A DNA stretch of 64,000 bases from Chara braunii (taxonomy: Eukaryota; Plantae; Charophyceae): contig BFEA01000029.1 of NCBI GenBank assembly GCA_003427395.1, positions 2,148,951 through 2,212,950 of the forward strand, in the 5' to 3' direction. Positions 1 to 64,000 of the stretch are shown one piece after another (position 1 is the stretch's first letter; each line of letters opens with the position of its first letter). A program made the position numbers and the translations under genes. The notes under the pieces are model-generated. The model did no database searches. It was given only the letters and a program-made list of their open reading frames with translations, and was not told where the DNA came from.

Positions 1-214
1 GTGGTGGAGGCGGACCCTGTGGCCGTAGGAATCGTTTACACTACATAGTCGACGGCGTTTCAAACAAATCAAAATCAAAATCAAACTGCCGCTGTGGACA
101 ACTTCGTTCATCCGTGGTGACTGCTAATACGGTAGGTAGTACGGTAGTCTGCTATCGGAGCAAATGATGAGGCCCAGCTGGGTATTTTCTGTCTGTCTGA
201 GCGCAAGCTGGGGG

Positions 215-313
215 GGACCACATACGAGCCGTGCTGCGTGTCATCCTTGAACGCGCAGGGGCCATGCTCACCTGCTCTGCACCATTCCAATTTTAACGGA
301 TATCCCGGAGGAC
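215..313 (-). pseudogene. U6: Degenerate U6 snRNA copy
   Basis: The minus strand reads GTCCTCCGGGATATCCGTTAAAATTGGAATGGTGCAGAGCAGGTGAGCATGGCCCCTGCGCGTTCAAGGATGACACGCA...TGGTCC, collinear with U6. The ACAGAGA box is mutated and there is a 4-nt insertion. Confidence 0.85.
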
Positions 314-1286
314 AGGGAGCGAGTTATTATCCAGGGTTCTGCCGAAACGGTGTGGGCGGCCTCTGGAGGGGACGGGGGCGAGGAGGGGGGTGGTTTGTCA
401 GGGTGGGGAGGGGGGGGGGAAGCTAACAGCACCATCGGTCGGACAACTGGGTAGGGCTTGCCTGGCGGGAAAAGTAAACGGAAAACTCGAGGTGGCGGGA
501 AACTATCCGGTGACAAAATTTCGAAATTAATTCCTGAAAGTGGCGACCGCTCCCGCCTTTCGCCCGCTCGCTGGGCGGCCGGCAGCTATATTTTGCCCAG
601 TACGAGAGTTCTCGTCAGCAGCAGCGAACAGTGGAAGCAATCGGGCATGGTACATAGCCGTGTCGTGCAAGCTTCGTCCATCCCGTCGTGCTTCTCATTC
701 CTTCTTCGGTGCTTCCTCAGTGGGGGGGGCAATCTATCTGGCAGCTCGGTTTTCAATGCGTTCTTCGTGGAATCAGTCTCCCTCGTGCGATCTCGTGCTG
801 GCTCTGGTGGAATTTCGTTTTCTCTCTCGTCTCCAGTGTCATCGTGGTTGGTTTAGTCGTCTTCCTCTGTACACATTGCATTGATTTGGCTTTATATATA
901 CAACTTCCAAGTCCATTCTTATTGGTCTTCTGTCATTCCTCTTCCATTCAACGGATGTAAGGGAAAAAGAACGTATTTGTGAAGTTGGACTCCATGGTTC
1001 TTTCCCATTAGGCTTCGGGTCTGTCCATTAGGCTTTGGCCCTGTTCAGGAAGGAACGAGGGTGTTGTGTCTTGTCTTGTACGTTGCGAATTGCACAGGCT
1101 AGCCTCTCAGACTAGTCGTCGAGTTGTTTTCCTCACCGCGGCGAGGAAGGTCTTTCTCAGTTGACGACTACTTAGGAGAGTGTTGGTTTATTTTGAACGC
1201 AGGAAGAAAGGGAGGAAGGAGAAGCAGAAGGAAGGTAAAGGCGAAGTGAAACCGAGAAGAATAGGTGGTCTCTCTCTGAAGCAACC

Positions 1287-3212
1287 ATGGCGATCCCAGC
1301 GTACTCTGAGATCATTCACATGACGAGGTATTCGAGGTGGATGGAGGAGAAGCAGAGAAGGGAGACTTGGGAGGAGACGGTCGATCGGTATTGCAAGTTC
1401 ATCAACGAGCACGTGCAGAAGCGATGTGACTACAATCTCGGCGAGTATCTGTCGAAGATCCGTAAGTTCGTTCTCGAGCAGCGTGTGATGCCATCCATGC
1501 GGTGTTTGATGACTGCCGGCCCTGCTCTAGAGAGAGAGAACCTCTGCGGGTACAACTGCTCTTACCTTCACATTGACTCAATCGAGTCCTTCGATGAGAT
1601 TCTGTACATATTGATGAACGGTGTCGGCGTCGGATTCAGCGTGGAGACGCACTATGTGGCGAAGTTGCCCCGCATTCCGGACGTCATAACGGAATCGGGT
1701 AAGGCGATACTGGTAGAAGACTCGAAAGAGGGATGGGCGAAGGCTCTGCGTGAAGTGGTCTCGGGCTTGTTCGAGGGCAAGCAGCACGGGTGGGATCTGT
1801 CGGCCATCCGGCCGCAGGGATCGAGGCTGAAGACCTTCGGTGGGCGGGCGTCTGGACCTGGTCCGCTCGACGAGATTCTGACAGTCGTCAGCGAGATAAT
1901 GACCACGGCTCGCGGTCGGCAGCTTCGACCTATCGAATGCTGTGACATGGTGTGTGTCATCGCGCGCAATGTGGCGGCTGGGGGCTCCCGAAGAAGTGCA
2001 CTGATGTGTCTCTCGTCGCTAGACGACAAGGAGATGCGTGACGCTAAGAATTTCCGCGTGCACGACCTCACTGGCAAGTCCTATCGCTTCTCGACGAACA
2101 TTTCTGTCAATTATCATTCGAAGCCAGACACAGAGAACTGGGAGGACGAGTGGAGGGCGTTGGTGGAAGGCAACTCCGGAGAGAGAGGCATCTTCTCTTC
2201 CTACGTGTGCGGCAAGAAGACTGTCAACAACAGCAAGTTAGACGGCCTTCCTGAGCGAGGCGAGCATGAGAACTACGGCACCAATCCGTGCTGCGAGATC
2301 GTGCTGAAGTCGAACCAGTGCTGCAATTTGTCTGAACTTATCGTCAGACCCGATGACACGAAGGAGTCGTTGGTGGAGAATGCGGAAGTGGCGACGGTTC
2401 TCGGCACGATCCAGTCGACGCTGACCAACTTCAATTACGTGAGGAGCAAATGGGCGGAGAATTGCGAGCAGGAGCGGCTGCTGGGAGTTTCCATGACCGG
2501 CATCCTGGACTGCAAGTGGCTGGCCCAGACGACCGAGGAGAACGCTAAATTTCTTCACACGCTCAGAAAAAAGTGCGTTAAAGTCAACGAGCTGTGGGCA
2601 GAGAGATTGGGCATCGCGCGCTCGAAGGCCATCACCTGCATCAAGCCGTCGGGGACAGTGTCGGAACTCGTTGGGACCGCCAGTGGCATTCATCCTCGGC
2701 ACTCGGAGTACTACATCCGTCGGATTAGGAACCCAATGGAAGACCCTGTCACGAAGTATCTCGTCGACCAGGGGTTCGGTGGGGAGGAAGGGGTGTATGA
2801 GAAGGGTACGTGGATTTTCAGCTTCCCGGTGAAGTCTCCGGACGGTTCCACTGTGCGGAGTCAGCTGACAGCGTTGACACACATCAAGCTGTACAAATTC
2901 TTCCAAGATAATTGGTGCCATCATAAGCCGTCGATCACCGTCACCGTCAAGCCGCATGAATGGGACGACGTCAAAGGGTTCGTATTCGACAATTTCGATC
3001 ATCTTTGTGGCATCTCGTTCCTTCCTTACGACGGCGGAAACTATCAGCAAATGCCATATGAAGAGGTTGATAAGCAGACCTACGAGAAGATGCTTCGCTG
3101 CGCGCCGAGCAGTAGAGTTAATTGGGTAGGACTGCGAAAGTACGAGAGGGTCAATGCGACCAGGGACTTGTACGAGCTCGCATGCGTGGCTGGTGGTGGG
3201 TGCGCCGAGTGA
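1287..3212 (+). CDS. nrdJ: Adenosylcobalamin-dependent ribonucleoside-triphosphate reductase (class II RNR, monomeric RTPR/NrdJ type), 641 aa, intronless
   Basis: Uninterrupted ORF with class II motifs in order: YSRW..RRETWEETVDRY, PSMR, GYNCSY, LMNGVGVGFSVE, RPQGSRLKTFGGRASGPGPL, GGSRRSA, catalytic NPCCEI, CNLSE, LLGVSMTG, TCIKPSGTVS, YYIRR, HKPSITV, GISFLP, YQQMPYEE. It ends in a C-terminal Cys pair (CVAGGGC). Confidence 0.95.
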   Translation: MAIPAYSEIIHMTRYSRWMEEKQRRETWEETVDRYCKFINEHVQKRCDYNLGEYLSKIRKFVLEQRVMPSMRCLMTAGPALERENLCGYNCSYLHIDSIESFDEILYILMNGVGVGFSVETHYVAKLPRIPDVITESGKAILVEDSKEGWAKALREVVSGLFEGKQHGWDLSAIRPQGSRLKTFGGRASGPGPLDEILTVVSEIMTTARGRQLRPIECCDMVCVIARNVAAGGSRRSALMCLSSLDDKEMRDAKNFRVHDLTGKSYRFSTNISVNYHSKPDTENWEDEWRALVEGNSGERGIFSSYVCGKKTVNNSKLDGLPERGEHENYGTNPCCEIVLKSNQCCNLSELIVRPDDTKESLVENAEVATVLGTIQSTLTNFNYVRSKWAENCEQERLLGVSMTGILDCKWLAQTTEENAKFLHTLRKKCVKVNELWAERLGIARSKAITCIKPSGTVSELVGTASGIHPRHSEYYIRRIRNPMEDPVTKYLVDQGFGGEEGVYEKGTWIFSFPVKSPDGSTVRSQLTALTHIKLYKFFQDNWCHHKPSITVTVKPHEWDDVKGFVFDNFDHLCGISFLPYDGGNYQQMPYEEVDKQTYEKMLRCAPSSRVNWVGLRKYERVNATRDLYELACVAGGGCAE

Positions 3213-3594
3213 TTGATTAATAGTAGGATTGACGACTTGTGGCACTTTGATGTTGCTTTCCACTAGTACTACCACGGTACCACCTCGATCTTTCCGAACT
3301 CGCCCAGTGGAAAGAACCCCGATCGCGCGTTCATTAGAGCGTCGCTCTGTTGAGCTTTGCTGCTCTTTTACTTATGAAGGTAGATCATATAGAATTTGGG
3401 ATTCGTCCCCACCTTCTCTATTGTACGTTTTATCTCTTCTGGTGTAATAGGAATTCCTGTTTGTAAACAACCATTGAGTTCTTTCGTTTCGTCGCGTAGG
3501 TAGGAAGGAAGACGAGCCCGTTCCTCCGTTGGTTCGTCGGATTTTGGATCGAATCGAGGAGGGCTGGCTGGCGGCCGCAGAAACGCACTGTTAG

Positions 3595-3606
3595 TGTGTG
3601 TGTGTC

Positions 3607-3650
<44 letters not shown>
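3595..3650. repeat. (TG)n(AG)n compound microsatellite
   Basis: Directly visible. Confidence 0.95.
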
Positions 3651-3651
<1 letters not shown>

Positions 3652-5015
3652 AGGTGGCGGAGTGGTTCATTTGGTTGGCTCTGGTGAGTGCATACGACCT
3701 CCGTAACGTCATTGACTTCTGTTTCTTTTACTTCTACCTTTCCGTCGTTGAGATAGTGAGTCATTATTACCGAAGTGCTCGCCGTATCTTCTATTTTATG
3801 TCTTTTACCCAGCTTCCCATTAGAGCGAAAGTTTTAACATCCGCTCTCCCTTTCCCTCGCTTTCTCCTGTACGCCGTGTTTCTGTGGCTTTCGCATCTGA
3901 TGTACCGAGGCGTCAGGTTTGCAACTTGGCAGAGATACGAAGCGATGCGGTTTCCGTCGTTCTTCGTGCTTCTATGGCTTTCCTTTCGCTTTTCAGTTCT
4001 GAGAGTCCACCCAGTTAATCGACGACGTTCTGTCATCGTGTATCGCCGGGGTCGCATCTGTTCAGTACTCTTTTCGGTAAGCTCGGTCGATCGCGATGGG
4101 GTATCAGTTGGAGTGCGGTACTCGCTTCCATCATCTCTGTCAATGGTGAAGGTCGTGCCCCAACCGCGACGGGGTTTCAGTTGGAGTGCGGTAATCTGTT
4201 CACGAAGACGATGGTTCGAAACCGTCTGCTGTGTAGATAATAGCAAAAGCTGCGCCGCTCCCATTCCCTTGTATCATCTCTAGAGTCTTCCCCTTCTTTT
4301 AGGGTAATCCCTTGAACTACCATCCGGGTAGTAGTCGAAGATTCATTTCATTCTTCCCAGAGTCTGTGCTTGTCCGCTCCACCTCTCTCACGAAATTGTG
4401 TTGAACCGATCCCTTCTCCGTTATTGTCATAAGTGCCTATCCGGTAGTGTTGATGAGAATTCCTCGGGGATTGCTTGTGACGTCAACAAGATTGTGTAGA
4501 AAGTATTAAGTATTCGACGAGAGCGCGCCGCGACGGGAGTCCAGAAGCGTGCGCTCGTCCTCTCCTGCCATGAAGCCGCCGTGTGTTCTCCGCCAGCAGA
4601 TGTTTATGGTCCATGACATTGTATGCGGTGGTGACCATCGGCCGGACAACTCGACGTCGTTTTCACGTTCGAATGATAGACACGACAGAGCGTTATCGGT
4701 TGAGTTTATCCTTGCAATTTGCTTATTGACCCTCGACGTAATAGATTCTGTGCAGTCAAATGGGATGGCAGTCTCTCATTCTGGAAAATCGAAATCACAT
4801 TGAATTGCCCGAAACGATAATGATGTCTTATTTGTTGATAGGATAGTCAAGGGGTATAGCTCTTTGGCCGCTGTGAATCGATCGTTGAGGTAGTAGGGGC
4901 ATGCTTTTTTTTATAAGCTAGGAGCCATCCCTGGGCTTTTTCTCGTTGCATGGGTGGGGCTTGAACAAAAACAAGAGTACATCATTTCTTCAAATTTCAA
5001 TTTGGTTGCGATTGA

Positions 5016-5126
5016 TGGGATCGTATCTTACCTGCTATCGATGTTTAACTGGGGAATCGTATCTTACCGGATATCGAGGCTCAATTGGGGACATGTATCT
5101 GACCCGATATCAAGGTTCAATTGGGG
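5016..5126. repeat. Three diverged 36-bp tandem repeats
   Basis: Units tggggaatcgtatcttaccggatatcgaggctcaat and tggggacatgtatctgacccgatatcaaggttcaat, plus a more diverged first unit. Confidence 0.85.
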
Positions 5127-5219
5127 GAAGGAAGTGTTCCGGTTCATGTTTCCATGTCTGTGCTCGAGTGGAGTCGGTTTCCTGATGTTTCGTATATTTC
5201 CAGTTTCATTTCACACGGA

Positions 5220-5623
5220 TCTGATCCGATCGATTACTCGCAAAAGTTATGGATAAGATATGGTTAATGCATTTGCCCTCTTGAGCGTCGTCAATTAATC
5301 CACACCTTGAGGACCTGTTCGCGATACGATTTGTAGTGCCGAGTTCGACCGTCTTACCACGGTAAACTTCGGCGAGCGAAGGTTTCAACTGCCGGGTTCT
5401 CGATGAGCCTGATCCGATCGATTACTCACAAAAGTCAAATGAATTTGGAGGAATGGATATTATACAGATAAGTTATAATTAATGCATTTGCCCTCTTGAG
5501 CGTCCTCAATTAATCCACACCTTGAGGACCTGTTCGCGATACGATTTGTAGTGCCGAGCTCGACCGTTTTAACACGGTAAACTTCGGCGAGCGAAGGTTT
5601 CAAGTGCCGGGTCCTTGATGAGC
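5220..5623. repeat. Tandem duplication of about 190-215 bp
   Basis: 5264-5409 and 5479-5623 differ at 7 positions. Both units start with ctgatccgatcgattactc. Confidence 0.95.
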
Positions 5624-5639
5624 CCCCAAGTGGCAGGCC

Positions 5640-6445
5640 AAACATGTGAAAGCGGTGGTTTGCCAGACAGGCAGGTAAAACCATAAAACGTGTGAAAGCG
5701 CGCTGGGTCAGGCTTTGGCTGGCCAAACGTGCCAAAGCTCCGATGCCTTGCCAGGTCGAAAGTGTGAAAGCACTGATTTAACAGACGAGACATGTGACAA
5801 CTCCGATGAATTATTCGGTACTACAAATGGTTTACACTCTATAGAGATGTTTGAGGAATCCGGTGTGATGACAGGTGTGGAGGGAGGGATGGAGGTAGAC
5901 GGGGAGTTGACGTCAGAACCGCAGAGAACAGAGAGAAGCTCTTGTCGCTGAGTGGATCGTTGTACTCTTTGAGTTGCGTATCATAATTAAATTGTGGACA
6001 TCGTCTTTTGTAGTCCCGGCTCGACGTGCTTCAAGACAAGACGGAAATGCCAGGTGTGGAAATATGGTAATTTCGTTAAAGCAAATTCGTTTTTTGAGAA
6101 ATTTTACGCGTTCTCAATTCCTTTGACCTTTCAAGCATTCAAATCGAGTACAAGCCGTCTTTGTTGCTCTATTTGGCCGATTTTTGTGTTGCTTCAGAGG
6201 GCTTCGATCCAAATTGGAATATCCTTCTTGCAGGTTTCTTTATTTATTTCTACCATCGTTGATTTCTGTGTCGCCCATTTCTCTCCCGCGTTGATTGTAT
6301 GGATCGTCGTCGAGTCTGTCAAATTCCCATACTTGTGCTAGTGATGTTTCGTAAACATCCTCAATTCCTTTGACTCACTTCTCTCCCAAATTGTGCTATC
6401 GATGTTTCGTCAAGTTTCCGTCCCTCTTTTTTTCTTGTCGTCGGA
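5640..6445 (-). pseudogene. Stop-interrupted remnant of an unidentified protein gene
   Basis: The minus frame gives protein-like text (HKYGNLTDSTTIHTINAGEKWATQK...ALTKLPYFHTWHFRLVLKHVEPGLQK...SELSHV/SVLSHF/SELWHV repeats) broken by stops. I recognise no family. Confidence 0.35.
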
Positions 6446-7035
6446 GTTGTTTTTTTTTTTTTTTTTTTTTTTTTTACAAGAAGACTCAGCTCATTTGATT
6501 ACGCATACCAAAAAGAGAGGCCGGGAAAACCTCAACAAACAACCTTCAAGGAGTTGTTGTTCTCGTTGATGCAGTCTGTTAGATTCATACCGATGTTGAC
6601 GTTTGATTCCCTAAAGTCCGACTATGATAATAGGCCTTCAAATTCCATTCAAGCACACCGTTTTTCTTATCCTTTTTTTAAGTTTTTTTTTTTTTTTCGT
6701 TTTTGCAAGTTTTTTTTTTTTTTTAAGCCCGGCGTCCCTTTCAAAAGTAGCAGTCACAGTGCGAGGTCCCGGCAACTCCGGCCGGGCCCACGCCCAGACC
6801 GCCAAGACAAAATAACAGGAAATTCCAACCAAAGGCTAGATAGACATTGGCTACTTGAAAACGAACCCTAACAAAAAGAAGAGAACCAACAACATGAACC
6901 AGCCAAAGCCGAAGATGAATGAGATCTCTTTTTTTTTTCCGGGAAGATTTCTTTTTCTTATTTCTACAATTCTACTGTCCTTTTGTATTTGCATTAAATG
7001 GCGAAGAGACCCGGAAAAATATTCTTTTCTTTTTC

Positions 7036-7142
7036 AAAAAAAATCGGCCACTTTACTTTTCTCCGTGCCGGCCTTGCGCAGGGGCCATGCTAATCTTCAT
7101 CATCTGTATCGTTCCTATTTTAACGGATCTCCCCCGAAGGAC
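7036..7142 (-). pseudogene. U6: Degenerate U6 snRNA copy
   Basis: The minus strand reads GTCCTTCGGGGGAGATCCGTTAAAATAGGAACGATACAGATGATGAAGATTAGCATGGCCCCTGCGCAAGG... and ends in a T-run. The ACAGAGA box is disrupted. Confidence 0.9.
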
Positions 7143-7845
7143 GATTACTTGCTGTTCTCCTGCATTCAAACAACATTTTTATAAAATTGAAATTGAATTT
7201 CTAGAATTCGGTAAATTCTTTTTCGGTAAATTCTTTCACTGGCTGTAGGGTACAAACGTGTAAACGGTGACAACAAGCAGATGGTAGTGCACGGATCAAA
7301 AATCGTGAACGTAATTCGAGGGACGTATCTGGTCCCTGGAATTCATTGTGTTTAAATAATGTGATGATGTATTGAATTTTTTTTTTTTTTTAATTTCCAG
7401 GAACGTAAACGATAACTTAAAAGTAAGATGATGTACTGAATTCTTTTTTTTTTAAATAATTGATGGAGAACCGGCGGACTAAGGTGGGCATAATACTCAA
7501 ACGTCAGGGTCAAGGGCGTTTCGGTCGGTCGAAAAATGCCGAACTTATTAGGGTCGCCGATTTCACTGATTGGTGGGACGAAATGTAGAATTTGCTGGCG
7601 ACTTGTGGGTTGTGTTCGTCGGGATTTGTGCACGGAGGTCGTCGTGATTGGAAGAAGTGTAGATAACGGGCCTCGCTCCAGCACTCACCACGTGCGCAAG
7701 ACAAAAACATATGGCGGTGTACCTTTCCCGGTTCTGGATGAAGATTCATTCTCATTTCGCACATTTTGATGAGAGGCCCAATGACTGTTGAGGCGCCTAG
7801 CAGGCTGAGGTACTCGGCTGAGTCATTCGTAACGACGCATTAGCG

Positions 7846-7882
7846 ATTTTCTCGATTTATGCCTCTCATCCTTGCGCCGGGG
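7846..7882 (-). pseudogene. U6: U6 snRNA 3' fragment
   Basis: attttctcgatttatgcctctcatccttgcgccgggg is the reverse complement of the U6 3' part. Confidence 0.75.
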
Positions 7883-8349
7883 GGGGGGGGGGGAGAGGGG
7901 GGGGAAAGGGCGGGGTAAGCCTAAAATGTGATCGTAGTCTCTGATTTCGCTGCGATTCGAACCCTTCCTCTGGTTATCAAGAGCTACATGCGTCGTCTGA
8001 TTTAACCACGATTCTCTGTTTCACCACGATTCGAAGTCATGCTCTGATTGCCGTCTCCACCAGGTTCGAACTCATGAAGTTTTTTTTTTCCACAAAGTAC
8101 TGGCGGCGCTCTGTATTTGGGCCCGTTGGAACTCCCCACGGCTTCCACTCCGAACCTGCCCTAATACCCGAAGGACGAGAAAAAAAATAGCAATACCTGT
8201 CAAATCTGGACAGTACGGCCTTTCAGGCCTTTTTTATTGTCATTATAATATTACGGGTAACCCCGTAGCAGACACATCCGTGCTCAAGCCTCCAACGAGG
8301 GAGGGAACATGTGGGAGCTGCACCCACCAGCAAGAGAGAGAGAGAGAGA

Positions 8350-8390
<41 letters not shown>

Positions 8391-8569
8391 CCCCCACTAA
8401 TGGTCTAGTGCGAGTGAGCGGCCGAGTGAGCGGCTCCCCCCATTAAAGTTTAGTGGGGGTACGGAGGTCGCCGTGGCCGATTCAGGCCGAACGCCCACAG
8501 CACCGTCACTGGTCCCGTTGGCCGTCAGAGAGTGGTGGCCCTGGTGGGCCGAGCCCTTATGTCCTGAGA

Positions 8570-8712
8570 GTTCCATTCGTGATCCATTGGGCCACAAATT
8601 TAACATTGCCAGTTCCATTCGTGATCCATCGGGCCACAGATTTAACATTGCCAGTTCCATTCGTGATCCATCGGTCACAAATTTGACGTTGGCAGTTCCA
8701 TTCGTGATCCAT
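8570..8712. repeat. About 3.5 copies of a 42-bp tandem repeat
   Basis: Unit gttccattcgtgatccatygggccacaratttaacattgcca. Confidence 0.9.
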
Positions 8713-10592
8713 GAGACTTTCCATTGGCTAAGATCAAGGGTAGTATCTGTCCTGAGAGTGGCCCTGCCCGTACCCTAGAGTGTAGAGGTTATGGAGACGG
8801 TCTCGAACCTGCACATTTCGAAACTCACAAAAAAAAAAGAAAAAAAAGAAAAAAAAAAAAAGACATCGGCGCCACTTTAAGCACTTATTATTGAAAAATT
8901 GTTTCAACGAGGCCGGGGACCTCACAATTCCACCCGGATGAAATTACTGACAGCATCAGCCAGCTTAGCTTAAGCTTCAGAGGGGTATTTAAAACTAGGC
9001 ACAGCTCCGGTCCCTGAGACCTCTGTCCTGATATACCCACTCTGAGCACGAAAAAAAGGAGCCCTCACGGCCTATAAAGCCACACAAACCCCAAGTAACA
9101 AAAAGGCCCAATGGCAAAAGGGAAAAGGAAAGATTGTGAACCAAAACTAAAAGTGTGCCACTTCCTGGGCAAGCTTGGCGCCCGCCACCTAGAGATATGT
9201 CGTTGGTCGCCCCGAGTGGCATTCAGCAGAGACTGCTGATGTTCATAGGGGGAGGGGACCAGAGGGGAGGCACAGTGACCTGATGCTATCGCAGTTTGCA
9301 ACACACAAAGCTGCATTCATTGCTGACCTTGCATTTGTGGATTCGGTTCGGCAGAGTGGCGTGGTTGGGCTCAGGGACAGTCTTACGCCAACAGGCGCAG
9401 CTTTTTGGATCCCACCTGTCGTTTGACCCGAGGTATATCAATAATGGAAGTTTTTGTTTCTTTATGGAGGGTTTTTTTTTTTTTTTTCACAAAAACTCAA
9501 TTGCATTATAAAGTAACAAGAGGCCGGGGTCCTCACAATTCAACCCGGAGTATCTGACAGCATCAGCCAGCTTAGCTTACAGGCAGAAGCCTGCGAGTTA
9601 TGCACTTGGCATAGTACTCAGTCAACACAGAGAGAACTATTGGTACCAAGCAGGGCTGAATAATATCCGGGCACAGAGAAGGCCAGTTCTTAGGCAGCTG
9701 TCCTGAAAATTCAGACCCTGAAAAAATAAAGATGTGCTACAAGCCAACAAAGCCTCACAAACCAAAAAAAAAAAAAAAAACAGTGCTTCAAGCCTGCAAA
9801 CTTGAAAACCTCACAATTCTTCAAAAAGCCAGACACCATTCTAAACTAACCACCTTAGGCTATCCTAATACTAACCTACAGGTACCTCGAGCAGTGTCCA
9901 TCTGCTACTTCTACATTACCTATTTGTCTTCCGAGCTAGTAACCTCTGCCTAAAGCGGCAGTCCGGACCAACAGGACCGGTCGATCTCCGAGAATCACCA
10001 CTCCCTCCACTTATCGCCAACTTGCCTTCCTCCTGTGGAAAAGGGAACCGACTGTGCAGGTTCTGCCTCCTAATCGCTGTCTAATCCGCAGTATTAAGCT
10101 ATTCTTTCCAAAACCAGCTGTTCAGAGTCAACTTTCCATTATCAAGACTCGCTAACTTGCCCCCCTAGTCCCCATGTGTCACCAAACCAGTTTTACCAAG
10201 CACCGCCAGCTTTTCTCCTCCAGTCGGCCTGGAGGATCTGTCTCAGAGAAGATGGAGTCATGTGCCTCAGTTCCTTATTCGACATCTCTCGTTTTTCGAA
10301 TATCTGCAGGTTCCTGCTTTTCCGCTCGTGCAGCCTGGGCTATATAGCCAATGCCTATCCTTGCGTCCAGGGTGTCAGGAATTCCACCCAACAGTGCACA
10401 ATCTGTGTCCCATTTGAAACCTGGGCCTACGAGTTGTGACCATTGTTCGGCCCACAAATCCCAGATTCGCTTGGAAGCGGGGCAATCGTACCACAGATGG
10501 TGGAGTAGATTCGTATGCCCAGTTGCACCTCTTACACGTCAGGTCTATGCCCATTCTCCTCTGTGCTAGATTGACCGCTGATGGACTAGCCT

Positions 10593-11906
10593 TCGGCCTC
10601 TAGCAAGCCAAGGCAGAATTAGTAGAAATCATTCATGCTAATTTGGTAAAGGCCAGCAGTAAACTCAGGCAGGCGTTAATGGCTACAAGGGAGGGGCAGG
10701 ATAAGAAGAGAGCTGTGGCTGCCTTCTGTGAGCATTGGCTTGATCCTCAGAAGAAGATGGCAGAGGTGAACGAAAATGGGATTTTGACTTGAAAAAACTG
10801 GGTTGCTCAGGATCACCAGTGGTCATACCGAAGGGCGGAATGCTTCGCCACACCTCCACCGGGCCAAACATGGAACGCGTTGACAGTACTCACTCAGGAC
10901 GCGGTCCAGGGTCAGCACGTACACAATGGGCTAGCTTCCCAGCCTCCACAGGTGGCGCAAGCCCCTCCCCTGCCCATGCAAAAGTCGCCACAAATGCCGT
11001 CCGTCTCCCCCACGGCTACCCCATCGCCCCCCCCCTCCGCTGCCCTCGAACCCTCCCCCTACCACCCCTCCACAGCCCTCATCCTCCTTTCCACCCAACA
11101 CCCCTTCACCCTCCTCCCTCTCTGTCCAGAACACAGCGTCGGGCCAGCTGAATTCAGTACACATCAGCAGGTGATCTCATTGAACAGGGATGGCCCGGAT
11201 GGGACTACAGCAACTACAAGGCATCTCAAGGATGACACTGCTTCTTTGGGATAACAGCAGCAACGAAGCAGACATCGGTTCATACGGACTGCTGGCATGT
11301 GGGCAACTGGCTCACCACCCTCATCCTCCTCTCCACCCAACACCCCCTCACCCCCCTCCCTCCCTGCCCAGAACACAGGGTCGGGCCAGCCGAATTCAGT
11401 ACACCTCAGCAGGTGATCTCACTGATCAGGGATGGGACTGCAGCAACTACAAGGCATCTCAGCCTGTTGCAGTGCTGTCACAAATACATGATACCTCCTC
11501 TACCTGCAATCATGATATCGCCAATGAGCCATTTCATTACTTACCATAGGCTGGAAGGAAGGTTAGCATCACAGATTACAGTGCAAATGTAGTCGTGTCA
11601 ATGGGCCATACCACCTCTCACTAAGGGAGCTCTGATAGGCAGGCCGCTCAGGCCATTGTGTATCTCTACTGACTGAACTTCATTCAGAATAGGTCAGATT
11701 GGTAGTTTGGCAGCTTGATGTTCACACAAATGCATGATTGACCACATGATTAAGTACCATGTTCAGGGACGCTGGACCCGATTTCCAGCAGGTGCTGCTC
11801 CCCACCAATAGATGGAGCCTCCCCGGCGGTGCTAGCGGTGTCTGCTCTTATCAGCACCCCTAGCTCCCGTTTGGCTGTTTAAAAAAAAAAAAAAAAAAAA
11901 AAAAAA
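10593..11906 (+). mobile_element. 5'-truncated LINE tail (ORF2 C-terminus, long 3'UTR with internal duplication, structured motif, poly(A)) nested in the minus-strand LINE
   Basis: The plus frame gives ELVEIIHANL...AFCEHWLDP. The 3'UTR is duplicated at 11076-11230 / 11316-11460, followed by A26 at 11881-11906. The host frame LWLLS..ASPSAVNL rejoins across the insertion. Confidence 0.8.
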
Positions 11907-12552
11907 GGATAATAACCACAGATTTGCTGCTAATCTAGGGTAGGCAGCATCCGCCAACTGTTTCCAACAGAGTGATAGTCCAAGACTTGGTTCCACTGTG
12001 ATACCGACACTGTCATAGGGGATCTGGATGGGGCCTGAGCTTGATAGCTCAGGTCGATTGAGTATGAAACGTATGAAACTAGTGGCAGGTCCTCTCCTCC
12101 TGGACCTTGGCCTTTCCAGCCGCACATTCGTGGGTCTAGGTTCAGGAGCTTCAAGGGCTTGCCTTGGGCATGTACTTTACATCCCCAGTTACCTTTCTGA
12201 TCGCACCATTCCCAGACCCTAGCCTGAAATAATTGAGAGCCCAGTAGGGGTTGAGTAGGGGATTCAAGTTGAACCAAGGTGGAAGTGGGTCTGCTCGTTA
12301 AAACCTACCCAACATTGAAACTCCCTTCTTCCTAGGTCGTCTATGCCCGTAAGTTTCCAAAGAGCGGGGGGTGAGTCCAAGTTTTTGGACATATACCAGG
12401 TGCCCAGGGCCAGGGGATCCGTGCCTTCTGGACTAGCAGAGATTTCCATGCCGAAGGGAGGGAGTCGAGAATCTTTGAGAAGCGTTCCTCCACAAACCAG
12501 CAAGAACCTAGGGTTTCCCGTAGGGCAGCTGGGGAGAGCCATTGACCTTTTA

Positions 12553-12920
12553 GAACTGCCATTTCGCCAAAATGGACATTTTTTATTTTTTGAACGAAAT
12601 TGAAACTAAGTTTTTTCAACTTTTTTGGCCGAGAACTCGTCTAAATTTTGCTGCTCCTGAGCGTCCGGCGTTTTTAAAATGTCGAACCCACTGGATGTAT
12701 CTGGACCTCTCTTGAGACCAGATACATCCGGGCAGTCCCCCCTGTATGTATCTGGTCTACAGCTTAGTCCTGATACATCCAGGCGGTCCGACGTTTTAAA
12801 AACGCCGGACCCTCAGGAGCAGCAAAATTTAGACGATTTTTCAGCCAAAAAAGTTGAAAAAACTCAGTTTCAATTTCGTTCAAAAAATAAAAAATGTTCA
12901 TTTTGACAAAATGGTAGTTC
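12553..12920. mobile_element. Foldback MITE with long TIRs and a TA target-site duplication (Tc1/mariner-like)
   Basis: GAACTGCCATTT...AAATGGTAGTTC, near-palindromic over most of its length and flanked by TA/TA. Removing it restores the host frame WNDLKGQW. Confidence 0.93.
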
Positions 12921-14974
12921 TAGATCATTCCACAGGTCGGCTAATCTGACGACCCCTCGTTCTATCCAACTACAACCGAAACTGTTACGGGCTGTATCTG
13001 CTCCAAACCAGGAACCATCAGCTCTTCTGATGTGAGGATTTTCAAATATGGGCTGCAGCAAAGCTTCTGTCTTTGTAACTGGGTGGAGCCAAGAGTCAAG
13101 TTTCAGGACTTTCCAGGCATACATCACTGCCTTCCAGAAATCAGATTTAATATTTATGTTCTGGTGTGACAACAAGAGGAAGCATGTCCATACATCTGAG
13201 GGGCGAGGCAGATCCCATTCATTGGCTAAGATGGACTCAGCAAACGCAATCTACTGGGCTGGTTGCGAAGAGCACATGGCTTTGATAAACCATCGGACAA
13301 GCATTGTCAGGCTTCTACGTTGGGGGTGAGTAGGGCCCAGACCACCTTAGGTCTTTGCAAAGGTTAGCAGATCCCAGGCAACCTTTGACATAAAGGCCTC
13401 CTGATCCGATGCAAAGGGTTCCCAAATGAATTTGGTCACCCGGCGTCTGATCAGGGAGCATGAGTGTTTACCTAACGGTCTGACAGCAGCCACAAACCAC
13501 AGTAGAGCGAAAATAGCACCGTTGATTACCATTACCCGCCTATAAATAGACAAGTGAGGGGCTTTCCCCCCACAGAGAGACTCTTTGTAGTACCTTCTGG
13601 AGGATAATTCCCTCTTGATCAATCGAGCACGATAACAATGAGACTTGGACTCCGAGGAATCTTTTGAAAGAGCCTGCGTCTATGTGCTTCATACCCCGGT
13701 TGACAGTTGGAGTAAACTGGCTGGGAAGAAAGAAGACAGATTTGGCCCAGTTAACCGAGGCTCCCGATAACTCCGAGTACTCATCCAGGCAGAGTTTTAA
13801 GGCTTGTAGAGAACGAGTTATATTGCCTGAGATAGCGAACAGGTTGTTTGCTAAAGCCATAACTTTGCATTGAGAAGGGTCTGCTTGTAAACCAACTATC
13901 TCCGGATGCACCCTGATATTGCAGAGGAGGTTTTCCATTTGAGGAACAAAGAGCAAGGGAGCGAGCGGACAACCCTGGCGTAAGGAGCGGGTAAGTTGAA
14001 AAGGCTGAAACCGGTTATCGTTTACCATGATGGTTGCAATAGACAAGAAATATAGTGTCACTTTGAACCAGTTCCGAGGCTTCAATCGCTGTGACGATAT
14101 TATCGAAAATTGATCGATTCTGGACAAAGGCGGTTTGGTTGATGCCCACCAAGGCAGGTAAATACCTCCCCAAATGTCTGGCAAGGATTTTTGTCAGAAA
14201 TTTGTACGAGACATTAAGCACTAAAATCAGACGCTAGTTTGGAATCTCAGATTTGTCGCTTTTTTTATAGAGACGGGAGATAATACCATTCCGCATGCCT
14301 TTTGATAGACACCCTCCTACTAAGACATTGTTATACATGTCGACTAGGGCATCCTTCACTGAATCCCAGATTACCAGATACAGTTCCACTGAAAGACCAT
14401 CCTCTCCAGGGACCTTGCCCTTAGCCATTGCGCAGAGGGCTGCTTAAGCTTTCTCAGAAGTGATAGGGCGATCGAGATCTAGTTTTTTGTGGGAAGGCAG
14501 TCTCGCGGTGAAGGCCGCCCAATGGGACGAGGCCTCTGATAAGTCTGTGGTGGTCTTCCAGGGGGCGTCCTGTTGAGAGGATATCCTGATAGTACAGGGA
14601 GGCATATTCACACTAATCGCGTGCCTAAGGGAATAAGTGATCAAAGCGGTGGGTCAATTCACTCGTTGACAAGGTGAGTCTTTTTGGCAGGAGGCGTTGG
14701 AACGATTCCTTAGTCATTCGATCATAAACAACAATCCCTTTAACTTTAAGGCGTTCCGCCCAGACATCCGATTGTGCCTGTTGAAGCGCATCCCATTCTG
14801 CCATTCGGCGGACCCTTATGGGGCCCCATACCAGGTTGGAGATAGGATGGGCAGTAATGCGGTATTCAGCACGATCTGCCTTTGCCCGTAAATTCCTACG
14901 CTCATAACCGACTTCTCCTTGCTTGACCTTTCTCTTTTACTTCTTCACTCTAGTTGCCACGTGGCTCCGTTTGA

Positions 14975-15044
14975 TTGGTTTGGTTAATTGATTGATTGAT
15001 TGATTGGTTGATTAATTGATTGATTGATTTGATTGATTCATTGA

Positions 15045-15075
<31 letters not shown>

Positions 15076-15329
15076 CATTGATTGATTGACTGATCATTTT
15101 TTTTTTTTTCTATTTTTTTCTATTTTTTTTCACACCTCAAAAATTGCCCCCTCAAATTTTTATTTTTTTTATTTTTTTTTTGGACAGGCCGATAGCGGCC
15201 GACGTGCGCAGGCCGTGCACGTGCGCGGATTTTGGGCGCGCGCCCCCGCATGGGCGTGGCGCGGCCGCGCGGCCTAGGATCCAGGCCGCGGACTCGGATC
15301 CTGCAGCCGCGGCCGAGGGTGCCACGTAG
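14975..15329. mobile_element. Partial TIR element with (TTGA)n and a GC-rich palindromic subterminus, related to 28650-30621
   Basis: (TTGA)n, a ccgcgg-rich end and terminus GGGTG..TAG. LINE sequence homologous to 59458 onward resumes right after it. Confidence 0.6.
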
Positions 15330-18300
15330 ACTGTGCACACGCCATGTGAGCAACTGGGCGTTCCATGGCGATGTAGCGTTCAAGTCAACAAATGATAAGG
15401 TTGGCTTGATCAGGGAGCGATTCGTAGCCTTCAAGGGATCCTTGGACGGCGCACACGACGTCTTCCTAATACAACCAGTCTCATCATCTATTATTACAGT
15501 GATCTGTATGTTTGAAACTGACAATAAAATAATGGATGGATGAAAATCACTTCACTGCGAAGGATCAAAAGTACTAATTTACCCCTGGTCCTCCCCGAAA
15601 TAGCAAAGACCAGAGGAACGAAGAAAACACATGATGAGGGAGCATTTTTGGGTAGAAGTTTTGACACATCTCAATCGAAACCCAGGCGGACTTCTTGCAA
15701 GACTTCGCTGAGAAGTTTGACGTGGTGGACTTCATTGACCGGTTACCACCCGATATGGCACGGAGAGAGGACTACCCTATGCTGACCATTAGCCTGGCCA
15801 AGGAGCACAAATTCACAATCGACGACATTATCCCGTTTTGTGTAGGCAGAAAAATGTACTGAATACGCACTGCCCATAAGCACCGGCCCTAATGTTTCAA
15901 ATGTCAGGCTTATGGACACATGTACACAGACACGACCTATGCCCGCCATCCCTCCCGTGCAGCGAAGCCCACAGGGCGCCTTAGGAAAGACCCCTTCGGA
16001 GAAACACGGTGGCGAACGTTCAATCTGGGTCACGAGGTGTGGGTCTACATAGATGCACCGGGAGAGAAGAAGGGTGAGGTAGTCGGATGGTCGTGGGAGG
16101 GGCAAGACGAACCTCGATAGGATACTAAATCGCCGGTGACATGGGTCCCTCCGAGGACCCTGGAATCACCCCTGCAACAACCAGCTCGCCTCCCTCCCCC
16201 AGGGGGTTGGGAAAGGGGAATCATGGGAAGTGGTTGGGAAAAAAAAGAAAGAGAAACCGAGAGCAACAACATGAGAACCCGGAAGAGGGGGAAGTAACAA
16301 AGGCAACAAATTCGCCCTTCTAGAGGTCGGGGAAGGTAAACTTGGGCAGAACATGAGTGAAGAGGAGGCTGGTGGGGGAAGCCACGTGGTGCGGGGACAC
16401 AAGGAAGTATCCGGGGCCATTGTCGGCCCTTTCTCGGACGGAATCCCAAAGCGGGAAAGCGGAAGAGGGGGGACGAGAAGGGAAGAGGAGGAACCTGATA
16501 GGGAACCCATTGAGGCACAAAAGGAACTGCCATGCCCAAAACTATCGGTTCATCATCAACCACAGTCGCTGCAATTAGCACCCCAAGAACAACAAGCATA
16601 ACAACCCCACACGTAGTACAGAAACAAAAGACCAACCAGGCATCCCGGGCCACCCGCAGCACACGCAGGTCCAGCTGGCACAGACACAGCAGATGCGGAC
16701 AAAGCAGCAGGCACGGGTGAGGCACATGCAGCAAGCGCAGGCCTAGATGCAGCCGACACCGCAGGGGCAACAAACACAACAGACGCAGCAAGCACATAAA
16801 ACACAACAAAGTGAGCGGACTTAAAAGGAGCAGCAACCACAACCAACAGAGCAATCACAACAAACACAATAAGGGCAAAAGGAGTTTGGGTCATAATCGG
16901 CACAACACACGCAAACTCTGGCCCCGACCTTCTGTTCACATGCTTTTGGGGCCCAACATATGGATGTGGACAGACGACCCCCCCCCCCGATGTGGAAATG
17001 GAGGACGGTAAGAAAAATCTGAACACCCCCCCACAAAAGATGAGCCTGGATAAAAAAATCCAGGTGCTCACAGAGTGGATAGTCAAACACTTAAGATCCG
17101 ACCTTCCGGATGGGGGAGAGGAGTACTGGGATAAATATTAAATCGAGTTGGTTGCAGTATTGAATAATAGCCCGACACTTCAAGTTAGATATGTGTTGAT
17201 GTCTGGCCCCCCAACCCATTTGACATGGGTGAGTCCAACGCATCTTGGCTATTGCCCGAGGCCGCTTCCGCCCTCCCCCCACCCCTGACCCCCCCAACCC
17301 CCAACCATCGCACCAGAAACCAGAATAACACACTCCCCCACTATCGGATATCCAACACCCATAAACTAGAGAAAGGGGGAGGAGTGGAAACTGTGGAGGA
17401 GGGTGTGACCTCACAACCACTGAAGTTGTGGCAGCTCATTGAACGGGGCCTCTTTGAGCTACCTCTCTCCAAAATGGAAGGTATGTTGGTGATCCCAATG
17501 AGGAAGACCAAAGGCAAATGAGAAATTGGTCGCTCCCCGGTGGGAGAACATGGGGGCGTTGTCGGAGCAAAAACCCTTACAAGGGGTCCTGCCTAAGTTT
17601 TTCAAGGTCGGACGAGAGACTTGTATCGGACACTATTTAACCCTTGATGGAAATGACGTTGCCAAAATTATTCAAACTGACCGTATGAATGAGAGGTTAC
17701 GACCATCTTTTAAGAAAGGTTTGACGCCGTTGACGTCCGACCCAAAAGGCCGGATAATGATAGTGTGACCGAGATGTCCGCAACCTTCATTAAGAACGCG
17801 GAGGCATGCGATCGACACAGACCTATGACCAGGAGCCGACCCTGTTATCGACCCGGAGTGGACTGTTTTACGGGGGGGTACTTTGCCGATTCGGTGGAGA
17901 CGACCCGACTTATGAGATCCGAGCTTTGTGCTCGGGCGAGGAGAGGGAGTAACCCATACCACTTCCTAAAAGGAGAGGCATACAACACTTCAAGCGATAT
18001 ACATGATCAAGAATCATTCACAAAGCAGCATCTCATTCTTAGGAATGTGTGAACACAGGTGTGCATACCTAGTTTTAGGTCGTCGGTAGACTGGAATGAG
18101 CAACTTTGGCGATGTGTTTCATCAAGTAAAAACTAAGGCAGTTCGACTACCTTCCTTGTCGACTGCATTTATGTTATTGTCGGCAGCCGTATGATTTTTG
18201 TGAAGTTCGACCCGGGGTGGTGAAATTTTATTTTGATCTTGTGTTATTGGATGTATCTAAAGATGATTTTAACTATTTTAGTTATAATTTCTGATTGGAT

Positions 18301-21300
18301 ATACCTTTCTATCAAATACGGTTGATTTCTCTTAATGTAATTATGTGTGGATATTTTAACTTTCTTTTGAATGTGCGTTTAAGGGACTAGGATTAATATT
18401 TGGGTTTCACGCCTTGTTGGGACCGTCTTAGTCGACCGGCTTCGGTTTCGTACTTAGGAGATCAGCGCCCTAAGGAACGAACGACGTTCGGGTCCGCTTG
18501 GCGTTACCAAGCGTATCTATACTACAACGAACAAGCAAACGCCCTCGGTTGACCTACCTCTACAATTGCATTTAAAAACTTTCGCATGTGGGTCAGTAGC
18601 TCCGTAGGGATACACCCCTAATGTACAGCTGGCGCACCCGACGAGAGCGGCGAGGGAACGGCGCTACCGCAACCATCTCGACGGTTTGTGGGATTATTTA
18701 TGCGTCGTCCCCAAGTTGTCTCTTGATTTAGGTTTTGTTTTTGTTGAACTCCTGCGTGACATGACCGGGAAGGCTCCCACGCTTTGCAAAAAGGTGGGGG
18801 CCGATGCGCTCGACAGGTATCTCTTTGAGCTGCCTCTCTCCAAAATGGAAGGTGTGCTGGTGATCCCAATGAAGAAGACTAAAGGCAAATGAAAAATTGG
18901 TCTCTCCCCGGTGGGAGAACATGGGGGCGTGACATTGCAAGGTTGGGACTTACCGACCCATGTCGGGGATGTTAAGGAAAGAGACAAGACCTTTACAAAC
19001 CAAATGGGCGCCTTTGTCCCCGAATACTATGCACCAGGGGCGAGAGCATCCATGAAATTTGAAAGTTGCGACCAACAGATGGCTAGGAATGACCTCTACC
19101 TGTTGTTTGAACCNACACCATGGGTGATATCAATAGAATCATCTCTAAGTTCTGCGAGGATTGGTTGGGAGGGAAGGGGGAGGGTTGGGTGGCAAAGGTG
19201 AGCAGGGAACCAAGTACACACCCGAATACTATGCACCAGGGGCGAGAGCATCCATGAAATTTGAAAGTTGCGACCAACAGATGGCTAGGAATGACCTCTA
19301 CCTGTTGTTTGAACCTAACACAACTACCAACTTACGATGATACTGCCACAACGCATTACTGGACCTGCAGTCCACGAAAATAAAAATCAGTAACTTCTCG
19401 TCGGACGACGATGTTTGCAAATGTTTGTGCAAAATTGTGCGGAAGAGGGTCCTGAGCTTAGACAGATGGGATGTCAGACAGTGCATATCCTGTGAGTATA
19501 CCCCGAACCAGAAGAAGGGAATGCCTAAAAAATGGACGACCTGGAAACATTATATTGCAGAAACCCTACCTGGCAGCAATGTGTAAGAACGACGGACCTG
19601 GACTTGCGCTCCATCAACGTAAATGGCTTGGCATCCAGTAAACCTGAGAAATGTCACGCCATTGGGGACCAACTCATAGGGGTGAGAGGTAGGCAGTGGC
19701 CGGACTTGATATGAGTGCAACGACTTGCGGGACAACTCGGAGCATAACAGGGCCCATAAGATGGTCTAGCCTCACTCGGTCGTAGCGATTTGAATCCCCA
19801 TTGACTCCAGATTTCAGTTGGTCCACTAGATGGCAAATGAAAAAGAGGGGTGGTGGAGCGTTGGGGATGTTGGAATTGGAATTACTTCGCATACTTTGCA
19901 TCTATTCCGCCAATATGATCGAAGAAAGAAAAACTTTTTTGGGGAATTTAGGAACGCAAGTACCCGAAGGCATCCCATTAGTTATAGCAGGGGATTTTAA
20001 CGCCACCCCCGATAGGATACCGAACATATGGAACCCTCAACGGATCCCCCCCTTTGATGCAGACGAAGACGAGCGAATGGTAGCAGAATTGTGCGAAACT
20101 CTCTGAGACTCGGTCTTCGACACCTTTCGCCGTTTGAACCCAAACGACTGAACCTTTACATGCATAAGGGACAGTGACCCAACACGATTATCCAAATAGC
20201 GAATCAATTTTATTCTTCTCTCTAACGACCTAGAAGGCGCACTACGATGGTCGGTCATCCTCCCACACAGCGTGCACCCAGGTATGGACCACAAGACATG
20301 TGGGATAATATTAACAATCAGGAAACACCTCCCTCTTAAGAGATCAACCGTTCCGACAAATAATTCATCACGAGTGGCAATTTTGGCGCCAACAAAAACA
20401 TCACTTTGACTCCTATTCCACGTGATTCAACAATGGTCTGATTTTTCGAGCTAGGAAGTGCAAGGCATTTTCCAAAGTCAAAGCGTCCCTACGACAACAA
20501 TAGGAAATGACCATTCATAAGGAATTGCTAGACCTGGAGCAGTGGATAGATTCACAACATCACAATATATCCATCCAAAGAGTGAAAGACCAGCTCCTAT
20601 AGTACGCCCGACATAGATGGCAATGTATTAGGATACGAGGGAAAATGGTCAAACTCACCCAGGAAGCCAGGATGGACACTCACTTCTTCACTGTGGCTAC
20701 GGCCCACGGGGGACGGACCGTAATTGAGGCAGTCTATGACCCAGACAAAGGGGAGGAAGTTATAGCGACCAATACCTCACAATGCACATTAATCACAAGA
20801 AGGTTTTTTAAACGATTATATACATCTCAACTCCCGACTCTGCGAGGGGAGGTAGGGACGAGAGAACTATAAGTTTTTACTACCAATGGACGAAGGCTTA
20901 TCCCCGCAACAACGAGATCTGCAAGAGAGATTGATGAGGAAGGATGAGATATGGACAACTCTTCTCCAAATGAAGGAAGAAAAAACTCTTGGCATCGACG
21001 GTTTCCCCAAAAGGTTTTGAGAAGCCATGTGGACGGATCTGAGCACGGACTTGTGGGAGTACTACCAGAAGGTATGGGAAGCTGGGGAAATGGGGGAGGT
21101 AGTGGGGAAAGAAGTGTTGTCGTTGCTACATAAGCAAGAAAATAAGATGAACGTAAGGAACTACAGACCTATCACCCTTCTTATAGTACTCTACAAAATG
21201 ATCCCCAAAGCCTTGGCGAATCGTATGGCGGCGGTCTTGGAAGATGTAATACACCCAGCCTAGGCAGGGTTCATGGCTGATAAGAACATACAAAAAAACA

Positions 21301-24300
21301 TCCTGCTAGTAAATGAAGTGGTCAAACTAACACATAGGAATCAGGCAAACGCGACTATCATTTTTATTGACTTCGAAAAACCTACGACTTTTTAAACAAA
21401 TATTTCGACAAAATAAACTTCGGACCCGCCTTCAGGCCAGCGGTGAGGATTCTACATAGCAATGTCAGTACCTGTGTGGAGGTTAACGGGTCAGTGGCAC
21501 CCCCGTTTGAGCTTCAACGGTCGGTCAGACAAGGGGACCCTATTGCCCCCTACCTCGTTTTGGTTATAATGGAGGCACTATCCGCTAATCTAAGATACAA
21601 TAAGGACCTTACACGGATCATACCGGAGAAGGCAGTGTCGGTCTGTTCCCTCTTTGTGGATGACCTCACTATTATGGTGGAGGCGAATGCACAGAATATG
21701 GAAAAGATCCGAAATCTTATGAATCGGTTTTGCGGGATGTCAGACATAGTCGTCAATTGGGTCAAAAGACCATAGGCCGGTGGTTACATCACCAACAGGG
21801 AAGCCCCCCCGAAAACCCGCGAATTACTTGGCTTCCCCCGGATGAACCTCTCAGAATTTTGGGGGTGTTAGTTACAACAAAGGACAAGCCTGTCACCAAT
21901 GACGAGTGGCTGGCGGGCCCGGTGCAAGCCAAGCTCGCAGGGTGAAATAACAATCATACGTCAATCTTTGGGCGGACCCTTGTTATCAATAATGTAGTAC
22001 TAGCCACACTTTGGTACAAAGTCATATTATGGTCCATAAGCAACGGAGTGCTCAAGAAGCTGAAGTGGCAACTCGCGGCCTTTCTATGGAGAGGGTAGAC
22101 TGGCAACCCCCACGCCATTAGTCGGGTTGCATGGGAATCAGTGATTCAGCCTAAGGCCGAAGGGGGGTTGGAAATTGTGGATCCCTCCATACAGTTCCAG
22201 ACCCTCAACTTTCGCTGGCTTCGATACCTCATTTTCTCATCAGCCTCCCCTTGGGTCTCCCTAGCTTTGGCACAAATTGCGGCCCTAGCCCCAGAGGCCC
22301 CACCTGAGACTGACCCTCTGGTGTTGTTCGAAGACAAGTATTGGAGGCTACCAAGGAAATACAGGAACGGGGACCCCACAAATGAGTAGTGGTTGCGCCT
22401 CCTATGGATATGGAGGAAACTCCCCCCTCCAGATCGATCGACACCGGAAAGATGGGAGGAAATATTCAGACAACCCCTGTTTGGTAACAGACTGATTACA
22501 AATTTCTTTGGCCTCGTGAGGTGTAGTTCGAACCCCCCATGAAAGGGTTGGGTGAAACATGGGGCTCGGAGGGTGGGGGACCTCTGGGACAAGGACGTGA
22601 GGGAATGAAAGAGCGCATAAATAATACTTAGTTGGTTGCAGTATTGCCACTTCACAGAGGCTGCACTGAATGAGCTTATTGATAGTTTCCCCCTCCATTG
22701 GTATATCACCCTATGAAAGGGCCCTTGCTCGGAAGAAGGAGACTGGGTAGGGATACCTAGCAATGGGAAACAAGTAGGGCAAGTGCACCTAGTAGACCAA
22801 ACACAAGTGCTGATCGAAGGTTTTTTCATCTAAGAGAACGGACAACTACGAGGGAGCCGTCAACCCTTTTTTTGGAAGGAGAAATGAAGTTTATCGTGTC
22901 AGAGTAATTGACGAGGGGAGTGGTTGGAAGGCCTACTGGCCAATGACCCCGATTGAGGATCTTCCCTTCAATCCTGACGAGTGGCGTTGGTGCAGGAAAG
23001 ACCCGATAAACTCAAGAAGGGAAGGAAAGGCGAAGATGATAGCACTAACCAACCTAAAAACCAAATCAGTATACCGAATGCTCAGCTCTAAACGCAGACC
23101 GCGAAACGTAGTAGAAGGCAAATGGCATCTCAATATAGACTGTGGCCTACTTAAGCCCATAACTTGGTTTGGCGAATATGGAAATAGGCCGACAAAAATT
23201 TCTGCCCCTCAGTGGCAAATCGCTCGCGGGTGCTTGCCGACCAACGATTGGCTGATAGAGCGCACACAATTGAAGCAACAGGGGTGGACACTGCCATGGT
23301 GCCACAGTTGTCTCTAGTGCTACCTCGAAAAAAAAACACTCCGAGATGATAGAACACATCTTCCTTTACTGCCCTGCGGCCGTATTATTATGGATGTGGT
23401 GGGACAGGATTTGGTGGCAATTGGTGCCAGGTTCATTATGGCCATGGGATTGGAGGGCCATACTTCCGGGACATTACCCCCAGATGCGAGGAAATATATT
23501 CGAAAAGAACATCTTACACCTGGGTAGACGTGTCGTCCTATGGGTAATATGGTGGAGAAGGTGTATTCAGGAAGTGTATTCAGGAAATAGAGGGAGCAAT
23601 GGTGGAAGATGGGGAGGTCATGGAGCAACTACAGCTATTGGTATAGTATGAGATTACATCCCAGTGGTGGGCGACGAAGGAAAAGTTGAACCAAGTACAC
23701 ACCATGGGTGATATCAATAGAATCATCTCTAAGTTCTGCGAGGATTGGTTGGGAGGGAAGGGGGAGGGTTGGGTGGCAAAGGTGAGCAGGGAAGGAGATG
23801 GGCAACAAGAACACCAACAAGAACGTCGACAAGAGGAGGAAGTGGGTCGGTAATAGGCAGAGATTGAAAGGGACTATCAGTTGCATTTTCATGAGTGGAC
23901 ACAGGTTGACCCTAGGGACTTGTTACGACCAGCCCAGGAATTCGCAGACCCCTTCCTCCCCCACCCGTTGTCCTTGGAGGAAATGCTACATGAGTAAGTA
24001 CCCAAGCGCATCTGCCGCCATCCATAGTAAAGTCGAGCATCTCTCAGGAATTATGAAGGATGCTGAAGGATTTCTGAAAAACGAGGAACAACAATGAAAC
24101 CTCAAAACGAATGTTGGGACCAGTTCCCAACACATATCCAAGGAAAGCACAGTGAGGGATTGAGGTCAGGCGAGGAAATGGAAGGAGACTCTCATTGGTG
24201 CCCCTAGTGGCTCCTTTCGTTTTCCTGAGTCAGACCGCATGTTAGGAGTCTAAGAGGGGCAGGATGGTGGACCTGGTTTCCAGCAACGGGGTCTTTCCCG

Positions 24301-24600
24301 GACTGTCGCATGATCATGGTTTTCTTATTTTCACCTTGTTTTTACCTACTTTCTTTTTTTTTTTTTTTCGTTTTTTTTTTTCCACTTATTTTCACCTATG
24401 TACTTCTAAAGGATGTTGAGTCCGATTCTCAGCAAAAAACGATGTAGTCAATGGACGCTGGACCCGGTTTCCAGCAGGTGATGCTCCCCACCAATAGGTG
24501 GAGCGGCCCACTAGGCAAAGCCTCAATTCCGGTGGTTCTCTTACCACCACTGGGATAGAGGCATTGCATAAGGGCCTTTCAAAAAAAAAAAAAAAAAAAA
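15330..24600 (+). mobile_element. Near full-length decayed L1/Tx1-like LINE (ORF1 zinc knuckle, APE endonuclease, RT, zf-RVT, poly(A))
   Basis: ORF1 CFKCQAYGH. Endonuclease SINVNGL and IAGDFN. RT NYRPITLL, RQGDPIAPYL, LFVDD. C-terminal CHSC...EHIFLYCP. A20 at 24581-24600. Many stops and frameshifts. Confidence 0.93.
17560..18815 (+). mobile_element. Lone LTR (about 1.26 kb) followed by a possible PBS remnant
   Basis: Termini TGTCGGAGC...GCTCGACA, followed immediately by GGTATC (as in a Met-tRNAi PBS). Non-coding. Confidence 0.7.
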
Positions 24601-27115
24601 GTCTAACAACTTGGAACCCCTTTGCATTGTCGATGCTGCAAGAAAGCTACTACAGATTTCTTATAGCTACTGTGGTGTGTGCCGAGATTTCTCTTCTTGC
24701 TTTTCGGTCGCCATTAGCCTCACAACCAAGACGGAGCTATGAAAGAACAAACATTTCTCACTAATGGGTCGCATGTTAGCCATTAACAATGTGGTCTTAG
24801 CTTTAATTTGGTAAAAATCAGCACTATGGGCACTAGACAAGGCATCCCTAAAAGTGTTTCAGCAACAACTAGCTGCTTTTCTATGGAGAGGTAACCACAA
24901 ACTTATAAACGTGATCAGCAGAGTCGCGTGACAATCAATTATCCAACCTAAGACTGGGGGGCTAGGGATCATTGATCCGGCTACTCAGGCATGACTCTAT
25001 CTGTCCAATGGATTAAGAGATTGCTCTTGAACCCCCAAACCCCTTGATCTACATTAGCTTGGGAAAAAATCAAAAGGTTAGCCCCCCCAACATCTGATGG
25101 TAATGATCTAATGATGTGGCTACAAAACAGATCCTGGCCTTTGCCTAGGAGGTCCCCCTATCATATACCAGATAAAGAGCTCTTAGATAGACAAGCGGCG
25201 ATGAATGATCTATGTCATGATTCTTTTTGGGTCACCCTTCTCCAAACATGGAGAAAACTCCCTCTGACAGACAAAATTTCCCCAGACCGATGGAAAGAAG
25301 TATGCCAACAACCCCTTTTTGATAACAAATGGATCAGAGATGCTCAAGGGTATATGCTTCACTGCATGGAGTCACCTTGGAAAGGTTGGGTTAGAAAAGG
25401 AATCATAAGAGTCAAAGATATTTGGGATGAGGACACAAATGATTGGATTGAAACAGCCATAATGCAAAGGCGCCTTCACTACTGCCACCACCCTGAAGAG
25501 GCCTTCAAAAAGATCATTGACTTCATCCCATTAGAATCCTCAGAAAATGACCCATATTGGAGATTAATGACTAGGTGGCAATCAGAGGACAACCCCAAGA
25601 GGTTGGCTCAATCCTAGATAAATATACGAGCGGGGACGTCCTATTGGAGCTCTACGAACTAAGACAAGATAATTTCATTCTTTTAAAAAAGAATGGTCTG
25701 GTCAAGTGGGTTAACGATAGTCAAATCTTTAGAATCCGGGTGTTAAAGACAAAAAATCACCAACTAGCCTTCAAACTTGATACCCCCATCTTCAAATTGG
25801 CTCTAAACCCAATTAACGGGATGTGGGGCTCACCAAAAGGGAATAATGGAGTCACCAAGAATAACAAATCATTCCAACGAAATATACATACTTTAAGAGT
25901 GAAGTCCACATACCGAATGCTGAGAGTAAAAATCGACCTATAATATAAAGTATCGGAGAGATAGATGAAACATCTCAATCTCAGCAAATAAGAAGTCAGC
26001 CGAATAAAATGGTTCAGACTTATGAGAGCAAAACCAGCATAGTTTGTATCCCTTCAATGGCAAATTGAACACAAGTACCTTCCCACTAACGATTGGCTAA
26101 TAGATACATCCTCTCTATAACATAAAGGAATTGTTATACACTGGTGTCGTTTTTTTAAGTCTGTTTTTCCTCATAAGTTAATCCTGTAAACAACAAAACA
26201 TATGTTCATGCAATGCCCTGGACCCATAAGGATGTGGAGATGGTGAGACCGAATATAGAGTCAATTTCACCCATTCATCCCCTGGTCGTGGGACTAGAAA
26301 GCTATCTTACTAGAATCTTGGGTGTCTGAACCTTTTGAAGAGTTCACACAAAATCTATTCACTGTTCGAAGGACGGCGATCATGTGGGCTATATGGTTAA
26401 GGAGATGCACCTTCGAAATTGAAGGAGCCAGATTAGATGGTCCGGAATTCACTTAAACAATCAAACGACAGATCCAAACGGAGCTTTTCAATTAATGGGA
26501 ACGAACAAAAAATAAAATACAACATCTATCTGCTAAATTTGAAATTCTCAAACATATAAAACATTTTAGTCATAGCAAGCTTAGTGGGAACCAAGGAAGA
26601 AAGTTGGGGGAAATTAAATGGGAAGGGGGAAAGAGTCCTTAAAATGAAGGATTTTGCAGAGATTACAGACTGTTTTTCCATGATTGGAAAGTGGTGGACC
26701 CTTCAATCCCCCTTCACTCTGTCGCAGATTTCCCAGATCCCTTCCCTCCACCACCAATGTCTATGGTCCCAAGTTTTTGATACGGATATGATTGACCTCT
26801 GGAAGATGCTGGATCTCAAAGTCTAGGTGTTATGGAAGAATAACTAATCAGTGTCGTGGAATAGTTACTAACTTGATATGGTTAGATCTGGCGCCCTCTC
26901 AAGTGGGTGAGGAGGTAGCTGTTTTCAATCTGGTTCAGGCACACATCAATTTATGTTGGAATGTCAGGAGTTGTTTTCAAGGGACGCTGGACCCGTTTTC
27001 CAGCAGGTGCTGCTCCCCACCAATAGATGGAGCCCACCTGGGAATGCTAGTGGTGTCTGCTCTTACCAGCACCCCTAACATCTACCCGGGTGGTTTTGTT
27101 AAAAAAAAAAAAAAA
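24601..27115 (+). mobile_element. 5'-truncated decayed L1/Tx1-like LINE (ORF2 C-terminal part, 3'UTR, poly(A))
   Basis: SLMGRMLAINNVVL, GGLGIIDP, QPLFDNKWI, VKDIWDE and HMFMQCP. A-tail at 27101-27115. Confidence 0.9.
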
Positions 27116-27713
27116 CATAGCCAGTCTGTATAAAGACAGGGAGCTAGCCGGCCGCAGCCTCCATACCCCTCTCCCTTCATTCCAACCTCCACCCCTTTCC
27201 GGACCTTTCTTTCCGCTCCAAGGCCCAAGTTGTCAAGCATGCCTCTGCTATTTGGCGGATCTGTTTTTCCGGCCAACAACATCTTCTTGATTGATTCTGC
27301 TGCCTCCAGGTTTCGACCAAACCACATCGAATCGGTTTTCTCCTCTCCTTCCGCCGTGTTGTTGTTTTTTTTTTTTCCATCATGTTTCTCCCTTTATATT
27401 GGGTGAAAAATCCAAATTGAGGGTGAAAGGGCCTGCTCAGTCAGTCACCCTAGTTTTCAGGGTATTCAATGTTGGTAGACTGCACAATCATTTTTTCATC
27501 CTTCTATTTGTGGACTACACTGGACCAAACACAGGTCCTGCTCAGTCAATCCCCTGGTTTGCAGGACAATCAATGCTGGCAGACCCCACAATCACTGTTC
27601 TCATTTTCTCAATATACCCCATTTTTTGTATATGGGATGCTGGACCCGTTTTCCAGCAGGTGACACTCCCCACCAATAGATGGAGCCTCTCCCTTGGTGT
27701 TAAAAAAAAAAAA
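27116..27713 (+). mobile_element. LINE 3'UTR-only fragment with the conserved motif and poly(A)
   Basis: Ends in ggatgctggacccgttttccagcaggtg...ggagc followed by an A-run at 27702-27713. Confidence 0.65.
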
Positions 27714-28935
27714 GAGCCTCGCGAAAAGGGTTCGACCGGCGACGGGCGCTGCGGCCTGCGGCTGCACTCAGTCCCCGCGTTGCTTACCGCTTCAGTAAGC
27801 CTGTGTGGCGGCGGACGTTCTCAAAGCGAAAACGTTTCCGTACGTGATACCTCCTTCCCTTCGTCTCGACGAAGGGCTATGGTGTCCCCAATATAGTGAT
27901 GGTATCAGTAGACAGTTTACGTCTCCATGAGTCTGACAAACCCCTCCTGTCCGAGTTATAGCAAGTATCTCATGTAGACCCTTACTTTCCATCCATCTTC
28001 CATAGTGAAGCAAAGATTCGCTGATGTAGGGTTAGCATTGAGCCAAAACGTACTCCCAGCAAGAACAGGATGCCAAGTCTCAAGTTCCCGGTAACTACCA
28101 CCAACTGGAAGAGGACAAAGTGAAGGAGATGATTCGAGCCTATTATGAGGAGGGGATTCTCCCTACCTAGATTAACTCCGGGGAGATGGTGGTGGAAGGA
28201 AGGGAGGCCAAATTTGTCTTGAATGTTGCAGTGGACGGAATCAAAGTGTAATGGTTCGGAGCTCGCTTCCTTCCGAAGAACGTGAAGGAGGATCTGGTCA
28301 GAGCATATGAGGACGTCTGGATCCGGGACGAGACCTTCAGTCAGCAGTTTAAGACGGGGAGAATCAAGGTAGAAAGTCCCAACGACGTTTTGTATATTCC
28401 AAGATCCCAAAAGATTACCAACTGGATGCTGGCTAAACGCACGGACTTCATCAACCTATCTGATACGACCTACCGCACGAAGTTTAAGTCGTGGATGATG
28501 AGAGCGGAGGTTCGAGATTGGAGAAGAATTGTGGATGAGAACACCTTCTGGGTGGTAGTAGTTGGCGTACCGCTCGACGAGATGGCGTTCATCTACACTC
28601 ATGTTGAAAGGGGAATTGAAAAAATCATCAAGCACCATCAGCCAGAGACCTATGAATCCCCCTCAGCGGCGGCCATCCGCGGCCGAATCCGCGGACACGG
28701 CTAGTCCGCGGACCCCGCGGACGCGTCCGCACGGCTTTGAAGCCACGCAGCGGCCGCGGGGGAGCAACTTTCGAAATTCAAGATATGCCACGTGGCGGCG
28801 CATCCCCGGCCCCACCCCCTGAGACAAAAAAAAAAAAGAAAAATATCAACTTTTGGTGGGGGGGGTATGGGCGAAATTGAACGAAATTGGAAAAAAAAAA
28901 AAACGCGTTTTTTTTTTTTTTTTTTTTCTTTGTTT

Positions 28936-28970
<35 letters not shown>

Positions 28971-29994
28971 GGGGGNNNNNNNNNNNNNNNNNNNNNNNNN
29001 NNNNNNNNNNNNNNNNNNNNNNNNNNNNNNNNNNNNNNNNNNNNNNNNNNNNNNNNNNNNNNNNNNNNNNNNNNNNNNNNNNNNNNNNNNNNNNNNNNNN
29101 NNNNNNNNNNNNNNNNNNNNNNNNNNNNNNNNNNNNNNNNNNNNNNNNNNNNNNNNNNNNNNNNNNNNNNNNNNNNNNNNNNNNNNNNNNNNNNNNNNNN
29201 NNNNNNNNNNNNNNNNNNNNNNNNNNNNNNNNNNNNNNNNNNNNNNNNNNNNNNNNNNNNNNNNNNNNNNNNNNNNNNNNNNNNNNNNNNNNNNNNNNNN
29301 NNNNNNNNNNNNNNNNNNNNNNNNNNNNNNNNNNNNNNNNNNNNNNNNNNNNNNNNNNNNNNNNNNNNNNNNNNNNNNNNNNNNNNNNNNNNNNNNNNNN
29401 NNNNNNNNNNNNNNNNNNNNNNNNNNNNNNNNNNNNNNNNNNNNNNNNNNNNNNNNNNNNNNNNNNNNNNNNNNNNNNNNNNNNNNNNNNNNNNNNNNNN
29501 NNNNNNNNNNNNNNNNNNNNNNNNNNNNNNNNNNNNNNNNNNNNNNNNNNNNNNNNNNNNNNNNNNNNNNNNNNNNNNNNNNNNNNNNNNNNNNNNNNNN
29601 NNNNNNNNNNNNNNNNNNNNNNNNNNNNNNNNNNNNNNNNNNNNNNNNNNNNNNNNNNNNNNNNNNNNNNNNNNNNNNNNNNNNNNNNNNNNNNNNNNNN
29701 NNNNNNNNNNNNNNNNNNNNNNNNNNNNNNNNNNNNNNNNNNNNNNNNNNNNNNNNNNNNNNNNNNNNNNNNNNNNNNNNNNNNNNNNNNNNNNNNNNNN
29801 NNNNNNNNNNNNNNNNNNNNNNNNNNNNNNNNNNNNNNNNNNNNNNNNNNNNNNNNNNNNNNNNNNNNNNNNNNNNNNNNNNNNNNNNNNNNNNNNNNNG
29901 CGCGAGCGCGAGCGCGAGCGCGCGCGCGCGCGCGCAGCTCCCCGCGCCGCGCTGCGCAGCCCCCCAAGCAGCTCCCCACGCAGCTCCCTCTCTC

Positions 29995-30041
<47 letters not shown>

Positions 30042-30044
30042 CTC

Positions 30045-30097
<53 letters not shown>

Positions 30098-33050
30098 NTC
30101 TCACACACACACACACACACACACTCACTCACTCACTCACTCACAATCAATCAATCAATCAATCAATCAATATCAATCAATCAAACCTTTTTTTTTTTCA
30201 AGTTTTTTGTTTATTTATTTTTAAATTTTGCATTTTTATTTTTCTAACATACCTCATACCCCTGCAAAAAATAGAAATTCATTTCTCAAAAATACAGGTG
30301 AACTTAGGGACCATATATCTGATGATAAAAAATGGCAAAAAAAAAATCCAGCTTTTCTTTATATTTTGTTTTTAATTTTCTTTAAATCGAATTTAGTTTT
30401 TGATTTTTAAAAAATCCTAAACAAAGTCGGATTCCCAAAACAAAAATATGGGGTTGTAGGGCTTAAATTTCCCTACAACCTTTTTTTTTTTTTTTTTGGC
30501 GGGGGGCTATTATTTAAATCATGAAAAATCTGGTAAAATCGGGTCCGAGGCGCGGAGGCGGCCGTGAATACGTCCGCCCTCTGAGCTCGGCCTTGCGGAC
30601 GCGTCCGCGGGTGTTTCATAGCCAGAGACGGACGAGACAAATTCGAAGCTAGTCAACCTTCGGTTTAACTTGGATCCACCGACAAGGGAAAACATGAAAG
30701 ATAAGATCTGGATCCCGACCCACCAGGGCGATTTGTTGGAAGTTCGAATGGCGTCGGCAGAATCCGAATGGTGCAAGAGGTGCCACACTTTCTTCCATCT
30801 GGAAGAAAACTGCAGACGCAGCAATCGACAAAATCAAGGCGACGCAACATCAAGACCCCAGCAAGCCTCCTCGGCACATGCTGCGGGTGGCTTCACCCGT
30901 CCGTCGTATCAAGGCCCCCTCGAGGCCCCAGGCACAACCACTCGTCAGGACGTGTCCGCAAACTCATCAGCTCCAGCAGCCACTGCTCAACCAACTGTTC
31001 AGCCAGAAGTTCCACCGGGCTCCACATCTGAACTCAGCCCTATCTTCTCCTTAGGAGTTACTGTGTGCCAACCGATGCAGGGCACGGTCTTCCAAGGCAA
31101 TGTGACATCAGGTCAACCAAACCCATGGGCGGCCTTCTTCCAAAATATGTAGATGCACCCATTTGCATGGCAACAAGCTCAAACGCACCTCGATCCAACC
31201 CTGATGGGTAACCCATCCTTCGTCAACCTCCATGCCTATGCTCGGTGGAATCAAACCCTTGGAGGCCAAGGCGGTTCCAACTTGGCTGGTGGGTCAAGAA
31301 TCAACAACTCCAACGACCCCCCATCTAGAACTGCTGCGTTGGGCCCTAGCGGCTTCCACGTACGAGGAGAATCCCCCAGCAAATAACGACGAGTGAGCGA
31401 TGCAGGCGGAATCGACATTCAGGTGGACGGACTCCAGCCCGATCCTTCCGCCACCTCCAGTGAGGGTTCATACCATTCTTTTATCTCCGGCGGCCCACGT
31501 GGCAATGCCACCTCATCAGGTAAACGTAAATCGCATCGTCCCCGTACTGACGCCCTTTCGAAAGGCCAATCAGTGTTGGAAACCAAGCTTCTCTCCATAG
31601 TCTGTGTCTATGTTAGGAACACCTTTTGGGTTGGTGCTTGGACTGGATCAGATGGAACCCCATGGTTGTTTAACACTTCCTGTCCCGATCCCCCAATGCC
31701 CCATGCTAAAGAATCGATGTCTTGTACTTTATTCCAAAACAAATTCACCTTGCGAATCATCGCTGAGGTGAGTCAGGTCTCTATGCCCCGCTCCCTGGTT
31801 GATGTTGCAGGAAAACAGGCGAAGTTTTTTGCCCCGCTGTTCGATGGCGGTTTTATTACAGGACAACTAGAACAGTTGGAGTCTGAAGGCCTTTGCCTCA
31901 TCCCCTTTGTATGATTTCAAAGCCAGGAAACTTGAGCTACGCCGTATTCGCATCTCCCCAGTATTAACTGTCGAGTTGCTATACGAACTGGATGCAAAGC
32001 TCCTGAAAGAGCGAAAATTGGATTCCTCTTTCCTCAAGCAATCCCTTACTGACCCATGGCTGGTAATACAAGTCCCGGTTCAACAAGCCGCCCGTATCCG
32101 ACAACCCTCAGGGGCCGCTCCGGTGAATGGGTAAACTTAATGTTGCCATGTAGAATGTTCGGGGCCTTAGGGACACAACAGGCAGGAACAAGCGAGGCAG
32201 GTTAAAAAGTTGGATCCATGATTAGAAATTCGACATTGCCTGTGTTCAAGAGACTAAGTTATCGGAAGAGAAGATCGGGGACTTAGGATTATGGTGGGAC
32301 GCACCCCAAATATGGTTCCCAACCGTAGGTTCGAGAGGCGGGGTCGCAATCCTCCTCCATAGGAACTCTGATTTTGAAATCATCAACTACTATGATGATC
32401 TCTAGGGTAGATGGGTCTGGGTAAAGTATGGATAAAAGACCGGGAATGGGTAGCTGCGACTGTCTATGCTCCAGTTGACTGTTCAGATCGCAAGCGTTTT
32501 TTCTATGATCTACCTTCCATGATTCCACAATTTGAGAACCTGATTGTCACCGGAGATTGAAATACTTCCCAAGACAAGCAAGAGGGAGTGCGAGGTCACT
32601 CACACGTGAGTGTGCTTTTGGAAACGATTTCGGATTTGGACCTTGTGGAGCCATATCGTCTCATGCACCCAGATTCCCTGGTTTCACCTGGTTCTCGAAT
32701 GTACGAGAAGGAATAGGGGTAATGCATAGACGACTAGATTTCTTTCTTGTCTCCCCCGACACATGGAATGTCACGGTAATGGTAGAAGAGTCGTTTCACC
32801 CCATGTCTGACCATAAGCCAGTGACTGTCACTTTCAACTCCACGAAACCAACCAGAGGCCCCGACTACTTTAGGGTCAATACACAGATTTTGGTAGAATC
32901 AGGGATAGTGGACTGGATGACACGCTTCTGGGAGGACTTAAACTCGAATGCTGATTACTTTAAGTCCAAAGCTGAGTGGTAGGATGCAGGTTCCCACATC
33001 TTATCCAAACACCTCAGCGTCTTCTCTCGCATCCTAGCGGTCGGGCAAAA
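27714..33050 (+). mobile_element. 3'-truncated L1-like LINE (5'UTR, ORF1 with CCHC knuckle, APE endonuclease)
   Basis: ORF1 CKRCHTFFHLEENC. Endonuclease NVRGL, QETKL, GGVAIL, FTW, RRLDFFLVS, SDHKPV. No RT is present. Confidence 0.9.
28650..30621. mobile_element. Non-autonomous TIR DNA transposon with an 8-bp TSD (hAT/P-like), microsatellite-filled, spanning an N gap
   Basis: TIRs CTATGAA...TTCATAG, with TSD CCAGAGAC at 28642-28649 and 30622-30629. Removing it restores host ORF1 (HQPET/DETNSKL). Confidence 0.9.
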
Positions 33051-33084
33051 AAAACAAGAACTCACTTTAATTAAAAAAAATCAA

Positions 33085-33715
33085 TTTTCTCACCTGCTGC
33101 GGATCTTTGTCAAAGTTTGGAGCCCCACCGAGATGGCTATGTTGCACCTACCTCTCTCCGTCCCTTTTCCTGCTGCTTCCCAGCTATGGCTTTTGCATCC
33201 GCTTTTCCTTTTTTTCGGTCAGCTCCCCCCCCTCCACCATGTCGTTCGTCCTCCCCTTCATGCAGCTTCGCTTCGGCAGTTGTCTCTCGCTGATACCAAC
33301 GAAAACCTGCTGCGTCACGTGCGCTAAGCGAGCGTCAATCGGTATTTTTCAAGTAAAACGTATTGATTGAATATTTTTCCTTCGGTTGAATTTGTATTTT
33401 AACAGTTCATGAATGTTTGTCAGACTTTCGATCCATTAAGTATGCAATTTCACATTGGCTGATCCGATAGCAGCCCCCCTTTCCCCCCCCTCCCCCTCCC
33501 TCTTCCTGTCTGTCTCTGAGTATGGTCTCCAACAGTTGCCGAAGATGCTCATACATAGACTCGCCCTAAATGCATGGGCCTTGGAGGCGTGGGCCTGTGG
33601 CACTGGCACTGAGGAATTGGACTTTGTCTCATTGCTTTAGCAAAGGTGGGAAGCTATAAGAGACAGAAAAAGGGTCAGTATGGCTTTGCCCGCATGACAA
33701 AGCAGGTCAGTTTAT
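33085..33715. repeat. Dispersed non-coding repeat; inverted homolog at about 56575-57170
   Basis: Extended collinear similarity, for example gccccaccgagatggctatg vs catagccatctcggtgggg. Confidence 0.9.
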
Positions 33716-34329
33716 TTGATCGCATCACTCTAACACACGCGGATAGTGAATCCATTTTTCAAAGAAGCACGTAAACACTGCGTTTCAATATTATCAAACT
33801 GAAGATTCGGGGGGGTCGATCCCTTCCCCCCTCCCCCCCCCCCGTTCGGACTGTTCCAGTCATTCGGTAGCCCCAGACGTTCGAGGGTTATCCCAGATGT
33901 AGGCTTAAGATTCGTTTTTTTTTTAGGGGGGGGGGAGGGGGGGGGGTTTGAGATTCCCCTGCTCGTAAAGTTTTTGCCTGACAAATTTTATGTCATTCTA
34001 ACAAACAAACAAAAAAAAAAACTCAAAATCACAAAAAAATGGAGGTGAAACATATTGATTAGCCCCTCATTTTTTTCATTTTTTCTTTCAACTTTGCTTC
34101 CCCCCCCAAACCCATTTTTTTTTTTATCCTGCCAATCAGTCAGTCAATCACTCAACAATCAATCCATCAATCAACCAATCACTCAATCAATGGTACTTAA
34201 GCTGGGTGAAACTGTATGGGGTAGACGGTGTTATGTCGGCGAGGAGTTTCCTAAGTTATGCTAACTAAGCGGGCTCCGTTAAAAGTCAAAAACCCCATGA
34301 TTCACTTGATTGCTACTGTGGCCTGACAA

Positions 34330-34880
34330 TTGAGGAATGTGGGGGGGTGGGGTAGAGGCACAGGATGGGGCATCGAACAATGATATGCCAACTGGCTTAA
34401 ACCAGTTCGTACAACTATGTACCTCATGGAATGATAGGTATAGAATCAAATCCTCCTTTGACCTGGTAAGTTAGGATCAAGGTGAAGCGATTTGGACAAA
34501 CAAAAATTCAATTGGACAGCCATCAAACCGAATTCGCCAGTTCGATTTTCCTATTTATTACATATGGAGAAAGATGATCCCTGACCCGCCATGGCTGTGG
34601 TCATGGAGGGCCATTCTCACAGGTTTCTGGCCAACGGACCAAGTGGCATCTGACTTTGTGGAGAACATGTTTAAATTGGGACGGAGAGCAATCTTATGGG
34701 ACTTTAGTGGCAACGGTGTCTCCTGGCTATAGAAGCGGTGAGGGCAGAAGGGTCAAAAGTAACTTATGTCTAGAAGAGCATCATAAGCAAAGTTAGTGGT
34801 TTGTACGATGCGATACTAGGTAAAATGTTATGTCTAATATTGCATCATAAGCAAAGTAAGTGGTTTGTACGATAGGATAG
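34330..34880 (+). mobile_element. Decayed LINE ORF2 C-terminal fragment
   Basis: IWRKMIPDPPWLWSWRAILTGFWP resembles the C-terminal region at about 23400-23480. Confidence 0.6.
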
Positions 34881-35281
34881 GTCAAAGGTTCATAGGTAAA
34901 ATGTTGTTCTCCTGATGCAGTTGGTCATTCACTTTTTGGAAATCAAAGATGGGATCATAATTGAAGTAAGGAATACATGCTCGTCTAAAATATGATCTGG
35001 AACACAAATTTCTATTTGATTGCACGGCTATGACTGCCATCTCGTTCTCCAACCCGTGCCTCTCACCACGCAAGATTAGGAATTTTGTTACAACTATCCT
35101 ATAGATCACTCTTTTGTAGCTATGCCATAAACTTTGAAGGAGAAACTGGTTGGATAGTTATTTGATAATTATTTGCCCAGACACTCCTACATGTCCTCAT
35201 GCCTTTATAGTAATTATCTAGCTTCAAAGTAGTCACTCCTTTCCAAGGGCAGCACAGGCAATGGAGTTTGTGCATGCGTGT

Positions 35282-35336
<55 letters not shown>

Positions 35337-35434
35337 TTCCACACGGGTTGTTATGTGGGGCATCAGTGGGAGATTAGCTCTTGTATTTTCATGGGCATGG
35401 GAAAAGTTGAGGGGGCGCAGAACTTTCCTGTGGC

Positions 35435-35486
<52 letters not shown>

Positions 35487-35508
35487 TACATCTTAGTTAG
35501 TCAAGAAA

Positions 35509-35588
<80 letters not shown>

Positions 35589-36599
35589 TGATCGATTGAT
35601 CGATCGATCGCACGCTAATGGTTTGGCGATGGTTTGTTTTTTCTCGGCGGACCTCCCCCAGGCGTGCCTCCCTCAAACTTCGCCACCTTCAGCGAACAGC
35701 ATTACCCACGTCGAGTCCGATTACTGGGCGTTAGACTCTATTTCGAGTGGGTGTTGGACTTGATTTCGAGAAGGCACCGGTACCTGCCATCCAATCTGAA
35801 CATCTCACGACCCACTCTGACCGCGTTGAAAAATACTCGAAAGGGAGACTAAACCCCCACTACTAGGACTTGCCCCTACGGCCCAGTGTGGCCACATTGA
35901 AAAATATTTTTAAACGTGGACACACTTGGTCGTGGCGGCAAGTCCAAGTAGCGGGGGTTTAGGGCCTCGCCACACCACTCGAATCTCGAAAATTCGAGAG
36001 TTGGGCACCGCCACACAACCTCGTGAGAAAAAAAACTCACATCTCTTCGACAGCTGTCAGAAAGCATTTTTTTTTTTTTTTTTTTTTTTTTTATGAAGTC
36101 GCAGTTTATATTATAGAAAATTGGAGAACTGAGGCCGAGAATCCCTCAACATCTCAACCTGGAATTCCAAGGGCCAATACCCAGTTTAGGCTTTACTTGA
36201 AACCGGGTCCAATGTCCCATGTATGGCAACTTCAACCAAAAAAGAAAATCGCGGCTGGACTAACAAATTCCAAAACCAGAAATAAGAGAGGCAACCACTA
36301 AGCAAATTAACCAGTTATTCTGCTATTCTGACTGGGAACCTTACCCAGCTTCGCTTAAAGATATTACACAAAAGAGGACAGTTCTCGGACTACCTCCAAT
36401 GAAGAGACCTTGCTTACATTGGCAGGAGACCATAGCCTAATGTGACTAGCCAAGAAACGACAAATACCCAATGATCTAACTTGAAAGCAAACTACAGAGT
36501 TTTATCTGGAGCAGGTGACATACAGAAATCCGAAGGAAGATCCATCAAAACCAAAAGAGAGGCCCGTCGGATCAGCTAATATCTGTGTGGAGCCGGGGT

Positions 36600-37985
36600 T
36601 GTCATGGCGAGGTTTCCCACCTTGTACCCTTGAGACTCTGTAGGGAGTACCGTATTCGAGGTACTCTAGATCTCAATGGGTACAACCCATATTTGCTTTT
36701 TTATCAGCTAAATGATAATCGGTCATGCCCTAAGTAGCTCAGCAACGCTGCCACAACCACGAGTAGGTCTCCCACTACCTCCAGTCGTTCCGTTGCCTCC
36801 TACGAATAAGCCCAGTATAGATACCAAAGGAGAATAACTTAGCAAGGAACTATCAGGTGTGTTACAAACTAGAGGTGACCAAGCAAAGGAACGAACACCA
36901 ATAATCCAAGTTACACCGTAATGAAGCCAAGCAACAGAAGAAACACCAACAATCTAAATTCACACCATAGTGAAGCCAAGCAACAGAAAAAGCACCAACA
37001 CTCTAAGTTCACACCGTAGTGAAGCCAAGCAACAAAAAGAGCACCAACACTCTAAGTTCACACTGTAGTGAAGCCAACCTCCGACAAATATTTTGTTCCT
37101 TCAACGGAGAGGGGTGTGCTAGCGAGCGTGGTACAACTAGAGCCTGGAGATGGAGGGGAGCAGGGATCTAGTCTGTCAATCCGGTCAGATGCAAAACGCG
37201 AAGAAAACTACACTACAGCCCAAGCTAGAGGAGAAATAGGAAACAGACCTATGAATTCGGTTGCAAACAAACCAGCGTACTGATGTCAACAGGCGAGGAC
37301 GAGAGATGAGCAACAACGCGTGCAATCAGTGAGGGGGCAGCAGTCGGAGTTATCCAGGATTAAGAATTTTGAGGAGCCGATGCAATACTAATAGCCTAGC
37401 AATTGGCAAGTTATGGGCCTACCATGTTTGTGAGAGGAAAAAGGGGTGAATCCAGCCATAGAAAGGGACTGAATACAGGCCGTTGGAAACGAGAAGAGCA
37501 ACCAAGATTAGGTTCGAAGTCCCAGAGAGTGGCACAAATGGCTTATAGAAGGGAAGGTAATTCCACGTTCGAAGGAACAAAGAAACGGCTCAGATAAGGA
37601 GGAGCCGGTATACCTAAAGCAGGGAAGGGTAGATAAAGTGAATGTCTCTACGTGTCATCGTGACCTCCGGTCGAGACTAATGCTCTGGTCCCTTTGCACT
37701 ACTGGAAACGCTCCCACGACCACCAGTGAAACTCCTACTCCCCAAAGGTGACGTTGTCCTGTAAAGCTTCAAGTCTTCTCTCACTTCGAGTCTCCACGCT
37801 CCCGGTTGAGGTAGTCGCTAGTACTTGGCTTGTGCTCCTCACAACAGCAGTCCCACCACTACCAGTTGCCCTCCCACTGCTCCCGGAAGTGCCGCTGTCT
37901 GACTCACCATTCACCGTGCACTGGACTCACTCTCCCTTCTTTGTGCCGTTGGTCATGTATGTTTCCCAAAAACGGGGTTCATACA
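36600..37985. mobile_element. Solo LTR (1386 bp)
   Basis: Termini TGTCATG...CATACA, with 5-bp flanks GGGGT/GAGGT (a TSD with one mismatch). Internal tandem repeats of about 48 bp at 36880-37075. Confidence 0.8.
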
Positions 37986-38349
37986 GAGGTTGCAATTGCC
38001 TGAAATTTGAGCGTTGAAGGTTGTAGAGGGTTCCGGAACCACCCTGCTCCCTGGTATTCCACAGGGAGACACAGCCCCTTGTCGAGGCTGAGGGAGATGG
38101 CCGAACCTCGGGAGTACCGAGTACTCCATAGCTCCATCCCACACCCCGTAATCCGCGCCTTGCTGCCGACGCAGAGCGCCGTCGTTTCCGGACGGCGCTA
38201 TCATCGGTAACGCAGCCCTTCCACGAAGCGCTCCCATCCCGCCCCAGAAGGCGGGTTTCAAGGGCCTTCTCGAAACGATGTTTTCGCCCAGCCTGCAGCT
38301 TCGGGTTTTTCGTGATACCGCCCGTGGACGCTAGAGTTCGTGGTCCATT

Positions 38350-39680
38350 TAGAGAGCTGTCTGGCCGTTTTCTGATGGCTGTGACATCGTTTGGACGGTA
38401 GTGCGCCGAAGGAGAACCGCACAATCTCGAAAGCAACTCTCGAAAATGCACCTTCGAGAGAGGCAGTTGGCCCGCGGTGGGACCACAGCCTCCGCCAGCA
38501 GGCGCATACTACAGTCTTCCCCCCGAACAGGGCCGCGCCCTGATAACGAATGTATACAAGCCATCTTTGCCGGTCTCTGCAGCAAAAATGAGGAAGGTTT
38601 CTGCCCAGCAACCGTCACCGCACCCTGATAAGGAATGTATACAAGCCATCTTTGCGGGTCGGTGCAGCAAAAATGAGGAAGGCTTCTGCCCAAAGCGAGA
38701 CAAACCGTTCTAGAGGATTTCTGCATTTGGACGGGCACCGACGCTTCGTTCAGTGGGTCCATCCGCCGCTGCTCCCATGCGCCTCCCCGGTTCCCCGGAC
38801 ACTCCGCCAGCCATTCACGAACCAGGGACATGACACGGAACAGCCCCAGACCTGCGGAAGCTACCAGACATGCGTGTGCTATGTGGCGAAGGGCCCTTTT
38901 CTCTCGAAAGCCGCCCTCTCGAAAAGTTCTGATTCTGACAGCCCTCGAATTTTTTCGAGATTCGAGAGTGGTGTGGCGAGGCCCTTTCGAGTGGGCCGTG
39001 AGATGTTCAGATCGGATGGCAGGTACCAGTGCCTGCTCGAAATCAAGCCCGCTGCTACTGGGACTTCGCCCCGAATGACCGATGCATCTGGCAAGTCTCT
39101 GCGGGAACGTGCGCCCGTGCTTTTCCCGTTTGGACAGTAGGGTGACCAGGAATAATGATGCAACTTTGAGTCTAGATGCAACAATAATGACCGTACGTTG
39201 TATTCGGGCGAAAACAGTAGTTGTGGCCGAGGGAAACGAAACGGGGCCTCGCTCCACAATGAACTTCGCGCTATAACATGGCCAGATGCGCCCGCCACAT
39301 TTTTGTCGTTTTCACATTTCGAGAGTGGTGTGGCGAGGCCCTGAATCTTCTGCTAGAACATGGTACGGCAAACTGCGTGTCGTACTCAACCAGTTATCCT
39401 TTTCCTTTTTTCTTTTCCCTTTTTTGCGCTCTGATTCACAATGTGACAATATATTTTTAATGATCTCAACCAGTTAGCCATCACTACCATGCCCCGCTAA
39501 TGGGAATTTTTAATTTGTTTAGGAAAGAAAAAATAAACAAAATTTAGTTTAGTTTTCGACGAGTATTTTCCAACGTGGCCACAGTGCGGCCGTGAGATTC
39601 TGAGATCGGATGGCACGAAGTCGTACGTGGCCACAGTGCGGCCGTGAGATTCTCAGATCGGATGGCACGAAGTCGTGCGT
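38350..39680. repeat. Dispersed non-coding repeat family, with related pieces at about 7600-7770, 35640-36060 and 56330-56570
   Basis: Shared blocks gggcctcgctcca and gccgtgagatgttcagatcggatggca occur in both orientations. There are internal 78-bp and 52-bp tandem duplications. Confidence 0.8.
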
Positions 39681-40207
39681 GCTGAAAAGTTAGTCTGAAC
39701 GTGGCAGCAAGCCATGGGCGCGGGGCATATTCGTCCATTGGCGCCTTTCCATCGGGCGGGAGGTTTGGGGCGGAGAAGACCGAAGCTCGAGGGCATGTGC
39801 GGCCCTTGCTGTGTCTCTCGTCGAGGCTGAAACTTTGCGGAGAAGTTTCCGAGAAATCGTTCGATTTGCCGGTTGACGCAGCGCGCGTTGTCAGCCCGCC
39901 AGTGGAACATTTCCGCCATCGCGGCTGTCGCCTCACCGCTTTTGTTCGGCAATTTTTTTATAAGGACAGCAATTTCCGAAGGTAAGCAGGAAATGAATGC
40001 GTCGTCTTCCACCCCCTGCTCTTCTTCTTGGTAAGCTTTGCATGTGCCATCGTTTATCCCTGTCACTCTCCCTTTGTCCCACCCAAGGTCACCACCTCAC
40101 ACACCTAGAGGTCGGTCCCACGCTATCAGCCCCTCACACGCGGCGGACGATTGGGGTGGAGAACACGGGTGTGTTGGACGACCCTCACTCACAAGTTCCC
40201 TCTGTCT

Positions 40208-40299
<92 letters not shown>

Positions 40300-40318
40300 N
40301 NNNNNNNNNNNNNNNNNN

Positions 40319-40391
<73 letters not shown>

Positions 40392-40809
40392 GCTCTGCGC
40401 TCAAGGTTTGTCTTTCCGTAGACCAGCTATGAGCAATTGGCCACTCCATCGATCACTCTTGGCGCCCTCTTTTTCGGCGTGGCCTCACGGCACGCCGTTG
40501 CGCTCCTCCTCTACCCTCGTGCGCTGCCGCCTGGCTTGGCCCCGTTCTCTCGGCTGGTGTTCTCCGAGCCTTCCACGTGTTTCAAGTGCAAGCGCGCTGC
40601 ACGTCGCGCCTTCGAGTTGGCGCCGTGCTTGATCTGCTTAAAAAAAAAAATAAAAAAAATCTTTGATCTGCGTTTTTTCAAATCAATCTTTGATCTGCTT
40701 TTTTTTAACAATCTTTTTACAGCAATAACGAAACTAATGAGCCTTTTGCGTTGCGCTCCATCGACTCTTGTATTCTGAGGAGAAAACACGTTCGAGCCTC
40801 GTCTTGCTC

Positions 40810-41260
40810 TCTTGCCACTTTCCCCCCGTCTTCCGCCATTTCCTTCTCCTTTCCCCGCCCCCTTTCCGCCCTCTTTCCGCCCCTCTTCTCCTCTCCTCTT
40901 GTTTTACCAAATCTGCCGGCGAATGAATCCGCCATTTCCTTGTCCTTTCCACACCCCGTTTCCGCCCTCTTTCCGCCCCCTTCCACCCCCTCTCCGCCCT
41001 TCTTCTTGTTTTACCACATGTGCTGGCGAATGAATACGCCATTTCCTTCTCCTTTCCGTGCCCCCTTTCCACCCTCTTTCCGCCCCTTCTACCCCTCTTC
41101 TCCTCTCCTCTTTGTTTTAACACATCTGCCGCCGAATGAATCCGCCCTTTCTTTCTCCTTTCCTTCTCCTTTCCGCGCTCCCTTTCCGCCCTCTGTCCGC
41201 CCCTTTCGCCGCTCTTCTCCTCTCCTCTTGTCTTACCGCGTCTGCCTTCGAATGAATGCG
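40810..41260. repeat. Pyrimidine-rich tandem repeat of about 105-115 bp
   Basis: Recurrent tttccgccctctttccgcccc and gcgaatgaatccgcc. Confidence 0.8.
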
Positions 41261-42446
41261 TGCAATGAACGCGGAAGGTACGAGTGCCTGTCCCCCAAAA
41301 CTAACCGAAAATTTTAAAAAGGGTAACGAATGCAATGCACGGGAAAGGGAGCGAACGAAAAATTGGATCGGCCAATGAACTGAAAAAAAAAAAGAAAAGA
41401 AGAAAGAATGATGATTGATGATTGGACTTTAACTTAGTGATTGGACGAATCGAATGGACAGAACTGAATGTACTGACGACTGAAACCAAAGTCGTGAAAC
41501 TGGAAAGATCGGTTGGTAGAATGGATTCGGTTGTTTTTTGGGTTCATTTTGCTTATTTTTATTCATTTTTTTTGCTATTTTTTGTTCATTTTGCTGACTT
41601 TTTTCATTCATTTTTCTATTACTGGTAAGTGTAATCCATTTAATTAGTATAATATTGCAAATCAAAATCTACTATAAACGAGTAAATATATCATTAAATA
41701 GCATACTTGCCCTATGCGAATGCGCTGGCTTTCACTTCCTTGTGGCACCGGCCATTGAAGGAGGAGACCGGCGACAGATTGAAATTAGAGTCGCATTCTG
41801 CGATGCCGTGGCGCTCAAGCTGAACGCGTACATGCGATGCGCCAGGAGGACACGCTTTTAGTTCTCTTTCCTTTCTCTCTTTACCTACATCCACGCGGGA
41901 GGCCTTGTACGCAAGAGGTTCTGAACAGGGGGAGTCTTGTAAGGAAGAAGATTTTAAATAAATGAAAGTATTTTTCTTTTTTTTTTTCTGTTTTCCTTTC
42001 GCTTTTGCGCTCTGACAACTTTGTGACAATATATATCGGGCAGCCAGCGCTCAACCTGTCATCCACGTGGCTGGTCTTGTACGTTAGAGGTGATGAACAG
42101 GCGGAGCTTTCCTTCCTCCTTTCCTTTTTTTGGTTTTGTCTCTTTTCGCCTTTGCGCTCCGATTTACAGTGTGACAATATATCGTCAAACAGATATGTAC
42201 GCGTGTGTACGTATCTATATGTGCGTGTACCTGGTCATAGAGAACTGCTCGATGCAGCATAGGCAGAAATGGAGAATATGATACAGGAACGGAGGGCTTT
42301 TACTTGTCCTCCCTCTCTCTCCATGTGTGCATGTATATAGGCAAATATAATATATATATTATTTGTATGTATATATATCGTCGAACAGAGCTGCCCAGTA
42401 AACCGTAGGTAGAGAGGGAGAAGTGGACAACAAACGAGGGGTTGTG

Positions 42447-42496
42447 ACAAACTGTTTCGTCGGACTTTTACCGACTCATCAGGAGGCTGATTCCTA
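42447..42496 (-). ncRNA. Hammerhead ribozyme core, 5'-truncated near the predicted cleavage site, within a short repeat (42375-42496)
   Basis: The minus strand reads AGG-AATCAG-CCTC-CTGATGA-GTCGG-TAAAAGT-CCGAC-GAAA-CAGTTTGT. Confidence 0.8.
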
Positions 42497-42941
42497 TATG
42501 TATATGTATATATATAAAAAACTGTCCTCGTGTTTCTTATTTTCTCTCGTTTTTGACGTGTCCACTTTCACCCTTCTTTTGAACGTTGCTGACGTGGGAG
42601 CATGTTTCCCGCCATTTTAAAGTCGAAAGATTACGGCGGGAAACTCGTCTGAAGTCTAGTGACACCCCGACCTGACCCTCAAGGAAGTACAGTAATAAAT
42701 GAATAAAAGACAGCGGAAAGGTATGATCACAAACAAAGAGAGAGAGAGAGAGAGAGATTCCAGGGCGTCTTGGAATGGCACGTGGAGGGAAAGTGGACGT
42801 ACATTATTTTTTTAAATTATAGTTGAGCTAAACGATGCAACAAACAAATTGCGTCCGCAGCTGGATTGTGGGCCGCAATATTATTGCCTTTTTTTGGTGA
42901 AAAAAATTGCGGGCCTTTTTTCTTTGTGTTTTTTTTTTTTA

Positions 42942-43060
42942 AGGTACAGCACGGGGATTTCCCTGGAAGTCACCCATCCCAGTAATATTCCGGCCCAACG
43001 GCGCTTCGCTTCCGAGCTCGGATGGGATCGGGCGCATCAGCCGTTGTATGACCGTACCGT
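42942..43060 (-). rRNA. 5S: Full-length 5S rRNA copy, 119 nt (possibly a pseudogene)
   Basis: The minus strand reads ACGGTACGGTCATACAACGGCTGATGCGCCCGATCCCATCCGAGCTCGGAAGCGAAGCGCCGTTGGGCCGGAATATTACTGGGATGGGTGACTTCCAGGGAAATCCCCGTGCTGTACCT. It is followed by an A-run, not a T terminator. Confidence 0.93.
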
Positions 43061-43074
43061 AAAAATAAAAAAAA

Positions 43075-43116
43075 GGACCATTCCTCGATTTATTCGTGTC
43101 GCCCTTGCGCAGGGCC
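43075..43116 (-). pseudogene. U6: U6 snRNA 3' half, immediately upstream of the 5S copy
   Basis: ggaccattcctcgatttattcgtgtcgcccttgcgcagggcc is the reverse complement of the U6 3' half. Confidence 0.85.
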
Positions 43117-44193
43117 TTTTTTTTTTGCAAAAAAGAGTTTCTGGGGTTTTTGTGTGCGTTTCAGTGGGTATATTTGTGTAGGTATATTTCATTTTTTGGG
43201 TTTATCCCCGTCTTCGTATTTTGTGTTGACGTCCTTCTTGTTTTTGGTGATGGAGCGAAAAGGCGGTTTGCGGTAGGGTTTGCTTTTTTTTTTTTTTTGT
43301 TGGGTTTCCGTGTTACCGTTTGTCACATTTTTGTTTGTTTTCTTACTTCCGTTTCATTTCTTTTTTTAATTCTTTTCTCGATCCCCGCTCGTTTTTCTTT
43401 AGGGCATACATTATGTATTCGCAGTAGGGCTTTCTGCTGCAGAACTGGTCGTATTTACGGCTAGATACACCCAGGAAATCCGTAGTGTGAGTATATGCGC
43501 GTACGTGGTGGCCTTGTCTGTTCTCTCTTCTCTGTCATCATTTCCCCCCTCTCTTTTCTCCTGTGCTATATTAGTCTTGTTCGTAGTCTTGTTTCTGCTT
43601 TTTCTCTCTTTGTTTTTTTTTTTTGCCGCCTTTTTTCCCCCCTCCCATCTTGCTGTCCCTCCATCTTCCCCTCTTGTTTTTTTACTCTTCTTCTTGTCTT
43701 TTCCCTTTTCTCTGTATTTCTCTTCTTTGCCCTTACTTTTGTGCCATTTCCTCCTTTTGCGATCGTCCTCAACTTTTTTTTTTCCCCCTTTTTCGGCTTT
43801 TTCTCATCTGTTTTTGCTGTCCCGACCAACCCCCTCTTCCCCCCACCCACAAAAAAATAAAATAAAAAAATCTTGCTTCCCCTACATCTTCTTCCTTTTC
43901 TTATTGGTCTTTTGGCCTCCACCCCTTTCCTATTTTTGCTCTTCTCCCTTGACTTTTTTTTTCCCTCATTTCCTTTTTTTGTGCTGCTCCTCCTCTCCTC
44001 CTCTTTCTCCTGCTCCTCCTCTTTCTCTCCTCTTCCTCGTTTTCTCCTTCTCTTCTTCCTCCTCTTCATCCTCTTCTTCTTCCACTTCCTCCTCCTCCAT
44101 CACTTTTTTTTTTGTGAAACAGCACGACGATCTGACACGACTACGCTTCAATGTTTGAGGAAGAAGACGATAACTTCTTTTTTTTTGTTTTTC

Positions 44194-44307
44194 GGACCAT
44201 TTCTCCATTTTATGCCTGTCATCCTTGCGCTGGGGCCATGCTAATCTTTTTTTTTTTTTTTTTTTTAATGTATCGTTCCAATCTTTTTACGGAACGTCCC
44301 GAAGTGC
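44194..44307 (-). pseudogene. U6: Degenerate U6 snRNA copy with a homopolymer replacing the ACAGAGA region
   Basis: ggaccatttctccattttatgcctgtcatccttgcgctggggccatgctaatc(T)n aatgtatcgttccaat...cccgaag. Confidence 0.9.
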
Positions 44308-45722
44308 AGTCAGAAAATGTTTGGGGTGGGCGCCAAGACCATAAAGTCAACCCCGAGCGGACTCGGACCGTCTCTGTAGCGCTGAGGACGCGCCAATCAG
44401 AGTTCCTCCACTGTAGCGCAGATTTGCTTGCTCAGTTGCCTCGATGTATACTGTAAGTGCGTACTCGCACAAGGACTTTTTTGCATGTATGTGATTGCAA
44501 TTACCGCCGGTCCTGGGCGGATTTGACCGGAATCCTGGCCATATTCACGTCCAGAGCTGAGTCGAAAAGGTCCTAGTGTGAGTATGCCCTAAGGGGAGCG
44601 AGCAACTGATTCAGCATTGTAATAATCACAGCGAGTCGAACTACTATTGCATACGGTGAAGTGAATCTGGTCAGAATTTCAAGCTTAGTACCGAGTCGTA
44701 GAGGGCAAGTTTCTTATCGCCGCGTTCCTTTTTCTTTTGTGTTTCTCTTCTTATCTTTTTCTTTTTTTTTGGGTCTCTTTGTATTTTTATTACATCGTGA
44801 AGTGAATCTGGTCAGTATTACGAGAGTTTAGCACCTAGTCGCAGAGGGGAAGTCCGCATTGTCCCTTTTCTTTTTCTTTCCCCTTTTTTTTTTTTTTGAT
44901 TTTTTTTCTGATTTGTCTCCTTTTTTTCCCTTTTTTTTCAACTTCTAACTGCGAGTCGACTGAATGTGAGAGTGGGCTGAAAGGCAATGTGCGGGACGAA
45001 TCCTCCTCTCCCTCCTCAACAAGCCACCCGGAATATTTTCTTGTTATTTTATTCCTTTTCTGTTCTTTTTGGAAAAAAGAATCTAGTATTGATGAATAAA
45101 ATAAGTGGCACCAGGAAGGATTCCAATGGTACCTGTTTTTTTTCCCACTCACAACAATTACATGTGTGTACCAGTCAGCCACGTGGGCCGGGTTTAGATA
45201 ATTGCCAGGCGTAAAGAAATATCGACTCGGTGATAATAAACTTTAATTAATGAATTATAAATTATAAGGAATTATAATTTAATTAATTTATCTAGTAATT
45301 GTAATACCTGTTTTCATTAACTTTTCCCCCCTTGGACTTTCGCAGATGTGGTAACAAGCCAACGAAAAGGGCCCAAGTACTGCTTTCTGGCTTTGCTGCT
45401 GCTTGGCGCGCTTTGCTCTTCCCTCCGAGCGTGACAACTGCGTCCCGGCGCCGCTCCTCCACTTACCATCATCTCTTGAGCAATCGACCGATCAAGGAGA
45501 GAGGGAGGGAGGGAGAGAGGGAGAGAGGGAGAGAGGGAGGGAAGGGTTTGATTCCATTACGAAGAAGCCCAATTTACTAAGACGAGGGCCCATTCTTATG
45601 TAAGGTGGAGGTAGGTTCATTTTTGAAGACGAGGCCCCATTTTTCAAGGAAGAAGCTCCGCTCCATTTCAACCCCGCTCCTCCTCCCCTGCCCCCCGCCG
45701 CCCCCGGCAAAGGAGAACGAAG

Positions 45723-48700
45723 ATGGTGGACGTGAGTGATTTGATAGTGCAGTACACGGGATTATCTCCTCTGGCTTTTGTGGCCATCGTTGTGGGTTTG
45801 CTTGGGGCCTTATACCTGCTGCTGGCGAGTAAGGAGGCCCACGCGGGACACCAGCATAAGCGGGCCGGCGTGGCGGTCGCCGCTGCCCCGAAGGAGACTA
45901 TCAAGCTTGGGGACTCTGTAACGGAAGAGGAATTGGAGCAGTACGATGGCAGCGACCCGAGCAAACCTCTTATGTTGGCTTGCAAGGGAGTCATTTACGA
46001 CGTCTCCTCTGGGCGCGACTTCTATGGGCCAGGTGGCCCGTACGACAGCTTCGCTGGACGGTATGTATGTATGTATGTATGTATGTATGTATGTATGTGT
46101 GTATGTGGTATGTATGTATGTATGTATGTATGTATGTGTGTATGTATGTATGTATGTATGTATATGTTGCCAGCTACGATCTTCCCTCTCGCCCTCCCTC
46201 CCTCTCTCCCTCTCTCCCTCTCTCCTTGATCGGTGGATGGAGGGTTTGTGTCGTCCGTTAAACCAACCACCAGTTTCACACGAAGCGAAGTAGTGTAGTT
46301 TGCTCTTATTAGCGATATATGTGGTAGGAGCTGCTTTTTTTTTTTTCTTTTTTTTTTTTTGGTTGTTGTTGCGGTAAGAGGATTTCGATTCGTGCCAGGG
46401 ACCGTAGTGAAAGCAGCAGACCACTTTGAAACGGCGGATCCCACTGGCAGAAACGATTGGAGATAAGTGTCTGAATCTGGACGTGTTCCACACAGATTAA
46501 TTGGCGATTCGTAACTGATTAATGCTTGCGACCCTGCCTTGTGGGAAGGTAGCTTAGTCGTCGTGAACTTGAGGCCAGATCCCACTGGCAGAAACGGTTG
46601 GAGATAAGTGTCTGAATCTGGACATGTTCCACACAGAGATGCGGAAAAGCAGATCCATCACAGTTTTTCGCACCTGTCCACCAACATGTCCAGATTCAGG
46701 CAGTCGTTCCTATCGTTTTTGCCAGTGGGATGTCGCCCTTAAGCTCGTGCTAACTGGCGGCTTGACGTCCGTCCATCTGTTCAATCAGTCCACCATCTAT
46801 CCATCCATCTAATCCATCTATACATCCATCTATACATCCATCTATCAGTCGGTTGATCCATTCATCACTCAATCCATCCGACCGCCCGACCGTCTTTTAT
46901 CGGATCCAATCTTATCTAATCTTGTCCAATCTTATCATCCACTCATCCGTTTTTTCATATACTCGCATTTAGTTGTGTCCCTTCAATACCAACTCATCAC
47001 GTTTTATGGCGTCCAATTCAATCTCCTTTACACGTAGCAGCGTCCATTCAATCCCATCTGAAATGTCACCCGACCTCATCCAATCACATTTAATAGTGTC
47101 CATTCAATCCCATGGATCTGTCGATCCATCCACTCATCCACCTGTCCGTCACTTCACCCATCGATCAATTCATTCGTCCATCCATCATAATATATATGAA
47201 TATAATGTGTATATGAATGTGTAATAATCTTATCCGTTGGCATCGGATGGTGGCGAATGTCATCCAATGCGCATTCATCATGTCCTGTTCCGTTCAATCA
47301 CATCCATCCGTCCATCCATCCATCTGCCGCCTTATCCACTTGCCTAACCGATCCCATTCCATTTCAAGCTATATCCAGTCTCGTTCGATCCTTCTCCTCC
47401 ATCCCGTGCAATCCGGCCCCATCTGATCCCATCTAATCATATGCAGTACTGAATCTACTGATCTGTTCTCATCCAAGCAAGCCCATCCATTCCCATCCAT
47501 TCCCATCCATTCCCATCCATTCAATTCCTCCGGGAATCCGGTCGCATTTAATGGCCCTTGCGATTCCATCCAGTCCATTCATCATCTCATCCAATCGCAT
47601 CCAGTTGCATCCAATCTCGTGCGATGGCATCCAATCTAATGCAACCCAATGCAGATCCATCCGATTCCATCCAGTTGGATTCAATCCCACCATCCGATGG
47701 CACCCGATCGTTTATCCACCAATTCCATTCTGACCATCCGATCCAATCCTGGTGCCAATCGGATCCAATCTCCTTCAATCGTATGTAATTCCTTGGGTCC
47801 ATCCGTCCAACCCCGTCCTGTCCTCTCCTGTCCCCTCCCCTCCCCTCCCCTCCAACCCGATCTGAACCAATACCAGTCAATGCCATCCATCTGCTATCCT
47901 CTAGTTCTCATCTAATCTCGTCTACTCATGTCGTCCACTCGCACCCAATGCCATCCAATCTTACCCTCTCTGATGCATCTTATCCCATCTTATCCCATCT
48001 TATGCAATCACATCCGATGGTGTCCGTGTGAAGTGGTCTTCCGCATTCCTATTGTGGATGTGGAGCGTTTTGTGGCAGGGTTGGGGTAGGGGAGGAGGAG
48101 GGGGGGGAGAGTTCTCGTCGTTTGCACTTACACTTCTCTGGNNNNNNNNNNNNNNNNNNNNNNNNNNNNNNNNNNNNNNNNNNNNNNNNNNNNNNNNNNN
48201 NNNNNNNNNNNNNNNNNNNNNGGGGGGGGGGGGGGGGGGGGGGGGGTTGTAGGTGGATATGTGTGATTGTTTTGTTTGACTTGCTTTCTATTGCACGGAA
48301 CCTTGGCAATGACGGGCTGCTAAGGCTTTTCTATTTTTTATTTTTATTTTTTTGCAGGGATGCAAGCCGGGCACTCGCAAAAATGTCATCTGAACCAGAA
48401 GATCTTACAGGCAACCTGGACGGTTTATCGCTGGCTGAGCTGGAAAGGCTGGACACCTGGGCTGCGGTGAGTTGTTGGTTATTAACTTATTATTGTCCCT
48501 TTATTATCCTTTCGTGTTTATCCTTTTTGTGCGTCTTTCTTAAACCATCACCACTACATCTCACAGTGTTGGGAATATAACCTGTACCGCGTTCTTCCGG
48601 GACCGGGCTGCCATTGATGAATTTCATAGGCTGCCATTTGGCGGCCATTGATGAATTTCATAGGCGGCCCTTTGTTCCGTTACTGCCTGCCTCGGGAACT

Positions 48701-51570
48701 CGTGGGGGGGGAACTCACCTGCTGAATATGTATGGGAAAGGTAGGTAGTGCTGGTGGTGGTGGTTTTCAATTTGGGAAAAAAGGTCCAAACAGAAAGGAA
48801 AAGGGAAGATCCCGACTTTTCTGCTTGTCATGCGGGACCCTTTTCCTTGCAACAATTATGTGTAAGATGAAAGCCTTTTTTTTTTTCTTTTTTTTTTTTG
48901 TGAAAGTATTTCACCTTCTTAGAGCATTTGTGAAAGTATTTCACCTTCTTAGAGCACAAGTACCTTTATCGGTTCGGAAAATAGTGGGCCTCCAACCCTT
49001 TCAGGAGAGGCCGAAATGAAACGATGGCCGCCGATCGGATTTATCAACGGCAGCCGTTGTCGGGCGAGGCCTCCTAAAAGTTGGGTACTTGGCTAAAACT
49101 TGTCGAAACCGAACGACAAAGGTACTAGTGGTTTAAACCTGCCGTGATTCAATCCCGGGACCTGTCGCTGTTGTTGTTGCCTTGCCTGCGTGATGCTGTT
49201 GGAGGTTGAACCCAGGAGCTGGTGTTCGTTTTCCTGTGCCCTCACCTGTTGCTACACTCTGTTGTAATCGTTGATTGTGCTTGTGGAGCCCTCTTGGAAA
49301 CTGAGACCTGCTTTTATGTGTACGTTAAGTCTATGCTTTGTACCATTCATGCAACAAGTGTACCTCCAGCAAGTATCGACAGGTTTCCAAGGGCAACGGG
49401 GGAAGTGGCGGTGCGAAAAACGAAGTCGCAGAATTCGCTTTTGGAGGGTTTGTTCTGCGTGGTGCTGGTGTTTGTGGAAACAAGCAGTGCGCTTTGTGGT
49501 GAAGACGACAGCCATAGCTGGACTAGTAGGGCAATTGAGCTGACATCCGGTAGCTAAAGTGTTTTCTGATCCTTTTGGAGTGGGATGGTGCTGATGGGTC
49601 GGGCGTTTGTGGGAGAGAGCGTTTGTGTGGTGGTGAGTGAGCCGTCGAGTGGGAGCATCACTTCGATGTTGAGGGAGAGGTCCTGTGTAGGAGAGAGAAA
49701 GGAGACATGCTTGAGAAGCTTCAGTGAAGTTTCACTGAAGTTTCAAACGTAGTAGAGATTTGTATCACAAGAAGACTGCGGTGAACTCTGTCTGACCGGC
49801 ATCTGTTTTTGTAGCAGCAAGTGACAGGCTTTGCATTGGGGGAAGCTTCACTGAAGTTTCAAGCTTCTGAATTCGATGCTGTGGTGTAATTGAGCCAGAC
49901 AGGCCTGTTATCTCGAATTCGCAAGTCTGTGTGTGAGCATATTTGTGGGGCTGACCCCACCACACCATAGCTGCACCATCTATAAGCTTGTGCTGTGTGG
50001 TGTACGGTGTGTGACGACCGTAACTCTGAAATTGCATTGAGCTGTGTGGCGATTCGCCAGGAGGAAAGACAAGTTGATTTTCATGTGGTTTGGTCGGCCA
50101 CACCATATCTGCCAGTTCACATGGAAGCACAAATGGAATGATGGATGGATGATGCATGACTGAGGGGGTCTCCTTGCAAAGAGCAAAACGAAACCTGATT
50201 AAACCTGATGACAATGACTCGTACTTGCTTGGTAATCACACCCATGTTTTTTTCCAATTCATCAAACAATGAGTAAATAAAGGCTTGTATGTTCGTTTTT
50301 GTTCTTTCTTTCCTTCTTTTGTTCCTTCTTTCTTTCTTTTAGAATGATTTCCCCCCCCTCGTTTTTTTTTCACATGATATTTTCATTGGGGATGACTAGA
50401 TTGTTTTCACTGCATAAGGCTTGAAGTAACGAAAAACTTTGTATGGCAAACGTGTGTTGCAGAAACAGGCTGCACAAGCTTCCCCCATAACTGCCCCCAA
50501 GTACACCCAGTTGCTCGTTTGCACGGGGTTCTCTCTGGTACTGTGAAATTGCCTCGGCTGATCTCTGATATCAGTCCCCTCAGCCAATTTACTCGTTCGC
50601 CTACCCTTTCACCTTGATCTGTCCGTCTGCTCCATGCTTTGGCGCATGGGAAAATAGTGGGCCTCCAGTGGGCCCCCGACCTTTTCGGAGGCCGGGGGCC
50701 GAAACGAAACGACGGCCGCCGATCAGATTTATCAATGGCAGCCGTCGTCGGGTCCGGCCTCCGAAACTTTAGGAGTTTGGGAAAACGTCCACTTTGACGT
50801 TCCTTGCTGCAATTTTGGCGCTTTTTTTTTTCTTTTTTTTTAAAGCTGAAATTGTCCGGGCTTACCGGGTTCCCACCAGTAGGACCTGACGATTTCGGTC
50901 TAAAAAAACGCCTCCAAGTTAAACCGCCAGGAACGTCAAAGTTAAACCACCAGTACGGTTCGGCCCAGCTATTGATGCCGAGCCGGGACACGCCCTCCGC
51001 GCCAAGTTTTGCCGAGCCGCGGGGGCACCGTTTCGTTTTCATTTTGGCTGGCGCTTCCAGCCATTGCGGTTCGGTGCCCCGAAGCGCACAACTACCGGCG
51101 CGGTAACGGGAATCGCCCGCGGCCGATAGCTGGGCCAAGTACTGGTAGCTTAAATGCCGAAAGGGGGAGGATTTTGTTGCATGGAGGGATCCCTGTTGTG
51201 CGATCTCGGGGGTATTTTGGTCATTGCGTGGTTTTCGAACACACTTGAGAGCCCCCCCTCAAGAAATCCCTGAGGTTCCAAACTTTGGCTGGTCGTGTTC
51301 CTGCCATTCATGATGGCTTAGGGTTGTAGTTAACTAATTAATTAATTAATTAATTAAGTTTGTCGTTCATTAAATTAAATAAATGTAGTAGCGTTTGTTC
51401 GTATCCAGTTCCTGCATGTCTGATATCGAGTGCTTTTGTGCTTTCTCTCTTTTTCTGTTTTGTAGAAATTCGACGAGAAGTACCCTGTTGCTGGCAGAAT
51501 GAAGAGCGCCACCAAGGAGGAGGAGAAGTCCGCCGTGCCAGAAAATGCACATGAAAATGGAAGCTCCTAG
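45723..51570 (+). CDS. Membrane steroid/heme-binding protein (MAPR/MSBP family, cytochrome b5-like domain), 183 aa; exons 45723-46060, 48358-48466, 51466-51570
   Basis: N-terminal TM helix, then TEEELEQYDGSDPSKPLMLACKGVIYDVSSGRDFYGPGGPYDSFAGR|DASRALAKMS...LDTWAA|KFDEKYPVAG. GT-AG introns have compatible phases, and the stop TAG is at 51568-51570. Confidence 0.95.
46440..46731. repeat. Intronic MITE-like inverted repeat with a duplicated left arm
   Basis: cccactggcagaaacg...tctgaatctggac occurs at 46440 and 46581, with an inverted copy at about 46684-46731. Confidence 0.7.
46790..48010. repeat. Degenerate (CATCC/ATCCA)n low-complexity tract in intron 1
   Basis: Directly visible. Confidence 0.8.
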
Positions 51571-53180
51571 GTCGTCTTTGATGTCCGACTCACTTCCGAC
51601 GCCATGCCCATGGTGCTGGCGCTGGACAGGGAGAGAGGGCGAAACGAACGAAACAACGAATAAACAAACAGGTTGCCTTGCCCACAGCGAGTTTCAACCG
51701 TCTTGTTGCAGACTTGGTGAGTTCTAGGTGTTGTGTGGATGTGGGTTTGGAGTGCTGAAAAGCGGCGGCTTGATGCAAGTCAGGAGTGTCAAATACACTG
51801 GAAGAGTAGGTACCCAGCTTCGGCATCATTTCCTTCGTTCGACATCTTTACACTGAGGCCACAGAAACCAACGTGTTGTGTGTGAAGGGTTCGTGCCGCT
51901 GGTGATGGTAGTGATCGAGACACTTGACCGCTCCGGTTCGCGGTGGGTTAACTGTGGAGGCAGGTAATTTTAACCCGACCGTGAACAGTGCAAAATGACG
52001 GTAGTGGTCGAGCCATTTAACCGCTGCAGGCTGCAGTTAGTGGTGGAGGTGGCGGTGCTGTTGGTGGCAGATGTTGAGCGGACGGTCGAGGAAGATGGTA
52101 TCGAGAAGGGTGATGAGGAGAGAGAGAGAGAGAGGGTTGGTTTTCAGGCGTGGAGGTGTGGAAGAGGGTTCTGGCGAGGGTTCGGTGTAGGAACAGTGTC
52201 GAGGAGAGAAGGGTGTTTTGAAGGCCAGGGGTCTAAGGAACAATTTTTTGCTGAGGCGAGGGAGTGTGCGTCGTAATGGTTAATAGCCACCATCGGTTCC
52301 CCTGTGCTGCGCCATCTGAATTGAGAGCTCTTCTGCTGAATATCTTTTGACAACATAGGATTAACGCTTGTGAATCTTGTGCATCATAGCAGGTTATGCG
52401 TGCAAGGGCCGGGGCCAGAATGCAGCGTTTGTAACCCTTGACGACTGGTGAAGCACCGCTGTCGGAACGGTGTCACACTGTCATCGCTAAATGATCGGTA
52501 AGACGAGGTGGTGTAGCAGGCCTGAAGTAGATCATGTCTTATCGGGCTGTAGTTAGTTATAGCAACTGTGTAAAATGTCAGCAAATATGTTCAGCCTTCA
52601 GGCATCTGTTATTCAAAAGGCTGTTGGCAGTCTGAGGCTGCAGGCTCTCTGCACAAAGTCCTGCTGTCATTCGCTTGCCTCCATTTGCAAGCTTGTCACA
52701 GGTGAGGCTCTGCAAATTGCAATTGTAGCCCTGTCTGCATTTGGTCCTTCTAATGCTCCAGGATCAGACAACAGCATGTTTGGTAGAAGCACTTCAGGCT
52801 AAAGTGAGGGGGAGTGATTATGTCACTCTAGTTTGGATGTGGTGATGATGATGACGAGGAGGAGGAGGAGAGATGAGCAAATGAGGAGATGGTGCGAGAT
52901 TGATGGATACAGTGATACACACTTTTTGTAGTCTGCAGTAGAAAAAAGAATGTTCACTTTAGACTCTTAGAGTAGGAAGGAAGAGGAGAAGGTCAAGGAG
53001 TGGACAGAACATGAGATGAGACGATATGAGATGGAAATGGTAGGTACTTTGATAAAGCTTGAACAAATTGGTCCGGTCCTCTATTTCCTTTCCTGAGATT
53101 TCTTATGCAAGTGACTATTCATTGCAGTCCACGGTTTTCAAAAACTCCATCCAGACAGCCCCTGAAAACAAATGGGGAGT

Positions 53181-53668
53181 GTGTGTATTTCAAGCAGGAG
53201 TGTATTTCAAGCAGGAGTGTATTCCAAGCAGGAGTGTATTCCAAGCAGGAGTGTATTTCAAGCAGGAGTGTATTCCAAGCAGGAGTGTATTCCAAGCAGG
53301 AGTGTATTCCAAGCAGGAGTGTATTACAAGCAGGAGTGTATTCCAAGCAGGAGTGTATTTCAAGCAGGAGTGTATTCCAAGCAGGAGTGTATTTCAAGCA
53401 GGAGTGTATTTCAAGCAGGAGTGTATTTCAAGCAGGAGTGTATTTCAAGCAGGAGTGTATTTCAAGCAGGAGTGTATTCCAAGCAGGAGTGTATTCCAAG
53501 CAGGAGTGTATTCCAAGCAGGAGTGTATTCCAAGCAGGAGTGTATTCCAAGCAGGAGTGTATTTCAAGCAGGAGTGTATTTCAAGCAGGAGTGTATTTCA
53601 AGCAGGAGTGTATTCCAAGCAGGAGTGTATTCCAAGCAGGAGTGTATTCCAAGCAGGAGTGTATTCCA
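53181..53668. repeat. 17-bp tandem satellite (GTGTATTYCAAGCAGGA), about 28 copies running into an N gap
   Basis: Contiguous units with no spacers. Confidence 0.97.
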
Positions 53669-55988
53669 NNNNNNNNNNNNNNNNNNNNNNNNNNNNNNNN
53701 NNNNNNNNNNNNNNNNNNNNNNNNNNNNNNNNNNNNNNNNNNNNNNNNNNNNNNNNNNNNNNNNNNNNNNNNNNNNNNNNNNNNNNNNNNNNNNNNNNNN
53801 NNNNNNNNNNNNNNNNNNNNNNNNNNNNNNNNNNNNNNNNNNNNNNNNNNNNNNNNNNNNNNNNNNNNNNNNNNNNNNNNNNNNNNNNNNNNNNNNNNNN
53901 NNNNNNNNNNNNNNNNNNNNNNNNNNNNNNNNNNNNNNNNNNNNNNNNNNNNNNNNNNNNNNNNNNNNNNNNNNNNNNNNNNNNNNNNNNNNNNNNNNNN
54001 NNNNNNNNNNNNNNNNNNNNNNNNNNNNNNNNNNNNNNNNNNNNNNNNNNNNNNNNNNNNNNNNNNNNNNNNNNNNNNNNNNNNNNNNNNNNNNNNNNNN
54101 NNNNNNNNNNNNNNNNNNNNNNNNNNNNNNNNNNNNNNNNNNNNNNNNNNNNNNNNNNNNNNNNNNNNNNNNNNNNNNNNNNNNNNNNNNNNNNNNNNNN
54201 NNNNNNNNNNNNNNNNNNNNNNNNNNNNNNNNNNNNNNNNNNNNNNNNNNNNNNNNNNNNNNNNNNNNNNNNNNNNNNNNNNNNNNNNNNNNNNNNNNNN
54301 NNNNNNNNNNNNNNNNNNNNNNNNNNNNNNNNNNNNNNNNNNNNNNNNNNNNNNNNNNNNNNNNNNNNNNNNNNNNNNNNNNNNNNNNNNNNNNNNNNNN
54401 NNNNNNNNNNNNNNNNNNNNNNNNNNNNNNNNNNNNNNNNNNNNNNNNNNNNNNNNNNNNNNNNNNNNNNNNNNNNNNNNNNNNNNNNNNNNNNNNNNNN
54501 NNNNNNNNNNNNNNNNNNNNNNNNNNNNNNNNNNNNNNNNNNNNNNNNNNNNNNNNNNNNNNNNNNNNNNNNNNNNNNNNNNNNNNNNNNNNNNNNNNNN
54601 NNNNNNNNNNNNNNNNNNNNNNNNNNNNNNNNNNNNNNNNNNNNNNNNNNNNNNTCTCTCTTTGTGTGTGTGTGTGTGTGTGTGTGTACCTTGTGATGTT
54701 GGTTTGGATGTTGTAAATCAGAGACGATACACAGCGCCTTGAGATTCTCTGGGAGCTCAATCCGTCCTGCCTAGCGTGTCATTTCATTAAAAAAAAAAAA
54801 AAAAAAAGGCACTGCTGGTACCCAAGCGCATGTGGCGGAATGGTACACAGTGCTTCACTCGCATGTAACTGCTGCTAATCAATACAAGCGAAAAAAAAAA
54901 GAGCCTGCTGTGCTGGTACCCAAACTCGATTCCTGGGGGGGGAAAGGGGGAAAGAGCAAACCAGATTGATACAATAAGGTTATGGTCTACTGCCTTCAGA
55001 ACAAAAAACGAATTCAAAAAGAAAGGAAGAAATGGTGCAGCACGCGTCTTAATTGTAGTGTCACTTCCCACGCAGCCACCTCTGAAATGCTGCATGCGGC
55101 ACACAGTCCTCAAGCAGTCACACTCTTCATGTCCTTGTGCCTCAAGCAGCCTTTGTGACGCGCTCTTCATGTTTCATCTGTACCTAATGAATGTTTCAAG
55201 TAGATTGCATGTGCAGAGTCTCTCTGCTATTTTCTTTAGGCTGACTCAAGACCCAGCCACATGTATTGTCATATATGCGTGCCAGCGCTGCTCTCTCCCT
55301 GGCATCAACATTCGCTGGGCCGGAGCACATTATTAGATCAGATCATGTTTTGACCACGCAGACAGTGCCGAGGGCTTTGCTGGGAGAAAAACAGGACTTT
55401 TCCACATCTAAAGGCCTTGCTCCACGACACATCATTCTAGACCAGGTGCATTTGGGCGCTTCCTGGACCAGGTGCATTTGGACAAGTCCAACATTTTGAA
55501 TGTATGAGGTCCAGAGAGCATCCATTGGAAATGCATGTAAACTTTTGAAGTATTTTGTAGTGGAGCAAGGTCAATATCCTGCATGCCATTGCATGATGTG
55601 TTTGTCTACGATCTACAACAAACTCCTAAAGCTAAGTGGGTCGCGGAGGGAACCCTGCGTGCCGATAACTTTCCTTTTCGGTGACTTCTGGCCTTAAGAT
55701 GTCGATTCGGAGGGTTGGGATTGCCCAAAACGGTGGTTTCTAACGAAATGTGTCCGGGCCTACCTGGTCGACACGTGGTTCTCTGTGGGATTAGCTTTTG
55801 GGCCGGAAATACGGTGTTGTGCCCTTCGATAGAGCGTTGTTGAATGGTGTTTGCTTTAAGTGCGGCGCGATCTGTGTTGGAGATTGTCAGAGGATTGAGG
55901 TGGTGCCGGTTTTTTCCCCAAATGCTGTCAGAAGGCACTGCCATTTTTTTCCCTCTTTTGCGAGAATTGAGCCCTCGCGGAGCCCTTC

Positions 55989-56026
55989 CTGTCTCTTATA
56001 CACATCTAGATGTGTATAAGAGACAG
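55989..56026. other. Nextera mate-pair junction adapter (assembly artefact)
   Basis: Exact CTGTCTCTTATACACATCT+AGATGTGTATAAGAGACAG, followed by a re-read of about 55853-55912. Confidence 0.98.
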
Positions 56027-56081
56027 GCTTTAAGTGCGGCGCGATCTGTGTTGGAGATTGTCAGAGGATTGAGGTGGTGCC

Positions 56082-56112
<31 letters not shown>

Positions 56113-58299
56113 GTAATTATTAAAACCCCATTATTATGGTTGCCATTTTCTTTATATATTAAAATCCCATTATTAAGGTTGCTGGCAGAAGACACTGCCA
56201 TTTTATTTTTTCTCTTTTCGGTCAGGTCTTTTCTGCTTCTTCGTTTTCAAGTTGTGCGTTTTCTTTTTCTTTTCCCATGTAGGGGGCCTGCCTCTGCTAC
56301 CGGCACAATCCAGAAAAGACCAAAAAAATGCTGGTGTATCTTTCCATGTTCTAGCAGAAGATTCACTGTCATTTTGCACATTTGGTTACTTGTTGTGGAG
56401 CGAGGCCCGTTGGCGCGTTTCGTTTTCCTCAGCCACAACTAAGAGCCTGGCCACCCTGCTGTCCAAATGGGAAAAGCACAGGCGCACGTTCCCGCAGAGA
56501 CTTGCCAGATGCATTGATCATTCGGGGCGAAGTCCCAGTAGCATGCGGGCTTGATTTCGAGCAGGCACAGTAGCATGCGGGCGAAGCCGCACTGGCCCTT
56601 CTTGTGTCTCTTATAGCTTCCCACCTCTGCCAAAGCAATGAGACAAAGTCCGGTTCCTCAGTGCCAGTGCCACGGGCCCACGCCTCCAGGCCGAGTCTAT
56701 GTATGCGCATCTTCGGCAGCTGCTGGAGACCATACTCAGAGACAGGCAGGAAGAAGGAGGGGGAGGGGGGAAAGGGGGCCTGCTATCAGCTCAGCCAATG
56801 TGAAGTTGCGGACCTGATCGATCGAAAGTCTGACAAACATTCATGAAATGTTAAAATACAAATTTGACTGAAGGAAAAACACTCAATCAAAACGTTTTAC
56901 TTGACAAGGACAAATTGACGCTCGCCTAGTGCACGCGACGCAGCAGGTTTGCGTTGGTAGCAGCACAAGACAGCCGCCGAAGCGAAGCTGCACGAAGGGG
57001 AGGACGAGCGACAGGGCGGAGGGGGGCGGGAGCCGACTGGAAGAAGGGATAAGCGGGTGCAGAAGTTATAGCTGGGAGGCAGCAGGAAAAGGGACGGAGA
57101 GAGGTAGGTGCATCATAGCCATCTCGGTGGGGTTGCAAACTTTGATGAAGATCTGCAACAGGTGAGAAACCGAGGGTGCGGAGGGCCTTCTTTTCAACAG
57201 GTTGGAGGACTAGGCCATTCGTTGACCATAGCTCGCTCCCCTTGGGGCCCTGCGCTGGGAAACTGGCGCGGTGGGGGCGCCGGGCCGAGGCAACAACTTC
57301 CTCGTCAGCCGCGTGCATGCCGACGAAGGTAATGACGTTGGAAGTACGGCAGCGAACTACAAAAAGAAAAAATATTGGTAGGGTGTCTTTGGGCCAAATC
57401 TTTGACCCCTTCCCTTTCCCTCTCGTCTCAGTCCCTCTCCTTCACCCTCCAGTCTCTCCACCCTCCCTTGTGATCTTTTTTCTCTTTCCCCTCCCCCGGT
57501 CGATCCCTGTCCCCTCTGCTTTCTCTTTCCCCCTTCCTCTTCCCCCTTCCTCCTTCCCACGTTGGGTCAGGTCCATCTCTCGATCGGCCCCTCCCCAGCC
57601 TCTATTTGCTTTTTCCCTCCCCTGATCGATCTCTCCTCCTCTCTTCCCCCCCTCTTTTCCCCTTCTTTTTCCCCTTTTCCTTTCCCGTGTTGTGTTTCGC
57701 TCTAGACTTCCGCTTTCCATACACGTCCCCCTCTCTTCCCCCTCTTCGTTTCCGTTCTTCCTCCCCGTGCCCCATACACGACTGGTCCGTCTCTTTGCTT
57801 CTCTTCCCCCCTCTCCCCCCCTTCTTCTCTTTCCCTCCTTCCCGTGCCGTGTTGGAAGAGAGAGAGCTCCTCCCCTCCTCTTTTCCCCTTCTTTTTCCCC
57901 TTTTCCTTTCCCGCATCGTGTTTCGCTCTTCCACTTTCCATACAGGTCCCCCTCTTTTCCCCCTGTTCGTTTCCCTTCCTCCTCCCCGTGCCGAGTCGGC
58001 TCCCCCACCCTCATGCAAGTAAATAAAGAAACAGTAATTTTGTTTGTGGGAAAGGCGGCTAGCCACTGAACGGCAGTCATACACGAGCGAGGAATTGCGC
58101 GAGTATAGCGAGGGGCCAAACGTGTGTCACATTTTGTGATTATCACTGACCCCATGTTCAGTTCTTTCATCGGTCCTGCGATGTGGAGGAGCACGATAGG
58201 GCGAGGTGCTTCCTGCTTTATATGGTGACCGTCGAATACTCTGTGTTCCGTCTCCCTCCTCCTAGTTAGCGTGCACATACATGTTGTCATATCCTCCAG

Positions 58300-61200
58300 C
58301 TCACATATAGTGTGTGTCTGCCTGCAGATTTTCCTCCCTTCTGTTCAGAGGGCTTGTACTTAGTAATCCCTCTCATACTGGTCTGCACCCTTCGTTCTTG
58401 CCGTATCTTACTTTCCCCTTCTTCCAAATCCCTAAGTCAGCTCCAAAAGACAAGTGATCAGAGGGAAAGGGCAGAGACTAGGAGTGAGAAACTGAAGTAG
58501 CTTGCACAAGAGAACTGGCCACGTGGCAACCACAGTCTAAAAGAAGAAGAGAAGGGTCAAACGGGGCCACGTGGCTGCTACAGTCATGAAGTAAAAGATA
58601 AAGGTCAAGCGGGGAGAGGCGGGTTATGAGGGGAGGAAATTGCGGGCAAAGGCAGACCGGCCTGAAGGGGTACAGCATATGACAACAGACTTGGTCACGA
58701 TTACTGCAGGCCTTTCTCGTTGCTTTTCTGTGGGTCGGTTATCAAAAAAAAGGAGAGCCTAGCGCAGATTGGAGGAGGAGGGGAAAAGGGAGAAGGGAGG
58801 ACATCCCCGGTAAATATACAGACACAGAAAGCCAGGATTAAGTGGGAGTTTAAGTCTCACAACCAATACATTGGAGAAGAGAAGAGGTGAGAGGAGAGAG
58901 AAGGAAGGAAAAAGCTGTACGCAAATTCATAGTCAAACTCAAGAACGGCCCGCGGGTCATAGGAATCAAAGAGAAATGATCTAAGATGGTGATCAGCAAG
59001 GAGAAGAACAGGTACCAGAGGGTTCACAGAAAAAGGGACTCCATGCTCATGTACAAAGGGGCGGCTAGGCACTATGCCCAAAGTCGGCTCATGGGGACTG
59101 ATACCTCACACACCTCACACAAGGAAGGGAACAAGCGGGGGGATGATCAGGAACGGGAGGGGGCTGGGGAAGGGAGCCAGGGGAAATTGTCGTCCAGCTC
59201 GTTGAACCAGACAGCGAGCCTGGGAGCAGACTCGAGATCGTGGGCAGAGAGGGTGGGGAGACCATTCGCCGGGGAAAGTATCTTGATCCAACGAAGGAGA
59301 GAGTGGAGCATCCCGTTGGGAAATTTGACAACAGCCAGGGCCTTCTTTGTGAACCGCTTCCTTTCCACCTCATAAAACAGGATACTGCACCAAAGGCGGC
59401 AGGACTACTGTAGTCAAAGCACTCCCCGGGGAAAAAAGTGAGAGTGAGAGATGAACTGTACACACGCCATGCGAGCAACTGGGCGTTCCATGACAATGCA
59501 TTGTTCAAGTCAACAAATGATAAGGTTGGCTGGATCAGGGAGCGATTAGTAGCCTTCAAGGGATCCTTGGACGGTGCACACGACTTCTTCCTAATACAAC
59601 CAGTCTCATCATCTGTTATTACAGTCATCTGTATGTTTGAAACTGACAAAAAAATAATGGATGGATGGAAACCACTTCGTTGTGAAGGATCGGAAGTGCG
59701 AATTTACCCCTGGCCCCCCCCCGAAACAGCAAAGACCAGAGGAACGAAGAGAACAAATGATGAGGGAGCATTTCTGGGTAGAGTTTCAACTCATCCCAAT
59801 CGAAATACAGGCGGGCTTCATGCAAGACTTCGCTGAGAAGTTTGACGTGGTGGACTTCATTGGCCCGTTACCGCCCCATGTGGCACGGAGAGACGACTAC
59901 CTTATGTTGGCCATTAGTCCGGCCGAGGGGCACATATTCACAATCGACGACATTATCCCGTTCTGTGTAGTTGGAAAAATGTACCGAATACACACTGCCC
60001 ATACGCACCGGCCCTGGTGTTTCAAATGTCAAGCTTATGGACACATGTACACAAGACACGGTCTGTGCCCGCCATCCCTCCCGCGCAGCGAAGCCCACAG
60101 AGCGCCTTAGGAAAGCCCCCTTCGCAGAAACACGGTGGCGAACGGTCGAACCGGGTCACGAGGGGTGGGTCTACATAGACACACCAGGAGAGACGAAGGG
60201 GGAGGTAGTCGGATGGTCGTGGGAAGGGCAAGGCGAACCTCGATAGGATACTAAGCCGTCGGTGACATGGGTCCCTCCGAGGACCCTGGAATCACACCTG
60301 CAACAACCAGCTCGCCTCTCTCCCCCGGGGGCTGGAAAAGGGGAATCATGGGAAGTGGTTGGGAAGAAGAAGACTGAGAAAACAAGAGCAACAACAGAAG
60401 AACCCGGAAGAGGGGGAAGTAACAAAGGTAACAGATTCGCCCTTGTAGAGGTCGGAGCGGGCAAACCTGGGAAGAACATGAGTGAAGAGGGGGCTGGTGG
60501 GGGAAGCCACGCGGCGCGGGGACACAAGGAAGTATTCGGGGCCATTGTCGGCCCTGTCTCGGACGGAACCCCGGGGGGGTGAAGCGGAAGGGGGGGAACG
60601 GGAAGGGTAGAGGAGGAATCTGATAAGGAGCCCACAGAGGCACAAAAGGAACTGCCATGCCCAACACTATCGGTTCATCAACAGCCGCAGTCGCTGCAAT
60701 TAGCACCCTAAGAACAGCAAGCACAACAGCCCCGACACCTAGTAGAGGAACAGCAGACCAACTAGGCATCCCACCCGCAGCACACGCAGGTCCAGCTGGC
60801 GCAGACACAGCAGATGCGGATGAAGCAGCAAGCACGGGCGAGGGACATGCAGCAAGCACAGGCTCAGATGCAGCAGACACCGCAGGGGCAACAAACACAA
60901 CAGACGCATCAAGCACATCAAACACAGCAAAGCCAGCGGACACAACAAACGGAGCAGACGCAACAGGAGCAGCAACCACAACCAGCCAGCCACGTCAGCA
61001 ACAGTACACGTGGCAGCGGCCACGTCAGCAGCGACGCGTGGCAGCTGCCACGTCAGCATGCCCTGAAGACGATAGCCAGCCAGCCACCATGCCGAGCCAG
61101 CAGCGCGTCGCCATAGTCACCCAAGTGTCAGCGCAAAGCCAGCGTAGAGTCGGCGTTGCAGCGTTGAGCCAGCGTTGCCATCAACGCGTGAAGTCAGCAT

Positions 61201-62870
61201 TGACGCAAGACCAAATGAATCTCAAAGTCAGGAAGTCAGCGCTTATGTAGCGTTGACGCGGGGTCTGGACCCCGGATACTGTATCCCTCAGCCGTCAAGA
61301 TCTCAATGCAAATGACGGCCCAGATTGGCCTGAAACCGAATTCCTTCTGGCCTTGATGCTGTCTGGGTACCTGCGCACAACAAGTGAGTGTATCCGACCA
61401 AGGGCCTGGGCGCAGTACCTTTGACCTGACAGTTGACTTAGACTTTTGACTTCCCAGGGGCAGTGTGTGGCCACACTGCCTGGCGCAGAACGAGTTTGGC
61501 CTGCATCGTCTGGGCTCCATTTCGATGGCCCAGACTGCTGCAGAACACGGGTTACTGCACCCCCGCCCCTAACCCCCCAAACCTGCAGCCATCACGCCAG
61601 GAACAGGATCAGCACACTCCCCCACCATCGGATATCCAACACACACAACTAGAAAAAGGGGGTGGAGTGGAAACTGCGGAGGAGGGGATGACCTCGCGAC
61701 CACTCAATTTGCGGCAGCTCATTGAACGGGGCCTCTTTGAGCTGCCTCTCTCCAAAACGGAAGGTGTGCTGGTGATTCCAACGAGGAAGACCAAAGGGAA
61801 ATGGAAAATTGGTCTCTTCCCGGTGGGAGAAAATGGGGGCGTGACATTGTAGGGTTGGGACTTCCCGGCCCATATCGGGGATGTGAAGGAAAGAGACAAG
61901 ACCTTTACGAACCAAATGCGCGCCTTTATCCCCGAACACTATGCACCAGGGGCGAGAGCAGCCATTGGATTTGAAAGTTGCAACCAGCAAATGGCCAGGA
62001 ATGACCTCTACATGTTGTTTGAACCTAACAAAACTACCAAACTTACGATGGTACTGCCACAACACATTACTGGACCTGCAGTGCGCAAAAATGAAAGCCA
62101 ATAACTTCTGGTCGGGCGATGATGTTTGCAAATGCTTGTGCAGAATTGTGCAGAAGAGGGTCCTGAGCCTAGACAAATGGGATGTCAAACAGTGCATACC
62201 CTGTGAGTATACCCCGACCCAAAAGAAGGGAACACCTATATTGCAGAAACCCTGCCTGGCAGCAATGTGTAAGAAAGGCGGACCTGGACTTGTGCTCCAT
62301 CAACGTAAATGGGTTGGCATCCAGTAAACCTGAGAAATGCCAAGCCATTTGGGACCAACTCAGAGGGGTGGGAAGTAGGCGGCAGCCGGACTTGATATGT
62401 GTGCAGGAGACCCACCTGCAGGACAGCCCGGAGAATAACAATGCCCATAAGATGGTCTGGCCTCGCTCGGTCGTAAGAGCTCATGCCCCTAGGCCAGGTT
62501 CAGCAGGGGTAGCGATTTAGATCTCCCCCCCATTCCAGATTCCAGTTGGTCCACTGGGTGGCAGATGAGAGGGGCGGTGCGTCTCAATGTTGGGGATGCT
62601 GGAATTGGAATTACTTTCCATACTTTGCATCTATTCCCCCAATATGGTCGGAGAAAGAATAACCTTTTTGCTGAATCTAGGAACACAGGTACCCGAAGGC
62701 ATCTCATTAGTTATAGCAGGGGATTTTAACCCCACCCCCGATAGGAGACTGGATAGATGGAACCCTCAGGGGATCCCCCCTTTTGCTGTCGACGAAGATG
62801 AGCGAATGGTAGCAGAACTGTGCGAAACTCTCCCCGCCTTCGACTCCTTCCGCCGTCTGCACCCAGAGAA
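58300..62870 (+). mobile_element. 3'-truncated paralog of the LINE at 15330-24600 (ORF1 and APE endonuclease start)
   Basis: Collinear with 15330-20150. Contains CFKCQAYGH, a Gln-rich tract, SINVNGL, VQETHL, SAGVAI and IAGDFN. The 5' boundary is uncertain. Confidence 0.9.
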
Positions 62871-63062
62871 GGTCACAGGGTGTTGGTACATTGTCCTGCT
62901 GCAGCATGGGGCCAGAAGAATGATCTTTGGCATAAAAGAGATTGCGGACAGTTTGGTGTGGCAAGAAAACAGCATCATTATGTAAGAAATCAGTAACATC
63001 AGTCATGGCATGGACCATGATGCCGTTATCCCACAACTTCCAGTGGTCAGAGGTATGTATGT

Positions 63063-63935
63063 ATATCGCCCAACAGAACTGCTCGGTAAACCGTCAGCAG
63101 AGAAGGAGAAGAGGACAACAAACGAGGGGCTGTGAAGAACTGTTTCGTCGGAGTTTCATCGACTCATATAACGCTATATTGACGATATATATCATCAAAC
63201 AGAGCTGCACGGTAAAACATAGGCAGAGAGGGAGAAGAGGACAAGAAACGAGAGGCTGTGACAAACTGTTTATATATATATACATATATATATCCATCTG
63301 GTGTGGGTGAGTGATAGCCTGCTTTGATTTTTGTCACGGGTTCCTTAAGGGCAGTGGTTGGTGCCCACCTCAAGGTATCAGTTGTGGGGCAGTCATTGAT
63401 GCTTAACCACAACTGGGGTTAAGGTGGATTATCACTTACAGTGTAATCAGTTAGGGGATTCTGCAGACTGTTGAGGGTTCAGCCTGCTGACGAGTCCATG
63501 AAACTCCAACGAAACAGTTTGTTAGAGCCCCTCGTTTCTTGCCCTCTTCTCCCTTTCTGCCTACGGTTTACCAGGCAGTTCTGTTTGATGATATATCGTC
63601 ACAAACAGAACTGCCCGGTAAACCGTAGGCAGAGAGAGAGAAGAGGACAACAAACGAGGGGCTGTGTATATTGTCACATAATATATATTATATATTGTCA
63701 CATAATATATATATATATATAATATATATATATATACTCCAACGAAACAATTTGTCACAGCCCCTCGTTTGTTGTCCTCTTCTCCCTCTCTGCCTACGGT
63801 TTACTGGGCAGCTCTGTTGGACTATATATATCGTCAAATAGAACTGCCCGGTAAACCGTAGGCAGAGAGGGAGAAGAGGACAACAAACGAGGGGCTGTGA
63901 CAAACTGTTTCGTCGGAGTTTCACCGACTCATTTG
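63063..63935. repeat. Cluster of about 6 direct and inverted partial copies of the hammerhead-associated repeat in TA-rich tracts
   Basis: Module cagaactgcccggtaaaccgtaggcagagagggagaagaggacaacaaacgaggggctgtgacaaactgtttcgtcggagtttcaccgactcat. Confidence 0.93.
63463..63522 (+). ncRNA. Type III hammerhead ribozyme, complete topology, decayed copy
   Basis: GCAGACTGT-T^GAGG-GTTCAG-CCTG-CTGACGA-GTCCA-TGAAACT-CCAAC-GAA-ACAGTTTGT. Stem III has 9 bp including G-U pairs. Stem II is intact (GTCGG/CCGAC) in sister copies. Confidence 0.8.
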
Positions 63936-64000
63936 TCACATAACTATGAACTAAAAGAGCGCAATTTGCGAAACAAACGGTAAAAAAAAAGAAAAAAAGA

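Follow-up and report, generated by a model that had tools for sequence, protein, structure and literature searches.

What are the short repeats that accompany the TA-rich tracts of a 64,000-nt stretch of the Chara braunii genome (GCA_003427395.1, contig BFEA01000029.1, hereafter the window), do they encode a hammerhead ribozyme, and how did they spread? The original prediction had combined several of these repeats into a complete type III hammerhead and had read them as parts of a ribozyme-bearing retroelement of an alga; the host is indeed an alga, and both the consensus and the insertion signature described below support that reading. The window also has a class II ribonucleotide reductase ORF at its start.

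Copies of the element in the window

To define the family, we compared the window with its longest copy by blastn self-comparison and found eight related pieces. Sequence data from the same organism, two DNA runs in the form of Logan contigs and two RNA-seq runs prepared with oligo-dT, were also aligned to this longest copy at 80% likeness. This gave about 7,000 contigs per DNA run and 4,367 and 10,564 RNA reads, and from these the genome-wide majority sequence was read. The copies are as follows, with consensus positions where the piece is partial.

63296-63600, + strand: longest copy, about 300 nt, with (TA)n at either side; the sole window copy that spans the complete hammerhead region
42373-42495, - strand: consensus positions 179-301; stem I, an intact CUGAUGA, a 5-bp stem II and GAAA
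63826-63932, - strand: consensus positions 195-301; 99% identity to the majority sequence; begins within CUGAUGA at A6
63062-63167, - strand: consensus positions 195-300; 5' truncation point A6, as in 63826-63932
63187-63271, - strand: consensus positions 217-301; begins at the core GAAAC
63587-63666, - strand: consensus positions 228-305, the tail alone; tail-to-tail with 63296-63600 over 6 nt of TA
63736-63829, + strand: consensus positions 208-301; begins within hammerhead loop 2; tail-to-tail with 63826-63932
42234-42303, - strand: older, diverged tail fragment, about 71% identity

The copy positions given in the original prediction proved correct, and the self-comparison added the further copies. 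The prediction had described the copies as short, partial, present in both orientations and embedded in TA-rich tracts, which matches the alignment of the eight copies and the survey of TA tracts. Apart from the older copy, the window copies are 91-99% identical to the majority sequence (92.8% for 63296-63600, which departs from the majority at 22 letters and is covered over its full length by DNA contigs and RNA reads, and 91.9% for 42373-42495), and the family is therefore young. Among the window copies, 63296-63600 alone has the cleavage site and the 5' strand of stem III, and stem I with the CUGANGA box occurs only in this copy and in 42373-42495. A diverged copy considered at 37320-37385 was rejected, as nothing was found there. 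No copy was found in the locus 8.7 kb upstream of the window, and metagenome scans returned no match with either the hammerhead or the tail as query.

The majority sequence is a canonical type III hammerhead

The hammerhead region of the longest copy comprises the following elements.

63463-63522, + strand: type III hammerhead, degenerate in copy 63296-63600
63463-63471 with 63514-63522, + strand: stem III
63470-63472, + strand: cleavage triplet GUU, with the predicted cut between 63472 and 63473
63473-63476 with 63483-63486, + strand: stem I
63487-63493, + strand: CUGANGA core
63494-63498 with 63506-63510, + strand: stem II
63511-63513, + strand: GAA

In this local copy stem II is down to 2 bp and the 1.1-2.1 pair is G-G. 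Each departure of this copy from a hammerhead is mended by the genome-wide majority letter, which has a share of 82-99% in the DNA contigs. Both DNA runs and both RNA runs agree on five such positions:

63486: local G, majority C
63491: local C, majority T
63497: local C, majority G
63498: local A, majority G
63508: local A, majority G

Together these letters give CCUC-CUGAUGA-GUCGG...CCGAC, and in the read alignment no variant is listed in the remaining core or in the loops, either in DNA or in RNA. Directly past the motif the majority also differs from the local copy, with T to C at 63523 and G to C at 63525. The majority sequence is a canonical type III hammerhead of three helices, in which stems I (4 bp) and II (5 bp) are closed by loops and stem III (9 bp) is open, with a CUGAUGA/GAAA core and a GUU triplet that agrees with NUH. 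The conserved core CUGANGA...GAAA with its A15.1-U16.1 pair is present in the majority sequence, at 63463-63522 and at 42449-42499.

The composite hammerhead of the original prediction was thus reproduced independently by the majority letters of two DNA and two RNA runs, and the genome-wide consensus retains the CUGANGA box, stem I and the upstream strand of stem III. Some details of that prediction have to be amended. The GTTG at the cleavage site had been taken for a GUC lost through CpG decay; GUU is instead the family consensus, and at 63472 the only variant listed at the 10% threshold is T>A, which reaches it among RNA reads alone, with no C or G in DNA or RNA. The complete copy had also been credited with two defects, and we found four disruptive changes.

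A strict descriptor for type III hammerheads, which demands CUGANGA, GAAA, an H other than G and stems of 4, 5 and 9 bp, accepts the majority 60-mer and finds no match on either strand of the window itself or of 50 window shuffles. The minimum free energy fold of the 60-mer is the three-way junction, at -22.2 kcal/mol (z = -2.8 against shuffles). Scoring with Rfam Hammerhead_3 (RF00008), which the original prediction had proposed, gave at a relaxed threshold 24.2 bits for 63465-63520 on the + strand (E 0.0017 over 106 nt) and 18.6 bits for 42449-42499 on the - strand, within copy 42373-42495; no window sequence reaches the gathering score of 48.5 bits, and these scores are those of decayed copies, not of the majority sequence. 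At the gathering threshold the whole window yielded U6 and 5S alone. The miRNA-like Rfam matches that appear at 63515-63908 under an E-value threshold were discarded as artefacts of inverted copy pairs. None of the window copies is intact, and they are probably dead relics.

The complementarity of loop 1 (UUCA) to loop 2 (UGAA), which had been pointed out before, is present in the sequence, with about 5% expected by chance on a rough estimate; it gains no support from covariation, as the window copies aligned for this purpose are too few and too uniform, and 42373-42495, the sole copy with differing loops, does not have the complementarity. The family is very uniform: within the motif the only polymorphism of at least 10% in DNA is G/A at 63463, opposite U, which keeps the pairing. 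Counted in the same way, the hammerhead (60 nt) has one polymorphic site, the tail (74 nt) four and the upstream domain (167 nt) at least ten, so that the hammerhead is the least polymorphic portion of the element.

Other modules of the element

The majority 305-mer folds into three modules, a 5' rod, the hammerhead and a 3' tail. The modules outside the hammerhead were defined on this fold.

63307-63439, + strand: 5' hairpin domain, with a 25-bp stem (63307-63331 with 63415-63439) and a branched apex
63523-63596, + strand: 3' tail module, with a pyrimidine-rich stretch, an 8-bp hairpin at 63557-63578 and a terminal ...GUUUGAYGAUAUAU running into (TA)n

The tail module is common to all eight copies. 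In the fold the hammerhead is lengthened by a GAGGGG/CCCCUC helix (63452-63457 with 63528-63533). A frequent deletion variant joins 63331 to 63417 and takes out exactly the apex of the rod; this joint is present in DNA contigs and also in 44 and 273 RNA reads. Five single-site polymorphisms at paired positions (63321, 63373, 63426, 63435 and 63463) all keep the pairing, and two adjacent pairs are candidate compensatory doubles with matched DNA frequencies on their two sides, G-C to A-U at 63333/63413 (3.3% and 3.5%) and U-A to C-G at 63334/63412 (37% and 48%). These pairing-preserving changes suggest selection on the RNA structure, to which they lend modest evidence, the fold being drawn from the same consensus. 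A tRNA-derived SINE head was considered and rejected: no tRNA was found in 62000-64000, and the B-box-like string of the local copy is gone in the majority sequence.

Ends of the copies and insertion in (TA)n tracts

All eight copies end at consensus positions 300-305 with ...GTTCTGTTTGAYGA, followed by TA repeats, and their 5' ends lie at consensus positions 1, 179, 195, 195, 208, 217, 226 and 228. TA-rich sequence adjoins six of seven 5' junctions. The window holds three TA-rich tracts (at least 14 of 16 positions matching), and all three directly adjoin copies.

63267-63294: (TA)n tract, between two facing 5' ends
63703-63738: (TA)n tract, adjoining the 5' end of 63736-63829
42495-42518: TA-rich tract, adjoining the 5' end of 42373-42495

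The same end structure is seen in the reads. Among DNA contigs, the loose ends with the most support fall at 63587 and 63596 and continue into (TA)n (59 and 214 contigs in X1; 50, 50 and 219 in X3), with the same ends in RNA reads, and the 5' loose ends of the DNA contigs are scattered. Contig depth shows no monotonic fall toward the 5' end, which counts against the explanation favoured below. Among the best-supported loose ends, of DNA or of RNA, there is no pile-up at 63473, the first nucleotide after the predicted cut. Copy 42373-42495 begins only 1 nt within the predicted cleavage product, and its 5' end was considered as a sign of a cleaved template; we rejected this reading, as such a coincidence is expected by chance in an estimated 16% or so of cases among seven truncated copies.

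Copies are frequently joined to one another. At four tail-to-tail joints the 3' ends are separated by only a few shared TA units:

63178-63199, 63587-63600 and 63818-63840: joints with 6-8 nt of TA
42168-42193: joint with fewer

Head-to-head pairs are also present, and three 11-mers are reverse complements of a variant 3' terminus, forming "mini" copies of 10-15 nt that adjoin the 5' ends of longer copies. The idea of a strict alternation of piece orientation was given up once these mini fragments were oriented. One DNA contig carries a tail, ATATA and a 5' domain joined head-to-tail, which fits either a tandem insertion or a circular template.

Target-primed reverse transcription typically leaves copies that share one 3' end and are truncated at varying points on the 5' side. 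Both features, like the (TA)n flanks, are directly observed here and point to this mechanism, probably starting from the 3' end of the RNA, and they support the retroelement reading of the original prediction. As (TA)n is self-complementary, the 3'-OH of a nicked tract, including that of the TA tail of an earlier copy, could anneal to (UA)n in either orientation, which would explain both the nests and the mixed orientations of the copies.

Transcription of the family

The 4,367 and 10,564 RNA reads on the element show a 5:1 strand bias across the hammerhead and the tail; provided that the libraries are stranded in the usual way, the strand in excess is the ribozyme-sense RNA. About 60% of the reads continue into unrelated sequence, indicating that most copies are transcribed as part of longer transcripts. 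The ratio of depth upstream to depth downstream of the cut is 0.11 (X21) and 0.16 (X22) on the predominant strand and 0.40 (X21) and 0.64 (X22) on the opposite strand, a depletion 3.6-4 times stronger on the former. This strand-biased depletion is compatible with self-cleavage followed by oligo-dT selection, and equally with a few highly expressed truncated copies; a truncated-copy junction at 63501 is covered by 302 and 446 RNA reads. There is no pile-up of RNA read starts at 63473 in the oligo-dT RNA-seq, a result that neither supports nor rules out self-cleavage. The original prediction had also proposed to look for circular RNA junction reads; none of the joints listed is an RNA-supported back-joint, which likewise neither shows nor rules out circular RNA.

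Origin of the family

We consider it probable (about 70%) that these repeats form a young, very abundant, short non-coding retroelement family of C. braunii that carries a hammerhead and is linked to Penelope-like elements. The unit would be about 215-300 nt long, and its RNA would consist of a 5' rod-like hairpin domain, the type III hammerhead, whose predicted cut follows GUU and leaves about 125 nt on the 3' side, and a 3' tail module that closes with ...GACGA(UA)n. For new copies to arise, a nick within a genomic (TA)n tract would prime reverse transcription from the (UA)n end of the RNA, and such insertion would yield a constant 3' end, variable 5' truncation, both orientations and copies nested in TA tails. 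A Chlamys-type Penelope-like element with an N-terminal GIY-YIG may provide the reverse transcriptase and endonuclease, whether in cis or in trans, and the family would be its 3' terminal module or a non-autonomous derivative of it. The ribozyme would then trim read-through or tandem transcripts to unit length, which may permit circularisation. It counts against this explanation that a linear cleaved RNA cannot transmit a working ribozyme, because after cleavage the 3' product lacks the 5' strand of stem III.

A relative of Penelope-like elements is the most likely identity on the grounds of host, architecture and literature, and not of sequence identity. It counts against it that the hammerhead is of type III whereas the published hammerheads of Penelope-like elements are of type I, and that the flanks are (TA)n, which has been reported for Naiads, versus the (CA)n and (C)n reported for Chlamys. 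The Rfam scores under the gathering score and the lack of a read-start pile-up at 63473 or of an RNA-supported back-joint among the joints listed also speak against the favoured explanation. A linked reverse transcriptase or GIY-YIG ORF, which the original prediction had suggested looking for, has no counterpart in the window: there is no Penelope-like ORF but LINE-like fragments only, and Pfam analysis of 26 ORFs detected no Penelope-type reverse transcriptase and no GIY-YIG domain, the sole matches to a reverse transcriptase being LINE-like RVT_1. An AP-endonuclease-like motif was also seen.

The LINE fragments, together with the lack of a linked Penelope-like ORF, would also suit a SINE-like element moved by a (TA)n-specific LINE that acquired its hammerhead independently, and stringent LINE/SINE pairs show just as typically a constant 3' end, 5' truncation and a tail that resembles a microsatellite. 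We regard this as unlikely, given that C. braunii has documented hammerhead-bearing Penelope-like elements and that we found no LINE with a type III hammerhead described in the literature. An origin of the copies as solo LTRs, or as pieces of an LTR retrozyme of the plant type, a Gypsy-mobilised element with a type III hammerhead in LTRs of 300-400 bp, is very unlikely: the ribozyme type and the unit of about 300 nt are those of angiosperm retrozymes, but a solo LTR is fixed at both ends and has target duplications of 4 bp, and the Chara copies share no more than a fixed 3' end, with varying 5' ends and a position within (TA)n. Moreover, the window contains no pair of direct repeats around a centre with a primer-binding site or polypurine tract, and the purine-rich run is carried by the strand opposite the ribozyme.

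The hammerhead could also be a relic with no function at present, or a chance look-alike, within an otherwise ordinary repeat, as might be argued from the damaged window copies, their Rfam scores under the threshold, the missing read-start pile-up at the cleavage site and the fact that hammerhead-less Penelope-like elements proliferate well (Craig et al., PMC8557442). Against this stand a majority motif that is perfect, with every core nucleotide present and no equal in any of the 50 shuffles, the low polymorphism of the hammerhead relative to the rest of the element and the strand difference in RNA depletion upstream of the cut, and we hold a relic or look-alike to be highly improbable. The long perfect hairpins formed by tail-to-tail pairs, which gave rise to the miRNA-like Rfam matches, recall a foldback element or a MITE-type DNA transposon that targets TA, as Stowaway-type MITEs do, with the inverted pairs as its terminal inverted repeats. 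In the Chara copies the inner ends are constant and the outer ends variable, opposite to what terminal inverted repeats would show; the two arms differ in length (305 versus 80 nt), and the copies at 42373-42495 and 63062-63167 are single and unpaired, so that this origin is hardly credible.

Comparison with known hammerhead-bearing elements

The Penelope-linked family that we favour has its closest described counterparts in the same host. Craig, Yushenova, Rodriguez and Arkhipova (2021) reported three types of Chlamys Penelope-like elements in C. braunii, including Chlamys-2_cBra, which has a canonical 3' hammerhead and a gag-like ORF1 with a zinc knuckle, and the PLE-X type also has canonical hammerheads (PMC8557442). 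Chlamys elements reach high copy numbers, are frequently 5' truncated and form tandem and inverted compound insertions, with a strong microsatellite bias, to (CA)n and (C)n in Chlamys and to (TA)n in Naiads; their non-autonomous derivatives, such as MRC1 of Chlamydomonas, keep the 3' end (PMC8557442). The family described here shares with them the host, a hammerhead near the 3' end, 5' truncation, compound tandem and inverted insertions, microsatellite insertion bias and high copy number. The fixed 3' end and frequent 5' truncation expected of a Penelope derivative are found both in the window copies and in the read ends, and the microsatellite bias and compound insertions are found in the TA tracts, the joints and the head-to-tail contig. 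The comparison is by description only: the text of PMC8557442 gives no hammerhead type or (TA)n target for the Chara families and describes no short hammerhead family of 215-300 nt for Chara, and we found no further link between Chara and hammerheads in the literature beyond this paper. The suggestion in the original prediction that the element was possibly undescribed is accordingly too strong, and the surprise is limited, since hammerhead-bearing Penelope-like elements were already known from C. braunii.

Angiosperm LTR retrozymes carry type III hammerheads (Cervera, Urbina and de la Pena 2016, PMC4918200) and resemble the Chara family in this ribozyme type, in its closed loops 1 and 2, in a non-coding RNA predicted to be highly structured and in their occurrence in the green lineage. 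Their ribozyme, however, resides in two LTRs of 300-400 bp placed around a primer-binding site and a polypurine tract, and the elements have target duplications of 4 bp (PMC4918200). The Chara family has no LTR pairs, a single fixed 3' end, a (TA)n tail and variable 5' truncation, and it does not belong to the LTR retrozymes of the angiosperm type.

The hammerheads of Penelope-like elements in Cervera and de la Pena (2014) are of type I (PMC4209133). Metazoan non-LTR retrozymes and the pseudo-LTR hammerheads of Penelope-like elements are, like the Chara repeats, short non-coding units, of 170-400 nt in their case, and the metazoan units have been proposed as non-autonomous derivatives of the termini of Penelope-like elements (PMC4209133; bioRxiv 10.64898/2026.07.22.740005). 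They differ in their ribozymes, which are of type I, often minimal and active as dimers, and in their head-to-tail tandem arrays (same sources); the Chara ribozyme is monomeric, of type III and equipped with a stem III of 9 bp, its copies occur dispersed or nested within (TA)n, and no head-to-tail array of full units exists in the window. The Penelope-like elements Naiad and Neptune share with the Chara family a preference for (TA)n microsatellites as target (Craig et al. 2021, PMC8557442); unlike it, they occur in animals, and Naiads are without canonical hammerheads.

The abundance of the family is relevant to the annotation of the Chara genome, as thousands of contigs match it in a 1.2-Gb run, and the family may create or lengthen most TA microsatellites locally. 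Current sorting of hammerhead retroelements places plant LTR retrozymes, with type III ribozymes, on one side and animal non-LTR retrozymes and Penelope-like termini, with type I, on the other. By combining a monomeric ribozyme of type III with insertion that is primed at (TA)n and follows a non-LTR mode, the Chara family falls outside this two-class scheme, and the combination bears on the origin of plant retrozyme and viroid-type hammerheads. It is conceivable, if rather doubtful, that the family represents a third kind of retrozyme, monomeric, of type III, non-LTR, microsatellite-targeting and Penelope-mobilised, in which a TA-to-TA unit cycles via a self-cleaved circular RNA. Were this so, the family would connect Penelope-like hammerheads to those of type III in angiosperm LTR retrozymes and in viroid-like RNAs, because its host belongs to the algal sister lineage of land plants. 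Among known systems, the family fits best into the Penelope-like/retrozyme group of hammerhead carriers, as a new and very abundant member.

A recurrent 11-mer and inverted copies of the hammerhead family

Within the group of copies near 63 kb of the short, (TA)n-embedded retroelement family with a hammerhead ribozyme, one 11-mer has three exact occurrences (63671-63681, 63695-63705 and 63933-63943) and is confined to this cluster. Read on the opposite strand, it matches a variant form of the family 3' terminus (..GTGACAATATA), and its sites look like abortive copies of 10-15 nt, or like sequence added by template jumping where longer copies have their 5' junctions. The segment 42168-42180 was grouped with these three sites.

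Many miRNA precursor families in Rfam gave strong but sub-threshold matches (≤64 bits) to 63515-63908. These matches are produced by tail-to-tail inverted pairs, in which two copies face each other with their 3' ends across a few TA units; in this window they are annotation artefacts. The inverted pairs themselves could serve as input to small-RNA pathways.

Other features of the window

The remaining annotated features are as follows.

1287-3212, plus strand, intronless ORF for a B12-dependent class II ribonucleotide reductase
7037-7143, minus strand, U6 snRNA gene (Rfam, 72 bits)
13543-14193, minus strand, LINE remnant
21371-21772, plus strand, LINE remnant
28976-29899, assembly gap of about 1 kb, run of N
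30622-33324, plus strand, LINE remnant
42941-43059, minus strand, 5S rRNA gene (Rfam, 83.5 bits)
53669-54654, assembly gap of about 1 kb, run of N

The reductase shows about 50% identity to thousands of metagenome-derived, bacterial-type proteins and is surrounded by eukaryotic repeats on a 5.3-Mb Chara braunii scaffold; this streptophyte alga may thus carry a gene that came from bacteria. The U6 gene carries 4 nt inserted immediately 3' of ACAGA in the Rfam alignment, and could be either a variant gene or a pseudogene. The 5S gene lies about 450 nt from the hammerhead copy at 42373-42495. The LINE remnants comprise two RVT_1 fragments, an AP-endonuclease-like SDH motif and an ORF with a CCHC-like pattern, which was found by a regular-expression scan and had no Pfam match. 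Long ORFs overlapping in three frames at the two assembly gaps are due to the runs of N.

Small shares of 62600-63600 also occur in sequencing runs that carry the labels of two further organisms, B and C; relatives may have the hammerhead family, or else the neighbouring gene, in common with this genome.
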